From Escherichia coli (GTDB lineage: Bacteria > Pseudomonadota > Gammaproteobacteria > Enterobacterales > Enterobacteriaceae): 64,000 bases of DNA. The stretch lies in NCBI RefSeq assembly GCF_003790525.1, contig NZ_CP033635.1; one strand, written 5' to 3'. The translations under genes were made by a program, and so were the position numbers. Below are positions 1 to 64,000 of this stretch, piece after piece. Each line of letters opens with the position of its first letter. Positions within the stretch are counted from its first letter, which is position 1. The notes under the pieces are model-generated. The model saw only the letters and a program-made list of their open reading frames with translations, was not told where the DNA came from and searched no databases.

Positions 1-13930: not shown

Positions 13931-13971
13931 CAGTACATCATTTTCCTTTTTTACAGGGTGCATTTACGCCT

Positions 13972-15054
13972 ATGAAGCCTTCTATCGTTGCCAAACTGGA
14001 AGCCCTGCATGAACGCCATGAAGAAGTTCAGGCGTTGCTGGGTGACGCGCAAACTATCGCCGACCAGGAACGTTTTCGCGCATTATCACGCGAATATGCG
14101 CAGTTAAGTGATGTTTCGCGCTGTTTTACCGACTGGCAACAGGTTCAGGAAGATATCGAAACCGCACAGATGATGCTCGACGATCCTGAAATGCGTGAGA
14201 TGGCGCAGGATGAACTGCGCGAAGCTAAAGAAAAAAGCGAGCAACTGGAACAGCAATTACAGGTTCTGTTACTACCAAAAGATCCTGATGACGAACGTAA
14301 CGCCTTCCTCGAAGTCCGTGCCGGAACCGGCGGCGACGAAGCGGCGCTGTTCGCTGGCGATCTGTTCCGTATGTACAGCCGTTACGCCGAAGCCCGCCGC
14401 TGGCGTGTAGAAATCATGAGCGCCAGCGAGGGTGAACATGGTGGTTATAAAGAGATCATCGCCAAAATTAGCGGTGATGGTGTATATGGTCGTTTGAAAT
14501 TCGAATCTGGCGGTCATCGCGTGCAGCGTGTTCCTGCTACGGAATCGCAGGGTCGTATTCATACTTCTGCTTGTACCGTTGCGGTAATGCCAGAACTGCC
14601 TGACGCAGAACTGCCGGACATCAACCCAGCAGATTTGCGCATTGATACTTTCCGCTCGTCAGGGGCGGGGGGGCAGCACGTTAACACCACCGATTCGGCA
14701 ATTCGTATTACTCACTTGCCGACCGGAATTGTTGTTGAATGTCAGGACGAACGTTCACAACATAAAAACAAAGCTAAAGCACTTTCTGTACTCGGTGCTC
14801 GTATCCACGCTGCTGAAATGGCAAAACGGCAACAGGCCGAAGCGTCTACCCGTCGTAACCTGCTGGGGAGTGGCGATCGCAGCGACCGTAACCGTACTTA
14901 CAACTTCCCGCAGGGGCGCGTTACCGATCACCGCATCAACCTGACGCTCTACCGCCTGGATGAAGTGATGGAAGGTAAGCTGGATATGCTAATTGAACCG
15001 ATTATCCAGGAACATCAGGCCGACCAACTGGCGGCGTTGTCCGAGCAGGAATAA
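13972..15054 (+). CDS. prfA: Peptide chain release factor 1
   Basis: ORF track; 360 aa, contains GGQ motif (SGAGGQHVN). Confidence 0.95.
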
Positions 15055-15887
15055 TGGAATATCAACACTGGTTACGTGAAGCAATAAGCCAACTTCAGGC
15101 GAGCGAAAGCCCGCGGCGTGATGCTGAAATCCTGCTGGCGCATGTTACCGGCAAAGGGCGTACTTTTATTCTCGCCTTTGGTGAAACGCAGCTGACTGAC
15201 GAACAATGTCAGCAACTTGATGCGCTACTGACGCGTCGTCGCGATGGTGAACCTATTGCTCATTTAACCGGGGTGCGAGAATTCTGGTCGCTGCCGTTAT
15301 TTGTTTCGCCAGCGACCTTAATTCCGCGCCCGGATACGGAGTGTCTGGTGGAGCAGGCACTGGCGCGGTTGCCTGAACAGCCTTGCCGTATTCTCGATCT
15401 CGGGACGGGTACCGGGGCGATTGCGCTGGCGCTGGCTAGCGAGCGCCCGGACTGCGAAATTACCGCTGTAGATTGTATGCCTGATGCTGTCTCTCTGGCG
15501 CAACGTAATGCCCAGAATCTGGCGATCAAAAATATCCACATTCTGCAAAGTGACTGGTTTAGCGCGCTAGCCGGGCAGCAGTTTGCGATGATTGTCAGCA
15601 ATCCGCCGTATATTGACGAGCAGGACCCACATCTTCAACAAGGCGATGTCCGCTTTGAGCCGCTCACTGCACTGGTTGCGGCTGACAGTGGAATGGCCGA
15701 CATCGTGCATATCATCGAACAGTCGCGTAACGCGCTGGTATCCGGCGGCTTTCTGCTTCTGGAACATGGCTGGCAGCAGGGCGAAGCGGTGCGACAGGCA
15801 TTTATCCACGCGGGATATCATGACGTCGAAACCTGTCGGGACTATGGTGATAACGAGCGCGTAACGCTCGGCCGCTATTATCAATGA
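15054..15887 (+). CDS. prmC: Release factor glutamine methyltransferase PrmC (HemK)
   Basis: ORF track; 277 aa with NPPY motif (VSNPPYIDE); start overlaps prfA stop. Confidence 0.9.
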   Translation: MEYQHWLREAISQLQASESPRRDAEILLAHVTGKGRTFILAFGETQLTDEQCQQLDALLTRRRDGEPIAHLTGVREFWSLPLFVSPATLIPRPDTECLVEQALARLPEQPCRILDLGTGTGAIALALASERPDCEITAVDCMPDAVSLAQRNAQNLAIKNIHILQSDWFSALAGQQFAMIVSNPPYIDEQDPHLQQGDVRFEPLTALVAADSGMADIVHIIEQSRNALVSGGFLLLEHGWQQGEAVRQAFIHAGYHDVETCRDYGDNERVTLGRYYQ

Positions 15888-16276
15888 CAAGTTTTTCTAC
15901 ACTGCTTAGCGTTCATCTCATTAGCATTGCGCTTTCTGTAGGGCTATTAACCTTACGTTTCTGGCTACGTTATCAGAAACATCCACAGGCTTTTGCTCGT
16001 TGGACGCGCATTGTGCCGCCGGTTGTCGATACGCTGTTATTGTTAAGCGGCATTGCGTTGATGGCTAAAGCGCACATCCTGCCATTTTCCGGGCAGGCAC
16101 AGTGGCTGACTGAAAAGCTGTTTGGAGTTATCATTTATATCGTTTTGGGTTTTATTGCACTCGATTATCGTCGTATGCACAGTCAGCAGGCGCGCATTAT
16201 TGCCTTCCCGCTGGCGTTGGTGGTGCTGTACATCATCATTAAACTCGCCACCACAAAAGTACCGTTACTGGGGTAA
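15884..16276 (+). CDS. ychQ: Inner-membrane protein YchQ (SirB2 family)
   Basis: ORF track; 130 aa hydrophobic; 4-nt overlap with prmC. Confidence 0.8.
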   Translation: MTSFSTLLSVHLISIALSVGLLTLRFWLRYQKHPQAFARWTRIVPPVVDTLLLLSGIALMAKAHILPFSGQAQWLTEKLFGVIIYIVLGFIALDYRRMHSQQARIIAFPLALVVLYIIIKLATTKVPLLG

Positions 16277-16279
16277 GTC

Positions 16280-17089
16280 ATGAGATCGTTAGCTGATTTC
16301 GAATTTAATAAAGCGCCATTGTGCGAAGGCATGATCCTGGCTTGCGAAGCAATCCGCCGCGATTTTCCCTCGCAAGATGTTTACGACGAACTGGAGCGTC
16401 TCGTTAGTCTGGCGAAGGAAGAAATCAGCCAGCTTCTGCCTTTAGAAGAACAGCTGGAAAAACTGATCGCGCTGTTTTACGGCGACTGGGGATTTAAAGC
16501 CTCACGCGGCGTTTATCGTCTTTCCGATGCATTATGGCTGGACCAGGTGTTAAAGAATCGACAGGGCAGTGCGGTATCATTAGGTGCCGTTTTATTATGG
16601 GTCGCGAATCGTCTCGATTTGCCGCTGCTGCCGGTGATTTTCCCTACGCAGCTGATATTGCGCATTGAATGTCCGGATGGCGAAATTTGGCTGATTAATC
16701 CTTTTAACGGTGAATCGTTAAGTGAACATATGCTGGATGTGTGGTTAAAGGGAAATATCAGCCCGTCGGCGGAACTGTTTTATGAAGACCTTGATGAAGC
16801 TGATAACATTGAGGTAATCCGCAAATTGCTGGATACACTCAAAGCCTCGTTGATGGAAGAAAATCAGATGGAGCTGGCGCTACGTACCAGCGAAGCTTTA
16901 TTACAATTTAACCCGGAAGATCCCTATGAAATTCGCGATCGCGGGTTGATTTATGCGCAACTGGATTGCGAACACGTTGCGTTGAACGATTTAAGTTATT
17001 TCGTTGAACAGTGTCCGGAAGACCCGATCAGCGAAATGATCCGTGCGCAAATAAATAACATCGCGCATAAACATATTGTGCTGCATTAA
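16280..17089 (+). CDS. ychA: YchA (SirB1 family, transglutaminase-like/TPR)
   Basis: ORF track; 269 aa; conserved position upstream of kdsA. Confidence 0.8.
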   Translation: MRSLADFEFNKAPLCEGMILACEAIRRDFPSQDVYDELERLVSLAKEEISQLLPLEEQLEKLIALFYGDWGFKASRGVYRLSDALWLDQVLKNRQGSAVSLGAVLLWVANRLDLPLLPVIFPTQLILRIECPDGEIWLINPFNGESLSEHMLDVWLKGNISPSAELFYEDLDEADNIEVIRKLLDTLKASLMEENQMELALRTSEALLQFNPEDPYEIRDRGLIYAQLDCEHVALNDLSYFVEQCPEDPISEMIRAQINNIAHKHIVLH

Positions 17090-17115
17090 TTAATCGACAT
17101 TTTACTCAAGATTAA

Positions 17116-17979
<864 letters not shown>

Positions 17980-18000
17980 TCTTTTTTGCTTGAAAAATAA

Positions 18001-18030
18001 AGTCTTAGCGTTCTGCGTTAAGACTTTTTT
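18001..18030 (+). terminator. Putative rho-independent terminator of kdsA
   Basis: Imperfect hairpin agtcttagcg..cgttaagact followed by T6, about 20 nt after kdsA stop. Confidence 0.6.
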
Positions 18031-18127
18031 CATGGGTGCCGGATACAAAAAAGGCCGCAGGCTATTACCTCTGCGGCCGGTTTCGGGCGCATATTGCCAT
18101 CACGGCAGCCTGACGCCCGTTTTCACC

Positions 18128-18235
18128 TTACTTCCGGTTACGCCACCAGCTGACAATCGCTGCGGTAATAATTCCCGCCAGGATCGGTGCTGCCAGGTCG
18201 TGCCAGAAAGTCATGGCAAACTGCGTGAGCGTCAT
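18128..18235 (-). CDS. ldr: Ldr-family small toxic peptide (35 aa)
   Basis: Reverse-strand ORF MTLTQFAMTFWHDLAAPILAGIITAAIVSWWRNRK; too short for ORF track; read directly. Confidence 0.8.
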   Translation of the reverse strand: MTLTQFAMTFWHDLAAPILAGIITAAIVSWWRNRK

Positions 18236-18282
18236 ATAGCCGCCTTGTTGTAATGACAACATTTTGCGGCTATTCTTGAATT

Positions 18283-18348
18283 GTTCTGGTTCAAGATTAG
18301 CCCCCGTTCTGTTGTCAGGTTGTACCTCTCAACGTGCGGGGGTTTTCT
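18283..18348 (+). ncRNA. rdl: Rdl-like antisense RNA (approximate boundaries)
   Basis: Plus-strand segment ending in cccccg...cggggg hairpin plus U-run, antisense to the ldr 5' leader; start inferred from expected ~66 nt length. Confidence 0.4.
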
Positions 18349-18662
18349 CTTTCCAGCAACCAATGCCACCAGGGATAAAGCCCCCGCAACATTGCGCCTC
18401 ACCGGATAACTCCGGCTTGGTGTGGATACTACGTCTCAATTCATCTTCACTTCATCCCTGAAATGTTTGCAATGAAGAGTGCATTCCGGTTTTTCAACAG
18501 CTGTTACAGTCGTTTCATGAGTGCTCTGGATGATGCTTCCAGCTCGGGTTGCCAATATTTACTTGCAGAAGAGATAAAGACAAAAAGGGCCGCAGGCTGT
18601 TACCCCTGCGGCCGGTTTCGGGCGCATATTGCCATCACGGCAGCCTGACGCCCGTTTTCACC

Positions 18663-18770
18663 TTACTTCCGGTTACGCCACCAGCTGACAATCACTGCGG
18701 TAATAATCCCCGCCAGGATCGGTGCCGCCAGGTCGTGCCAGAAAATCATGGCAAACTGCGCGAGCGTCAT
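18663..18770 (-). CDS. ldr: Ldr-family small toxic peptide (35 aa), second copy
   Basis: Reverse-strand ORF MTLAQFAMIFWHDLAAPILAGIITAVIVSWWRNRK. Confidence 0.8.
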   Translation of the reverse strand: MTLAQFAMIFWHDLAAPILAGIITAVIVSWWRNRK

Positions 18771-18818
18771 ATAGCCGCCTTGTTGTAATGACAACATTTT
18801 GCGGCTATTCTTGAATTG

Positions 18819-18884
18819 TTGATGGTTCAAGATTAGCCCCCGTTCTGTTGTCAGGTTTTACCTCTCAACGTGCGGGGGTTTTCT
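18819..18884 (+). ncRNA. rdl: Rdl-like antisense RNA, second copy (approximate)
   Basis: Same hairpin plus U-run terminator as copy 1 in repeat unit 2. Confidence 0.4.
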
Positions 18885-19175
18885 CTTTCCAGCAACCAAT
18901 GCCACCAGGGATAAAGCCCCCGCAACATTGCGCCTCACCGGATAACGCCGGCTTGGTGTGGATATTACGTCTCAATTCATCTTCACTTCATCCCTGAAAT
19001 GTTTGCAATAAAGAGTACATTCCGGCTTTTCAACAGCTGTTGCAGTGGTTTCGTGCAGGTTGTGGTACAGGCTCGCAATTCTGATTAACGACCTGTTCAG
19101 GTAGTATGAAGAAATACAATAAGCAGGAATTTATATTATCTCCCCCGATTTCTGTCATCAGAGGAGATATAACTG

Positions 19176-20276
19176 TCAGGCAAATATCGTCATCAAATAG
19201 GCGGCAAACAGTGCCAGATGCGCTGCGCCATTGAGCACGTTAGTTCGTCCGGTGGAGAAGGAGATATGGCACAGTACTAAAGAGGCCACCATCACCACCA
19301 TTTCTGGCGCACCAAGTGCAAACTGTAATTCGTTACCCGTCATAAAGGCAATTAACGTGACGACAGGTACGGTAAGCGAAATGGTTGCTAACACTGAACC
19401 AAAGAACAGATTCATCGCGCGCTGGACCTGGTTATTCAACACTGCTTTTAACGCACCTAAACCTTCCGGCGACAGAATCAACAGAGCCACCAGGAAGCCA
19501 GTAAAGGCGACAGGCGCATTCATGCTGTCGAGCAATGTCTCCAGCGAGCTGGCGTTCATTTTGGTCACCGCAATAACGGCAATCAGATGGATAATCAACC
19601 AGATAGCATGCCACAGGCTGCTATGGGCAGACGGTTTACCGTGATGCGGGTCGTCATCATCACTGTCATCTTCGTGCTCGTAGACAAACAAACTTTGATG
19701 CGTTTTGGTCTGGATCAGCAAAAATACGCCATACATTGCCGCAGAAATTAATGCTACCAGTAACGCCTGACCGGTTGAAAAATTCGCCGCAGGCAGAGCC
19801 ATTGGAAATACCAGTACGATTATCGCCAGGGGGAACAGCGCAATTAAATACTGCTTGATACCAAACAGATTCATATATTGGGTGGCAAACTTGCGTCCGC
19901 CCAACAATAATGAAAAGCCAACCAGCCCACCGGTAACAATCATAATGATTGAATAGAGCGTATCACGCATTAGCGTTGGCGCGGCGTCGCCGGTTGCCAT
20001 TAAAGCTGAAATCAAACTGACTTCAAGAATAACCACTGAAAGGCTAAGAATAAGCGAACCGTAAGGTTCTCCCAGGCGATGGGCTAATACGTCCGCATGA
20101 CGGACAACACTAAAGGCGCTACTTAAAATACCAATAAGAGCAAGAAGATTGATGCCAATGACCACTGGTAGTGTCTGGCTGCTTCCCCACAGGAACAGCA
20201 CTACCAGCGCCAGAACCGGGAAAATAAGCGAAGTCTCCTTGTGGCGGGTTTTTACCGCCTCTTGAGCATTTGACAT
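19176..20276 (-). CDS. chaA: Na+(K+)/H+ and Ca2+/H+ antiporter ChaA
   Basis: ORF track 19176..20363; trimmed to MSNAQEAVKTRHKETSLIFPVL, 366 aa. Confidence 0.9.
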   Translation of the reverse strand: MSNAQEAVKTRHKETSLIFPVLALVVLFLWGSSQTLPVVIGINLLALIGILSSAFSVVRHADVLAHRLGEPYGSLILSLSVVILEVSLISALMATGDAAPTLMRDTLYSIIMIVTGGLVGFSLLLGGRKFATQYMNLFGIKQYLIALFPLAIIVLVFPMALPAANFSTGQALLVALISAAMYGVFLLIQTKTHQSLFVYEHEDDSDDDDPHHGKPSAHSSLWHAIWLIIHLIAVIAVTKMNASSLETLLDSMNAPVAFTGFLVALLILSPEGLGALKAVLNNQVQRAMNLFFGSVLATISLTVPVVTLIAFMTGNELQFALGAPEMVVMVASLVLCHISFSTGRTNVLNGAAHLALFAAYLMTIFA

Positions 20277-20545
20277 TATGGTTATCCCTTTGCAGATGAA
20301 TTTATCGAAAATGTAAAAAATAGGTAGGAAAAATAACAGAAAGTGTCTGGATATCGGTAACATTTTACGAATTTTTACCCCGCTGTCGATTTTTTACTCA
20401 TCGGGCCATAAAAATAAGCAATGCGTTTAGACAATGTTTGTTTTAGCACTCCTTAAGAAGAGTCTGACATGAAAATTCTTATGTTTTGGCAAGAGTAGAT
20501 ATTGTTGACCACACTTAATGTTCAACTTTGTAAAAGGAGTCAACG

Positions 20546-20776
20546 ATGCCGTATAAAACGAAAAGCGATCTGCCGGAAAGCGTAAAGCACGTTCTACCGT
20601 CTCATGCCCAGGATATCTATAAAGAAGCGTTCAACAGCGCATGGGATCAATATAAAGATAAAGAAGATCGGCGTGATGACGCCAGTCGCGAAGAAACCGC
20701 GCATAAAGTGGCCTGGGCTGCTGTGAAGCATGAATATGCCAAAGGGGATGATGATAAATGGCATAAAAAATCGTAA
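20546..20776 (+). CDS. chaB: Cation transport regulator ChaB
   Basis: ORF track; 76 aa MPYKTKSDLPESVKHVLPSHAQDIYK. Confidence 0.9.
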   Translation: MPYKTKSDLPESVKHVLPSHAQDIYKEAFNSAWDQYKDKEDRRDDASREETAHKVAWAAVKHEYAKGDDDKWHKKS

Positions 20777-20933
20777 AACCGGTAGCTTAGTTAAAGCTAT
20801 TCGTGCGGTGTTGCCTTGCAAGTGGTCCGTGGATTGCATATTGTCCCGTTAGTGGTTTCAAAATGAGCAGTAAAAATGTCCGGAAGACACCAAAAAGTTG
20901 TCGCAGGGAAGTATGCAGTGGCGGAGGTGTAAG

Positions 20934-21629
20934 GTGATAACGCGTGATTTCTTGATGAATGCCGATTGTAAAACGGCATTTGGTGCCATTGAAGAATCAC
21001 TCTTATGGTCAGCAGAGCAACGGGCGGCTTCGCTGGCGGCGACGCTGGCTTGTCGACCTGATGAGGGACCGGTGTGGATCTTCGGTTATGGATCGTTGAT
21101 GTGGAATCCGGCACTGGAGTTTACCGAGTCGTGCACCGGTACACTGGTTGGATGGCATCGCGCGTTTTGCCTGCGCCTGACCGCCGGGCGCGGGACTGCG
21201 CACCAGCCGGGACGGATGCTTGCACTGAAAGAGGGCGGACGCACCACAGGCGTCGCCTATCGACTGCCAGAAGAGACGCTGGAGCAGGAACTAACCCTGT
21301 TGTGGAAGCGCGAGATGATTACCGGCTGTTATCTGCCAACCTGGTGTCAGCTTGATCTTGATGATGGACGCACAGTAAACGCCATTGTGTTTATTATGGA
21401 CCCGCGACATCCAGAATATGAATCTGACACTCGCGCTCAGGTCATCGCGCCGTTGATTGCGGCGGCGAGCGGTCCGCTGGGAACCAACGCACAATACCTG
21501 TTTTCACTGGAACAGGAGCTTATCAAACTGGGAATGCAGGACGATGGGCTGAATGATTTGCTGGTATCGGTAAAAAAACTGCTGGCGGAGAATTATCCGG
21601 ATGCTGTGTTACGGCCGGGATTCGCCTGA
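20934..21629 (+). CDS. chaC: Glutathione-specific gamma-glutamylcyclotransferase ChaC
   Basis: ORF track 20898..21629; trimmed to GTG start giving (M)ITRDFLMNADCKTAFG, 231 aa. Confidence 0.8.
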   Translation: MITRDFLMNADCKTAFGAIEESLLWSAEQRAASLAATLACRPDEGPVWIFGYGSLMWNPALEFTESCTGTLVGWHRAFCLRLTAGRGTAHQPGRMLALKEGGRTTGVAYRLPEETLEQELTLLWKREMITGCYLPTWCQLDLDDGRTVNAIVFIMDPRHPEYESDTRAQVIAPLIAAASGPLGTNAQYLFSLEQELIKLGMQDDGLNDLLVSVKKLLAENYPDAVLRPGFA

Positions 21630-21672
21630 GTAAACTTCCCTCATAGTGGGGCGTCAGACGCCCCCTCAAACA

Positions 21673-22026
21673 TTAAAATGTGAGCACTTTATCGGCTGAC
21701 AGCGTCCATTGCGCCAGTTCAACAAGAGTACCGATTTCCACCCCATCAATCAGAGGAAGTGTGCTAATCCCGCGTCCGTCAGTACAGGTTTTGCACAATT
21801 TCACCGGTACATTCTGAGCGGTAAGGATCTCCAGCATTTGCTGAATGTTGTAGCCTTCCCCTGGTTTTTGCCCGCGCAACCCGGCTGTGACCGCATCAGA
21901 CATCAGGAACAGACGCAGATCCAGATTGCTCTCCTGCTCTCGTAACGCAATGGCCAGCCGCAAGCTGTTAAACAAGGATTCGCTCCCGTAAGGTGCTCCA
22001 TTGGCAACGATCACGATTTTTTGCAT
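21673..22026 (-). CDS. ychN: DsrE/DsrF-like protein YchN
   Basis: ORF track; 117 aa MQKIVIVANGAPYGSESLFNSLRLA. Confidence 0.9.
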   Translation of the reverse strand: MQKIVIVANGAPYGSESLFNSLRLAIALREQESNLDLRLFLMSDAVTAGLRGQKPGEGYNIQQMLEILTAQNVPVKLCKTCTDGRGISTLPLIDGVEIGTLVELAQWTLSADKVLTF

Positions 22027-22074
22027 TATTTACTCCTGTATTCAGGGAATTAGACACTCATCTTCTATCTTACC

Positions 22075-22201
<127 letters not shown>

Positions 22202-22210
22202 ACCGACGTT

Positions 22211-23605
22211 TTGAGCCGTTTCGTTCCTCGCATTATTCCGTTTTATTTACTCTTGCTGGCGGCAGGCGGTACAGCTAACGCACAATCTACCTTCGAGCAA
22301 AAAGCGGCAAATCCCTTTGATAATAACAATGATGGTCTGCCGGATTTAGGCATGGCACCTGAAAATCATGATGGGGAAAAACACTTTGCGGAAATTGTGA
22401 AAGATTTCGGCGAAACCAGTATGAATGATAACGGGCTGGATACTGGCGAGCAGGCAAAAGCTTTCGCATTAGGAAAAGTCCGCGACGCGCTTAGTCAACA
22501 GGTTAATCAGCACGTAGAGTCCTGGCTATCACCGTGGGGAAATGCCAGTGTTGACGTCAAAGTGGATAACGAAGGACATTTCACCGGCAGTCGCGGAAGC
22601 TGGTTTGTGCCGTTACAAGATAATGATCGTTATCTCACCTGGAGCCAGCTTGGTCTTACTCAGCAGGATGATGGCTTGGTGAGCAATGTGGGCGTAGGGC
22701 AACGCTGGGCGCGCGGCAACTGGCTGGTGGGTTATAACACTTTTTATGACAACTTGCTGGACGAAAATCTTCAGCGAGCGGGCTTTGGTGCCGAAGCGTG
22801 GGGCGAATATTTGCGACTATCGGCAAACTTTTATCAGCCGTTTGCTGCATGGCATGAACAGACAGCCACGCAGGAACAGCGGATGGCGCGCGGGTACGAC
22901 CTGACAGCCCGGATGCGCATGCCGTTCTATCAACACCTCAATACCAGTGTCAGCGTAGAACAGTATTTTGGTGATCGTGTCGATTTGTTTAACTCTGGTA
23001 CGGGTTATCACAATCCCGTCGCGTTGAGTCTGGGATTAAATTACACCCCTGTGCCCTTAGTCACTGTGACGGCCCGGCATAAACAGGGTGAAAGTGGCGA
23101 GAATCAAAATAACCTCGGGCTGAATCTTAACTACCGCTTTGGTGTACCGCTCAAAAAACAACTTTCTGCGGGCGAAGTTGCCGAAAGTCAGTCGTTACGT
23201 GGTAGTCGCTATGACAATCCGCAGCGAAATAATCTTCCGACTCTTGAGTACCGACAGCGAAAAACCTTAACGGTGTTTCTGGCGACACCGCCGTGGGATC
23301 TAAAACCTGGCGAAACAGTGCCGCTGAAATTACAAATCCGCAGTCGTTACGGTATTCGGCAACTGATTTGGCAGGGCGATACGCAGATATTAAGTTTGAC
23401 GCCGGGCGCACAAGCCAACAGTGAGGAGGGCTGGACGCTGATCATGCCTGACTGGCAAAACGGGGAAGGCGCAAGCAATCACTGGCGATTGTCAGTAGTG
23501 GTGGAAGATAACCAGGGGCAGCGTGTCTCCTCCAATGAGATCACGCTAACGCTTGTCGAACCGTTCGACGCATTGTCAAACGACGAACTGCGCTGGGAAC
23601 CGTAA
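22211..23605 (+). CDS. ychO: Putative invasin/intimin-family outer-membrane protein YchO
   Basis: ORF track (TTG start); N-terminal signal peptide ...LLLAAGGTANA-QST; 464 aa; start codon uncertain. Confidence 0.7.
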   Translation: MSRFVPRIIPFYLLLLAAGGTANAQSTFEQKAANPFDNNNDGLPDLGMAPENHDGEKHFAEIVKDFGETSMNDNGLDTGEQAKAFALGKVRDALSQQVNQHVESWLSPWGNASVDVKVDNEGHFTGSRGSWFVPLQDNDRYLTWSQLGLTQQDDGLVSNVGVGQRWARGNWLVGYNTFYDNLLDENLQRAGFGAEAWGEYLRLSANFYQPFAAWHEQTATQEQRMARGYDLTARMRMPFYQHLNTSVSVEQYFGDRVDLFNSGTGYHNPVALSLGLNYTPVPLVTVTARHKQGESGENQNNLGLNLNYRFGVPLKKQLSAGEVAESQSLRGSRYDNPQRNNLPTLEYRQRKTLTVFLATPPWDLKPGETVPLKLQIRSRYGIRQLIWQGDTQILSLTPGAQANSEEGWTLIMPDWQNGEGASNHWRLSVVVEDNQGQRVSSNEITLTLVEPFDALSNDELRWEP

Positions 23606-24256
23606 TCAGAAAATGCGCTCCTGATGCACCCATACCGCAGCTTCCACGCGAGACTTGAGCTTCATTTTCTTCAGCATGTGCTTGACGTGCACTTTTACTG
23701 TGCTTTCGGTGATATCCAGGCGGCGGGCAATCATCTTGTTCGGCAAACCCTGGGCAATCAGCTTGAGAATATCGCGCTCGCGTGGGGTTAACTGGTTAAC
23801 ATCGCGTTCAGTAGTGGCACGGTTAGCGCGCAAGCTGGCGGCCAGAACAGGCGTTAATGCTTCGCTTAATACCATTTCGCCAGCAGCTGCCTGATGCAAT
23901 GCTTTCAGCAGATCTTCCGGTTCCATATCTTTTAACAGATAGCCATCCGCGCCGCGTTTCAGTGCGGTGACCACATCTTCTTCATGGTTAGAGACGCTGA
24001 ATACCACAATGCGACCGGAGAGGGACTTTTCGCGCAGTTTATCCAGCGTTTCCAGACCGTTCATGCCGGGCATATTGAGATCTAACAGGATCAGATCGGG
24101 ATCAAGAGATTCCGCCAGTTCAATACCCTGTTCGCCATTACTCGCTTCGCCAACCACGGTGATATCTGGTGCCATACTGATAAGCTGTTTTACGCCAGTT
24201 CGCAGCATCGGGTGATCGTCGATCAGCAGGATAGTAGCCGGTTCCTGATTACTCAT
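23606..24256 (-). CDS. narL: Nitrate/nitrite response regulator NarL
   Basis: ORF track 23606..24370; trimmed to [24 protein letters not shown], 216 aa. Confidence 0.95.
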
Positions 24257-26045
24257 GGGTATCTCCTTGGACGTCTGTGAAAGTTTTTTCGGGAATAAAG
24301 GTGACAACCACTTCGGTGCCACCTGATTCACGACGGCGGACGCGGCAATCGCCTCGTAAACTTTGCGCACGGTCGCGCATTATTATCATGCCGTAGTGAT
24401 TGCTGCGGATGGCATTTTCAGGCACGCCGCAGCCGTTATCCTGGACGGTCAGTTTGACCTGATTATCGTTTTGCGCCACCGTCACCACGACCTCACTCGC
24501 TTGCGAATGTTTGAGGGCGTTACTTAATGCCTCACGGGCAATTTGCAACAAGTGGATTGCCTGATGCGAAGGCACCAGACGAGGCGGCAATTGATAATCC
24601 AGCTTCACCGGGAAGCCAAATTTGGCGCTGTACTCTTCGCAACTCGCCTCCAGCGCCGGACGTAATCCAGGCTCGGTGAGCTGCAAACGGAATGTGGTGA
24701 GCAATTCACGCAACTGCGCCCAGGATGCATTCAGTTCGTTACGGATCTGACTTAACAGTTCGCGGCTGCTTTCTGGCAGCGCATCGCCCTGCATCTGTAA
24801 ACAACTCACCTGCATCTTCATGCAAGAGAGAGATTGGGCAATAGAATCATGCAGTTCGCGCGCAATGGTGGCACGCTCTTCCATCACGATCAACTGTTGC
24901 TGACGTTCCTGATGGCGATCCAGCGCCAGCGTGGCGGTGAGTTGTTCAACCAGGGTATCCACCAGTTGTTGTTGATCATGGCTAAGATGACGCCCCTGCG
25001 GCAGGGTCGCCAGCAAAATACCGTACTGCGTATGAGAGTCAGCCAGCCGCCACTTCAGGGTTGTGCCGCGATCGCCAACGGGTAATATGCCGCGCGGGCA
25101 GAGCTGGCAGCCTTTATCATCACAAGTCATATCTGGCTGGCAGGTAAACTCCTGATGATTCTCTTCATCATCAGTGTCATACACCCGCAGTTCGATATCA
25201 CGTAGCAGGGTTAAATTCTGTAAGCCGTTGAGTACCGGTGACAGGCGTTCACACAGCGGGGCGCGGGAATGCAAACGGCGGTTAGCCTGCCATAAAAAAG
25301 AGAGGATCTGATTTTTATGCTCCAGCCCGGCAGTTTTCTCCTGAACCCGCTGCTCAAGTACGGCATAACTTTCGGCCAGTTCTGCAGACATATTGTTCAA
25401 TGCAGTTCCAAGCATCGCCATTTCGTTGCGCCCGCTGATGTTTGCGCGTTGGGTAAAATCGCGATGGCTGACGGCACTCGCCATTGCCAGCAGTTGCCGC
25501 CACGGTTGTAGCAGTCGCGCCCGCAACCAGATAATAGTGAACACCAGTAAAAGTGCCATAAATACCGCCATTACCCGATGGACCAGTACCACTGTCTCAA
25601 TGCGCATTTCCGTGGTGCGGTCAAAACCAGATACCAGCTGATCAAGCCCGGCAACAAACTGGCTGACATCCGCTGACACCGTTTCGCGGTTTTGTGCACG
25701 CATCAGCGCAGGGATCAGTTCATTACGCCAGTAATCTTGTAAACCCTGTAATTGCGCCAGTTGTCCGTCTCGTTCCGCTGCTCGAGTCAACTCGGCGCTA
25801 AATGCCGTTTGTTCCATTTCTTTAATTAAGGGCTTGTCTTTCTCGCTTAATGGCACTGCCGCCAACAGACGGTAACTTTGCATGCGCAGCGATCCCGCTT
25901 TGTTGATCGCATGGGCGCTGCCCTGAACGCCTTGCACCAGCCAGCCAGAAACTGCCATCCCTGCCAGTCCAATAGCAGTAGAAAGCAACACAATAAGCGC
26001 AACCTGATTAACCAGGGTGAGCGGAGAGAGACAACGTTTAAGCAT
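24249..26045 (-). CDS. narX: Nitrate/nitrite sensor histidine kinase NarX
   Basis: ORF track; 598 aa; overlaps narL start. Confidence 0.95.
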
Positions 26046-26310
26046 GTAAACCTCTTCCTTCGGGCTTTAAATGAGCAATAACCTTAATGAATGTGACGAT
26101 ACATTCTGGAATGGCAGTATTCTCGGCTATTGGCTGAAGTATACCCATACCCGGAAAGAGTTACTCCTTATTTGCCGCGTGGTTAGTCGCTTTACATCGG
26201 TAAGGGTAGGGATTTTACAGCACCGTGAAAAATCTCATAATTTTTATGAAATCACTGTACTCACTATGGGTAATGATAAATATCAATGATAGATAAAGTT
26301 ATCTTATCGT

Positions 26311-26324
26311 TTGATTTACATCAA
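26311..26324. promoter_or_regulatory. FNR-type box (TTGAT-N4-ATCAA) in narK promoter region
   Basis: ttgatttacatcaa read directly, about 60 nt upstream of narK start. Confidence 0.6.
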
Positions 26325-26383
26325 ATTGCCTTTAGCTACAGACACTAAGGTGGCAGACATCGAAACGAGTATCAGAGGTGTCT

Positions 26384-27775
26384 ATGAGTCACTCATCCGC
26401 CCCCGAAAGGGCTACTGGAGCTGTCATTACAGATTGGCGACCGGAAGATCCTGCGTTCTGGCAACAACGCGGTCAACGTATTGCCAGCCGCAACCTGTGG
26501 ATTTCCGTTCCCTGTCTGCTGCTGGCGTTTTGCGTATGGATGTTGTTCAGCGCTGTTGCGGTGAACTTACCGAAAGTCGGTTTTAATTTTACGACCGATC
26601 AGCTATTTATGTTGACTGCGCTGCCTTCGGTTTCTGGCGCGTTATTACGTGTTCCATACTCCTTTATGGTTCCTATCTTCGGTGGTCGTCGCTGGACGGC
26701 GTTCAGCACCGGTATTCTGATTATTCCTTGCGTCTGGCTGGGTTTTGCCGTGCAGGATACCTCCACGCCTTATAGCGTCTTCATCATCATCTCTCTGCTG
26801 TGCGGCTTTGCTGGCGCGAACTTCGCATCCAGTATGGCAAACATCAGCTTCTTCTTTCCGAAACAGAAGCAGGGTGGCGCGCTGGGTCTGAATGGTGGTC
26901 TGGGCAACATGGGCGTCAGCGTCATGCAGTTGGTTGCTCCGCTGGTGGTATCACTGTCGATTTTCGCAGTATTTGGTAGCCAGGGTGTCAAACAGCCGGA
27001 TGGGACTGAGCTGTATCTGGCGAATGCGTCCTGGGTATGGGTGCCGTTCCTTGCCATCTTCACCATTGCGGCGTGGTTTGGCATGAACGATCTTGCTACC
27101 TCGAAAGCCTCCATCAAGGAGCAGTTGCCGGTACTCAAACGGGGTCATCTGTGGATTATGAGCCTGCTGTATCTGGCAACCTTCGGCTCCTTCATCGGCT
27201 TCTCCGCGGGCTTTGCGATGCTGTCAAAAACGCAGTTCCCGGATGTTCAGATTCTGCAATACGCTTTCTTCGGGCCGTTTATTGGTGCGCTGGCGCGTTC
27301 TGCAGGTGGCGCATTATCTGACCGTCTGGGCGGAACTCGTGTCACGCTGGTGAACTTTATCCTGATGGCGATTTTCAGCGGCCTGCTGTTCCTGACCTTA
27401 CCGACTGACGGACAGGGCGGAAGCTTCATGGCGTTCTTCGCAGTCTTCCTGGCGCTGTTCCTGACAGCTGGGCTGGGTAGTGGTTCCACTTTCCAGATGA
27501 TTTCCGTGATCTTCCGTAAACTGACAATGGATCGCGTGAAAGCAGAAGGGGGTTCTGACGAACGTGCGATGCGTGAAGCGGCAACCGACACGGCGGCGGC
27601 GCTGGGTTTCATCTCTGCGATTGGCGCGATTGGTGGCTTCTTTATCCCGAAAGCGTTTGGTAGCTCGCTGGCATTAACGGGTTCGCCAGTCGGCGCAATG
27701 AAAGTATTTTTGATTTTCTATATCGCCTGCGTGGTGATTACCTGGGCGGTATATGGTCGGCATTCTAAAAAATAA
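26384..27775 (+). CDS. narK: Nitrate/nitrite transporter NarK (MFS)
   Basis: ORF track 26378..27775; trimmed to ATG giving MSHSSAPERATGAVITDW, 463 aa. Confidence 0.95.
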   Translation: MSHSSAPERATGAVITDWRPEDPAFWQQRGQRIASRNLWISVPCLLLAFCVWMLFSAVAVNLPKVGFNFTTDQLFMLTALPSVSGALLRVPYSFMVPIFGGRRWTAFSTGILIIPCVWLGFAVQDTSTPYSVFIIISLLCGFAGANFASSMANISFFFPKQKQGGALGLNGGLGNMGVSVMQLVAPLVVSLSIFAVFGSQGVKQPDGTELYLANASWVWVPFLAIFTIAAWFGMNDLATSKASIKEQLPVLKRGHLWIMSLLYLATFGSFIGFSAGFAMLSKTQFPDVQILQYAFFGPFIGALARSAGGALSDRLGGTRVTLVNFILMAIFSGLLFLTLPTDGQGGSFMAFFAVFLALFLTAGLGSGSTFQMISVIFRKLTMDRVKAEGGSDERAMREAATDTAAALGFISAIGAIGGFFIPKAFGSSLALTGSPVGAMKVFLIFYIACVVITWAVYGRHSKK

Positions 27776-27900
27776 ATCTTAATATTTGATTATCCTTTGC
27801 GCGGCATGATGTCGCGCTTTTTTTATGCGTCATTTAGTTACAACATACTCATATTATATTGGCTTATTTCGCCGGATTTCATTAAGAGCCATTAATATGT

Positions 27901-27930
27901 TACCCATGGGGAATACTCCTTAATACCCAT
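27901..27930. promoter_or_regulatory. Cluster of NarL-type heptamers (TACYYMT) upstream of narG
   Basis: tacccat / tactcct / tacccat heptamers read directly about 250 nt upstream of narG start. Confidence 0.5.
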
Positions 27931-28063
27931 CTGCATAAAAATCTTAATAGTTTAAATAACTACAGGTATAAAACGTCTTAATTTACAGCGTGTTATGCTG
28001 TAACTGCTAATTATCCTAAAGGGGTATCTTAGGAATTTACTTTATTTTTCATCCCCATCACTC

Positions 28064-28077
28064 TTGATCGTTATCAA
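28064..28077. promoter_or_regulatory. FNR-type box (TTGAT-N4-ATCAA) of the narG promoter
   Basis: ttgatcgttatcaa read directly about 95 nt upstream of narG ATG. Confidence 0.65.
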
Positions 28078-28168
28078 TTCTCACGCTGTTTCAGAGCGTT
28101 ACTTTGCCCTTAAACATTAGCAATGTCGATTTATCAGAGGGCCGACAGGCTCCCACAGGAGAAAACCG

Positions 28169-31100
28169 ATGAGTAAATTCCTGGACCGGTTTCGCTACTT
28201 CAAACAGAAGGGTGAAACCTTTGCCGATGGGCATGGCCAGCTTCTCAATACCAACCGCGACTGGGAGGATGGATATCGCCAGCGTTGGCAGCATGACAAA
28301 ATCGTCCGCTCTACCCACGGGGTAAACTGCACCGGCTCCTGCAGCTGGAAAATCTACGTCAAAAACGGTCTGGTGACCTGGGAAACCCAGCAGACTGACT
28401 ATCCGCGTACTCGCCCGGACCTGCCAAACCATGAACCTCGCGGCTGCCCGCGCGGTGCCAGCTACTCCTGGTATCTTTACAGCGCCAACCGCCTGAAATA
28501 CCCAATGATGCGCAAACGCCTGATGAAAATGTGGCGTGAAGCGAAGGCGCTGCATAGCGATCCGGTTGAGGCATGGGCTTCTATCATTGAAGACGCCGAT
28601 AAAGCGAAAAGCTTTAAGCAGGCGCGTGGACGCGGTGGTTTTGTTCGTTCTTCCTGGCAGGAAGTGAATGAACTGATCGCCGCCTCTAACGTTTACACCA
28701 TCAAAAACTACGGCCCGGACCGCGTCGCTGGCTTCTCGCCAATTCCGGCAATGTCGATGGTTTCTTACGCATCGGGTGCACGCTATCTTTCGCTGATTGG
28801 CGGTACTTGCTTAAGCTTCTACGACTGGTACTGCGACCTGCCTCCTGCGTCTCCGCAAACCTGGGGCGAGCAAACTGACGTACCGGAATCTGCTGACTGG
28901 TACAACTCCAGCTACATCATCGCCTGGGGTTCAAACGTGCCGCAGACGCGTACCCCGGATGCTCACTTCTTTACTGAAGTGCGTTACAAAGGCACCAAAA
29001 CTGTTGCCGTCACACCAGACTACGCTGAAATCGCCAAACTGTGCGATCTGTGGCTGGCACCGAAACAGGGCACCGATGCGGCAATGGCGCTGGCAATGGG
29101 TCACGTAATGCTGCGTGAATTCCACCTCGACAACCCAAGCCAGTATTTCACCGACTATGTGCGTCGCTACACCGACATGCCGATGCTGGTGATGCTGGAA
29201 GAACGCGACGGTTACTACGCCGCAGGTCGTATGCTGCGCGCTGCCGATCTGGTGGATGCGCTGGGCCAGGAAAACAATCCGGAATGGAAAACTGTCGCCT
29301 TTAATACCAATGGCGAAATGGTTGCGCCGAACGGTTCTATTGGCTTCCGCTGGGGCGAGAAGGGCAAATGGAATCTTGAGCAGCGCGACGGCAAAACTGG
29401 CGAAGAAACCGAGCTGCAACTGAGCCTGCTGGGTAGCCAGGATGAGATCGCTGAGGTGGGCTTCCCGTACTTTGGTGGCGACGGCACGGAACACTTCAAC
29501 AAAGTGGAACTGGAAAACGTGCTGCTGCACAAGCTGCCGGTGAAACGCTTGCAACTGGCTGATGGCAGCACCGCCCTGGTGACCACCGTTTATGATCTGA
29601 CGCTGGCAAACTATGGTCTGGAACGTGGCCTGAACGACGTTAACTGTGCAGCCAGCTATGACGATGTGAAAGCTTACACTCCGGCGTGGGCCGAGCAAAT
29701 CACTGGCGTTTCTCGCAGCCAGATTATTCGCATCGCCCGTGAATTTGCCGATAACGCTGATAAAACGCACGGTCGTTCGATGATTATCGTCGGTGCGGGA
29801 CTGAACCACTGGTATCACCTGGACATGAACTATCGTGGTCTGATCAACATGCTGATTTTCTGCGGCTGTGTCGGTCAGAGCGGGGGGGGCTGGGCGCACT
29901 ATGTAGGTCAGGAAAAACTGCGTCCGCAAACCGGCTGGCAGCCGCTGGCGTTTGCCCTCGACTGGCAGCGTCCGGCGCGTCACATGAACAGTACCTCTTA
30001 TTTCTATAACCACTCCAGCCAGTGGCGTTATGAAACCGTGACTGCGGAAGAACTGCTGTCGCCGATGGCGGATAAATCTCGCTATACCGGGCACTTGATC
30101 GACTTTAACGTCCGTGCAGAACGCATGGGCTGGCTGCCGTCTGCGCCGCAGTTAGGCACTAACCCGCTGACTATCGCTCGCGAAGCAGAAAAAGCCGGGA
30201 TGAATCCGGTGGACTATACGGTGAAATCCCTGAAAGAGGGTTCTATCCGTTTCGCTGCGGAACAGCCGGAAAACGGTAAAAACCACCCGCGTAATCTGTT
30301 CATCTGGCGTTCTAACCTGCTCGGTTCTTCCGGTAAAGGTCATGAGTTTATGCTCAAGTACCTGCTGGGGACGGAGCACGGTATCCAGGGCAAAGACCTG
30401 GGGCAGCAGGGCGGCGTGAAGCCGGAAGAAGTGGACTGGCAGGACAACGGTCTGGAAGGCAAGCTGGATCTGGTGGTGACGCTGGACTTCCGTCTGTCGA
30501 GCACCTGTCTCTATTCCGACATCATTTTGCCGACGGCGACCTGGTACGAAAAAGACGACATGAATACTTCGGATATGCATCCGTTTATTCACCCGCTGTC
30601 TGCGGCGGTCGATCCGGCCTGGGAAGCGAAAAGCGACTGGGAAATCTACAAAGCCATTGCGAAGAAATTCTCCGAAGTGTGCGTTGGTCATCTGGGTAAA
30701 GAAACTGACATCGTCACGCTGCCGATCCAGCACGACTCTGCCGCTGAACTGGCGCAGCCGCTGGATGTGAAAGACTGGAAAAAAGGCGAATGCGACCTGA
30801 TCCCAGGCAAAACTGCACCGCACATTATGGTCGTAGAGCGCGATTATCCGGCAACTTACGAACGCTTTACCTCTATCGGCCCGCTGATGGAGAAAATCGG
30901 TAACGGCGGTAAAGGGATTGCCTGGAACACCCAGAGCGAGATGGATCTGCTGCGTAAGCTCAACTACACCAAAGCGGAAGGTCCGGCGAAAGGCCAGCCG
31001 ATGCTGAACACCGCAATTGATGCGGCAGAGATGATCCTGACGCTGGCACCGGAAACCAACGGTCAGGTAGCTGTAAAAGCCTGGGCTGCCCTGAGCGAGT

Positions 31101-31912
31101 TTACCGGCCGTGATCATACGCATCTGGCGCTGAATAAAGAAGACGAGAAGATTCGCTTCCGCGATATTCAGGCACAGCCGCGCAAAATCATCTCCAGCCC
31201 GACATGGTCTGGCCTGGAAGATGAACACGTTTCTTACAACGCCGGTTACACCAACGTTCACGAGCTGATCCCGTGGCGTACGCTCTCTGGCCGTCAGCAG
31301 CTGTATCAGGATCACCAATGGATGCGTGATTTCGGTGAAAGCCTGCTGGTTTATCGTCCGCCGATCGACACCCGTTCGGTGAAAGAAGTGATGGGCCAGA
31401 AATCTAACGGTAATCCGGAAAAAGCGCTCAACTTCCTGACACCGCACCAGAAGTGGGGTATCCACTCCACCTACAGCGACAACCTGCTGATGCTGACTTT
31501 AGGTCGCGGTGGTCCGGTGGTCTGGTTGAGTGAAGCCGATGCCAAAGAGCTGGGTATCGCCGACAACGACTGGATTGAAGTCTTCAACAGCAACGGTGCA
31601 TTGACTGCCCGTGCGGTTGTCAGCCAGCGTGTTCCGGCAGGGATGACCATGATGTACCACGCGCAGGAACGTATCGTTAACCTGCCTGGTTCGGAAATTA
31701 CCCAACAGCGTGGTGGTATCCATAACTCGGTCACCCGTATCACGCCGAAACCGACGCATATGATCGGCGGCTATGCCCATCTGGCATACGGCTTTAACTA
31801 CTACGGCACCGTAGGTTCTAACCGCGATGAGTTTGTTGTAGTGCGTAAGATGAAGAACATTGACTGGTTAGATGGCGAAGGCAATGACCAGGTACAGGAG
31901 AGCGTAAAATGA
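28169..31912 (+). CDS. narG: Respiratory nitrate reductase 1 alpha subunit
   Basis: ORF track; 1247 aa, MSKFLDRFRYFKQKGETFADGHG, molybdopterin oxidoreductase. Confidence 0.97.
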   Translation: MSKFLDRFRYFKQKGETFADGHGQLLNTNRDWEDGYRQRWQHDKIVRSTHGVNCTGSCSWKIYVKNGLVTWETQQTDYPRTRPDLPNHEPRGCPRGASYSWYLYSANRLKYPMMRKRLMKMWREAKALHSDPVEAWASIIEDADKAKSFKQARGRGGFVRSSWQEVNELIAASNVYTIKNYGPDRVAGFSPIPAMSMVSYASGARYLSLIGGTCLSFYDWYCDLPPASPQTWGEQTDVPESADWYNSSYIIAWGSNVPQTRTPDAHFFTEVRYKGTKTVAVTPDYAEIAKLCDLWLAPKQGTDAAMALAMGHVMLREFHLDNPSQYFTDYVRRYTDMPMLVMLEERDGYYAAGRMLRAADLVDALGQENNPEWKTVAFNTNGEMVAPNGSIGFRWGEKGKWNLEQRDGKTGEETELQLSLLGSQDEIAEVGFPYFGGDGTEHFNKVELENVLLHKLPVKRLQLADGSTALVTTVYDLTLANYGLERGLNDVNCAASYDDVKAYTPAWAEQITGVSRSQIIRIAREFADNADKTHGRSMIIVGAGLNHWYHLDMNYRGLINMLIFCGCVGQSGGGWAHYVGQEKLRPQTGWQPLAFALDWQRPARHMNSTSYFYNHSSQWRYETVTAEELLSPMADKSRYTGHLIDFNVRAERMGWLPSAPQLGTNPLTIAREAEKAGMNPVDYTVKSLKEGSIRFAAEQPENGKNHPRNLFIWRSNLLGSSGKGHEFMLKYLLGTEHGIQGKDLGQQGGVKPEEVDWQDNGLEGKLDLVVTLDFRLSSTCLYSDIILPTATWYEKDDMNTSDMHPFIHPLSAAVDPAWEAKSDWEIYKAIAKKFSEVCVGHLGKETDIVTLPIQHDSAAELAQPLDVKDWKKGECDLIPGKTAPHIMVVERDYPATYERFTSIGPLMEKIGNGGKGIAWNTQSEMDLLRKLNYTKAEGPAKGQPMLNTAIDAAEMILTLAPETNGQVAVKAWAALSEFTGRDHTHLALNKEDEKIRFRDIQAQPRKIISSPTWSGLEDEHVSYNAGYTNVHELIPWRTLSGRQQLYQDHQWMRDFGESLLVYRPPIDTRSVKEVMGQKSNGNPEKALNFLTPHQKWGIHSTYSDNLLMLTLGRGGPVVWLSEADAKELGIADNDWIEVFNSNGALTARAVVSQRVPAGMTMMYHAQERIVNLPGSEITQQRGGIHNSVTRITPKPTHMIGGYAHLAYGFNYYGTVGSNRDEFVVVRKMKNIDWLDGEGNDQVQESVK

Positions 31913-33447
31913 AAATTCGTTCACAAGTCGGCATGGTGCTGAATCTCGATAAGTGCATCGGCTGCCACACCTGTTCAGTTACCTGTAAAAACGTCTGGAC
32001 CAGCCGCGAAGGCGTGGAATACGCGTGGTTCAACAACGTGGAAACCAAGCCGGGCCAGGGCTTCCCGACTGACTGGGAAAACCAGGAAAAATACAAAGGC
32101 GGCTGGATCCGTAAAATCAACGGCAAACTGCAGCCGCGCATGGGTAACCGCGCCATGCTGCTGGGTAAAATCTTCGCTAACCCGCATCTGCCGGGGATCG
32201 ACGATTATTACGAGCCGTTCGATTTTGACTATCAGAACCTGCATACCGCGCCGGAAGGCAGCAAGTCGCAGCCGATTGCCCGTCCGCGTTCGCTGATTAC
32301 CGGCGAACGGATGGCGAAAATCGAAAAAGGGCCGAACTGGGAAGATGACCTGGGCGGTGAGTTCGACAAGCTGGCGAAAGACAAGAACTTCGACAACATC
32401 CAGAAGGCGATGTATAGCCAGTTCGAAAACACCTTCATGATGTATTTGCCGCGCCTGTGCGAACACTGCCTGAACCCGGCATGTGTGGCGACCTGCCCGA
32501 GCGGTGCGATTTACAAGCGTGAAGAAGATGGCATCGTCCTGATCGACCAGGATAAATGCCGTGGCTGGCGTATGTGCATCACCGGATGCCCGTACAAAAA
32601 AATCTATTTCAACTGGAAGAGCGGTAAGTCTGAGAAGTGCATCTTCTGCTATCCGCGTATTGAAGCGGGTCAGCCGACCGTGTGCTCAGAAACCTGTGTC
32701 GGTCGTATCCGTTATCTCGGCGTGCTGTTGTACGATGCCGACGCTATTGAACGTGCAGCCAGCACTGAGAACGAGAAAGATCTTTACCAGCGTCAGCTGG
32801 ACGTGTTCCTCGATCCGAACGATCCGAAAGTCATCGAGCAGGCGATTAAAGACGGTATTCCGCTGAGCGTTATTGAAGCCGCACAGCAGTCGCCGGTTTA
32901 TAAAATGGCGATGGAATGGAAACTGGCGCTGCCGCTGCATCCGGAATATCGCACACTGCCGATGGTCTGGTACGTGCCGCCTCTGTCTCCGATTCAGTCT
33001 GCAGCAGACGCGGGTGAGCTGGGTAGCAACGGCATTCTGCCAGACGTCGAAAGCCTGCGTATTCCGGTGCAGTATCTGGCGAATCTGCTGACCGCCGGTG
33101 ATACCAAACCGGTACTGCGCGCGCTGAAACGTATGCTGGCGATGCGTCATTATAAACGTGCTGAAACCGTTGACGGGAAAGTGGATACCCGTGCGCTGGA
33201 AGAGGTCGGTCTGACCGAAGCCCAGGCACAGGAGATGTACCGTTATCTGGCGATTGCTAACTACGAAGATCGCTTTGTGGTGCCGAGTAGTCATCGTGAA
33301 CTGGCGCGGGAAGCCTTCCCGGAGAAAAATGGCTGCGGCTTTACCTTTGGTGATGGCTGCCACGGTTCAGATACCAAATTCAATCTGTTCAACAGCCGCC
33401 GTATCGATGCCATCGACGTAACCAGCAAAACGGAGCCGCACCCATGA
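31909..33447 (+). CDS. narH: Respiratory nitrate reductase 1 beta subunit (Fe-S)
   Basis: ORF track; 512 aa with multiple Cys clusters; ATGA overlap with narG. Confidence 0.97.
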   Translation: MKIRSQVGMVLNLDKCIGCHTCSVTCKNVWTSREGVEYAWFNNVETKPGQGFPTDWENQEKYKGGWIRKINGKLQPRMGNRAMLLGKIFANPHLPGIDDYYEPFDFDYQNLHTAPEGSKSQPIARPRSLITGERMAKIEKGPNWEDDLGGEFDKLAKDKNFDNIQKAMYSQFENTFMMYLPRLCEHCLNPACVATCPSGAIYKREEDGIVLIDQDKCRGWRMCITGCPYKKIYFNWKSGKSEKCIFCYPRIEAGQPTVCSETCVGRIRYLGVLLYDADAIERAASTENEKDLYQRQLDVFLDPNDPKVIEQAIKDGIPLSVIEAAQQSPVYKMAMEWKLALPLHPEYRTLPMVWYVPPLSPIQSAADAGELGSNGILPDVESLRIPVQYLANLLTAGDTKPVLRALKRMLAMRHYKRAETVDGKVDTRALEEVGLTEAQAQEMYRYLAIANYEDRFVVPSSHRELAREAFPEKNGCGFTFGDGCHGSDTKFNLFNSRRIDAIDVTSKTEPHP

Positions 33448-34154
33448 TCGAACTCGTGATTGTATCGCGTCTCCTTGAATATCCGGATGCTGCCTTATGG
33501 CAGCATCAACAAGAGATGTTTGAGGCGATTGCTGCGTCGAAAAATCTGTCGAAAGAAGATGCCCATGCGCTGGGCATTTTCCTGCGCGATTTAACGGCGA
33601 TGGATCCGCTCGATGCTCAGGCCCAGTACAGCGAACTGTTCGACCGTGGTCGTGCCACGTCACTGTTGCTGTTTGAACATGTGCACGGTGAATCCCGCGA
33701 CCGCGGTCAGGCGATGGTAGACCTGCTGGCGCAGTATGAGCAGCACGGTTTGCAGTTAAACAGCCGCGAATTGCCCGACCATCTGCCGCTGTATCTGGAG
33801 TACCTGGCGCAGCTGCCGCAAAGCGAAGCCGTGGAGGGTTTGAAAGATATTGCGCCGATTCTGGCATTGCTGAGTGCGCGTCTGCAACAGCGTGAAAGCC
33901 GTTATGCCGTGCTGTTTGATCTGCTGCTGAAACTGGCGAATACCGCTATCGACAGCGACAAAGTGGCGGAAAAAATTGCCGACGAAGCGCGCGACGATAC
34001 GCCGCAGGCGCTGGATGCCGTCTGGGAAGAAGAGCAGGTTAAATTCTTTGCTGACAAAGGCTGCGGTGATTCAGCAATCACTGCTCATCAGCGTCGCTTT
34101 GCCGGTGCCGTCGCGCCGCAATATCTGAATATCACCACCGGAGGACAGCACTAA
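33444..34154 (+). CDS. narJ: Nitrate reductase assembly chaperone NarJ
   Basis: ORF track; 236 aa; overlaps narH stop. Confidence 0.95.
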
Positions 34155-34831
34155 TGCAATTCCTGAATATGTTCTTCTTTGATATCTACCCGTACATAGC
34201 CGGGGCGGTCTTCCTGATTGGTAGCTGGCTGCGTTATGACTACGGGCAGTACACCTGGCGCGCGGCGTCCAGCCAGATGCTGGATCGCAAAGGGATGAAC
34301 CTGGCGTCGAACCTGTTCCATATCGGTATTCTGGGGATTTTTGTCGGTCACTTCTTCGGTATGCTGACGCCGCACTGGATGTATGAAGCCTGGCTGCCGA
34401 TTGAAGTGAAACAGAAAATGGCGATGTTTGCTGGTGGTGCCAGCGGTGTGCTGTGTCTGATTGGCGGCGTGCTGTTGCTGAAGCGTCGTCTGTTCAGCCC
34501 ACGCGTGCGTGCAACCACTACCGGAGCGGATATCCTGATCCTGTCGCTGCTCGTTATCCAGTGCGCGCTGGGCTTGCTGACCATTCCGTTCTCAGCCCAG
34601 CATATGGACGGTAGCGAGATGATGAAACTGGTTGGCTGGGCGCAGTCGGTAGTGACCTTCCACGGTGGTGCTTCTCAACATCTTGATGGTGTGGCATTTA
34701 TCTTCCGTCTGCACCTGGTGTTGGGGATGACGTTATTCCTGCTGTTCCCGTTCTCGCGTCTGGTGCACATCTGGAGCGTACCGGTGGAGTATCTGACACG
34801 TAAGTATCAGCTGGTGCGCGCCCGTCACTAA
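34154..34831 (+). CDS. narI: Respiratory nitrate reductase 1 gamma subunit (cytochrome b)
   Basis: ORF track; 225 aa hydrophobic. Confidence 0.95.
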
Positions 34832-34852
34832 GCGAATTTTAGTTCACATAGA

Positions 34853-34875
34853 CCCTGCTTCGGCGGGGTTTTTTT
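34853..34875 (+). terminator. Putative rho-independent terminator of narGHJI
   Basis: ccctgc-ttcg-gcgggg hairpin followed by T7 directly after narI stop. Confidence 0.65.
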
Positions 34876-34889
34876 ATGGGCACGGTGCG

Positions 34890-35192
34890 GGGTGAGTTGT
34901 CGGATGCGCTTCGCTTATCCGAACTTCAGGGGAGGATATTTTAGGTCCGGTAAACGCGGTGCCATCGGGCAGAATTAGCTCGGAGTAACAGGTTTTGAGT
35001 ATTTCAGGAAGTAATGGTGGTGGGGGAAGGATTACTAGCGCTGCGCGCTTCACCCTTCGGATCGTTGCCTGCGGCAACGCTTTCTCGCTGGCGCTCGAGT
35101 CGCACCTTGGTCGAAGCTTCTCATCCCTCCCCGCATGGGCAGAATATTTAATTGCGGATTCGTTTGAGAGTTCACGGACTTTTGAAAAGTGA
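34890..35192 (-). repeat. tyrT operon distal repeat region (carries copies of the tRNA 3' end; expected location of rtT RNA / tpr)
   Basis: tggtggtgggggaaggatt (3' end of tRNA-Tyr, reverse complement) recurs at about 35012 and again at the tRNA starts about 180 bp apart; exact tpr/rtT boundaries not resolved. Confidence 0.5.
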
Positions 35193-35277
<85 letters not shown>

Positions 35278-35311
35278 AGGGGTAATTCAAATTTTGAGGT
35301 AATGCTTGAGA

Positions 35312-35396
<85 letters not shown>

Positions 35397-35446
35397 ACGG
35401 GGTAATGCTTTTTACTGGCCTGCTCCCTTATCGGGAAGCGGGGCGC

Positions 35447-35475
35447 ATCATATCAAATGACGCGCCGCTGTAAAG
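35447..35475 (-). promoter_or_regulatory. tyrT promoter (-35 TTTACA, -10 TATGAT, GC-rich discriminator)
   Basis: Minus-strand reads TTTACAGCGGCGCGTCATTTGATATGATGCGCCCCGCTTCCCG; 16-bp spacer; AT-rich upstream region. Confidence 0.7.
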
Positions 35476-35555
35476 TGTTACGTTGAGAAAAATGAACTGG
35501 TTGCGTAATTTTCATCCGTAACGGATTAAAGGTAACCAGTTATTTTTGCTGGCGA

Positions 35556-36398
35556 TTAAAGAATAATCGTCCGATTACCGTAAACAAAGACGCGCTGCGC
35601 CAGTACTTTGTAGAGTGCGCGACTTAAGACGTTTTTCTCGACGTCACGACCTGCGCGCATCATATCTTCAGCTGTGTAGGTATGATCGACATGAATAACG
35701 TCCTGCATGATGATTGGACCTTCGTCCAGATTGTCATTCACATAGTGAGCGGTTGCGCCAATAATCTTCACGCCACGTTCATAGGCCTGGTGATAAGGAC
35801 GTGCGCCGATAAACGCTGGCAGGAATGAATGGTGAATATTGATGATCTTATTCGGGAAGCGTGCCACAAATTCTGGCGTTAATACCCGCATATACTTCGC
35901 CAGCACCACGTAGTCAGGCTGATAAGCATCAATGGCATCCGCCATCTTTTGATCGTGCTCGTTGCGACTTAATCCTTCATGACTTACCAGCTCAAACGGA
36001 ATATCAAAACGCTCAACCAGAGAACGTAAAGTATCGTGGTTACCAATAACTGCCGCGATTTCGACATCCAGGCCGCCGTAATTGGCTTTCATCAACAAAT
36101 CGCCAAGGCAATGCGCCTCTTTAGTGACCAGAATCACTATCCGGCGACGACCGGCAGGATTCAGCTCACGTACGGAGCCTTCTGGCAATGCGCTATCGAG
36201 ATCCGCCAGCAGGGTGGAATCATTAAAAATCCCCTCCAGTTCCGTGCGCATAAAAAAGCGCCCGGTACGGTGATCAACAAATTCATTGTTCTGTACGATA
36301 TTTAACTCGTGCTTGTAGCAAATATTGGTGATACGTGCGATCAGACCTTTTTGGTCCGGACAAATAGTACGCAGAACTTTACGTTGGAGTGAATGCAT
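35556..36398 (-). CDS. purU: Formyltetrahydrofolate deformylase
   Basis: ORF track; 280 aa MHSLQRKVLRTICPDQKGLIARIT. Confidence 0.95.
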   Translation of the reverse strand: MHSLQRKVLRTICPDQKGLIARITNICYKHELNIVQNNEFVDHRTGRFFMRTELEGIFNDSTLLADLDSALPEGSVRELNPAGRRRIVILVTKEAHCLGDLLMKANYGGLDVEIAAVIGNHDTLRSLVERFDIPFELVSHEGLSRNEHDQKMADAIDAYQPDYVVLAKYMRVLTPEFVARFPNKIINIHHSFLPAFIGARPYHQAYERGVKIIGATAHYVNDNLDEGPIIMQDVIHVDHTYTAEDMMRAGRDVEKNVLSRALYKVLAQRVFVYGNRTIIL

Positions 36399-36447
36399 TG
36401 CTGGAAAAACCTTGTTGAGAGTGTTTGCTAAACCGTACCGTCAACCA

Positions 36448-36906
36448 TTATTGGCCGCAGCACTTTTTAAATTTTTTACCTGAACCACAAGGGCAGGGAT
36501 CGTTGCGGCCAAACTGCGGACGTGTACCGTCAATATAGTACCATTGACCGTTTTCTTTCAAAAATCGCGAACGTTCAATGATTGCACCTGTTTTGCCACC
36601 TTCGGTAAATCGAGCAACAAAACTGACAAATCCGATATTGTCGCCGTCCTGCCAACAATGTTCAAATACGGTCAATCCCAACCATTCAGTATGCGCAAAT
36701 CCGGCCATCAATTCGGCACGTAACGCCGCTGCTCCACAAGATGGATGCCAGGTCTTTATTAAATAATCTGCGTCTTGCATCACAAAAGCGCAGTAACGCG
36801 AACGCATGAGATGTTCTGGATCAGGTGCAACCTTTTCACCAGACACATAAGGGTGGCAACATAGGCTATACTCGACAGCACTACCACAGGGACAAAGCTG
36901 AGACAC
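36448..36906 (-). CDS. ychJ: SEC-C motif protein YchJ (UPF0225)
   Basis: ORF track 36448..36927; trimmed to GTG start (152 aa) from remembered length; C-terminal [14 protein letters not shown] motif. Confidence 0.75.
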
Positions 36907-37018
36907 AAATAATCTCCCTGGAAACAATAACGGCGTATTAACCGCCTGAGTAGCACTATGTTAACCGAGCAGTAGCGATGTGGCTACGATTGCATTCCAG
37001 GGGAATCTTGCGGGAATA

Positions 37019-37924
37019 ATGAGAAAGATAAAAATAGGGCTGGCGCTGGGATCTGGCGCGGCGAGAGGTTGGTCGCATATTGGCGTTATTAATGCGCTAA
37101 AAAAAGTGGGTATTGAAATTGATATCGTTGCAGGATGCTCAATTGGTTCGCTGGTGGGCGCGGCCTATGCATGCGATCGATTATCTGCGCTGGAAGATTG
37201 GGTAACCTCTTTCAGTTATTGGGATGTTTTACGCCTGATGGATCTCTCCTGGCAGCGCGGTGGGTTACTGCGCGGCGAGCGTGTCTTCAATCAATATCGC
37301 GAAATAATGCCGGAAACAGAGATCGAAAATTGTTCCCGTCGCTTCGCGGCTGTTGCCACCAATTTAAGTACTGGGCGCGAATTATGGTTTACTGAAGGCG
37401 ATCTCCATCTTGCTATTCGTGCATCATGCAGTATTCCAGGACTAATGGCACCCGTTGCGCATAACGGCTACTGGCTGGTTGATGGCGCTGTAGTTAACCC
37501 AATTCCTATTTCGCTCACGCGTGCATTGGGTGCTGATATTGTGATAGCGGTCGACCTGCAGCACGATGCTCATTTGATGCAACAAGATCTGCTCTCCTTT
37601 AATGTCAGTGAAGAAAATAGCGAGAATGGTGATTCTCTGCCGTGGCATGCGCGTCTGAAAGAAAGGTTGGGCAGCATAACGACACGTCGGGCGGTGACAG
37701 CGCCAACGGCAACAGAGATTATGACCACTTCTATCCAGGTGCTGGAGAACCGCCTTAAAAGGAACCGCATGGCAGGTGATCCGCCCGATATTCTGATTCA
37801 ACCTGTTTGCCCGCAAATATCTACGCTTGATTTCCATCGCGCGCACGCTGCCATTGCGGCTGGGCAGCTGGCAGTGGAAAAGAAAATGGACGAACTTTTG
37901 CCGTTGGTACGCACCAACATTTGA
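37019..37924 (+). CDS. rssA: Patatin-like phospholipase family protein RssA
   Basis: ORF track 36980..37924; trimmed to MRKIKIGLALGSGAARGWSHIGV (301 aa); GxSxG motif GCSIGS. Confidence 0.8.
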   Translation: MRKIKIGLALGSGAARGWSHIGVINALKKVGIEIDIVAGCSIGSLVGAAYACDRLSALEDWVTSFSYWDVLRLMDLSWQRGGLLRGERVFNQYREIMPETEIENCSRRFAAVATNLSTGRELWFTEGDLHLAIRASCSIPGLMAPVAHNGYWLVDGAVVNPIPISLTRALGADIVIAVDLQHDAHLMQQDLLSFNVSEENSENGDSLPWHARLKERLGSITTRRAVTAPTATEIMTTSIQVLENRLKRNRMAGDPPDILIQPVCPQISTLDFHRAHAAIAAGQLAVEKKMDELLPLVRTNI

Positions 37925-38015
37925 CCAGAATTTTTATCTACACTTAAGTTAATTCTGACAGGCGCAGGTGGCAATAGCATGCCACTATTGAGTAAAGCCA
38001 GTCAGGGGAGAGAAC

Positions 38016-39029
38016 ATGACGCAGCCATTGGTCGGAAAACAGATTCTCATTGTTGAAGATGAGCAGGTATTTCGCTCGCTTCTGGATTCGTGGTTTTCCT
38101 CATTGGGAGCGACAACGGTACTGGCGGCTGATGGGGTGGATGCCCTTGAGTTGCTGGGAGGTTTCACTCCAGACCTGATGATATGTGATATCGCGATGCC
38201 CAGAATGAACGGGCTTAAACTGCTGGAACATATACGCAACAGAGGTGACCAGACACCGGTTCTGGTGATATCTGCCACTGAAAATATGGCAGATATTGCC
38301 AAAGCGTTACGTCTGGGCGTTGAAGATGTTTTGCTGAAACCAGTTAAAGATCTGAATCGCTTGCGCGAGATGGTTTTTGCCTGTCTCTATCCCAGCATGT
38401 TTAATTCCCGCGTTGAGGAAGAGGAAAGGCTTTTTCGCGACTGGGATGCAATGGTTGATAACCCTGCCGCAGCGGCGAAATTATTACAGGAATTGCAACC
38501 GCCGGTTCAGCAGGTGATTTCCCATTGCCGGGTTAATTATCGTCAATTGGTTGCCGCGGACAAACCCGGCCTGGTGCTTGATATTGCCGCACTTTCGGAA
38601 AACGATCTGGCATTTTATTGCCTTGATGTCACCCGAGCTGGACATAATGGCGTACTTGCTGCCTTGTTATTACGCGCATTGTTTAACGGATTATTACAGG
38701 AACAGCTTGCACACCAAAATCAACGGTTGCCAGAGTTGGGCGCGTTATTGAAGCAGGTAAACCATTTACTCCGTCAGGCCAATCTGCCGGGGCAGTTTCC
38801 GCTATTAGTTGGCTATTATCATCGCGAACTGAAAAATCTCATTCTGGTTTCTGCGGGTCTGAATGCGACGTTAAATACCGGCGAACACCAGGTACAAATC
38901 AGTAATGGTGTTCCGTTAGGCACTTTAGGTAACGCTTATTTGAATCAATTGAGCCAGCGATGCGATGCCTGGCAATGCCAAATATGGGGAACCGGTGGTC
39001 GGCTGCGCTTGATGTTGTCTGCAGAATGA
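38016..39029 (+). CDS. rssB: RpoS proteolysis adaptor response regulator RssB
   Basis: ORF track; 337 aa, N-terminal receiver domain. Confidence 0.95.
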   Translation: MTQPLVGKQILIVEDEQVFRSLLDSWFSSLGATTVLAADGVDALELLGGFTPDLMICDIAMPRMNGLKLLEHIRNRGDQTPVLVISATENMADIAKALRLGVEDVLLKPVKDLNRLREMVFACLYPSMFNSRVEEEERLFRDWDAMVDNPAAAAKLLQELQPPVQQVISHCRVNYRQLVAADKPGLVLDIAALSENDLAFYCLDVTRAGHNGVLAALLLRALFNGLLQEQLAHQNQRLPELGALLKQVNHLLRQANLPGQFPLLVGYYHRELKNLILVSAGLNATLNTGEHQVQISNGVPLGTLGNAYLNQLSQRCDAWQCQIWGTGGRLRLMLSAE

Positions 39030-39230
39030 GCAAACGATAACGCGGGCTAAATTTGCATTACCTGCTAATGTCGGCTGGTGGTACTATCGTCGCCATTCGT
39101 ATAAGTAATTGTCTTAATTATGCTAACTCGCCTCCTTTTCAGAACTTAGCCCCTTCGGGGTACTGATATACTGGGATGCGATACAGAAATATGAACACGT
39201 TCAAAACACGAACAGTCCAGGAGAATTTAA

Positions 39231-40139
39231 ATGGCTGCCATTAATACGAAAGTCAAAAAAGCCGTTATCCCCGTTGCGGGATTAGGAACCAGGATGTTGC
39301 CGGCGACGAAAGCCATCCCGAAAGAGATGCTGCCACTTGTCGATAAGCCATTAATTCAATACGTCGTGAATGAATGTATTGCGGCTGGCATTACTGAAAT
39401 TGTGCTGGTTACTCACTCATCTAAAAACTCTATTGAAAACCACTTTGATACCAGTTTTGAACTGGAAGCAATGCTGGAAAAACGTGTAAAACGTCAACTG
39501 CTTGATGAAGTGCAGTCTATTTGTCCGCCGCACGTGACTATTATGCAAGTTCGTCAGGGGCTGGCGAAAGGCCTGGGACACGCGGTATTGTGTGCTCACC
39601 CGGTAGTGGGTGATGAACCTGTGGCTGTTATTTTGCCTGACGTTATTCTGGATGAATATGAATCCGATTTGTCACAGGATAACCTGGCAGAGATGATCCG
39701 CCGCTTTGATGAAACGGGTCATAGCCAGATCATGGTTGAACCGGTTGCTGATGTGACCGCATATGGCGTTGTGGATTGCAAAGGCGTTGAATTAGCGCCG
39801 GGTGAAAGCGTACCGATGGTTGGCGTGGTTGAAAAACCAAAAGCGGATGTTGCGCCGTCTAATCTCGCTATTGTGGGTCGTTACGTTCTTAGCGCGGATA
39901 TTTGGCCGTTGCTGGCAAAAACCCCTCCGGGTGCTGGTGATGAAATTCAGCTCACCGACGCAATTGATATGCTGATCGAAAAAGAAACGGTGGAAGCCTA
40001 TCATATGAAAGGGAAGAGCCATGACTGCGGTAATAAATTAGGTTACATGCAGGCCTTCGTTGAATACGGTATTCGTCATAACACCCTTGGCTCGGAATTT
40101 AAAGCCTGGCTTGAAGAAGAGATGGGCATTAAGAAGTAA
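39231..40139 (+). CDS. galU: UTP--glucose-1-phosphate uridylyltransferase
   Basis: ORF track; 302 aa [35 protein letters not shown]. Confidence 0.95.
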
Positions 40140-40163
40140 CATCCGTATCGGTGTTATCCACGA

Positions 40164-40195
40164 AACGGCGTTGAGCAATCGACGCCGTTTTTTTA
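40164..40195 (+). terminator. Putative rho-independent terminator of galU
   Basis: aacggcg...cgccgtt hairpin followed by T7. Confidence 0.6.
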
Positions 40196-40232
40196 TAGCT
40201 TATTCTTATTAAATTGTCTTAAACCGGACAAT

Positions 40233-40262
40233 AAAAAATCCCGCCGATGGCGGGATTTTTAA
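40233..40262. terminator. Bidirectional hairpin terminator between galU and hns
   Basis: aaaaaatcccgcc-gatg-gcgggattttt; A/T runs on both sides; sits 22 nt downstream of hns stop. Confidence 0.7.
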
Positions 40263-40283
40263 GCAAGTGCAATCTACAAAAGA

Positions 40284-40697
40284 TTATTGCTTGATCAGGA
40301 AATCGTCGAGGGATTTACCTTGCTCATCCATTGCTTTTTTGATTACAGCTGGAGTACGGCCCTGGCCAGTCCAGGTTTTAGTTTCGCCGTTTTCGTCAAC
40401 GTAGCTATATTTTGCCGGACGCTGAGCACGTTTAGCTTTGGTGCCAGATTTAACGGCAGCAAGGCTATTCAGCAGTTCGTTCGGGTCAATACCGTCAGCG
40501 ATCAGCATTTCGCGATATTGCTGCAGTTTACGAGTGCGCTCTTCAACTTCAGCAGCAGCCGCGCTTTCTTCTTCGCGACGTTCGTTAACAACAACTTCTA
40601 ATTTTTCCAGCATTTCTTCCAGCGTTTCAAGTGTACATTCTCTTGCCTGCGCACGAAGAGTACGGATGTTGTTCAGAATTTTAAGTGCTTCGCTCAT
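40284..40697 (-). CDS. hns: Nucleoid-associated protein H-NS
   Basis: ORF track; 137 aa [37 protein letters not shown]. Confidence 0.97.
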
Positions 40698-41300
40698 TGT
40701 AGTAATCTCAAACTTATATTGGGGTGGTTTGTTGAGGTAATAATAGAGCCTTAAATTCAGTTGTGCAATAGCCAGGAATGTAAGGAATTCAAAATTGTTC
40801 TTTATTTTGTGCCGCCAATAAATATCTTTTCATAAAATTAGCCAGAAAAGACGCGGCATATAGCCCTATTTGCACCGATGATTTCGCAGCACGTGAGGTT
40901 AAAACTTCCTGATTCATGTCACATTTTATGGGGAGATTATCGTAGGCTGACGACCTTTCAGTCTTCTGTATTAGTCGTGTTTACGAGAATTCCCTATTAA
41001 GCGAATGATGAAAAGTAGAACAGTCGCAATAAGAGCAGGGACTTAGTATTGCACTATCTCCAGGAGGTCAACAGAGGGCTATTACTTGCGCAACAGGTTA
41101 AAGATTGTGAATAGTTACCAGCAGTCATTTACCCGCTTATAACAAGCGAGGCAGTTGTAATGATAGCTCAGAAGGATTATGCAAGGCTTCGTAAGGGAGA
41201 ACGCATATACCACTTCTGTGCATACTGTTGAGCTGAAAAACTGACGAATTATGATAAACTCCAGCCAACTTTAATTCATATCATTGAGGGCCTGTGGCTG

Positions 41301-41918
41301 ATGGCACAGCTATATTTCTACTATTCCGCAATGAATGCGGGTAAGTCTACAGCATTGTTGCAATCTTCATACAATTACCAGGAGCGCGGCATGCGCACTG
41401 TCGTATATACGGCAGAAATTGATGATCGCTTTGGTGCCGGGAAAGTCAGCTCGCGTATAGGTTTGTCATCGCCTGCAAAATTATTTAACCAAAATTCATC
41501 ATTATTTGATGAGATTCGTGCGGAACATGAACAGCAGGCAATTCATTGCGTACTGGTTGATGAATGCCAGTTTTTAACCAGACAACAAGTATATGAATTA
41601 TCGGAGGTTGTCGATCAACTCGATATACCCGTACTTTGTTATGGTTTACGTACCGATTTTCGAGGTGAGTTATTTATTGGCAGCCAATACTTACTGGCAT
41701 GGTCCGACAAACTGGTTGAATTAAAAACCATCTGTTTTTGTGGCCGCAAAGCAAGCATGGTGCTGCGTCTTGATCAAGCAGGCAGACCTTATAACGAAGG
41801 TGAGCAGGTGGTTATTGGTGGTAATGAACGCTACGTTTCTGTATGCCGTAAACACTATAAAGAAGCGTTAGAAGTCGGCTCATTAACGGCTATTCAGGAA
41901 AGGCATCGCCACGATTAA
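41301..41918 (+). CDS. tdk: Thymidine kinase
   Basis: ORF track; 205 aa with P-loop SAMNAGKST. Confidence 0.95.
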
Positions 41919-42168
41919 TAAGAATTTCTTTACTGACAGGGTGAGCAGGGCGCTTTTATCCTGTCAGTTCATTTTACGCACTTCATCCGGTGTATATACC
42001 CTTCTCGACAGTTCTTTAACGCCACTATACCCCTCACAGATCGCTTTTACAGTGACGTTGACTTGTGACCTGTAAAGTACAATATCGCTGTGTGTAGGCG
42101 TTATACATCGCCGTAAATATGATGAAGGCAAATGCTGTCGGTTTATGGGAAAGTTGCTTTGGGTAAAA

Positions 42169-42196
42169 CAAAAAAACGGCCCCAGAAGGGACCGTT
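42169..42196 (-). terminator. Putative rho-independent terminator of adhE
   Basis: Minus-strand hairpin acggtccc..ggggccgt followed by T-run, about 25 nt after adhE stop. Confidence 0.55.
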
Positions 42197-42220
42197 TATG
42201 TTGCCAGACAGCGCTACTGA

Positions 42221-44896
42221 TTAAGCGGATTTCTTCGCTTTTTTCTCAGCTTTAGCCGGAGCGGCTTCTTTTTTCGCTGCAGTTTCACCTTCTACATAAT
42301 CACGACCGTAGTAGGTATCCAGCAGAATCTGTTTCAGCTCGGAGATCAGTGGGTAACGCGGGTTAGCGCCGGTGCACTGGTCATCGAATGCATCTTCAGA
42401 CAGTTTATCCACATTCGCCAGGAAGTCTGCTTCCTGAACGCCAGCTTCACGGATAGATTTCGGAATACCCAGTTCAGCTTTCAGCGTTTCCAGCCATGCC
42501 AGCAGTTTCTCGATCTTAGCAGCAGTACGGTCGCCCGGTGCGCTCAGACCCAGGTGGTCAGCAATTTCAGCATAACGACGGCGAGCCTGCGGACGGTCAT
42601 ACTGGCTGAATGCAGTCTGCTTGGTCGGGTTGTCGTTCGCGTTGTAGCGAATAACGTTACAAATCAGCAGGGCGTTTGCCAGACCGTGCGGAATATGGAA
42701 CTGGGAACCCAGTTTGTGCGCCATTGAGTGACATACACCCAGGAAGGCGTTCGCAAACGCGATACCCGCGATAGTTGCTGCACTGTGAACACGTTCACGC
42801 GCTACCGGATTTTTAGAACCTTCGTGGTAGGACGCTGGCAGATATTCTTTCAGCAGTTTCAGTGCCTGCAGTGCCTGACCATCAGAGAACTCAGATGCCA
42901 GTACAGAAACATAAGCTTCCATGGCGTGAGTTACTGCGTCCAGACCACCGAAAGCACACAGAGACTTCGGCATGTCCATAACCAGGTTGGCATCGACAAT
43001 CGCCATATCCGGGGTCAGCGCATAGTCTGCCAGCGGATATTTCTGACCAGTAGCGTCGTCAGTTACAACCGCAAACGGAGTGACTTCAGAACCTGTACCA
43101 GAAGTGGTGGTGACAGCGATCATTTTCGCTTTCACGCCCATTTTCGGGAACTTGTAGATACGTTTACGGATATCCATAAAGCGCAGCGCCAGCTCTTCGA
43201 AGTGAGTTTCCGGATGTTCGTACATAACCCACATGATCTTCGCGGCGTCCATCGGGGAACCACCACCTAGCGCGATAATCACGTCTGGTTTGAAGGAGTT
43301 TGCCAGTTCTGCACCTTTACGAACGATGCTCAGGGTCGGGTCAGCTTCTACTTCGAAGAAGACTTCAGTTTCAACGCCTGCTGCTTTCAGTACGGAAGTG
43401 ATCTGATCAGCATAACCATTGTTGAACAGGAAGCGGTCAGTCACGATGAGCGCACGTTTGTGGCCATCAGTAATCACTTCATCCAGCGCGATTGGCAGGG
43501 AGCCACGGCGGAAGTAGATAGATTTCGGAAGTTTGTGCCACAACATGTTTTCAGCTCGCTTAGCAACGGTTTTCTTGTTGATCAGGTGTTTCGGACCAAC
43601 GTTTTCAGAGATGGAGTTACCACCCCAGGAACCACAACCCAGAGTCAGGGAAGGTGCGAGTTTGAAGTTATACAGGTCACCGATACCACCCTGAGAAGCC
43701 GGGGTGTTAATCAGGATACGAGCCGTTTTCATTTTCTGACCGAAGTAAGAAACGCGAGCCGGTTGGTTATCCTGGTCAGTGTACAGGCAAGAGGTATGAC
43801 CGATACCGCCCATAGCAACCAGTTTCTCTGCTTTTTCTACCGCATCTTCGAAATCTTTAGCACGGTACATTGCCAGAGTCGGGGACAGTTTTTCATGTGC
43901 GAACGGTTCGCTTTCATCAACAACGGTCACTTCACCGATCAGAATCTTGGTGTTTTCTGGTACAGAGAAGCCTGCCAGTTCAGCAATTTTATAGGCTGGC
44001 TGACCAACGATAGCCGCGTTCAGCGCACCGTTTTTCAGGATAACATCCTGAACAGCTTTCAGCTCTTTACCCTGCAACAGATAGCCGCCGTGGGTTGCGA
44101 AACGTTCACGTACTGCGTCATAAACAGAGTCAACAACAACAACAGACTGTTCAGAAGCACAGATTACGCCGTTGTCGAAGGTTTTGGACATCAGCACAGA
44201 TGCAACTGCACGTTTGATATCAGCAGTTTCATCGATAACAACAGGCGTGTTACCCGCGCCTACACCGATAGCTGGTTTACCGGAGCTGTATGCGGCTTTA
44301 ACCATGCCCGGACCACCAGTCGCGAGGATCAGGTTGATGTCTGGGTGGTGCATCAGTGCGTTAGACAGTTCAACCGAAGGTTGATCGATCCAGCCGATCA
44401 GATCTTTCGGAGCACCGGCAGCGATAGCAGCCTGCAGAACGATATCAGCTGCTTTGTTGGTTGCATCTTTTGCACGCGGGTGCGGGGAGAAGATAATAGC
44501 GTTACGGGTCTTCAGGCTGATCAGCGATTTGAAGATAGCAGTTGAAGTCGGGTTAGTGGTCGGAACGATACCGCAAATAATACCGATTGGTTCAGCGATA
44601 GTGATGGTACCAAAAGTGTCGTCTTCAGACAGAACACCACAGGTTTTTTCATCTTTATAGGCGTTGTAGATATATTCAGAAGCAAAGTGGTTTTTGATCA
44701 CTTTATCTTCGACGATACCCATGCCGGATTCGGCAACGGCCATTTTCGCGAGTGGGATTCGAGCATCTGCAGCAGCCAGAGCGGCGGCGCGGAAGATTTT
44801 GTCTACTTGCTCTTGAGTGAAACTGGCATATTCACGCTGGGCTTTTTTTACACGCTCTACGAGTGCGTTAAGTTCAGCGACATTAGTAACAGCCAT
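42221..44896 (-). CDS. adhE: Bifunctional acetaldehyde-CoA/alcohol dehydrogenase
   Basis: ORF track; 891 aa [35 protein letters not shown]. Confidence 0.97.
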
Positions 44897-45372
44897 AATG
44901 CTCTCCTGATAATGTTAAACTTTTTTAGTAAATCATCTGCTCGAATACGAGAGTATAGTCAGTGCGGTGATGATTTGCTTAACCGATGGAAATCAAAAGC
45001 TTACTCGCGCTCACACTCACTGTGATTTACTAAAAGAGTTTAAACATTAGAGTTATTATCTCTAATGCGTCACTTCCAGGTGGCGTAAGCAAGATTACTC
45101 ACTTCTGGGTACTGATTACGTGATCTAAATCAAAATTTTGCAAAGCTGACACCTTTCAGCATGGCTTTTCGCCATTATAGCTAACAGTTAATAAATTGTA
45201 GTATGATTTGTTGACTACATTAGCATGTTTTGCACAAATAGATAACAATAACGAATGATAGCAATTTTAAGTAGTTAGGAGGTGAAAAATGCTGTCAAAA
45301 GGCGTATTGTCAGCGCGTCTTTTCAACCTTATTTATGGCTAACATTATCCGGCTTTTGCTTCGGAGCTAACC

Positions 45373-46020
45373 GTGATTCAGACCCTTTTTGATTTTCCCG
45401 TTTACTTCAAATTTTTCATCGGGTTATTTGCGCTGGTCAACCCGGTAGGGATTATTCCCGTCTTTATCAGCATGACCAGTTATCAGACAGCGGCAGCGCG
45501 AAATAAAACTAACCTTACAGCCAACCTGTCTGTGGCCATTATCTTGTGGATCTCGCTTTTTCTCGGCGACACGATTCTACAACTTTTTGGTATATCAATT
45601 GATTCATTCCGTATCGCCGGTGGCATCCTGGTGGTGACAATAGCGATGTCGATGATCAGCGGCAAGCTTGGCGAGGATAAACAGAACAAGCAAGAAAAAT
45701 CAGAAACCGCGGTACGTGAAAGCATTGGTGTGGTGCCGTTGGCGTTGCCGTTGATGGCGGGGCCAGGGGCGATCAGTTCTACCATCGTCTGGGGTACGCG
45801 TTATCACAGCATTAGCTATCTGTTTGGTTTCTTTGTGGCTATTGCTTTGTTCGCTTTATGTTGCTGGGGATTGTTCCGCATGGCACCGTGGCTGGTACGG
45901 GTTTTACGCCAGACCGGCATCAACGTGATTACGCGTATTATGGGGCTATTGCTGATGGCATTGGGGATTGAATTTATCGTTACTGGTATTAAGGGGATTT
46001 TCCCCGGCTTGCTTAATTAA
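45373..46020 (+). CDS. ychE: MarC-family inner-membrane protein YchE
   Basis: ORF track; 215 aa polytopic. Confidence 0.9.
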   Translation: MIQTLFDFPVYFKFFIGLFALVNPVGIIPVFISMTSYQTAAARNKTNLTANLSVAIILWISLFLGDTILQLFGISIDSFRIAGGILVVTIAMSMISGKLGEDKQNKQEKSETAVRESIGVVPLALPLMAGPGAISSTIVWGTRYHSISYLFGFFVAIALFALCCWGLFRMAPWLVRVLRQTGINVITRIMGLLLMALGIEFIVTGIKGIFPGLLN

Positions 46021-46033
46021 TTCCTTTCAAATG

Positions 46034-46057
46034 AAACGGAGCTGCCATGCTCCGTTT
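46034..46057 (+). terminator. Possible terminator hairpin after ychE
   Basis: aaacggagc-tgccat-gctccgttt hairpin; downstream T-run is not immediately adjacent. Confidence 0.4.
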
Positions 46058-46757
46058 ACTTCGTCATTATTTTTACTTTGTTCCGGTGCAGTTATCAAAA
46101 GCAAAAGGAATGGGTAAAAATATTCTTCTTAAATTACAGTTTGTTATAAGGATTTCCTTAACTGCTTCTCGTCACCATCATGTTATTTTCGCCACATCAT
46201 AATCCTGGGCTTGCTGAAGAATAATTGAAATGATATTAGTAATTCCACTGCCTTTGGTAGAGGAAAGTGCTAAATAATAATCAATTGTTAAATTATTGTG
46301 CATTTCACTACTGGAACTGTAATCAGAAAAGATAGACATGCTTAACCCATCTCTATTTGATTGAATTGAAAGATGTTTGTTAAGACATGGATGCAAGCTA
46401 TAGATTCTGATACGGTCAATAAAAGAGAATTGCTTAACAATTTTGCAAAATGTATTGGCGAGTAAGAACCGCATTTGGTACTTTCCGGGCAACCGCCAGG
46501 CGATTCTTTATTGGTAATGAGAATAATTAACAATTAAAGAGCGTCGTGAAAGAATAATGTGTCTCGACAGGGGAGACACAGTACGAATCGACATAAGGTG
46601 ATCGTCTGAATCACCAGAATAAATAAAGTCGGTGATAGCAATCCGTAACGATAAAGTAACCTGACAGCAGAAAGTCTCCGAGCCTGTGCAGGGTCCCAAT
46701 CCGGGATTACACATGCTGGTTAATACCAGTAATTATAATGAGGGAGTCCAAAAAACA

Positions 46758-48389
46758 ATGACCAACATCACCAAGAGAAGTTTAGTAGCAGCTGGCGTTT
46801 TGGCTGCGCTTATGGCAGGGAATGTCGCGCTGGCAGCTGATGTACCCGCAGGTGTCACACTGGCGGAAAAACAAACGCTGGTACGTAACAATGGTTCAGA
46901 AGTTCAGTCATTAGATCCGCACAAAATTGAAGGTGTTCCGGAGTCTAATATCAGCCGAGACCTGTTTGAAGGCTTACTGGTTAGCGATCTTGACGGCCAT
47001 CCGGCACCTGGCGTCGCTGAATCCTGGGATAATAAAGACGCGAAAGTCTGGACCTTCCATTTGCGTAAAGATGCGAAATGGTCTGATGGCACGCCAGTCA
47101 CAGCACAAGACTTTGTGTATAGCTGGCAACGTTCTGTTGATCCAAACACTGCTTCTCCGTATGCCAGTTATCTGCAATATGGGCATATCGCCGGTATTGA
47201 TGAAATTCTTGAAGGGAAAAAACCGATTACCGATCTCGGCGTGAAAGCTATTGATGATCACACATTAGAAGTCACCTTAAGTGAACCTGTTCCGTACTTC
47301 TATAAATTACTTGTTCACCCATCAACTTCACCGGTGCCAAAAGCCGCTATCGAGAAATTCGGCGAAAAATGGACCCAGCCTGGTAATATCGTCACCAACG
47401 GTGCCTATACCTTAAAAGATTGGGTCGTAAACGAACGAATCGTTCTTGAACGCAGCCCGACCTACTGGAACAACGCGAAAACCGTTATTAACCAAGTAAC
47501 CTATTTGCCTATTGCTTCTGAAGTTACCGATGTCAACCGCTACCGTAGTGGTGAAATCGACATGACTTATAACAACATGCCGATCGAATTGTTCCAGAAG
47601 CTGAAAAAAGAGATCCCGGACGAAGTTCACGTTGATCCATACCTGTGCACTTACTATTACGAAATTAACAACCAGAAACCGCCATTTAATGACGTGCGTG
47701 TGCGTACCGCACTGAAATTGGGTATGGACCGCGATATCATTGTTAATAAAGTGAAAGCGCAGGGCGACATGCCCGCCTATGGTTACACTCCACCATATAC
47801 TGATGGCGCAAAATTGACTCAGCCGGAATGGTTTGGCTGGAGTCAGGAAAAACGTAACGAAGAAGCGAAAAAACTGCTGGCTGAAGCGGGTTATACCGCA
47901 GACAAACCGTTGACCATCAACCTGTTGTATAACACCTCCGATCTGCATAAAAAGCTGGCGATTGCTGCCTCTTCATTGTGGAAGAAAAACATTGGTGTAA
48001 ACGTCAAACTGGTTAACCAGGAGTGGAAAACGTTCCTCGACACCCGTCACCAGGGCACTTTTGATGTGGCCCGTGCAGGCTGGTGTGCAGACTACAACGA
48101 ACCAACTTCCTTCCTGAACACCATGCTGTCGAACAGCTCGATGAATACCGCGCATTATAAGAGCCCGGCCTTTGACAGCATTATGGCGGAAACGCTGAAA
48201 GCGACTGACGAGGCGCAGCGCACAGCTCTGTACACTAAAGCAGAACAACAGCTGGATAAGGATTCGGCCATTGTTCCTGTTTATTACTACGTGAATGCGC
48301 GTCTGGTGAAACCGTGGGTTGGTGGCTATACCGGCAAAGATCCGCTGGATAATACCTACACCCGGAATATGTACATTGTGAAGCACTAA
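46758..48389 (+). CDS. oppA: Periplasmic oligopeptide-binding protein OppA
   Basis: ORF track 46686..48389; trimmed to MTNITKRSLVAAGVLAALMAGNVALA (signal peptide), 543 aa; GAGGGA RBS. Confidence 0.95.
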   Translation: MTNITKRSLVAAGVLAALMAGNVALAADVPAGVTLAEKQTLVRNNGSEVQSLDPHKIEGVPESNISRDLFEGLLVSDLDGHPAPGVAESWDNKDAKVWTFHLRKDAKWSDGTPVTAQDFVYSWQRSVDPNTASPYASYLQYGHIAGIDEILEGKKPITDLGVKAIDDHTLEVTLSEPVPYFYKLLVHPSTSPVPKAAIEKFGEKWTQPGNIVTNGAYTLKDWVVNERIVLERSPTYWNNAKTVINQVTYLPIASEVTDVNRYRSGEIDMTYNNMPIELFQKLKKEIPDEVHVDPYLCTYYYEINNQKPPFNDVRVRTALKLGMDRDIIVNKVKAQGDMPAYGYTPPYTDGAKLTQPEWFGWSQEKRNEEAKKLLAEAGYTADKPLTINLLYNTSDLHKKLAIAASSLWKKNIGVNVKLVNQEWKTFLDTRHQGTFDVARAGWCADYNEPTSFLNTMLSNSSMNTAHYKSPAFDSIMAETLKATDEAQRTALYTKAEQQLDKDSAIVPVYYYVNARLVKPWVGGYTGKDPLDNTYTRNMYIVKH

Positions 48390-48474
48390 TGGCAATACGT
48401 GGGGCAGGAGTGTCCTGCTCCACGGTGTCTGATTTTTATCGCATTACAGAAGGCACAGGCCAGAAGGTAGGGCA

Positions 48475-49395
48475 ATGTTAAAATTTATTCTACGTCGCTG
48501 TCTGGAAGCGATTCCGACGCTATTTATTCTTATTACTATTTCGTTCTTTATGATGCGCCTCGCACCGGGCAGTCCTTTTACCGGCGAACGTACTTTACCA
48601 CCGGAAGTGATGGCCAATATCGAAGCGAAATATCATCTTAATGATCCGATCATGACACAGTATTTCAGCTACCTGAAACAACTGGCGCATGGCGATTTCG
48701 GTCCATCGTTTAAATATAAAGATTATTCGGTCAACGACCTGGTTGCATCCAGTTTTCCCGTTTCTGCCAAACTGGGAGCCGCAGCATTTTTCCTTGCGGT
48801 AATACTGGGTGTTAGTGCTGGCGTTATTGCCGCATTAAAACAAAACACCAAATGGGACTATACCGTGATGGGGCTGGCAATGACCGGGGTTGTTATCCCC
48901 AGTTTTGTGGTTGCGCCATTATTAGTCATGATATTTGCGATCATTTTGCATTGGCTGCCGGGCGGTGGCTGGAATGGTGGTGCGCTTAAATTCATGATAC
49001 TGCCAATGGTGGCGTTGTCACTCGCCTATATCGCCAGTATTGCGCGTATTACCCGTGGCTCTATGATTGAAGTATTACACTCCAACTTTATTCGTACTGC
49101 CCGGGCGAAAGGGTTACCTATGCGGCGGATCATTTTACGCCACGCATTAAAACCTGCTCTGTTACCCGTGCTCTCCTATATGGGCCCTGCATTTGTCGGC
49201 ATTATTACCGGTTCTATGGTCATCGAAACCATTTATGGTTTGCCGGGGATTGGGCAATTGTTCGTTAATGGTGCATTGAACCGTGACTATTCCTTAGTGT
49301 TAAGCCTGACCATCCTGGTTGGTGCTTTAACCATTTTGTTTAATGCCATTGTCGATGTGCTATATGCGGTTATCGACCCGAAAATCCGTTACTGA
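48475..49395 (+). CDS. oppB: Oligopeptide ABC transporter permease OppB
   Basis: ORF track; 306 aa. Confidence 0.95.
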   Translation: MLKFILRRCLEAIPTLFILITISFFMMRLAPGSPFTGERTLPPEVMANIEAKYHLNDPIMTQYFSYLKQLAHGDFGPSFKYKDYSVNDLVASSFPVSAKLGAAAFFLAVILGVSAGVIAALKQNTKWDYTVMGLAMTGVVIPSFVVAPLLVMIFAIILHWLPGGGWNGGALKFMILPMVALSLAYIASIARITRGSMIEVLHSNFIRTARAKGLPMRRIILRHALKPALLPVLSYMGPAFVGIITGSMVIETIYGLPGIGQLFVNGALNRDYSLVLSLTILVGALTILFNAIVDVLYAVIDPKIRY

Positions 49396-49409
49396 TACTG
49401 GAGCTCGCG

Positions 49410-64000: not shown

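What the first reader, a model, noticed from the sequence alone, without database searches (positions are those of the whole stretch)
17980..19175. Two tandem LDR units with ldr/rdl type I toxin-antitoxin pairs; copy number differs from the K-12 arrangement
Two near-identical repeat units of roughly 465 bp lie between kdsA and chaA. Each encodes a 35-aa Ldr-type hydrophobic peptide on the minus strand, a terminator hairpin and an Rdl-like antisense RNA on the plus strand. K-12 is described as having three LDR copies (A, B, C) at this locus; only two are present here, and the two peptides differ at three positions (T4A, T9I, A26V). Tandem repeats like this are prone to expansion and contraction and to assembly collapse.
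Basis: partly seen in the sequence, partly recalled or inferred. Interest (0 to 1): 0.45.

Follow-up and report, generated by a model that had tools for sequence, protein, structure and literature searches.

The report
Two ldr/rdl toxin-antitoxin repeat units
This is the well-known E. coli "long direct repeat" locus between kdsA and chaA, carrying two rather than K-12's three copies of a small membrane-toxin gene (ldr) and its antisense-RNA antidote (rdl); two copies is a common natural state among E. coli strains, so the finding is correct but ordinary.

Summary
Between kdsA (17125-17979, +) and chaA (19176-20276, -) lie two tandem LDR units, 18045-18579 and 18580-~19114. The period is 535 bp. 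The near-identical part is 475 bp at 96% identity, and the last ~60 bp are only about 51% alike. Each unit has an intact 35-aa Ldr toxin gene on the minus strand (Pfam Ldr_toxin, E 7.7e-25), a hairpin plus T-run terminator, and an Rdl antisense RNA on the plus strand (Rfam rdlD, 86 and 84 bits against a gathering score of 50). K-12 MG1655 has three units here (ldrA/B/C).

The two-copy form is not unusual. The 1401-bp region is 100% identical in 23 complete E. coli genomes, including SMS-3-5. In an evenly spaced sample of 60 of 5440 records, about 19 have two copies, 14 have one and 26 have three. Unit 1 resembles K-12 LDR-A (98.5%). Unit 2 is a mosaic with the chaA-proximal end of LDR-C, which fits unequal crossing-over. 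Assembly collapse is very unlikely but was not tested with reads.

Verdict: an already known type I toxin-antitoxin locus with routine copy-number polymorphism. Interest is low.

The parts
17125..17979 (+). kdsA (3-deoxy-8-phosphooctulonate synthase), left flank of the locus
   Evidence: 284-aa ORF. Annotated as kdsA in the identical SMS-3-5 stretch.
18000..18031 (+). A+T-rich hairpin (AAGTCTTAGCG/CGTTAAGACTT) followed by a T-run. Probably the kdsA terminator. Lies outside the repeat.
   Evidence: Read directly from the sequence. Not flagged by the scan, which requires at least 3 G-C pairs. Function inferred.
18045..18579 (.). LDR unit 1 (535 bp), the LDR-A-like, kdsA-proximal unit with an internal junction at its right end
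   Evidence: Repeat families D1/D2. blastn self-match. 98.5% identical to K-12 LDR-A over the first 470 columns and 94-97% to the A/B right ends.
18580..19114 (.). LDR unit 2 (~535 bp). Near-identity to unit 1 ends at 19055. The last ~60 bp are the diverged chaA-proximal end, as in K-12 LDR-C.
   Evidence: The right end is 94% identical to the K-12 LDR-C right end but only ~51% to the unit 1 right end.
18128..18235 (-). ldr-1, 35-aa Ldr toxin MTLTQFAMTFWHDLAAPILAGIITAAIVSWWRNRK (RefSeq WP_000176713.1 in SMS-3-5)
   Evidence: Pfam PF13940 Ldr_toxin, E 7.7e-25, full length 1-35.
18663..18770 (-). ldr-2, 35-aa Ldr toxin MTLAQFAMIFWHDLAAPILAGIITAVIVSWWRNRK (RefSeq WP_000170956.1 in SMS-3-5)
   Evidence: tblastn gives 91% identity to ldr-1.
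18283..18348 (+). rdl-1 antisense RNA (66 nt), complementary to positions -113 to -48 of the ldr-1 5' UTR. Single-stranded 5' tail followed by a G+C-rich terminator stem-loop.
   Evidence: Rfam RF01813, 86.3 bits, gathering score 50, model positions 1-66. Fold -26.7 kcal/mol, z -4.55.
18819..18884 (+). rdl-2 antisense RNA (66 nt). Differs from rdl-1 in the 5' tail (1-nt insertion at 18821 plus a substitution) and at one apical-loop base (18858 T against 18322 G).
   Evidence: Rfam RF01813, 83.6 bits. Fold -27.3 kcal/mol, z -4.52. Differences listed.
18045..18078 (-). ldr-1 intrinsic terminator: stem GGCCGCAG/CTGCGGCC (18053-18060 / 18071-18078) followed by a T6 run on the minus strand
   Evidence: Read from the sequence. 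The hairpin appears in the mRNA fold. Not listed by the scan because the loop is longer than 8 nt.
18580..18613 (-). ldr-2 intrinsic terminator: 9-bp stem with 8 G-C pairs, then a T-run
   Evidence: Terminator scan hit 18613-18588 on the minus strand. Also seen in the fold.
18248..18276 (+). Putative rdl-1 promoter TTGTAA-17 nt-TATTCT, placing the start at 18283. The identical sequence at 18783-18811 would serve rdl-2.
   Evidence: Read from the sequence; 8 of 12 consensus matches, below the scan's threshold of 9. No differences between the units from 18227 to 18284. Inferred.
18236..18419 (-). Approximate ldr-1 5' UTR (the unit 2 equivalent is 18771-18955). The transcription start is not mapped here. 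Contains the Rdl target, a 20-codon ORF from TTG(-59) whose TGA overlaps the ldr ATG, and a conserved 25-codon ORF (MLRGLYPWWHWLLERENPRTLRGTT).
   Evidence: ORF scan. The roughly 370-nt mRNA length for ldrD is recalled from Kawano 2002 (Mol Microbiol), a paper I did not read here; this figure is recalled, not verified. Fold z-scores are -6.5 and -5.9.
19176..20276 (-). chaA (Na+/K+:H+ antiporter), right flank of the locus
   Evidence: Annotated in the identical SMS-3-5 stretch. ORF.

Best explanation
The region is the chromosomal LDR locus of E. coli in a natural two-unit allele. Each ~535-bp unit is a self-contained ldr/rdl type I toxin-antitoxin module.

How a unit works: the minus strand gives a structured ldr mRNA of roughly 370 nt (length recalled for K-12 ldrD, not measured here). 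It has a long 5' UTR, a 35-codon ORF for a single-pass inner-membrane peptide, and an intrinsic terminator. The peptide depolarises or permeabilises the membrane and stops ATP synthesis when overproduced. The plus strand gives a 66-nt Rdl RNA from a divergent, overlapping promoter. Rdl is perfectly complementary to positions -113 to -48 of the leader. Pairing with it blocks toxin synthesis indirectly, and RNase III cleaves the duplex.

The two units differ from each other by 19 changes in 475 nt. They correspond to an LDR-A-like first unit and a last unit with the LDR-C end. Copy number at this locus (1, 2 or 3) varies among strains through unequal homologous recombination and gene conversion between units.

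Shown here: the repeat, intact genes and RNA motifs in both units, homology and synteny with K-12, and the population distribution of copy number.

Inferred from published work on K-12 LdrA/LdrD and RdlD: toxicity, antisense repression and RNase III involvement.

Predicted only: the promoters, the transcript ends, and the sequestration of the ribosome-binding site and AUG by pairing with the 3' UTR.
For: - Repeat geometry and uniqueness in the window.
- Both peptides are intact. Pfam Ldr_toxin E 7.7e-25 for ldr-1; ldr-2 is 91% identical.
- Both Rdl RNAs score far above the Rfam gathering score and fold into the family's stem-loop, z about -4.5.
- Terminators.
- K-12 annotation of ldrA-C and rdlA-C at kdsA-chaA; unit identities of 96-98.5%.
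- RefSeq annotates two 'type I toxin-antitoxin system toxin Ldr family protein' genes in the identical SMS-3-5 stretch.
- Copy-number polymorphism: in a spread sample of 60 records, 17 are full two-copy matches, 2 more are of the class where IS200C sits beside kdsA (one checked), 14 are one-copy and 26 are three-copy class. Spot checks found three copies in L004, L006, L007 and L008, two plus IS200C in L005, and one in L009.
- Mosaic units: K-12 B has a C-like body with an A-like right end. Window unit 2 has the Rdl tail of the middle units of other arrays plus the right part of last units.
- Mechanism from the literature: Ldr toxicity and Rdl repression (PMC4147584, PMC8167048); LdrA as a membrane, pore-forming, ATP-depleting peptide (PMC12643268, PMC7472228); the ldrD-rdlD duplex as an RNase III substrate (PMC7373196); lineage-specific duplications and losses of ldr (PMC2887945).
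- Predicted mRNA fold: pairing between the translation initiation region and the 3' UTR is kept in all 10 sequences compared, including K-12 ldrD.
Against: - No expression or toxicity data exist for these particular variants (T4/T9 in unit 1, V26 in unit 2).
- The promoter scan found no sigma-70 site at its threshold. The rdl promoter I name matches only 8 of 12 consensus positions, and the ldr start is not mapped.
- The predicted long-range pairing rests on invariant pairs. Only 1 of 124 pairs shows a compensatory change, and the covariation term is +1.41.
- The leader-ORF coupling model (ldrX) is unproven in the literature (PMC4147584). The two units differ in the reading frame of that ORF.
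- NCBIfam has no model that matches the peptides.
Confidence: 0.95

Rival explanations
1. The true locus has three (or more) units and one was collapsed during assembly, so the two-copy state is an artefact.
For: Tandem repeats of ~0.5 kb at 96% identity can collapse in short-read assemblies. About 43% of sampled complete genomes have three units here.
Against: The 1401-bp stretch is 100% identical in 23 independent complete genomes from different hosts and laboratories, including SMS-3-5. A 22-kb stretch around it is 100% identical in at least 8. About a third of sampled complete genomes have exactly two units. The two units differ at 19 of 475 positions and carry different right ends (internal junction against chaA-proximal end), as an intact first and last unit should. 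I could not inspect reads.
Confidence: 0.02
2. One or both units are decaying relics, with no functional toxin or antitoxin, and are kept only as repeated DNA.
For: Chromosomal type I loci are often degenerate, for example many hok copies (PMC2887945). No physiological role of the chromosomal ldr loci is established. Unit 2 has an insertion that changes the frame of the leader ORF relative to ldr.
Against: Both CDSs are intact, full length and match the Pfam model end to end. Both Rdl RNAs score 84-86 bits. The region from the ldr start through the Rdl promoter is identical in the two units. Terminators are kept. The unit 2 type of Rdl tail is widespread, including in the sole unit of a single-copy strain. 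In K-12 ldrD, which is experimentally toxic, the upstream ORF is likewise in frame.
Confidence: 0.05
3. The two-unit allele is ancestral and three-unit arrays such as K-12's arose from it by unequal crossing-over. The opposite reading is that two units are a contraction of an older three-unit array.
For: For two units being ancestral: K-12 LDR-B looks like a chimera, with a C-like body (97.9% to C) and an A-like right end (97%), which is what an A|C x A|C unequal exchange would give. For contraction: other three-unit arrays carry position-linked alleles a-b-c shared across strains. Window unit 2 combines the b-type Rdl tail with the c-type right part, and the single unit of L009 combines an a-like left part, a b-type tail and a c-type right part.
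Against: Only 8 loci were compared. Gene conversion blurs the history. No outgroup or strain phylogeny was used, so the direction is unresolved.
Confidence: 0.4

Closest known systems
E. coli K-12 LDR-A/B/C (ldrA-rdlA, ldrB-rdlB, ldrC-rdlC) at kdsA-chaA
   Same: Same locus, orientation and unit length (535 bp). Same internal order: terminator, ldr CDS, leader with Rdl opposite it, upstream region. Unit identity is 96-98.5%. Apart from the substitutions T4 and V26, the two peptides match K-12 LdrA/LdrC (the T9 in ldr-1 is also in LdrB).
   Different: Two units instead of three. Peptide 1 has T4 (K-12 copies all have A4). Peptide 2 has V26 (K-12 copies all have A26). Unit 2 carries a 1-nt longer Rdl 5' tail (TTGATGG) that K-12 lacks but that is common in other strains.
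E. coli K-12 ldrD-rdlD (bcsG-yhjV locus), the experimentally characterised member
   Same: Same architecture. Rdl, the translation initiation region and the 3' UTR segment predicted to pair with it are nearly invariant between ldrD and these units. The upstream ORF is in frame with the toxin, as in window unit 2.
   Different: A single copy at another locus. Peptide identity to these units is only 54-57%.
hok/sok (plasmid R1 and chromosomal copies)
   Same: A small membrane toxin. The antisense RNA targets the leader rather than the toxin's own ribosome-binding site. A leader ORF overlapping the toxin start has been proposed (mok / ldrX; PMC4147584, PMC8167048). A long-range fold enclosing the coding region is predicted. 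There is a weak Rfam sok match on the ldr leader.
   Different: The toxin family is unrelated (Ldr belongs with Fst, PMC2887945). The sok match is far below the gathering score (31 against 59 bits). Leader-ORF coupling is unproven for ldr and is not uniform between the two units.
ibs/sib tandem type I toxin-antitoxin repeats of E. coli
   Same: Type I modules duplicated in tandem within one intergenic region, with copy number varying by lineage (PMC2887945). Small sequence differences in the antisense RNA set cognate specificity (PMC2943612).
   Different: A different toxin family. The Sib RNAs overlap the whole ibs ORF. Specificity among Rdl variants has not been tested.

Membership tests
LDR / ldr-rdl type I toxin-antitoxin (Pfam PF13940 Ldr_toxin + Rfam RF01813 rdlD) | 35-aa hydrophobic peptide with the Ldr signature (single TM helix, conserved Trp, basic C-terminus) that matches the Ldr_toxin profile | tested here: met
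   PF13940 E 7.7e-25, residues 1-35 against model positions 1-35. The second peptide is 91% identical. Both ORFs are intact.
LDR / ldr-rdl type I toxin-antitoxin (Pfam PF13940 Ldr_toxin + Rfam RF01813 rdlD) | A cis-encoded ~60-66-nt antisense RNA (Rdl) opposite the 5' UTR of ldr, not overlapping the start codon | tested here: met
   RF01813 scores 86.3 and 83.6 bits against a gathering score of 50, full model, on the plus strand, 48-113 nt upstream of each ldr ATG.
LDR / ldr-rdl type I toxin-antitoxin (Pfam PF13940 Ldr_toxin + Rfam RF01813 rdlD) | Long direct repeat unit of ~530 bp homologous to K-12 LDR-A/B/C, in the kdsA-chaA intergenic region | tested here: met
   Period 535 bp. 96-98.5% identity to K-12 units. 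Same flanking genes.
LDR / ldr-rdl type I toxin-antitoxin (Pfam PF13940 Ldr_toxin + Rfam RF01813 rdlD) | The peptide is toxic when overproduced and Rdl relieves the toxicity | not testable with these tools
   Known for K-12 LdrD/RdlD and LdrA (PMC4147584, PMC12643268). Not shown for the T4/T9 or V26 variants.
LDR / ldr-rdl type I toxin-antitoxin (Pfam PF13940 Ldr_toxin + Rfam RF01813 rdlD) | Both RNAs are transcribed (a stable ldr mRNA and a labile Rdl) | not testable with these tools
   Only a weak promoter-like site was read by eye (8 of 12 matches). The scan found none at its threshold. There are no expression data.
hok/sok-type regulation (leader-ORF coupling plus fold-back mRNA) | A leader ORF whose translation is coupled to the toxin ORF (overlapping stop and start) and whose initiation region lies under the antisense RNA | tested here: inconclusive
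   In unit 1, the TTG(-59) ORF lies within the Rdl target and ends in TGA overlapping the ldr ATG (ATGA). In unit 2, a 1-nt insertion puts the same ORF in frame with ldr, so there is no stop/start overlap. The model itself is unproven (PMC4147584).
hok/sok-type regulation (leader-ORF coupling plus fold-back mRNA) | Long-range 5'/3' pairing that closes the translation initiation region | tested here: inconclusive
   Predicted in both units (z -6.5 and -5.9) and kept in 10 of 10 homologues including ldrD. The pairs are invariant, with 1 compensatory pair of 124.
hok/sok-type regulation (leader-ORF coupling plus fold-back mRNA) | Match to the Rfam sok model (RF01794) at the gathering score | tested here: not met
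   31.4 and 27 bits against a gathering score of 59, on the ldr-sense strand.

The most novel reading that the evidence does not exclude
The three position-linked alleles of the Rdl 5' tail and apical loop seen across strains (a = first units, b = middle or sole units and window unit 2, c = last units and K-12 B/C) might be specificity determinants. Each Rdl would then repress only its own ldr mRNA, as shown for Sib/Ibs. Gain or loss of a unit by unequal crossing-over would change the set of independently controlled toxins rather than merely the dosage. A related possibility is that the b-type insertion lets unit 2 make an N-terminally extended 55-aa Ldr from the in-frame TTG.
Probability: 0.12. 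Interest if true: 0.35.

Novelty: already known. Interest (0 to 1): 0.08.

Why it matters
It matters little beyond correct annotation. The locus should be annotated as two ldr/rdl type I toxin-antitoxin modules. RefSeq lists the two Ldr genes but no Rdl RNAs in the identical SMS-3-5 stretch. The one-, two- and three-copy polymorphism is a tidy example of unequal recombination in a short tandem array. It is also a caution for pangenome or copy-number analyses that take K-12 as the norm. Whether the number of units has any phenotypic effect, for example on persistence or membrane stress, is unknown.

Tried and rejected
- Tandem Repeats Finder returned nothing. The 535-bp period exceeds its 500-bp limit, so this says nothing against the repeat.
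- The sigma-70 scan found no promoter at its threshold. I read a weak rdl promoter by eye and did not commit to an ldr promoter. A TAGTAT/TAATAT -10-like hexamer about 190 nt upstream of the ATG is only a guess.
- NCBIfam has no model that hits the 35-aa peptides. Pfam does.
- The Rfam sok match on the ldr leader is sub-threshold, and I did not treat it as membership.
- The primary papers on LDR comparative genomics (DNA Res 2002) and the ldr/rdl review (RNA Biol 2012) are not held. A literature search for strain-level ldr copy-number surveys found nothing specific beyond Fozo et al. 2010.
- I looked for extra LDR or Ldr-like copies elsewhere in the window with blastn and tblastn and found none.
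- I considered a four-or-more-unit array as the source of the high 'places per genome' counts. The five genomes of the three-or-more class that I checked all had at most three units.
- I could not obtain an exact census of copy number, because the search tool reports only summaries. The proportions come from a 60-row spread sample.

Full report
**1. What is in the sequence**

The 1196-bp gap between kdsA (17125-17979, +) and chaA (19176-20276, -) holds a direct repeat. Its copies start 535/536 bp apart. With blastn, unit 1 (18045-18579) matches itself and 18580-19055 (96.0% over 476 columns), and nothing else in the 64-kb window.

Beyond column ~475 the two units are only ~51% alike. Tandem Repeats Finder is blind to this period.

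**2. Anatomy of a unit**

Each unit has the following parts, read left to right on the + strand:

- **ldr terminator.** A G+C-rich hairpin with a T-run on the minus strand, at 18078-18053 and 18613-18588.
- **ldr CDS.** An intact 108-nt minus-strand CDS, at 18128-18235 and 18663-18770.
- **Leader.** The Shine-Dalgarno sequence and the 5' UTR.
- **Rdl.** A plus-strand 66-nt RNA, at 18283-18348 and 18819-18884. It matches Rfam rdlD end to end at 86.3 and 83.6 bits against a gathering score of 50. It folds as a free 5' tail plus a strong terminator stem-loop, z about -4.5.
- **Upstream sequence.** About 230 bp that must hold the ldr promoter.

The peptides are MTLTQFAMTFWHDLAAPILAGIITAAIVSWWRNRK and MTLAQFAMIFWHDLAAPILAGIITAVIVSWWRNRK. 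The first matches Pfam Ldr_toxin over its full length, E 7.7e-25. NCBIfam has no matching model.

**3. Comparison with K-12 and other strains**

K-12 MG1655 carries ldrA/rdlA, ldrB/rdlB and ldrC/rdlC in the same gap, also spaced 535 bp apart.

- Window unit 1 is closest to LDR-A (98.5% over the first 470 columns) and has the 'internal junction' right end shared by A and B.
- Window unit 2 has the chaA-proximal right end of LDR-C (94%).

The 1401-bp stretch 17900-19300 is 100% identical in 23 complete genomes, including SMS-3-5. RefSeq annotates two Ldr-family toxin genes there, WP_000176713.1 and WP_000170956.1, and no Rdl. A 22-kb stretch around the locus is 100% identical in at least 8 genomes.

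**4. Is two copies unusual?**

It is not. I took a sample of 60 records at even steps through the ranking of 5440 matching records.

| Class in the sample | Rows |
|---|---|
| Contiguous two-unit match | 17 |
| Match starts at query position 126; the one checked has two units with IS200C beside kdsA | 2 |
| One unit | 14 (one checked) |
| Three-unit class | 26 (four checked, all exactly three) |
| Partial record | 1 |

The two-unit genomes include O157:H7, O55:H7, IAI39 and CE10. CFT073 has one unit. Fozo et al. 2010 already concluded that ldr loci evolve by lineage-specific duplication and loss (PMC2887945).

**5. How copy number changes**

I compared 21 units from 8 loci. The Rdl 5' tail has three alleles that go with position in the array:

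- a, TT-CTG, in first units.
- b, TTGATG, in the middle units of four arrays, the sole unit of L009, and the second units of the window and L005.
- c, GCTG-T, in last units and in K-12 B and C.

Several units are mosaics. K-12 B has a C-like body with an A-like end. Window unit 2 has a b-type tail with the right part of last units. The sole unit of L009 is a-like on the left, b-type in the tail and c-type on the right.

This pattern is what unequal crossing-over and gene conversion between units would produce. I could not resolve whether two units are ancestral or a contraction.

The right end next to the flank is a diverged copy of the internal spacer (~51% identity without gaps). That is expected for the edge of a tandem array, which escapes homogenisation.

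**6. How a unit most likely works**

From published work on K-12:

- LdrD and LdrA are toxic when overproduced.
- LdrA sits in the inner membrane and collapses ATP synthesis.
- RdlD relieves the toxicity.
- The ldrD-rdlD duplex is an RNase III substrate (PMC4147584, PMC12643268, PMC7472228, PMC7373196).

[quoted passage not shown] Two indirect routes to repression are possible, and neither is proven.

**(a) Leader-ORF coupling.** This is the ldrX proposal of Gerdes and Wagner, as cited in PMC4147584 and PMC8167048.

- In unit 1 a 20-codon ORF starts at TTG(-59), inside the Rdl target, and ends in a TGA that overlaps the ldr ATG.
- In unit 2 a 1-nt insertion puts that ORF in frame with ldr, giving a 55-codon ORF. 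K-12 ldrD has the same in-frame relation.

The coupling geometry is therefore not uniform.

**(b) Fold-back.** Both predicted mRNAs are unusually stable, z -6.5 and -5.9. The SD/AUG segment pairs with a 3' UTR segment. Both segments are nearly invariant, even in ldrD, whose coding region differs strongly. The pairs show conservation only and no covariation.

The rdl promoter I name (TTGTAA-17-TATTCT, 18248-18276) matches only 8 of 12 consensus positions. The scan found no promoter at its threshold.

**7. Rivals**

- **Assembly collapse.** Not supported, because many independent assemblies give the identical sequence and the first and last units are distinct. Reads were not available.
- **Decay.** Not supported, because all coding and RNA elements are intact in both units. 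The segment from the ldr start through the rdl promoter is identical between them.

**8. Verdict**

The object is a textbook type I toxin-antitoxin repeat in a common allelic state. It is already known, and interest is low.

The only mildly open points are whether the Rdl tail alleles confer specificity, and what the frame change of the leader ORF means.

Noticed in passing
window 18385-18233 (-) and 18921-18768 (-): The ldr leaders give sub-threshold matches to the Rfam 'sok' model RF01794: 31.4 and 27 bits against a gathering score of 59, E 1.7e-4 and 2.5e-3. This may reflect a shared leader architecture with hok/sok, or chance.
   Followed up: no
window 18821 (+); ORFs 18830-18663 (-) and 18294-18232 (-): A 1-nt insertion in the Rdl-2 5' tail puts the upstream TTG ORF in frame with ldr-2, giving a 55-codon ORF. 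In unit 1 the same ORF ends in a TGA overlapping the ldr-1 ATG (ATGA). The in-frame type also occurs in K-12 ldrD and in many other strains.
   Followed up: partly
window 18392-18315 (-) and 18928-18851 (-): A 25-codon ATG ORF (MLRGLYPWWHWLLERENPRTLRG[T/K]T) lies in the ldr 5' UTR. It is present in every unit examined and, with three C-terminal changes, in K-12 ldrD. The DNA here is highly conserved anyway because it includes the complement of the Rdl stem, so this is not evidence of coding.
   Followed up: no
window 18236-18270 and 18096-18125 (-), and the unit 2 equivalents: The translation initiation region of ldr is predicted to pair with a 3' UTR segment. Both segments are nearly invariant between the A/B/C-type units and K-12 ldrD, although the CDS between them differs strongly. 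The pairs show conservation only and no covariation.
   Followed up: partly
L005 1939-2397 (isolate 366_BP0076, NZ_OZ121091.1): An IS200C transposase gene is inserted between kdsA and the first LDR unit of a two-unit locus. Two rows of the 60-row sample belong to this class.
   Followed up: partly
L006 middle unit (strain GPEC87-32-644, NZ_CM142762.1), spacing 526 bp: The middle LDR unit lacks 10 bp (TGACAACATT) of the ldr leader just upstream of the Shine-Dalgarno sequence. This is part of the segment predicted to pair with the 3' UTR and of the rdl promoter spacer, so the copy may be inactivated.
   Followed up: no
window 57210-57332 (-), 35015-35145 (-), 35196-35277 (-), 35315-35396 (-): The whole-window Rfam scan finds isrC (145 bits), an RtT element (119 bits) and two tRNA genes next to it. 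None of them is related to the finding.
   Followed up: no
window 19176-20363 (-): The mechanical ORF for chaA runs 395 codons from an upstream ATG. RefSeq annotates 366 codons, 19176-20276. This is only a difference in start-codon choice.
   Followed up: no
E. coli genome collection, plasmid-labelled records (e.g. H100, NZ_CP010135.1, 91.6 kb): About 29-30 LDR-like matches fall on records labelled as plasmids. H100 starts inside the kdsA-LDR region, which suggests a chromosomal fragment or a mislabelled contig rather than a plasmid-borne LDR.
   Followed up: no

Follow-up and report, generated by a model that had tools for sequence, protein, structure and literature searches.

Conserved FNR and NarL control sites upstream of narK and narG in an environmental Escherichia coli strain, and their neighbors TerD and NarS

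Do the regions upstream of narK and narG in this E. coli strain retain the anaerobic, nitrate-dependent control known from K-12, and which of the motifs found there belong to that control? We addressed this question for positions 26046 to 28168 of a stretch of 64,000 nucleotides, referred to here in its entirety as the window. A preliminary description of this segment, made from the sequence alone, had recognized FNR-type boxes upstream of both genes and a cluster of NarL-type heptamers upstream of narG. The segment matches E. coli SMS-3-5 (NC_010498.1) with 100% identity; nearly all of the remaining complete E. coli genomes (5415/5426) carry it at 97.6 to 98.8% identity. RefSeq lists ychO, narL, narX, narK, narG, narH, narJ, and narI, in this order, on the identical SMS-3-5 record, which agrees with the names narK and narG in the preliminary description. 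The segment comprises the spacer between the divergent narX and narK genes, the narK gene, and the 393-bp intergenic region between narK and narG. For comparison across species, a degenerate pattern representing the first 50 nt of narG was used to collect 120 narG loci from different Enterobacteriaceae species, 117 of which were usable for scoring the FNR box, while the narK comparison comprised 49 species. The alignments upstream of narG had a median identity of only 55%, yet they contained discrete conserved islands at the positions of a replication terminus (Ter) site, NarL heptamers, the candidate IHF core, a second NarL site, the FNR box, the -10 element, and the 5' untranslated region (Table 1).

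Table 1. Genes and control elements in and around the narK and narG control regions. Positions are those of the window; negative numbers are relative to the predicted +1 of the respective gene.
Feature	Position	Strand	Details
narL	23606-24256	-	RefSeq, identical record
narX	24249-26045	-	RefSeq, identical record
narK upstream heptamers TACTTCA and TACCCAT, abutting	26135-26148		TACTTCA on - strand, 1 mismatch, -221; TACCCAT on + strand, -214; heptamer scan
narK heptamer TACTCCT	26162-26168	+	-194; conserved
Candidate IHF core upstream of narK, TATGAGATTTTTC	26227-26239	-	centre -126; 2 mismatches to WATCARN4TTR; putative
narK inverted heptamer pair TACTCAC-T-ATGGGTA	26258-26272		-98/-90; conserved in 49 species
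Second, weaker FNR-like site near narK, ATGATAAATATCAA	26273-26286		-79.5; 38 bp upstream of main box centre
narK FNR box, TTGATTTACATCAA	26311-26324		centre -41.5; perfect consensus; identical to K-12 ChIP-seq site
narK -10-like hexamer TAAGGT	26346-26351	+	conserved; predicted +1 at 26359
narK, nitrate/nitrite transporter CDS	26384-27775	+	RefSeq, identical record
NarS, narK 3' end	27764-27824	+	seed ~27786-27798; terminator stem 27799-27817; T-run 27818-27824
TerD, Tus-binding Ter site, TATGAGTATGTTGTAACTAAATG	27831-27853	-	reads 27853-27831; G6 pairs with C at 27848
narG distal NarL heptamers TACCCAT / TACTCCT / TACCCAT	27901-27907 / 27914-27920 / 27924-27930	+	-208 / -195 / -185
Candidate IHF core upstream of narG, TTACAGCGTGTTA	27983-27995	+	centre -123; 2 mismatches; putative
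narG proximal NarL site, degenerate TTATCCT (+), 2-bp spacer, consensus TACCCCT (-)	28011-28026		TACCCCT at 28020-28026, -89
narG FNR box, TTGATCGTTATCAA	28064-28077		centre -41.5; perfect consensus; identical to K-12 ChIP-seq site
narG -10 hexamer TACTTT (K-12 TACCTT)	28100-28105	+	predicted +1 at 28112
narG 5' untranslated region	28112-28168	+	almost invariant from 28120 on
narG	28169-31912	+	RefSeq, identical record; ATG at 28169

Both FNR boxes have the form TTGAT-N4-ATCAA and lie at exactly the coordinates given in the preliminary description. They are the only perfect matches to TTGATN4ATCAA in the window, where 0.11 would be expected, and two or more such matches occurred in none of 100 shuffles of the window. 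To grade the two sites, we used a position weight matrix (PWM) derived from 59 K-12 FNR sites supported by chromatin immunoprecipitation sequencing (ChIP-seq) (Myers et al. 2013, Table S6), from which copies of both boxes had been excluded. On this leave-out matrix, the narK box ranked first in the window with 20.3 bits of a maximum of 21.4, and the narG box tied for third rank with 14.5 bits, a score for which 0.52 chance matches are expected per 64 kb. The PWM scan that had been proposed as a check is therefore passed clearly by the narK box and only marginally by the narG box, which by this score alone does not stand above the window-wide background; the score is low because the matrix penalizes the CGTT spacer. 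On sequence grounds, we regard the narG box as secure despite its PWM score: its half-sites are perfect, it is placed in the 393-bp intergenic region, it is identical to a site detected by ChIP in K-12, and it is invariant across species.

The K-12 narK and narG sites are covered by FNR ChIP-seq peaks, are centered at -41.5, and confer FNR-dependent activation (Myers et al. 2013). We found that the narK box is the same 14-mer as the K-12 ChIP-seq site at 1277107 and the narG box the same 14-mer as the site at 1278982, and the K-12 coordinates map exactly onto both boxes of the window. The narK box was perfect in 49/49 species. At narG, the half-sites were perfect in 114 of 117 Enterobacteriaceae loci, whereas the 4-bp spacer took 11 different forms, a pattern indicating that the half-sites, but not the spacer, are under purifying selection. 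The FNR-like site at -79.5 of narK, which ranked fifth in the window on the same matrix (13.2 bits), was poorly conserved across genera and was not maintained outside Escherichia.

The +1 positions of narK and narG in Table 1 were inferred by adding 41.5 bp to the center of the respective FNR box. Hexamers that could serve as -10 elements, TAAGGT at narK and TACTTT at narG, are located where this geometry predicts them, and across species the narG element forms a conserved island reading GTTACnTT. A generic promoter scan missed both FNR-dependent promoters because of their poor -35 elements and yielded no excess of hits over shuffled sequence.

The NarL-type cluster described earlier, at 27901 to 27930, consists of three consensus heptamers and is the densest in the window. 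The reported distance of about 250 bp from narG holds if counted upstream from the ATG; counted from the predicted +1, the three heptamers are centered at the distances listed in Table 1. Heptamers matching TACYYMT number 49 in the window, compared with 32 expected. Of these 49, 8 lie in the nar intergenic regions (732 bp), where about 0.5 would be expected (Poisson P ~4e-8), which corresponds to an approximately 15-fold enrichment in both nar spacers. Three heptamers within 30 bp are the unique maximum of the window and were reached in 3 of 1000 shuffles; when the narK-narG spacer was shuffled, none of 2000 randomized sequences contained five or more.

If +1 is assumed to lie 41.5 bp from the FNR center, narG heptamers fall exactly at -195 and -89. 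Both regions are protected by phosphorylated NarL (NarL-P) in footprints, the -89 region being the high-affinity site, and narG is described as a promoter without 7-2-7 sites (Katsir et al. 2015). An inverted 7-2-7 arrangement was likewise not found here, neither at narG, where the left half of the proximal site is degenerate (TTATCCT), nor at narK, where the inverted pair is separated by a 1-bp spacer. In other genera, the narG proximal pair (-98/-89) is a clean palindromic 7-2-7 site. A consensus heptamer is present exactly at -195 in 83 of 111 narG loci, and the block comprising the -195 and -185 heptamers, TACYCCTTAATACC, is near-invariant and lies 150 bp from the FNR box in 78 of 90 loci; the -208 heptamer is not conserved outside Escherichia. 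Upstream of narK, the heptamers at -221 and -214 are identical in K-12 and lie within a block conserved in 49 species, and the heptamer at -194 shares the core TACTCCTTA with the narG heptamer at -195.

A requirement for IHF at narG is known from the literature, with a site at about -125 in K-12. In K-12 grown anaerobically without nitrate, IHF ChIP-chip gave a peak over the narX-narK spacer and none over narG. The best-placed candidates in the window have 2 mismatches to the IHF consensus WATCAANNNNTTR, which is accompanied by a 5' A/T tract. An IHF scan had been suggested as a further check; run with up to 2 mismatches, it returned 16.6 matches per kb and was not discriminating. The candidate core upstream of narK lies inside a conserved block (26225 to 26241). 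Upstream of narG, the diagnostic CA and TTA positions coincide with conserved columns and are preceded by an A/T tract, and we regard this CA...TTA pattern as the best candidate for the narG IHF core. Taken together, the FNR boxes and distal narG heptamers of the preliminary description stand, and its list of sites lacked the -89 NarL site, the IHF region, the NarL sites of narK, and two further elements in the narK-narG spacer, NarS and TerD.

Upstream of -215, conservation is sharpest in a block, TAGTTACAACATACT, that contains a Ter site on the minus strand. We considered this block as a binding site for NarL, NsrR, ModE, ArcA, Fis, or TyrR and as a promoter on either strand, and rejected all of these assignments because the sequence does not fit. 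In the Ter 23-mer, positions 5 to 21 equal those of TerB, and G6 and the core at positions 8 to 18 (GTTGTAAC...) are intact; the exact Ter-core sequence GNRNGTTGTAACKA occurs once in the window, at this site. The K-12 allele at the same locus, CATTAGTATGTTGTAACTAAATG, which we take to be TerD, is identical at Ter positions 5 to 23 and differs from the window at the noncore positions 1 and 4. Judged by its locus, its sequence class, and the K-12 sequence, the site is TerD. TerD is one of ten primary Tus-Ter sites of E. coli, blocks counterclockwise forks, and lies outside open reading frames, a location that the K-12 site and the window site have in common; the K-12 site is bound by Tus in ChIP-seq, and its role has been called enigmatic. 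The terminus region of SMS-3-5 is inverted on the chromosome, and the window therefore matches the minus strand of that record. The GC skew of the plus strand is positive (+0.026, weak evidence from 64 kb only), and forks would therefore travel from left to right and meet the permissive, position-23 end of Ter first. TerD would thus be permissive for the normal fork and would arrest forks arriving from the right.

Immediately to the left of TerD, the 3' end of narK has a conserved seed with an intrinsic terminator (27799 to 27824) behind it, which identifies this region as NarS. NarS is a small RNA derived from the narK 3' untranslated region, and it is lengthened in K-12 by an insertion (Wang et al. 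2020). The gene is annotated as narS in NC_000913.3. From position 27781 through the terminator, the window has the K-12 narS sequence, and position, terminator, and seed region are as in K-12 and Salmonella. In contrast to K-12, whose annotated NarS is 184 nt long, the window lacks approximately 127 bp directly after the narK stop codon, so that its NarS is predicted to be about 61 nt long, similar to the 63-nt NarS-S of Salmonella. The 5 bases that follow the narK stop codon also differ from K-12, at the position of the K-12 insert. This insert holds the ERIC/IRU core, as recognized from ERIC primer sequences, and its junction is present in 2457 of 5426 complete E. coli genomes (~45%). An Rfam scan of positions 25500 to 28700 returned only sub-threshold chance matches and no match to a family for NarS. 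A match to the L20 leader (E = 0.067) represented merely the narK terminator, and a sub-threshold match to a eukaryotic long noncoding RNA was set aside as chance.

The presence of these two elements bears on how far the conservation upstream of narG can be attributed to narG control. Very probably, part of it instead serves replication termination at TerD or the function of NarS, given that the Ter site itself forms the sharpest island upstream of -215 and that a known small RNA lies at the 3' end of narK. The flagged FNR and NarL sites, however, form separate islands that are left untouched by this explanation. It is thus not a true rival for those motifs and limits only the upstream extent of what can be called the control region.

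The distance between TerD and narG raised the possibility of a closer relationship. Of 109 Enterobacteriaceae species, 82 have a Ter core in the narK-narG spacer; its orientation never varies, and G6 is present in 85 of 85 cases. In at least 17 genera, Ter lies 226 to 229 bp upstream of the narG FNR box. The 62 to 65 bp between Ter and the -195 block show essentially no sequence conservation (mean pairwise identity, 0.36), and at these loci the FNR box and the ATG are 100 to 121 bp apart. Buttiauxella, Hafnia, Cedecea, Pseudocitrobacter, and most Raoultella lack Ter. In the Pseudocitrobacter, Buttiauxella, and Cedecea examples that we inspected, the narK terminator aligns at the usual position of Ter. 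The spacer between Ter and the NarL heptamers carries a CRP-like TGTGA-N6-TCAC sequence in some genera and none in E. coli; where present, such a site may explain part of the spacing constraint. We found no paper in the open-access literature that links TerD and narG. It strikes us as rather unlikely that TerD, instead of being an independent neighbor, belongs to the narG control region, or to a higher-order structure that both share, and is held in position as part of it. If it did, Tus bound at TerD might serve the NarL/IHF/FNR complex as an architectural element or as an insulator; in the reverse sense, Tus might stay on TerD only if the DNA separating the narK terminator from the narG promoter, which fires outward, is silent.

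The narK and narG promoters were also compared with those of K-12. At narK, where K-12 has an FNR site at -41.5 and NarL and IHF sites, the window differs by only 3 substitutions in 338 bp, none of them in a motif; at -108 (26251), K-12 has G and the window has A, the majority base across species. At narG, the FNR box, the consensus heptamers, the positions of the candidate IHF core, the spacing, and the 5' untranslated region are identical or equivalent. The narK-narG spacer differs by 13 substitutions and one large indel, with 9 of the substitutions located between -123 and -9 of the narG promoter. Among the 3 + 13 substitutions, none affects an FNR half-site or a heptamer, and the only conserved site position that is hit is position 4 of the narG -10 element. 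Seven of the single-nucleotide differences form a haplotype at 27989 to 28007: 2 alter the N4 of the putative narG IHF core, and 5 lie just downstream in nonconserved columns.

Such variants might signify a lineage-specific, quantitative change in narG regulation, brought about by the TACTTT -10 element, the seven-SNP haplotype, or the absence of the ERIC insert. The T at position 4 of the -10 element (28103) is indeed rare, occurring in 35 of 5426 complete E. coli genomes, including SMS-3-5, IAI39, and CE10, and C is kept at this position in 79% of species. The haplotype, which includes the two N4 changes, is present in 124 of the 5426 genomes. However, neither C nor T is the sigma-70 consensus base at position 4, and TACTTT is also found in Yokenella and Trabulsiella. 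The remaining SNPs lie in columns without cross-species conservation, and the ERIC insert is located upstream of the narK terminator, outside the -223 to +70 fragment that has been used as the full narG promoter. We therefore give a regulatory change of this kind only a slim chance.

Finally, although the heptamer consensus is short, degenerate, and common in the window, IHF-like matches are ubiquitous, and the narG box by PWM score alone is at background, there is next to no likelihood that the flagged motifs arose by chance in AT-rich intergenic DNA and regulate nothing, a reading effectively refuted by their conservation (invariant half-sites and variable spacers in more than 110 species) and by their identity with sites bound experimentally in K-12, quite apart from the placement of both perfect FNR boxes in nar promoters and the rarity of the heptamer cluster in window shuffles and composition-matched spacer shuffles.

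Almost certainly, then, judging from their sequence, narK and narGHJI are controlled by two parallel and already characterized class II FNR promoters, at which phospho-NarL acts as coactivator, assisted by a bend that IHF introduces. In the absence of oxygen, an FNR dimer would occupy TTGAT-N4-ATCAA, centered 41.5 bp upstream of each start, and contact RNA polymerase. In the presence of nitrate, NarX would phosphorylate NarL, which would then bind the heptamers near -90 (with high affinity at narG) and near -195, and IHF at about -123 (narG) or -126 (narK) would fold the distal NarL sites toward the promoter. The presence of the sites, their statistical excess, their identity with K-12, and the conservation of their sequence and spacing come from this analysis, while occupancy and activation are taken from the K-12 literature. 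The anaerobic, nitrate-dependent architecture proposed in the preliminary description thus coincides with the K-12 FNR ChIP-seq sites and NarL-P footprint regions, and sequence identity and conservation argue well for its view that the regulatory regions are intact. It was also right to call this architecture expected rather than novel: control of narK and narG of this type is textbook knowledge, and its occurrence in the window is already known and ordinary.

For the biology of the strain, the result means that an environmental E. coli of phylogroup F has retained narK and narGHJI under their canonical control by anaerobiosis and nitrate, which in itself matters little. Useful side results are a map of both promoters at base resolution, supported by a footprint from about 110 species; the recognition that the same stretch holds TerD and NarS; and three strain-level variants, namely, a rare -10 allele, a haplotype adjacent to the IHF core, and a NarS without the ERIC insert. 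If the spacing between TerD and narG is functional, an enigmatic replication-terminus site would be tied to transcriptional architecture.

Alignment of the narK-narG region from 114 species revealed an invariant 15-nt island, and this island marks a Ter site of the Tus-binding class, TerD (see table). The site was not part of the preliminary description of this region. In at least 17 genera, the Ter core lies 226 to 229 bp from the narG FNR box (27835-28077 in the window; loci L003 to L122, each from a different species of Enterobacteriaceae), and despite this fixed overall distance, the stretch contains a 62- to 65-bp spacer that is unconserved. In several non-Escherichia genera (L004, L006, L016, and L026), a CRP-like motif, TGTGA-N6-TC(A/G)C, is located approximately 35 bp upstream of the −195 block of NarL heptamers, within the spacer that separates this block from Ter; no counterpart of the motif was found in this spacer in E. 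coli. One contig, L105, is labelled Chryseobacterium sp. yet carries a typical enterobacterial narK-Ter-narG region, probably reflecting contamination of the assembly or mislabelling.

Coordinates of features in the window
Feature	Position	Strand	Location	Remark
Promoter-like element TTTACA-16-CATAAT	26214-26241		narX-narK spacer	Conserved; 10/12 matches
NarS small RNA	27764-27824		narK 3' end	Encoded by narK 3' end
Ter site (TerD)	27831-27853	−	Between narK terminator and narG NarL sites	Tus-binding class
Substitution cluster	27989-28007		narG −123 to −105	7 substitutions
narG −10 hexamer	28100-28105			TACTTT
narG 5' untranslated region	28120-28168			Almost invariant
FNR match GTGATCTAAATCAA	45120-45133			18.2 bits
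FNR match ATGATTTAAATCAC	6771-6784			14.5 bits

Compared with K-12, the narG upstream region of the window strain carries clustered substitutions, some of which fall within the N4 of a candidate IHF core while the others adjoin it, and the same haplotype was detected in 124 of 5,426 complete E. coli genomes. The narG −10 hexamer differs from the TACCTT of K-12: its T allele is present in only 35 of these genomes (SMS-3-5, IAI39, CE10, and others), and the C allele is kept in 79% of species. The near invariance of the narG 5' untranslated region extends between genera, and an inverted repeat (GAGRGCC...GGCTCC) is situated there, directly upstream of the Shine-Dalgarno sequence.

Elsewhere in the window, the FNR position weight matrix gave two further matches with high scores. 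The higher-scoring one is probably the K-12 adhE/ychE ChIP site with one base altered. In the narX-narK spacer, a K-12 sigma-70 ChIP-seq summit (U00096.2 1277031) corresponds to about position 26235, 110 bp upstream of the FNR promoter of narK, and the promoter-like element at this location could represent a second promoter or overlap the candidate IHF site. Among the complete E. coli assemblies, 13 copies of the narK region are carried by plasmid-typed records.

Unlike the window strain, K-12 contains an ERIC-like insert of approximately 127 bp directly after the narK stop codon (positions 2031-2158 of the K-12 locus, L001), and the K-12-type insert junction is found in 2,457 of the 5,426 genomes. 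The 3' end of the insert, which is missing from the window, reads TTGCCG-18-TATATA (L001 2123-2152). Some 20 bp downstream from this sequence lies the mapped position of a strong K-12 sigma-70 ChIP-seq peak (U00096.2 1278711); in K-12, a short NarS may therefore be transcribed separately from narK.

Follow-up and report, generated by a model that had tools for sequence, protein, structure and literature searches.

The IS-free tdk-adhE spacer of an Escherichia coli SMS-3-5 clone-mate as the very likely ancestral allele of an adhE terminator hit repeatedly by IS4-subgroup elements

Elements of the IS4 subgroup are bounded by direct repeats of 10-13 bp, and the subgroup features of the elements described below agree with a review of the IS4 family (PMC2266710). 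In Escherichia coli K-12 MG1655, the interval between tdk and adhE is annotated with 'insertion sequence:ISZ' and the pseudogene insZ (b4573). The sole literature found on insZ is a PhoB ChIP paper, which places insZ between tdk and adhE and includes all three genes together among those that are up-regulated (PMC3465305). What occupies this interval in another E. coli strain? In the 64,000-nucleotide stretch of DNA analyzed here (the window), tdk and adhE converge on a 302-bp intergenic spacer (41919-42220) that is free of IS and contains no annotated gene. MG1655 shares with the window the flanking genes, the hairpin downstream of tdk and both halves of the adhE terminator, and the two loci are collinear after removal of ISZ and its 10-bp duplicate; the spacers are about 92% identical and the flanking genes about 98%. 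However, a 989-bp ISZ relic splits the loop of the adhE terminator in MG1655, whereas the loop is whole in the window. We consider it very likely that the window spacer represents the empty, ancestral state of a site at which IS4-subgroup elements have inserted repeatedly because of its terminator architecture.

The spacer is defined by two open reading frames whose coordinates include the stop codons. The tdk coding sequence (thymidine kinase; 41301-41918, plus strand) is annotated as such in SMS-3-5 and MG1655, and the adhE coding sequence (42221-44896, minus strand), identified from the ORF list and annotation, encodes the 891-residue bifunctional acetaldehyde-CoA/alcohol dehydrogenase. Directly after the tdk stop codon (TAA, 41916-41918), a further in-frame TAA occupies 41919-41921. 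This tandem TAATAA end (41916-41921) is common to MG1655 and the other compared E. coli and is not present in E. albertii. Searches with ISZ or IS4 (blastn) and with the IS4 transposase (tblastn) revealed no IS4 or ISZ similarity, either within the spacer or across the rest of the 64-kb window, and the roughly 1-kb ISZ sequence with CAATGCCG ends is absent from between tdk and adhE. The preliminary description of this sequence, which reported a spacer of about 300 bp without an IS-derived pseudogene and placed insZ at this position in MG1655, is thus borne out on both points. The spacer consists of two convergent, conserved terminator-type hairpins with about 205 bp of seemingly unconstrained DNA between them.

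The hairpin on the adhE side is a putative intrinsic terminator (42165-42197, minus strand), recognized by a terminator scan, by folding and by conservation across genera. On this strand it begins 23 nt past the stop codon of adhE; the stem-loop AAACGGUCCC-UUCU-GGGGCCGUUU occupies 42197 to 42174 and leads directly into the U-tract UUUUGUUUU (42173 to 42165). The terminator scan reports a 10-pair stem with 6 G-C pairs, a 4-nt loop and the tail UUUUGUUUU, and the predicted fold has a free energy of -20.9 kcal/mol (z = -3.2). Two of its pairs show compensatory changes, and the structure is conserved in three genera, namely Escherichia, Salmonella and Citrobacter. A G+C-rich stem-loop, an immediate U-tract and a position just past the stop codon are the sequence features of an intrinsic (Rho-independent) terminator, and all three are present.

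The hairpin on the tdk side (41932-41968, plus strand) starts 13 nt past the tdk stop codon and folds into 16 pairs with a 4-nt loop, followed by UUCAUUUUAC (minimum free energy of -20.5 kcal/mol; z = -3.8 against shuffles). The preliminary description had noted here an inverted repeat enclosing a long loop. The arms, ctgacagg at 41933-41940 and cctgtcag at 41960-41967, are real and lie inside this hairpin, but the intervening bases also pair, so that the long loop gives way to a nearly continuous stem. The stem is kept across the six Escherichia lineages compared. One A-U pair is replaced by G-C in E. albertii, a full compensation, and by G-U in another Escherichia lineage, and G-U and A-U alternate at two pairs. 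The tail provides only a weak U-tract (UUCAUUUUAC), weaker still in E. albertii, and the terminator scan flags just a sub-stem. The hairpin is probably the intrinsic terminator of tdk, with a weak U-tract. Both spacer hairpins are therefore best read as putative terminators, of the tdk and adhE transcripts, respectively.

The occupied alleles identify the insertion target precisely. Pairwise alignment matches window positions 41301-42190 to MG1655 1293527-1294416 and window positions 42181-44896 to MG1655 1295406-1298121; the two blocks use 10 window bases twice, and MG1655 therefore has 989 extra bases. The MG1655 ISZ has imperfect terminal inverted repeats (CAATGCCGTTCACTTAAG and CAATGCCGATCAGTTAAG) and is flanked by the 10-bp direct repeat CCCAGAAGGG. 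In LWY24, the same position is occupied by a complete 1426-bp IS4 whose 448-codon transposase gene is intact; it lies in the orientation opposite to that of UTI89 and has the 12-bp duplication CCCCAGAAGGGA. The UTI89 IS4, which is 98% identical to the full-length LWY24 copy, carries an internal deletion, is annotated as frameshifted and is flanked by CCCCAGAAGGGG, again a 12-bp duplication. The junctions of the three strains place the target, present in the window as a single copy, at 42180-42191: these 12 bp (CCCCAGAAGGGA) are the IS4 duplication, and the inner 10 bp (CCCAGAAGGG, 42181-42190) are the ISZ duplication of K-12, which comprises the loop and inner stem of the adhE terminator. The dyad axis of the hairpin falls between 42185 and 42186, and both duplications are centered on it. 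No second copy of the 10-bp target was found in the window spacer, and there is no scar. Each occupied allele equals the empty allele plus the element and one repeat of 10 bp (MG1655) or 12 bp (UTI89 and LWY24), and in silico removal of the IS and one duplicate from the three strains leaves spacers of 300-302 bp, each of which aligns with the window spacer over its full length.

The elements at this dyad are of two kinds. In translation, ISZ matches residues 29-249 and 397-438 of the IS4 transposase at 31% identity; the part in between is missing, the reading frame contains stop codons, and DNA similarity between ISZ and IS4 is limited to about 34 bp at one end. These values rule out ISZ as merely a deleted IS4. 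The element ends, TAATGCC in IS4 and CAATGCC in ISZ, correspond to the -AATR termini of the subgroup, and the inserted elements are assigned to the IS4 subgroup by these termini and by IS4-type transposase similarity (448 codons in LWY24; 31% amino acid identity for ISZ) rather than by DDE/YREK motifs. ISZ is thus a dead IS4-subgroup element with an internal deletion and is distinct from IS4. Between them, these two elements account for at least three independent insertions at one dyad.

ISZ-related sequences are also found elsewhere. Plasmid pECOD1-1 carries a frameshifted, 87% identical ISZ-like copy of 1406 bp (917-2322 of the extracted locus) with a 10-11-bp duplication, and ISZ-related sequence occurs at 155 plasmid places in total. 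Fragments of 94% identity lie at a second chromosomal locus near nanM in the O157-like E. coli strain ERL06-2497 (1501-2273 of the extracted locus), and the tdk-adhE site is empty in the genomes with these nanM-side fragments. No intact ISZ transposase gene was seen among the ISZ-related sequences outside the tdk-adhE site.

In strains bearing ISZ or IS4, the adhE terminator is split (4375-4446 of the extracted MG1655 locus and 3503-3575 of the UTI89 locus; window equivalent, 42174-42197). The adhE-proximal side retains the 5' half of the stem, the loop and the duplicated bases, followed by the IS end, and the U-tract lies approximately 1 kb or more away. Therefore, read-through from adhE into the IS would be expected in the occupied strains and not in the window strain. 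For K-12, this arrangement predicts adhE read-through into insZ, which lies on the same strand.

How common is the empty allele? Alleles were called in 5426 complete E. coli genomes with 100-bp junction queries, for which coverage of at least 80% is possible for one allele only. The junction search assigned 2196 genomes to the empty site, 1886 to ISZ, 1137 to IS4 in the UTI89 orientation and 191 to IS4 in the LWY24 orientation; these are genome tallies from junction matches, and the number of independent gains is therefore a minimum (at least three). Together, the four states account for 5410 of the 5426 genomes (99.7%). The empty state, at about 40%, is the commonest single state and includes O157:H7 strains. 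This four-allele presence/absence polymorphism can serve as a simple lineage marker.

The tdk-adhE pair was recovered throughout Enterobacterales in a pattern scan of one genome per species. The spacer is 326 bp long in E. albertii, 302-317 bp in three other Escherichia lineages, 195 bp in Salmonella enterica subsp. diarizonae, and 142 and 224 bp in two Citrobacter species; in each of them it is IS-free and the adhE hairpin is intact. Because these outgroup spacers are short, free of IS and equipped with an intact hairpin, the empty state is ancestral. The absence of an IS is thus not peculiar to the window strain; it is both the commonest single state in E. coli and the ancestral one. Since none of the eight outgroup spacers examined carries an IS and each has its hairpin intact, a loss does not have to be postulated, as it would be if the empty spacer were derived, that is, if an ancestor of the SMS-3-5 lineage had lost ISZ or IS4 by precise excision between the target duplications with restoration of the terminator. 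Precise excision between short direct repeats flanking inverted repeats is a known, rare event, and ISZ is old and widespread enough (1886 genomes, decayed) to have been available for it; nevertheless, IS4 is present in two orientations, each of which must have entered an empty site, and the window has exactly one target copy and no scar. We therefore regard a derived empty spacer as very improbable and retain the ancestral reading.

Why has this site been hit repeatedly? IS4 insertions at unrelated positions offer a comparison. IS4 lies at the eno terminator in the context AAAAAATGC[CAGCCCGAAGGCTG]GCATTTTT and inside fiu in the context AAAAAACGCA[CCCACGCCGGGG]ACGTTTTT, and the resident IS4 copy of K-12 lies in the context AAATAGGC[ATCTTGGTTCTG]GTGTTT. 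At each of the three sites, an A-run is separated from a following T-run by 18-20 bases, which in many cases form a dyad. The context of the 1406-bp ISZ-like copy on pECOD1-1 is comparable, so that the layout of A-run, dyad and T-run is common to four independent IS4 sites and one ISZ-like site in a small sample compared by inspection. Mayaux et al. reportedly defined, in 1984, an AAA-N20-TTT consensus for IS4 targets, with which these sites agree. We infer that IS4-type transposases prefer the A-tract, hairpin and T-tract of a bidirectional terminator and that the adhE terminator is one such site.

Within 302 bp, three separate events involving two elements hit a single dyad with base-pair accuracy, a precision that is difficult to reconcile with the view that the insertions reflect chance and tolerance in a neutral gap between convergent genes rather than recognition of a hairpin. 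Convergent intergenic regions are indeed generally permissive for insertions, and the detailed examination covered IS4-subgroup elements only, which leaves chance some scope. However, the A-run, dyad and T-run are shared by unrelated IS4 sites, one of which lies inside the fiu coding sequence and hence not at a neutral location, and the four states, which cover 99.7% of the genomes, leave little room for other insertions into the spacer. Chance combined with tolerance thus seems to us very unlikely, and target architecture, rather than chance or selection, probably explains the repeated hits at the adhE terminator.

On the basis of terminator architecture as the target, the history of the locus may be outlined as follows. 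IS4-type transposases would make staggered cuts symmetric around the dyad of the hairpin, which would duplicate 10 bp in the case of ISZ or 12 bp in the case of IS4. K-12 and its relatives would have inherited a dead, internally deleted ISZ, strains of the UTI89/APEC O1 type carry an internally deleted IS4 at the adhE terminator, and a smaller group carries an intact IS4 in the opposite orientation. In the SMS-3-5 clone, to which the window belongs, the site would never have been hit.

A more general proposal would be that the IS4 subgroup reads bidirectional intrinsic terminator architecture as a target, in a 'safe-harbour' strategy as yet without a systematic description. This proposal draws on the fact that IS4 and ISZ, which are only approximately 31% identical, inserted independently at the same base-pair-exact dyad and that other IS4 copies lie in terminator-like sites. 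We consider it conceivable but rather unlikely. If true, it would make it possible to predict, for any enterobacterial genome, which terminators are liable to be split.

Both ends of the spacer are conserved, and the filler between the hairpins (41969-42164; about 200-205 bp) is poorly conserved in the Escherichia alignment, with many substitutions and indels relative to E. albertii and three other Escherichia lineages. No gene is annotated in the middle of the spacer in SMS-3-5 or MG1655. An Rfam scan of 41700-42400 at permissive E-values returned no family at threshold, and its three sub-threshold chance matches all fall on the adhE terminator. The filler probably has no specific function. 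That the approximately 200 bp between the hairpins encode an undescribed small RNA or small protein, which would then be the real interest of the spacer, is scarcely credible, since the program-made ORFs of 44, 55 and 45 codons that overlap the spacer and the one promoter-like match at 41933-41962 are set against a stretch that is less conserved among Escherichia lineages than any other part of the spacer, has no Rfam match near threshold and no annotation in either reference genome, and belongs to a spacer that is much shorter in Salmonella and Citrobacter; the single promoter-like match is no more than shuffles yield (0.8 expected). The three ORFs were accordingly rejected as genes, given that the region is not conserved and nothing is annotated there.

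The provenance of the window follows from whole-region alignment, in which MG1655 differs in content and SMS-3-5 is the closest reference. The window is 99.99% identical to SMS-3-5 (NC_010498.1, 1902055-1966054, reverse strand), with the same gene order and the same empty spacer, and identity reaches 100% over 1400 bases that include tdk, the spacer and the 3' end of adhE. The first 56,988 bases contain 5 mismatches (SNPs at 3193, 5103, 9257, 27310 and 31410), and the remaining 5,682 bases are identical. The SMS-3-5 record contains an extra segment of approximately 1.3 kb at window positions 56983-56988, within the kch-yciI island, which the window does not have. According to its annotation, this segment encodes a programmed-frameshift transposase of the IS3 family and is inserted into another IS3-family remnant. 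The island region is common to about 30 complete genomes, and for several of them, including 2D, XDL and LS45, the match to the window is unbroken there. The five SNPs and the one missing IS copy rule out the window as the exact RefSeq SMS-3-5 record; the window is a clone-mate of SMS-3-5 and not the deposited RefSeq sequence.

The preliminary description had concluded from the same differences that the strain is related to, and distinct from, MG1655, and the alignments agree with it. The ycgV region spans only 5269-5679 in the window, as opposed to 3.7 kb in MG1655; two Ldr toxin genes are present, as opposed to three in MG1655; and the yciI island is a 4.7-kb insert at 56162-60868, between kch and yciI. 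Combined with the empty site, the absence of ycgV, the presence of only two LDR copies and the island between kch and yciI place the window in the SMS-3-5 clone and not in K-12.

Other differences from MG1655 were also observed in the window. A further K-12-specific IS nearby, IS5U/insH21 (MG1655 1299499-1300693), is absent from the ychE-oppA intergenic region at window positions 46270-46273. Just past the narK stop codon (27776-27781), the window lacks a 127-bp insert of MG1655 (1279350-1279476), whose core CACCCCAGTCACTTACTTTAGTAAGCTCCTGGGATTCA we take to resemble an ERIC/IRU repeat. The insert lies within the narS sRNA annotation (1279337-1279520), and its absence would therefore make the narK 3'UTR/NarS region about 127 nt shorter in the window lineage. 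The tyrT/tyrV region (35009-35330), with its tandem tRNA-Tyr genes and rtT repeats, aligns to MG1655 in two registers; the two tRNA genes are 35 nt apart in the SMS-3-5 annotation and 209 nt apart in MG1655. The registers and spacing indicate a different number of rtT-type repeat units.

The IS polymorphism at tdk-adhE is already annotated and common, and the dyad-centered use of the terminator is consistent with the known target specificity of IS4. The locus illustrates how IS4-type elements can repeatedly target the hairpin of an intrinsic terminator and leaves current understanding unchanged; its chief value is as an indicator of strain provenance. With respect to IS4 itself (1426 bp; insG in K-12), the adhE terminator of the window corresponds to a demonstrated IS4 site in other strains, and the 12-bp duplication there is typical of IS4; the window has only the target and no IS4 copy. 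The IS elements that target REP sequences likewise prefer structured, palindromic and non-coding intergenic landing sites (PMC1525189). The palindrome here is a single-copy intrinsic terminator rather than a REP, and the elements that use it are DDE transposons of the IS4 subgroup with duplications of 10-12 bp.

Follow-up and report, generated by a model that had tools for sequence, protein, structure and literature searches.

The AT-rich ychE-oppA spacer of Escherichia coli as a control region of oppABCDF, with a minus-strand ORF that is very probably a chance antisense frame

The DNA between ychE and oppA in Escherichia coli raises a question with two parts: what the long AT-rich sequence upstream of oppABCDF contains, and whether the open reading frame (ORF) on its minus strand is a gene. 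We have analyzed this locus in one stretch of 64,000 nucleotides (contig NZ_CP033635.1), which is called the window below and to which all coordinates refer. The gene order is adhE (minus strand, 42221-44896), ychT (45289-45342), ychE (45373-46020) and oppA, and because ychE ends at 46020 and the ATG of oppA is at 46758, the spacer is 46021-46757 with a length of 737 bp. YchT, a small protein of 17 aa (45289-45342, plus strand), is annotated upstream of ychE in RefSeq, and PGAP records name the gene ychE. The spacer is 100% identical to that of E. coli SMS-3-5 (NC_010498.1) and is present in 5423 of 5426 complete E. coli genomes with identity of 93-100%. Twelve records labeled as plasmids (150 kb to 4.9 Mb) contain the entire spacer; all are typed as non-mobilizable, and therefore they are probably mislabeled chromosome pieces.

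A first-pass annotation, which was made from the letters of the sequence, had described about 700 bp of AT-rich DNA before oppA and a minus-strand ORF at 46178-46492, and both are as described. The GC content is 0.373 in the spacer and 0.340 in the ORF segment, the latter being at the 2.7th percentile of 315-bp windows, and that of the whole window is 49.3%. The remark that the ORF is AT-rich with unusual composition is thus right as to its own GC content, but the adhE-ychE spacer is equally AT-rich (0.368), and such low GC is typical of this neighboring regulatory spacer. The ORF had also been taken as unannotated, which is incorrect; its possible extents are as follows.

46178-46492, minus strand: 104-codon ORF, judged non-coding (104 aa from a TTG start, 98 aa from ATG 46474, 53 aa from ATG 46339)

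In the RefSeq entry of SMS-3-5 (NC_010498.1), 46178-46339 on the minus strand is the hypothetical protein WP_000021850.1 of 53 aa. A 98-aa CDS, WP_001211520.1, covers the ORF in K-12 CP010441, and the 98-aa version is found also in several other strains, being the RefSeq call in most E. coli genomes; no CDS is annotated over the ORF in UTI89, O157:H7, A32, Seattle 1946 and others. When a spread sample of 60 E. coli genomes was inspected, the words "hypothetical protein" stood under the ORF match in 46. Extents of 53 aa, 98 aa and none on 98%-identical DNA are a sign of an unstable gene call. The ORF resembles spurious antisense ORFs in AT-rich intergenic DNA in its inconsistent starts, its orphan distribution and its lack of a coding signature, with no difference of note.

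Its length is not clearly beyond chance. The longest stop-free run in the spacer is 109 codons; among 2000 dinucleotide shuffles of the spacer, the longest run was 76 ± 17.5 codons, 5.8% reached 109 codons and 7.8% reached at least 104. In other genera, minus-strand stop-free runs are equally long or longer (up to 195 codons), in other frames and at other positions of the spacer.

Codon-usage scoring and a survey of conservation across genomes, both proposed with the first-pass annotation, were carried out, and neither gave a coding signal. The codon log-likelihood ratio is negative in the ORF (-0.22 bits per codon) vs +0.15 to +0.69 in adhE, ychE, oppA and oppB, and GC is flat over its codon positions (0.33/0.35/0.33). 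In the same eight genomes, variable sites at codon positions 1, 2 and 3 number 36, 45 and 40 in the ORF vs 19, 2 and 106 in ychE, and the column entropies for 75 species are 0.95/1.03/0.98 and 0.34/0.11/1.33, respectively, so that there is no third-position excess in the ORF. The homologous segment was compared in 13 E. coli sensu stricto genomes and five other Escherichia lineages. Premature stops are found at codon 42 in O157:H7, codon 49 in ST131 and codon 21 in Escherichia sp. MOD1-EC7003, and several stops with a frameshift in the lineages E69, E1V33, E. whittamii and SCPM-O-B-8794; the ORF is hence cut short in each of the five lineages compared outside E. coli. The first-pass annotation, which had suggested that the ORF may be spurious, had named interruption in close relatives in advance as its refuting observation, and this interruption is what the comparison gave. 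Within E. coli, 7 of the changes are synonymous, 12 are non-synonymous and 1 is a stop, and random single changes would be synonymous in 20% and stops in 5%; because one stop is seen against 5% by random mutation, nonsense changes are not depleted.

Searches with the ORF product gave a concordant picture. No family was matched in Pfam and NCBIfam scans, and the relatives found in 5.8 billion clustered proteins (40 matches) and by an exhaustive HMMER search of 1.84 billion representatives (23 matches) were near-identical or truncated copies only. The named records among the matches are all from Escherichia or Shigella except one labeled Enterobacter hormaechei. No promoter-like site was found upstream of the ORF on the minus strand by a consensus scan. 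Because codon usage, substitution pattern, open frame in relatives and homologue range all fail, we judge the ORF at 46178-46492 to be non-coding, and the RefSeq calls of a hypothetical protein on it are annotation artefacts.

The spacer is already known as the promoter and long leader of oppABCDF, within which the ORF has been mis-annotated as a hypothetical protein. We have analyzed the anatomy of the spacer, the positions of published elements, the non-coding evolution of the ORF and the family-wide conservation; statements on which promoters are used, on cleavage by RNase E, on the effects of sRNAs and on the binding of H-NS and Hfq come from the literature. For E. coli oppA, the published coordinates are +1 for P1, +246 for P2, +341 for an RNase E site (formerly P3) and +372-393 for MicF pairing (PMC9988348). 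Mapping of the K-12 oligonucleotides of that paper onto SMS-3-5 gave the positions of P1, P2 and the RNase E site, which are good to about ±2 nt. The +341 RNA begins with the T7 primer EM4528, which maps to 46587, so that the +1 of P1 is at ~46247. EM5064 (reverse primer of the P1 promoter fusion) maps to 46213-46247, EM4516 (P1 primer-extension primer) to 46282-46301 and EM4518 (over the MicF site) to 46617-46638, and the four are mutually consistent with +1 at ~46247, P2 at ~46492 and the AUG at +512. The transcription start of oppA, whose mapping had also been proposed, is thus located through published K-12 primers. The elements of the spacer are as follows, in order of their position.

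46034-46057, plus strand: probable ychE terminator stem-loop (9-bp stem, 6-nt loop, T-rich tail), directly after the ychE stop
46181-46246, plus strand: oppA P1 promoter block; presumed -10 TATTAG at 46234-46239 (K-12: TATTAT); EM5064 ends at 46247
46247-46757, plus strand: P1-transcribed oppA 5' leader of ~511 nt (coordinates of PMC9988348 and EM4528 mapping)
46251-46503, plus strand: Och1 (the "ychE-oppA" sRNA, 255 nt), from the clone sequence in the supplement of PMC4606813, with 96% identity over 253 nt
46258-46300, plus strand: conserved block A (GCAGAnGAATGTGCTAAATAATAAnCAATTGTTAAATT), +12 to +54 of the P1 leader
46270-46273, no strand assigned: IS5U target CTAA, from an MG1655 NC_000913.3 alignment split with a 4-bp overlap
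46421-46491, plus strand: conserved block B and P2 core promoter; -35 TTGGCG at 46455-46460, -10-like TACTTT at 46479-46484, P2 start at ~46492
46527-46555, plus strand: promoter-like TTAACA-17-AAGAAT (consensus scan; hexamers match PMC3946193)
46558-46580, no strand assigned: 8-bp stem-loop TGTGTCTC-GACAGGG-GAGACACA (terminator scan), in the leader between P2 and the RNase E site
46587, plus strand: RNase E cleavage site (+341; PMC9988348), where EM4528 maps
46618-46639, plus strand: MicF pairing site (+372 to +393), from the coordinates of PMC9988348, EM4518 and a predicted duplex
46724-46772, plus strand: ribosome-binding region with predicted GcvB R1 pairing; SD-like GAGGGAG at 46740-46746, ATG at 46758

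The closest known system is the K-12 oppA promoter and 5' UTR (Carrier, Lalaouna & Masse 2023, PMC9988348; Igarashi and colleagues 1997), which is the same locus on the same strand with 98% identical DNA. All published primers map in SMS-3-5, and GcvB pairing at the ribosome-binding site (RBS) is predicted there as well. The differences are that SMS-3-5 has a small number of SNPs, among them T>G at 46239, and that it lacks the IS5 splitting the MG1655 leader. The SNP at 46239 (G in SMS-3-5, T in K-12) changes the presumed P1 -10 from TATTAT to TATTAG and could weaken P1 in SMS-3-5.

The hairpin at 46034-46057 has a predicted fold of -14.9 kcal/mol (z = -3.9), equalled by none of 200 shuffles, and is likely to act as the ychE terminator. 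The pair TTAACA-17-AAGAAT appears among published constitutive sigma-70 promoters, where it is assigned to oppABCDF and the ychE>oppA spacer with an H-NS flag, and genomic SELEX has placed an H-NS site in this spacer (PMC3946193), in agreement with the first-pass suggestion of an H-NS-type AT-rich tract. The stem-loop at 46558-46580 is GC-containing, and its identity is 0.99 among Escherichia but 0.67 outside the genus. On the minus strand it lies just upstream of the ORF and resembles an intrinsic terminator. A consensus scan for Lrp gave 98 matches vs 91 expected in the window, and the spacer has three 3-mismatch matches only. A scan of 44800-47000 with Rfam returned only mir-399 and NrrF, both of which are sub-threshold chance matches. 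A plus-strand ATG ORF of 30 codons at 46373-46465 was considered as a leader peptide and rejected, being intact in only 2 of 75 species. This frame is intact in all E. coli compared except WCHEC025157, in which the start ATG is changed to ATA.

That part of the AT-rich DNA would be a long oppA leader targeted by sRNAs had been expected from the first, and this is borne out: the leader from P1 is ~511 nt, and pairing sites for both MicF and GcvB are present. Sequences of the sRNAs for duplex predictions were taken in part from published primers. The predicted duplex of the MicF 5' end on 46606-46640 is -27.2 kcal/mol, and the MicF site has identity of 0.91 in other genera. GcvB binds the oppA RBS (PMC9988348); for its pairing site, which was likewise to be mapped, an R1 duplex across the SD and start codon is predicted at 46724-46772 with -24.7 kcal/mol.

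An Hfq-dependent sRNA in the ychE-oppA spacer was reported by Raghavan, Groisman & Ochman (2011), as related in later papers, and Och1 is a 255-nt member of the library of Bak et al. (2015), in which it had no phenotype in a biofilm and motility screen (PMC4606813). Because the Och1 clone aligns at 46251-46503 on the plus strand, Och1 is the P1-to-P2 part of the leader; it begins 2-4 nt downstream of the P1 start inferred here and ends ~10 nt past that of P2. OppX, a MicF sponge of Salmonella derived from the oppA 5' UTR (Matera et al. 2022, as cited in PMC9988348), comes from the same leader, whose conserved MicF site is present also in E. coli. As far as OppX is described there, it includes the MicF site, whereas Och1 ends ~115 nt short of it; a probe over the MicF site detected no stable leader fragments in E. 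coli (PMC9988348). Conserved RNA structure was looked for in the P1-P2 segment (Och1), and RNAalifold gave 0 consensus pairs for 62 species, with per-species folds of mean z -0.81 and an E. coli fold of z = -1.87. A conserved structure for this segment is not supported, as the folds barely beat shuffles.

Since P1, P2 and Och1 map where they do, the ORF runs antisense to the upstream half of the leader and ends in P1 and P2. What the first-pass annotation did not contain is that the ORF is mostly antisense to Och1 (over 46251-46492), with its two ends on the P1 and P2 core promoters.

To see how the spacer has been kept in the family, ychE-spacer-oppA was recovered from 80 Enterobacteriaceae species, of which 77 non-IS5 loci with both genes, from more than 25 genera, were used. 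All 77 loci have a ychE-oppA spacer of 664-878 bp with GC of 0.34-0.45 and a shared set of conserved blocks, and OppA at the recovered loci is 79-100% identical. The conserved blocks are P1 (46181-46246), block A (46258-46300), block B with P2 (46421-46491), the MicF site and the RBS region; the ~120 bp between blocks A and B (46301-46420) is unconserved. In 62 species, block A has columns that are invariant or conserved to at least 90%, and block B with P2 is near-invariant, and the P1 block has identity to the reference of 0.65-0.92 in non-Escherichia genera. The distances between the blocks are as follows.

P1 core to block A: 39-40 bp in 72 of 77 loci
block A to block B, non-Escherichia: 165-167 bp in 64 of 71 loci
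block A to block B, Escherichia: 156-157 bp in 5 of 6 loci, about one helical turn shorter
block B to P2 -35: 30 bp in 76 of 77 loci
P2 -35 to -10 block: 22 bp in 77 of 77 loci
P2 to MicF site: variable, 132-190 bp

No description of the fixed P1-block A-block B-P2 spacing was found in the literature examined. Its simplest reading would be a DNA-level phasing constraint on P1/P2 regulation. More specifically, the spacing may reflect a phased nucleoprotein switch (e.g., Lrp/H-NS bridging) that chooses between P1 and P2, or block A (AAAUAAUAAUCAA) may be a platform for Hfq binding of Och1; we put this forward tentatively, as a possibility that is more doubtful than probable.

When these elements are put in order, the probable ychE terminator hairpin is followed by an AT-rich promoter region, with an H-NS site according to the literature, and then by P1 at ~46247, from which the ~511-nt leader starts. 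Further downstream come P2 at ~46492, the RNase E site at ~46587, the MicF site at 46618-46639 and an RBS controlled by GcvB and Hfq before the ATG at 46758, and Och1, the reported Hfq-dependent RNA, corresponds to the initial 255 nt of the leader from P1. The 3' end of the ORF lies over the P1 core and its 5' end over the P2 core, with its middle over freely varying sequence. Short tblastn matches to the two ends of the ORF were obtained in other genera, because its C-terminus overlies P1 and block A and its N-terminus overlies P2 and block B. The ORF looks partly conserved only because promoter DNA is conserved, and that many E. coli strains still have it open reflects only the youth of the species.

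We therefore consider it very probable that the spacer is a transcriptional and post-transcriptional control region of oppABCDF, and that the minus-strand ORF is a chance antisense frame. The ORF might instead be a real and very young de novo orphan gene, restricted to E. coli, antisense to the oppA leader and lost in O157:H7, ST131 and MG1655. In favor of this, 11 of the 13 E. coli sensu stricto genomes keep the frame open, about three quarters of the 60-genome sample have a PGAP-annotated CDS there, a weak SD-like GGAAAG lies 6 nt before ATG 46474, and synonymous changes within E. coli are 35% vs 20% at random, with small counts and a model that has no transition bias. A gene of this kind is nevertheless highly unlikely: codon periodicity is absent and the codon-usage score negative, the length is within the chance range, and what lies just upstream is a terminator-like hairpin with no minus-strand promoter-like site. 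In addition, two independent nonsense alleles in major lineages and an IS5 allele occur among ~14 genomes, which is not below the neutral expectation. Equally improbable is that the minus strand yields a non-coding antisense RNA, which would pair with the P1 leader and Och1 and modulate oppA, the ORF being incidental. Antisense transcripts often arise from AT-rich DNA bound by H-NS, and a minus-strand promoter-like TGCACA-17-TATTAT is found at 46302-46274, within block A; however, promoter-like sites are at chance level (4 found vs 2.7 ± 1.6 expected), and no antisense RNA for the ychE-oppA locus was found in the literature examined.

The first-pass annotation had also offered a relic of acquired DNA for consideration. 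Horizontal acquisition of the AT-rich segment, e.g., as a gene that decayed, was silenced by H-NS and left the ORF as its remnant, is scarcely credible. Although the GC of 0.34, the orphan protein and the H-NS flag for the spacer in genomic SELEX (PMC3946193) would suit such an origin, it is contradicted by the family-wide synteny: because length and blocks are conserved in the 77 Enterobacteriaceae loci from more than 25 genera, with similar GC and with internal spacing fixed to within a few bp, the spacer is not acquired DNA. Its presence among the complete E. coli genomes is not patchy, it has no hallmarks of mobile elements besides the strain-specific IS5, and the adhE-ychE spacer has the same AT-richness. 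A control region of oppABCDF overlain by a chance antisense frame is thus the reading that we keep.

In MG1655 (NC_000913.3), IS5U is inserted inside both the ORF and block A, at +24 to +27 of the P1 leader. This insertion at +24 of the P1 leader in the reference strain matters for the interpretation of K-12 oppA data. In NCTC122 and NBRC 3301, which are K-12-lineage records, the match to the spacer is broken at ~46410 and ~46344, respectively, which suggests further independent insertions.

Elsewhere in the window, 57352-60618 has a 2.3-kb AT-rich tract (GC of 0.36 or less) with a 597-aa minus-strand ORF (58570-60363) that has many hydrophobic stretches. By eye only, its product looks like a membrane-anchored sulfatase or transferase, and an adjoining ORF (57352-57828) looks like the C-terminus of a phage tail fibre; 57352-60618 is possibly an acquired islet.

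For the annotation of E. coli genomes, these results mean that a false minus-strand gene, in three extents, has spread through thousands of RefSeq annotations and should not be treated as coding, and that this mis-annotated ORF overlies two promoters and a published sRNA. The spacer is one sequence that joins three literatures: those on P1, P2, MicF and GcvB, on the Och1 sRNA, and on the SELEX of H-NS and sigma-70. For Enterobacteriaceae as a family, the rigid spacing of the blocks is a small testable lead on the coordination of P1 and P2, and it is the only lead here that we consider worth keeping.
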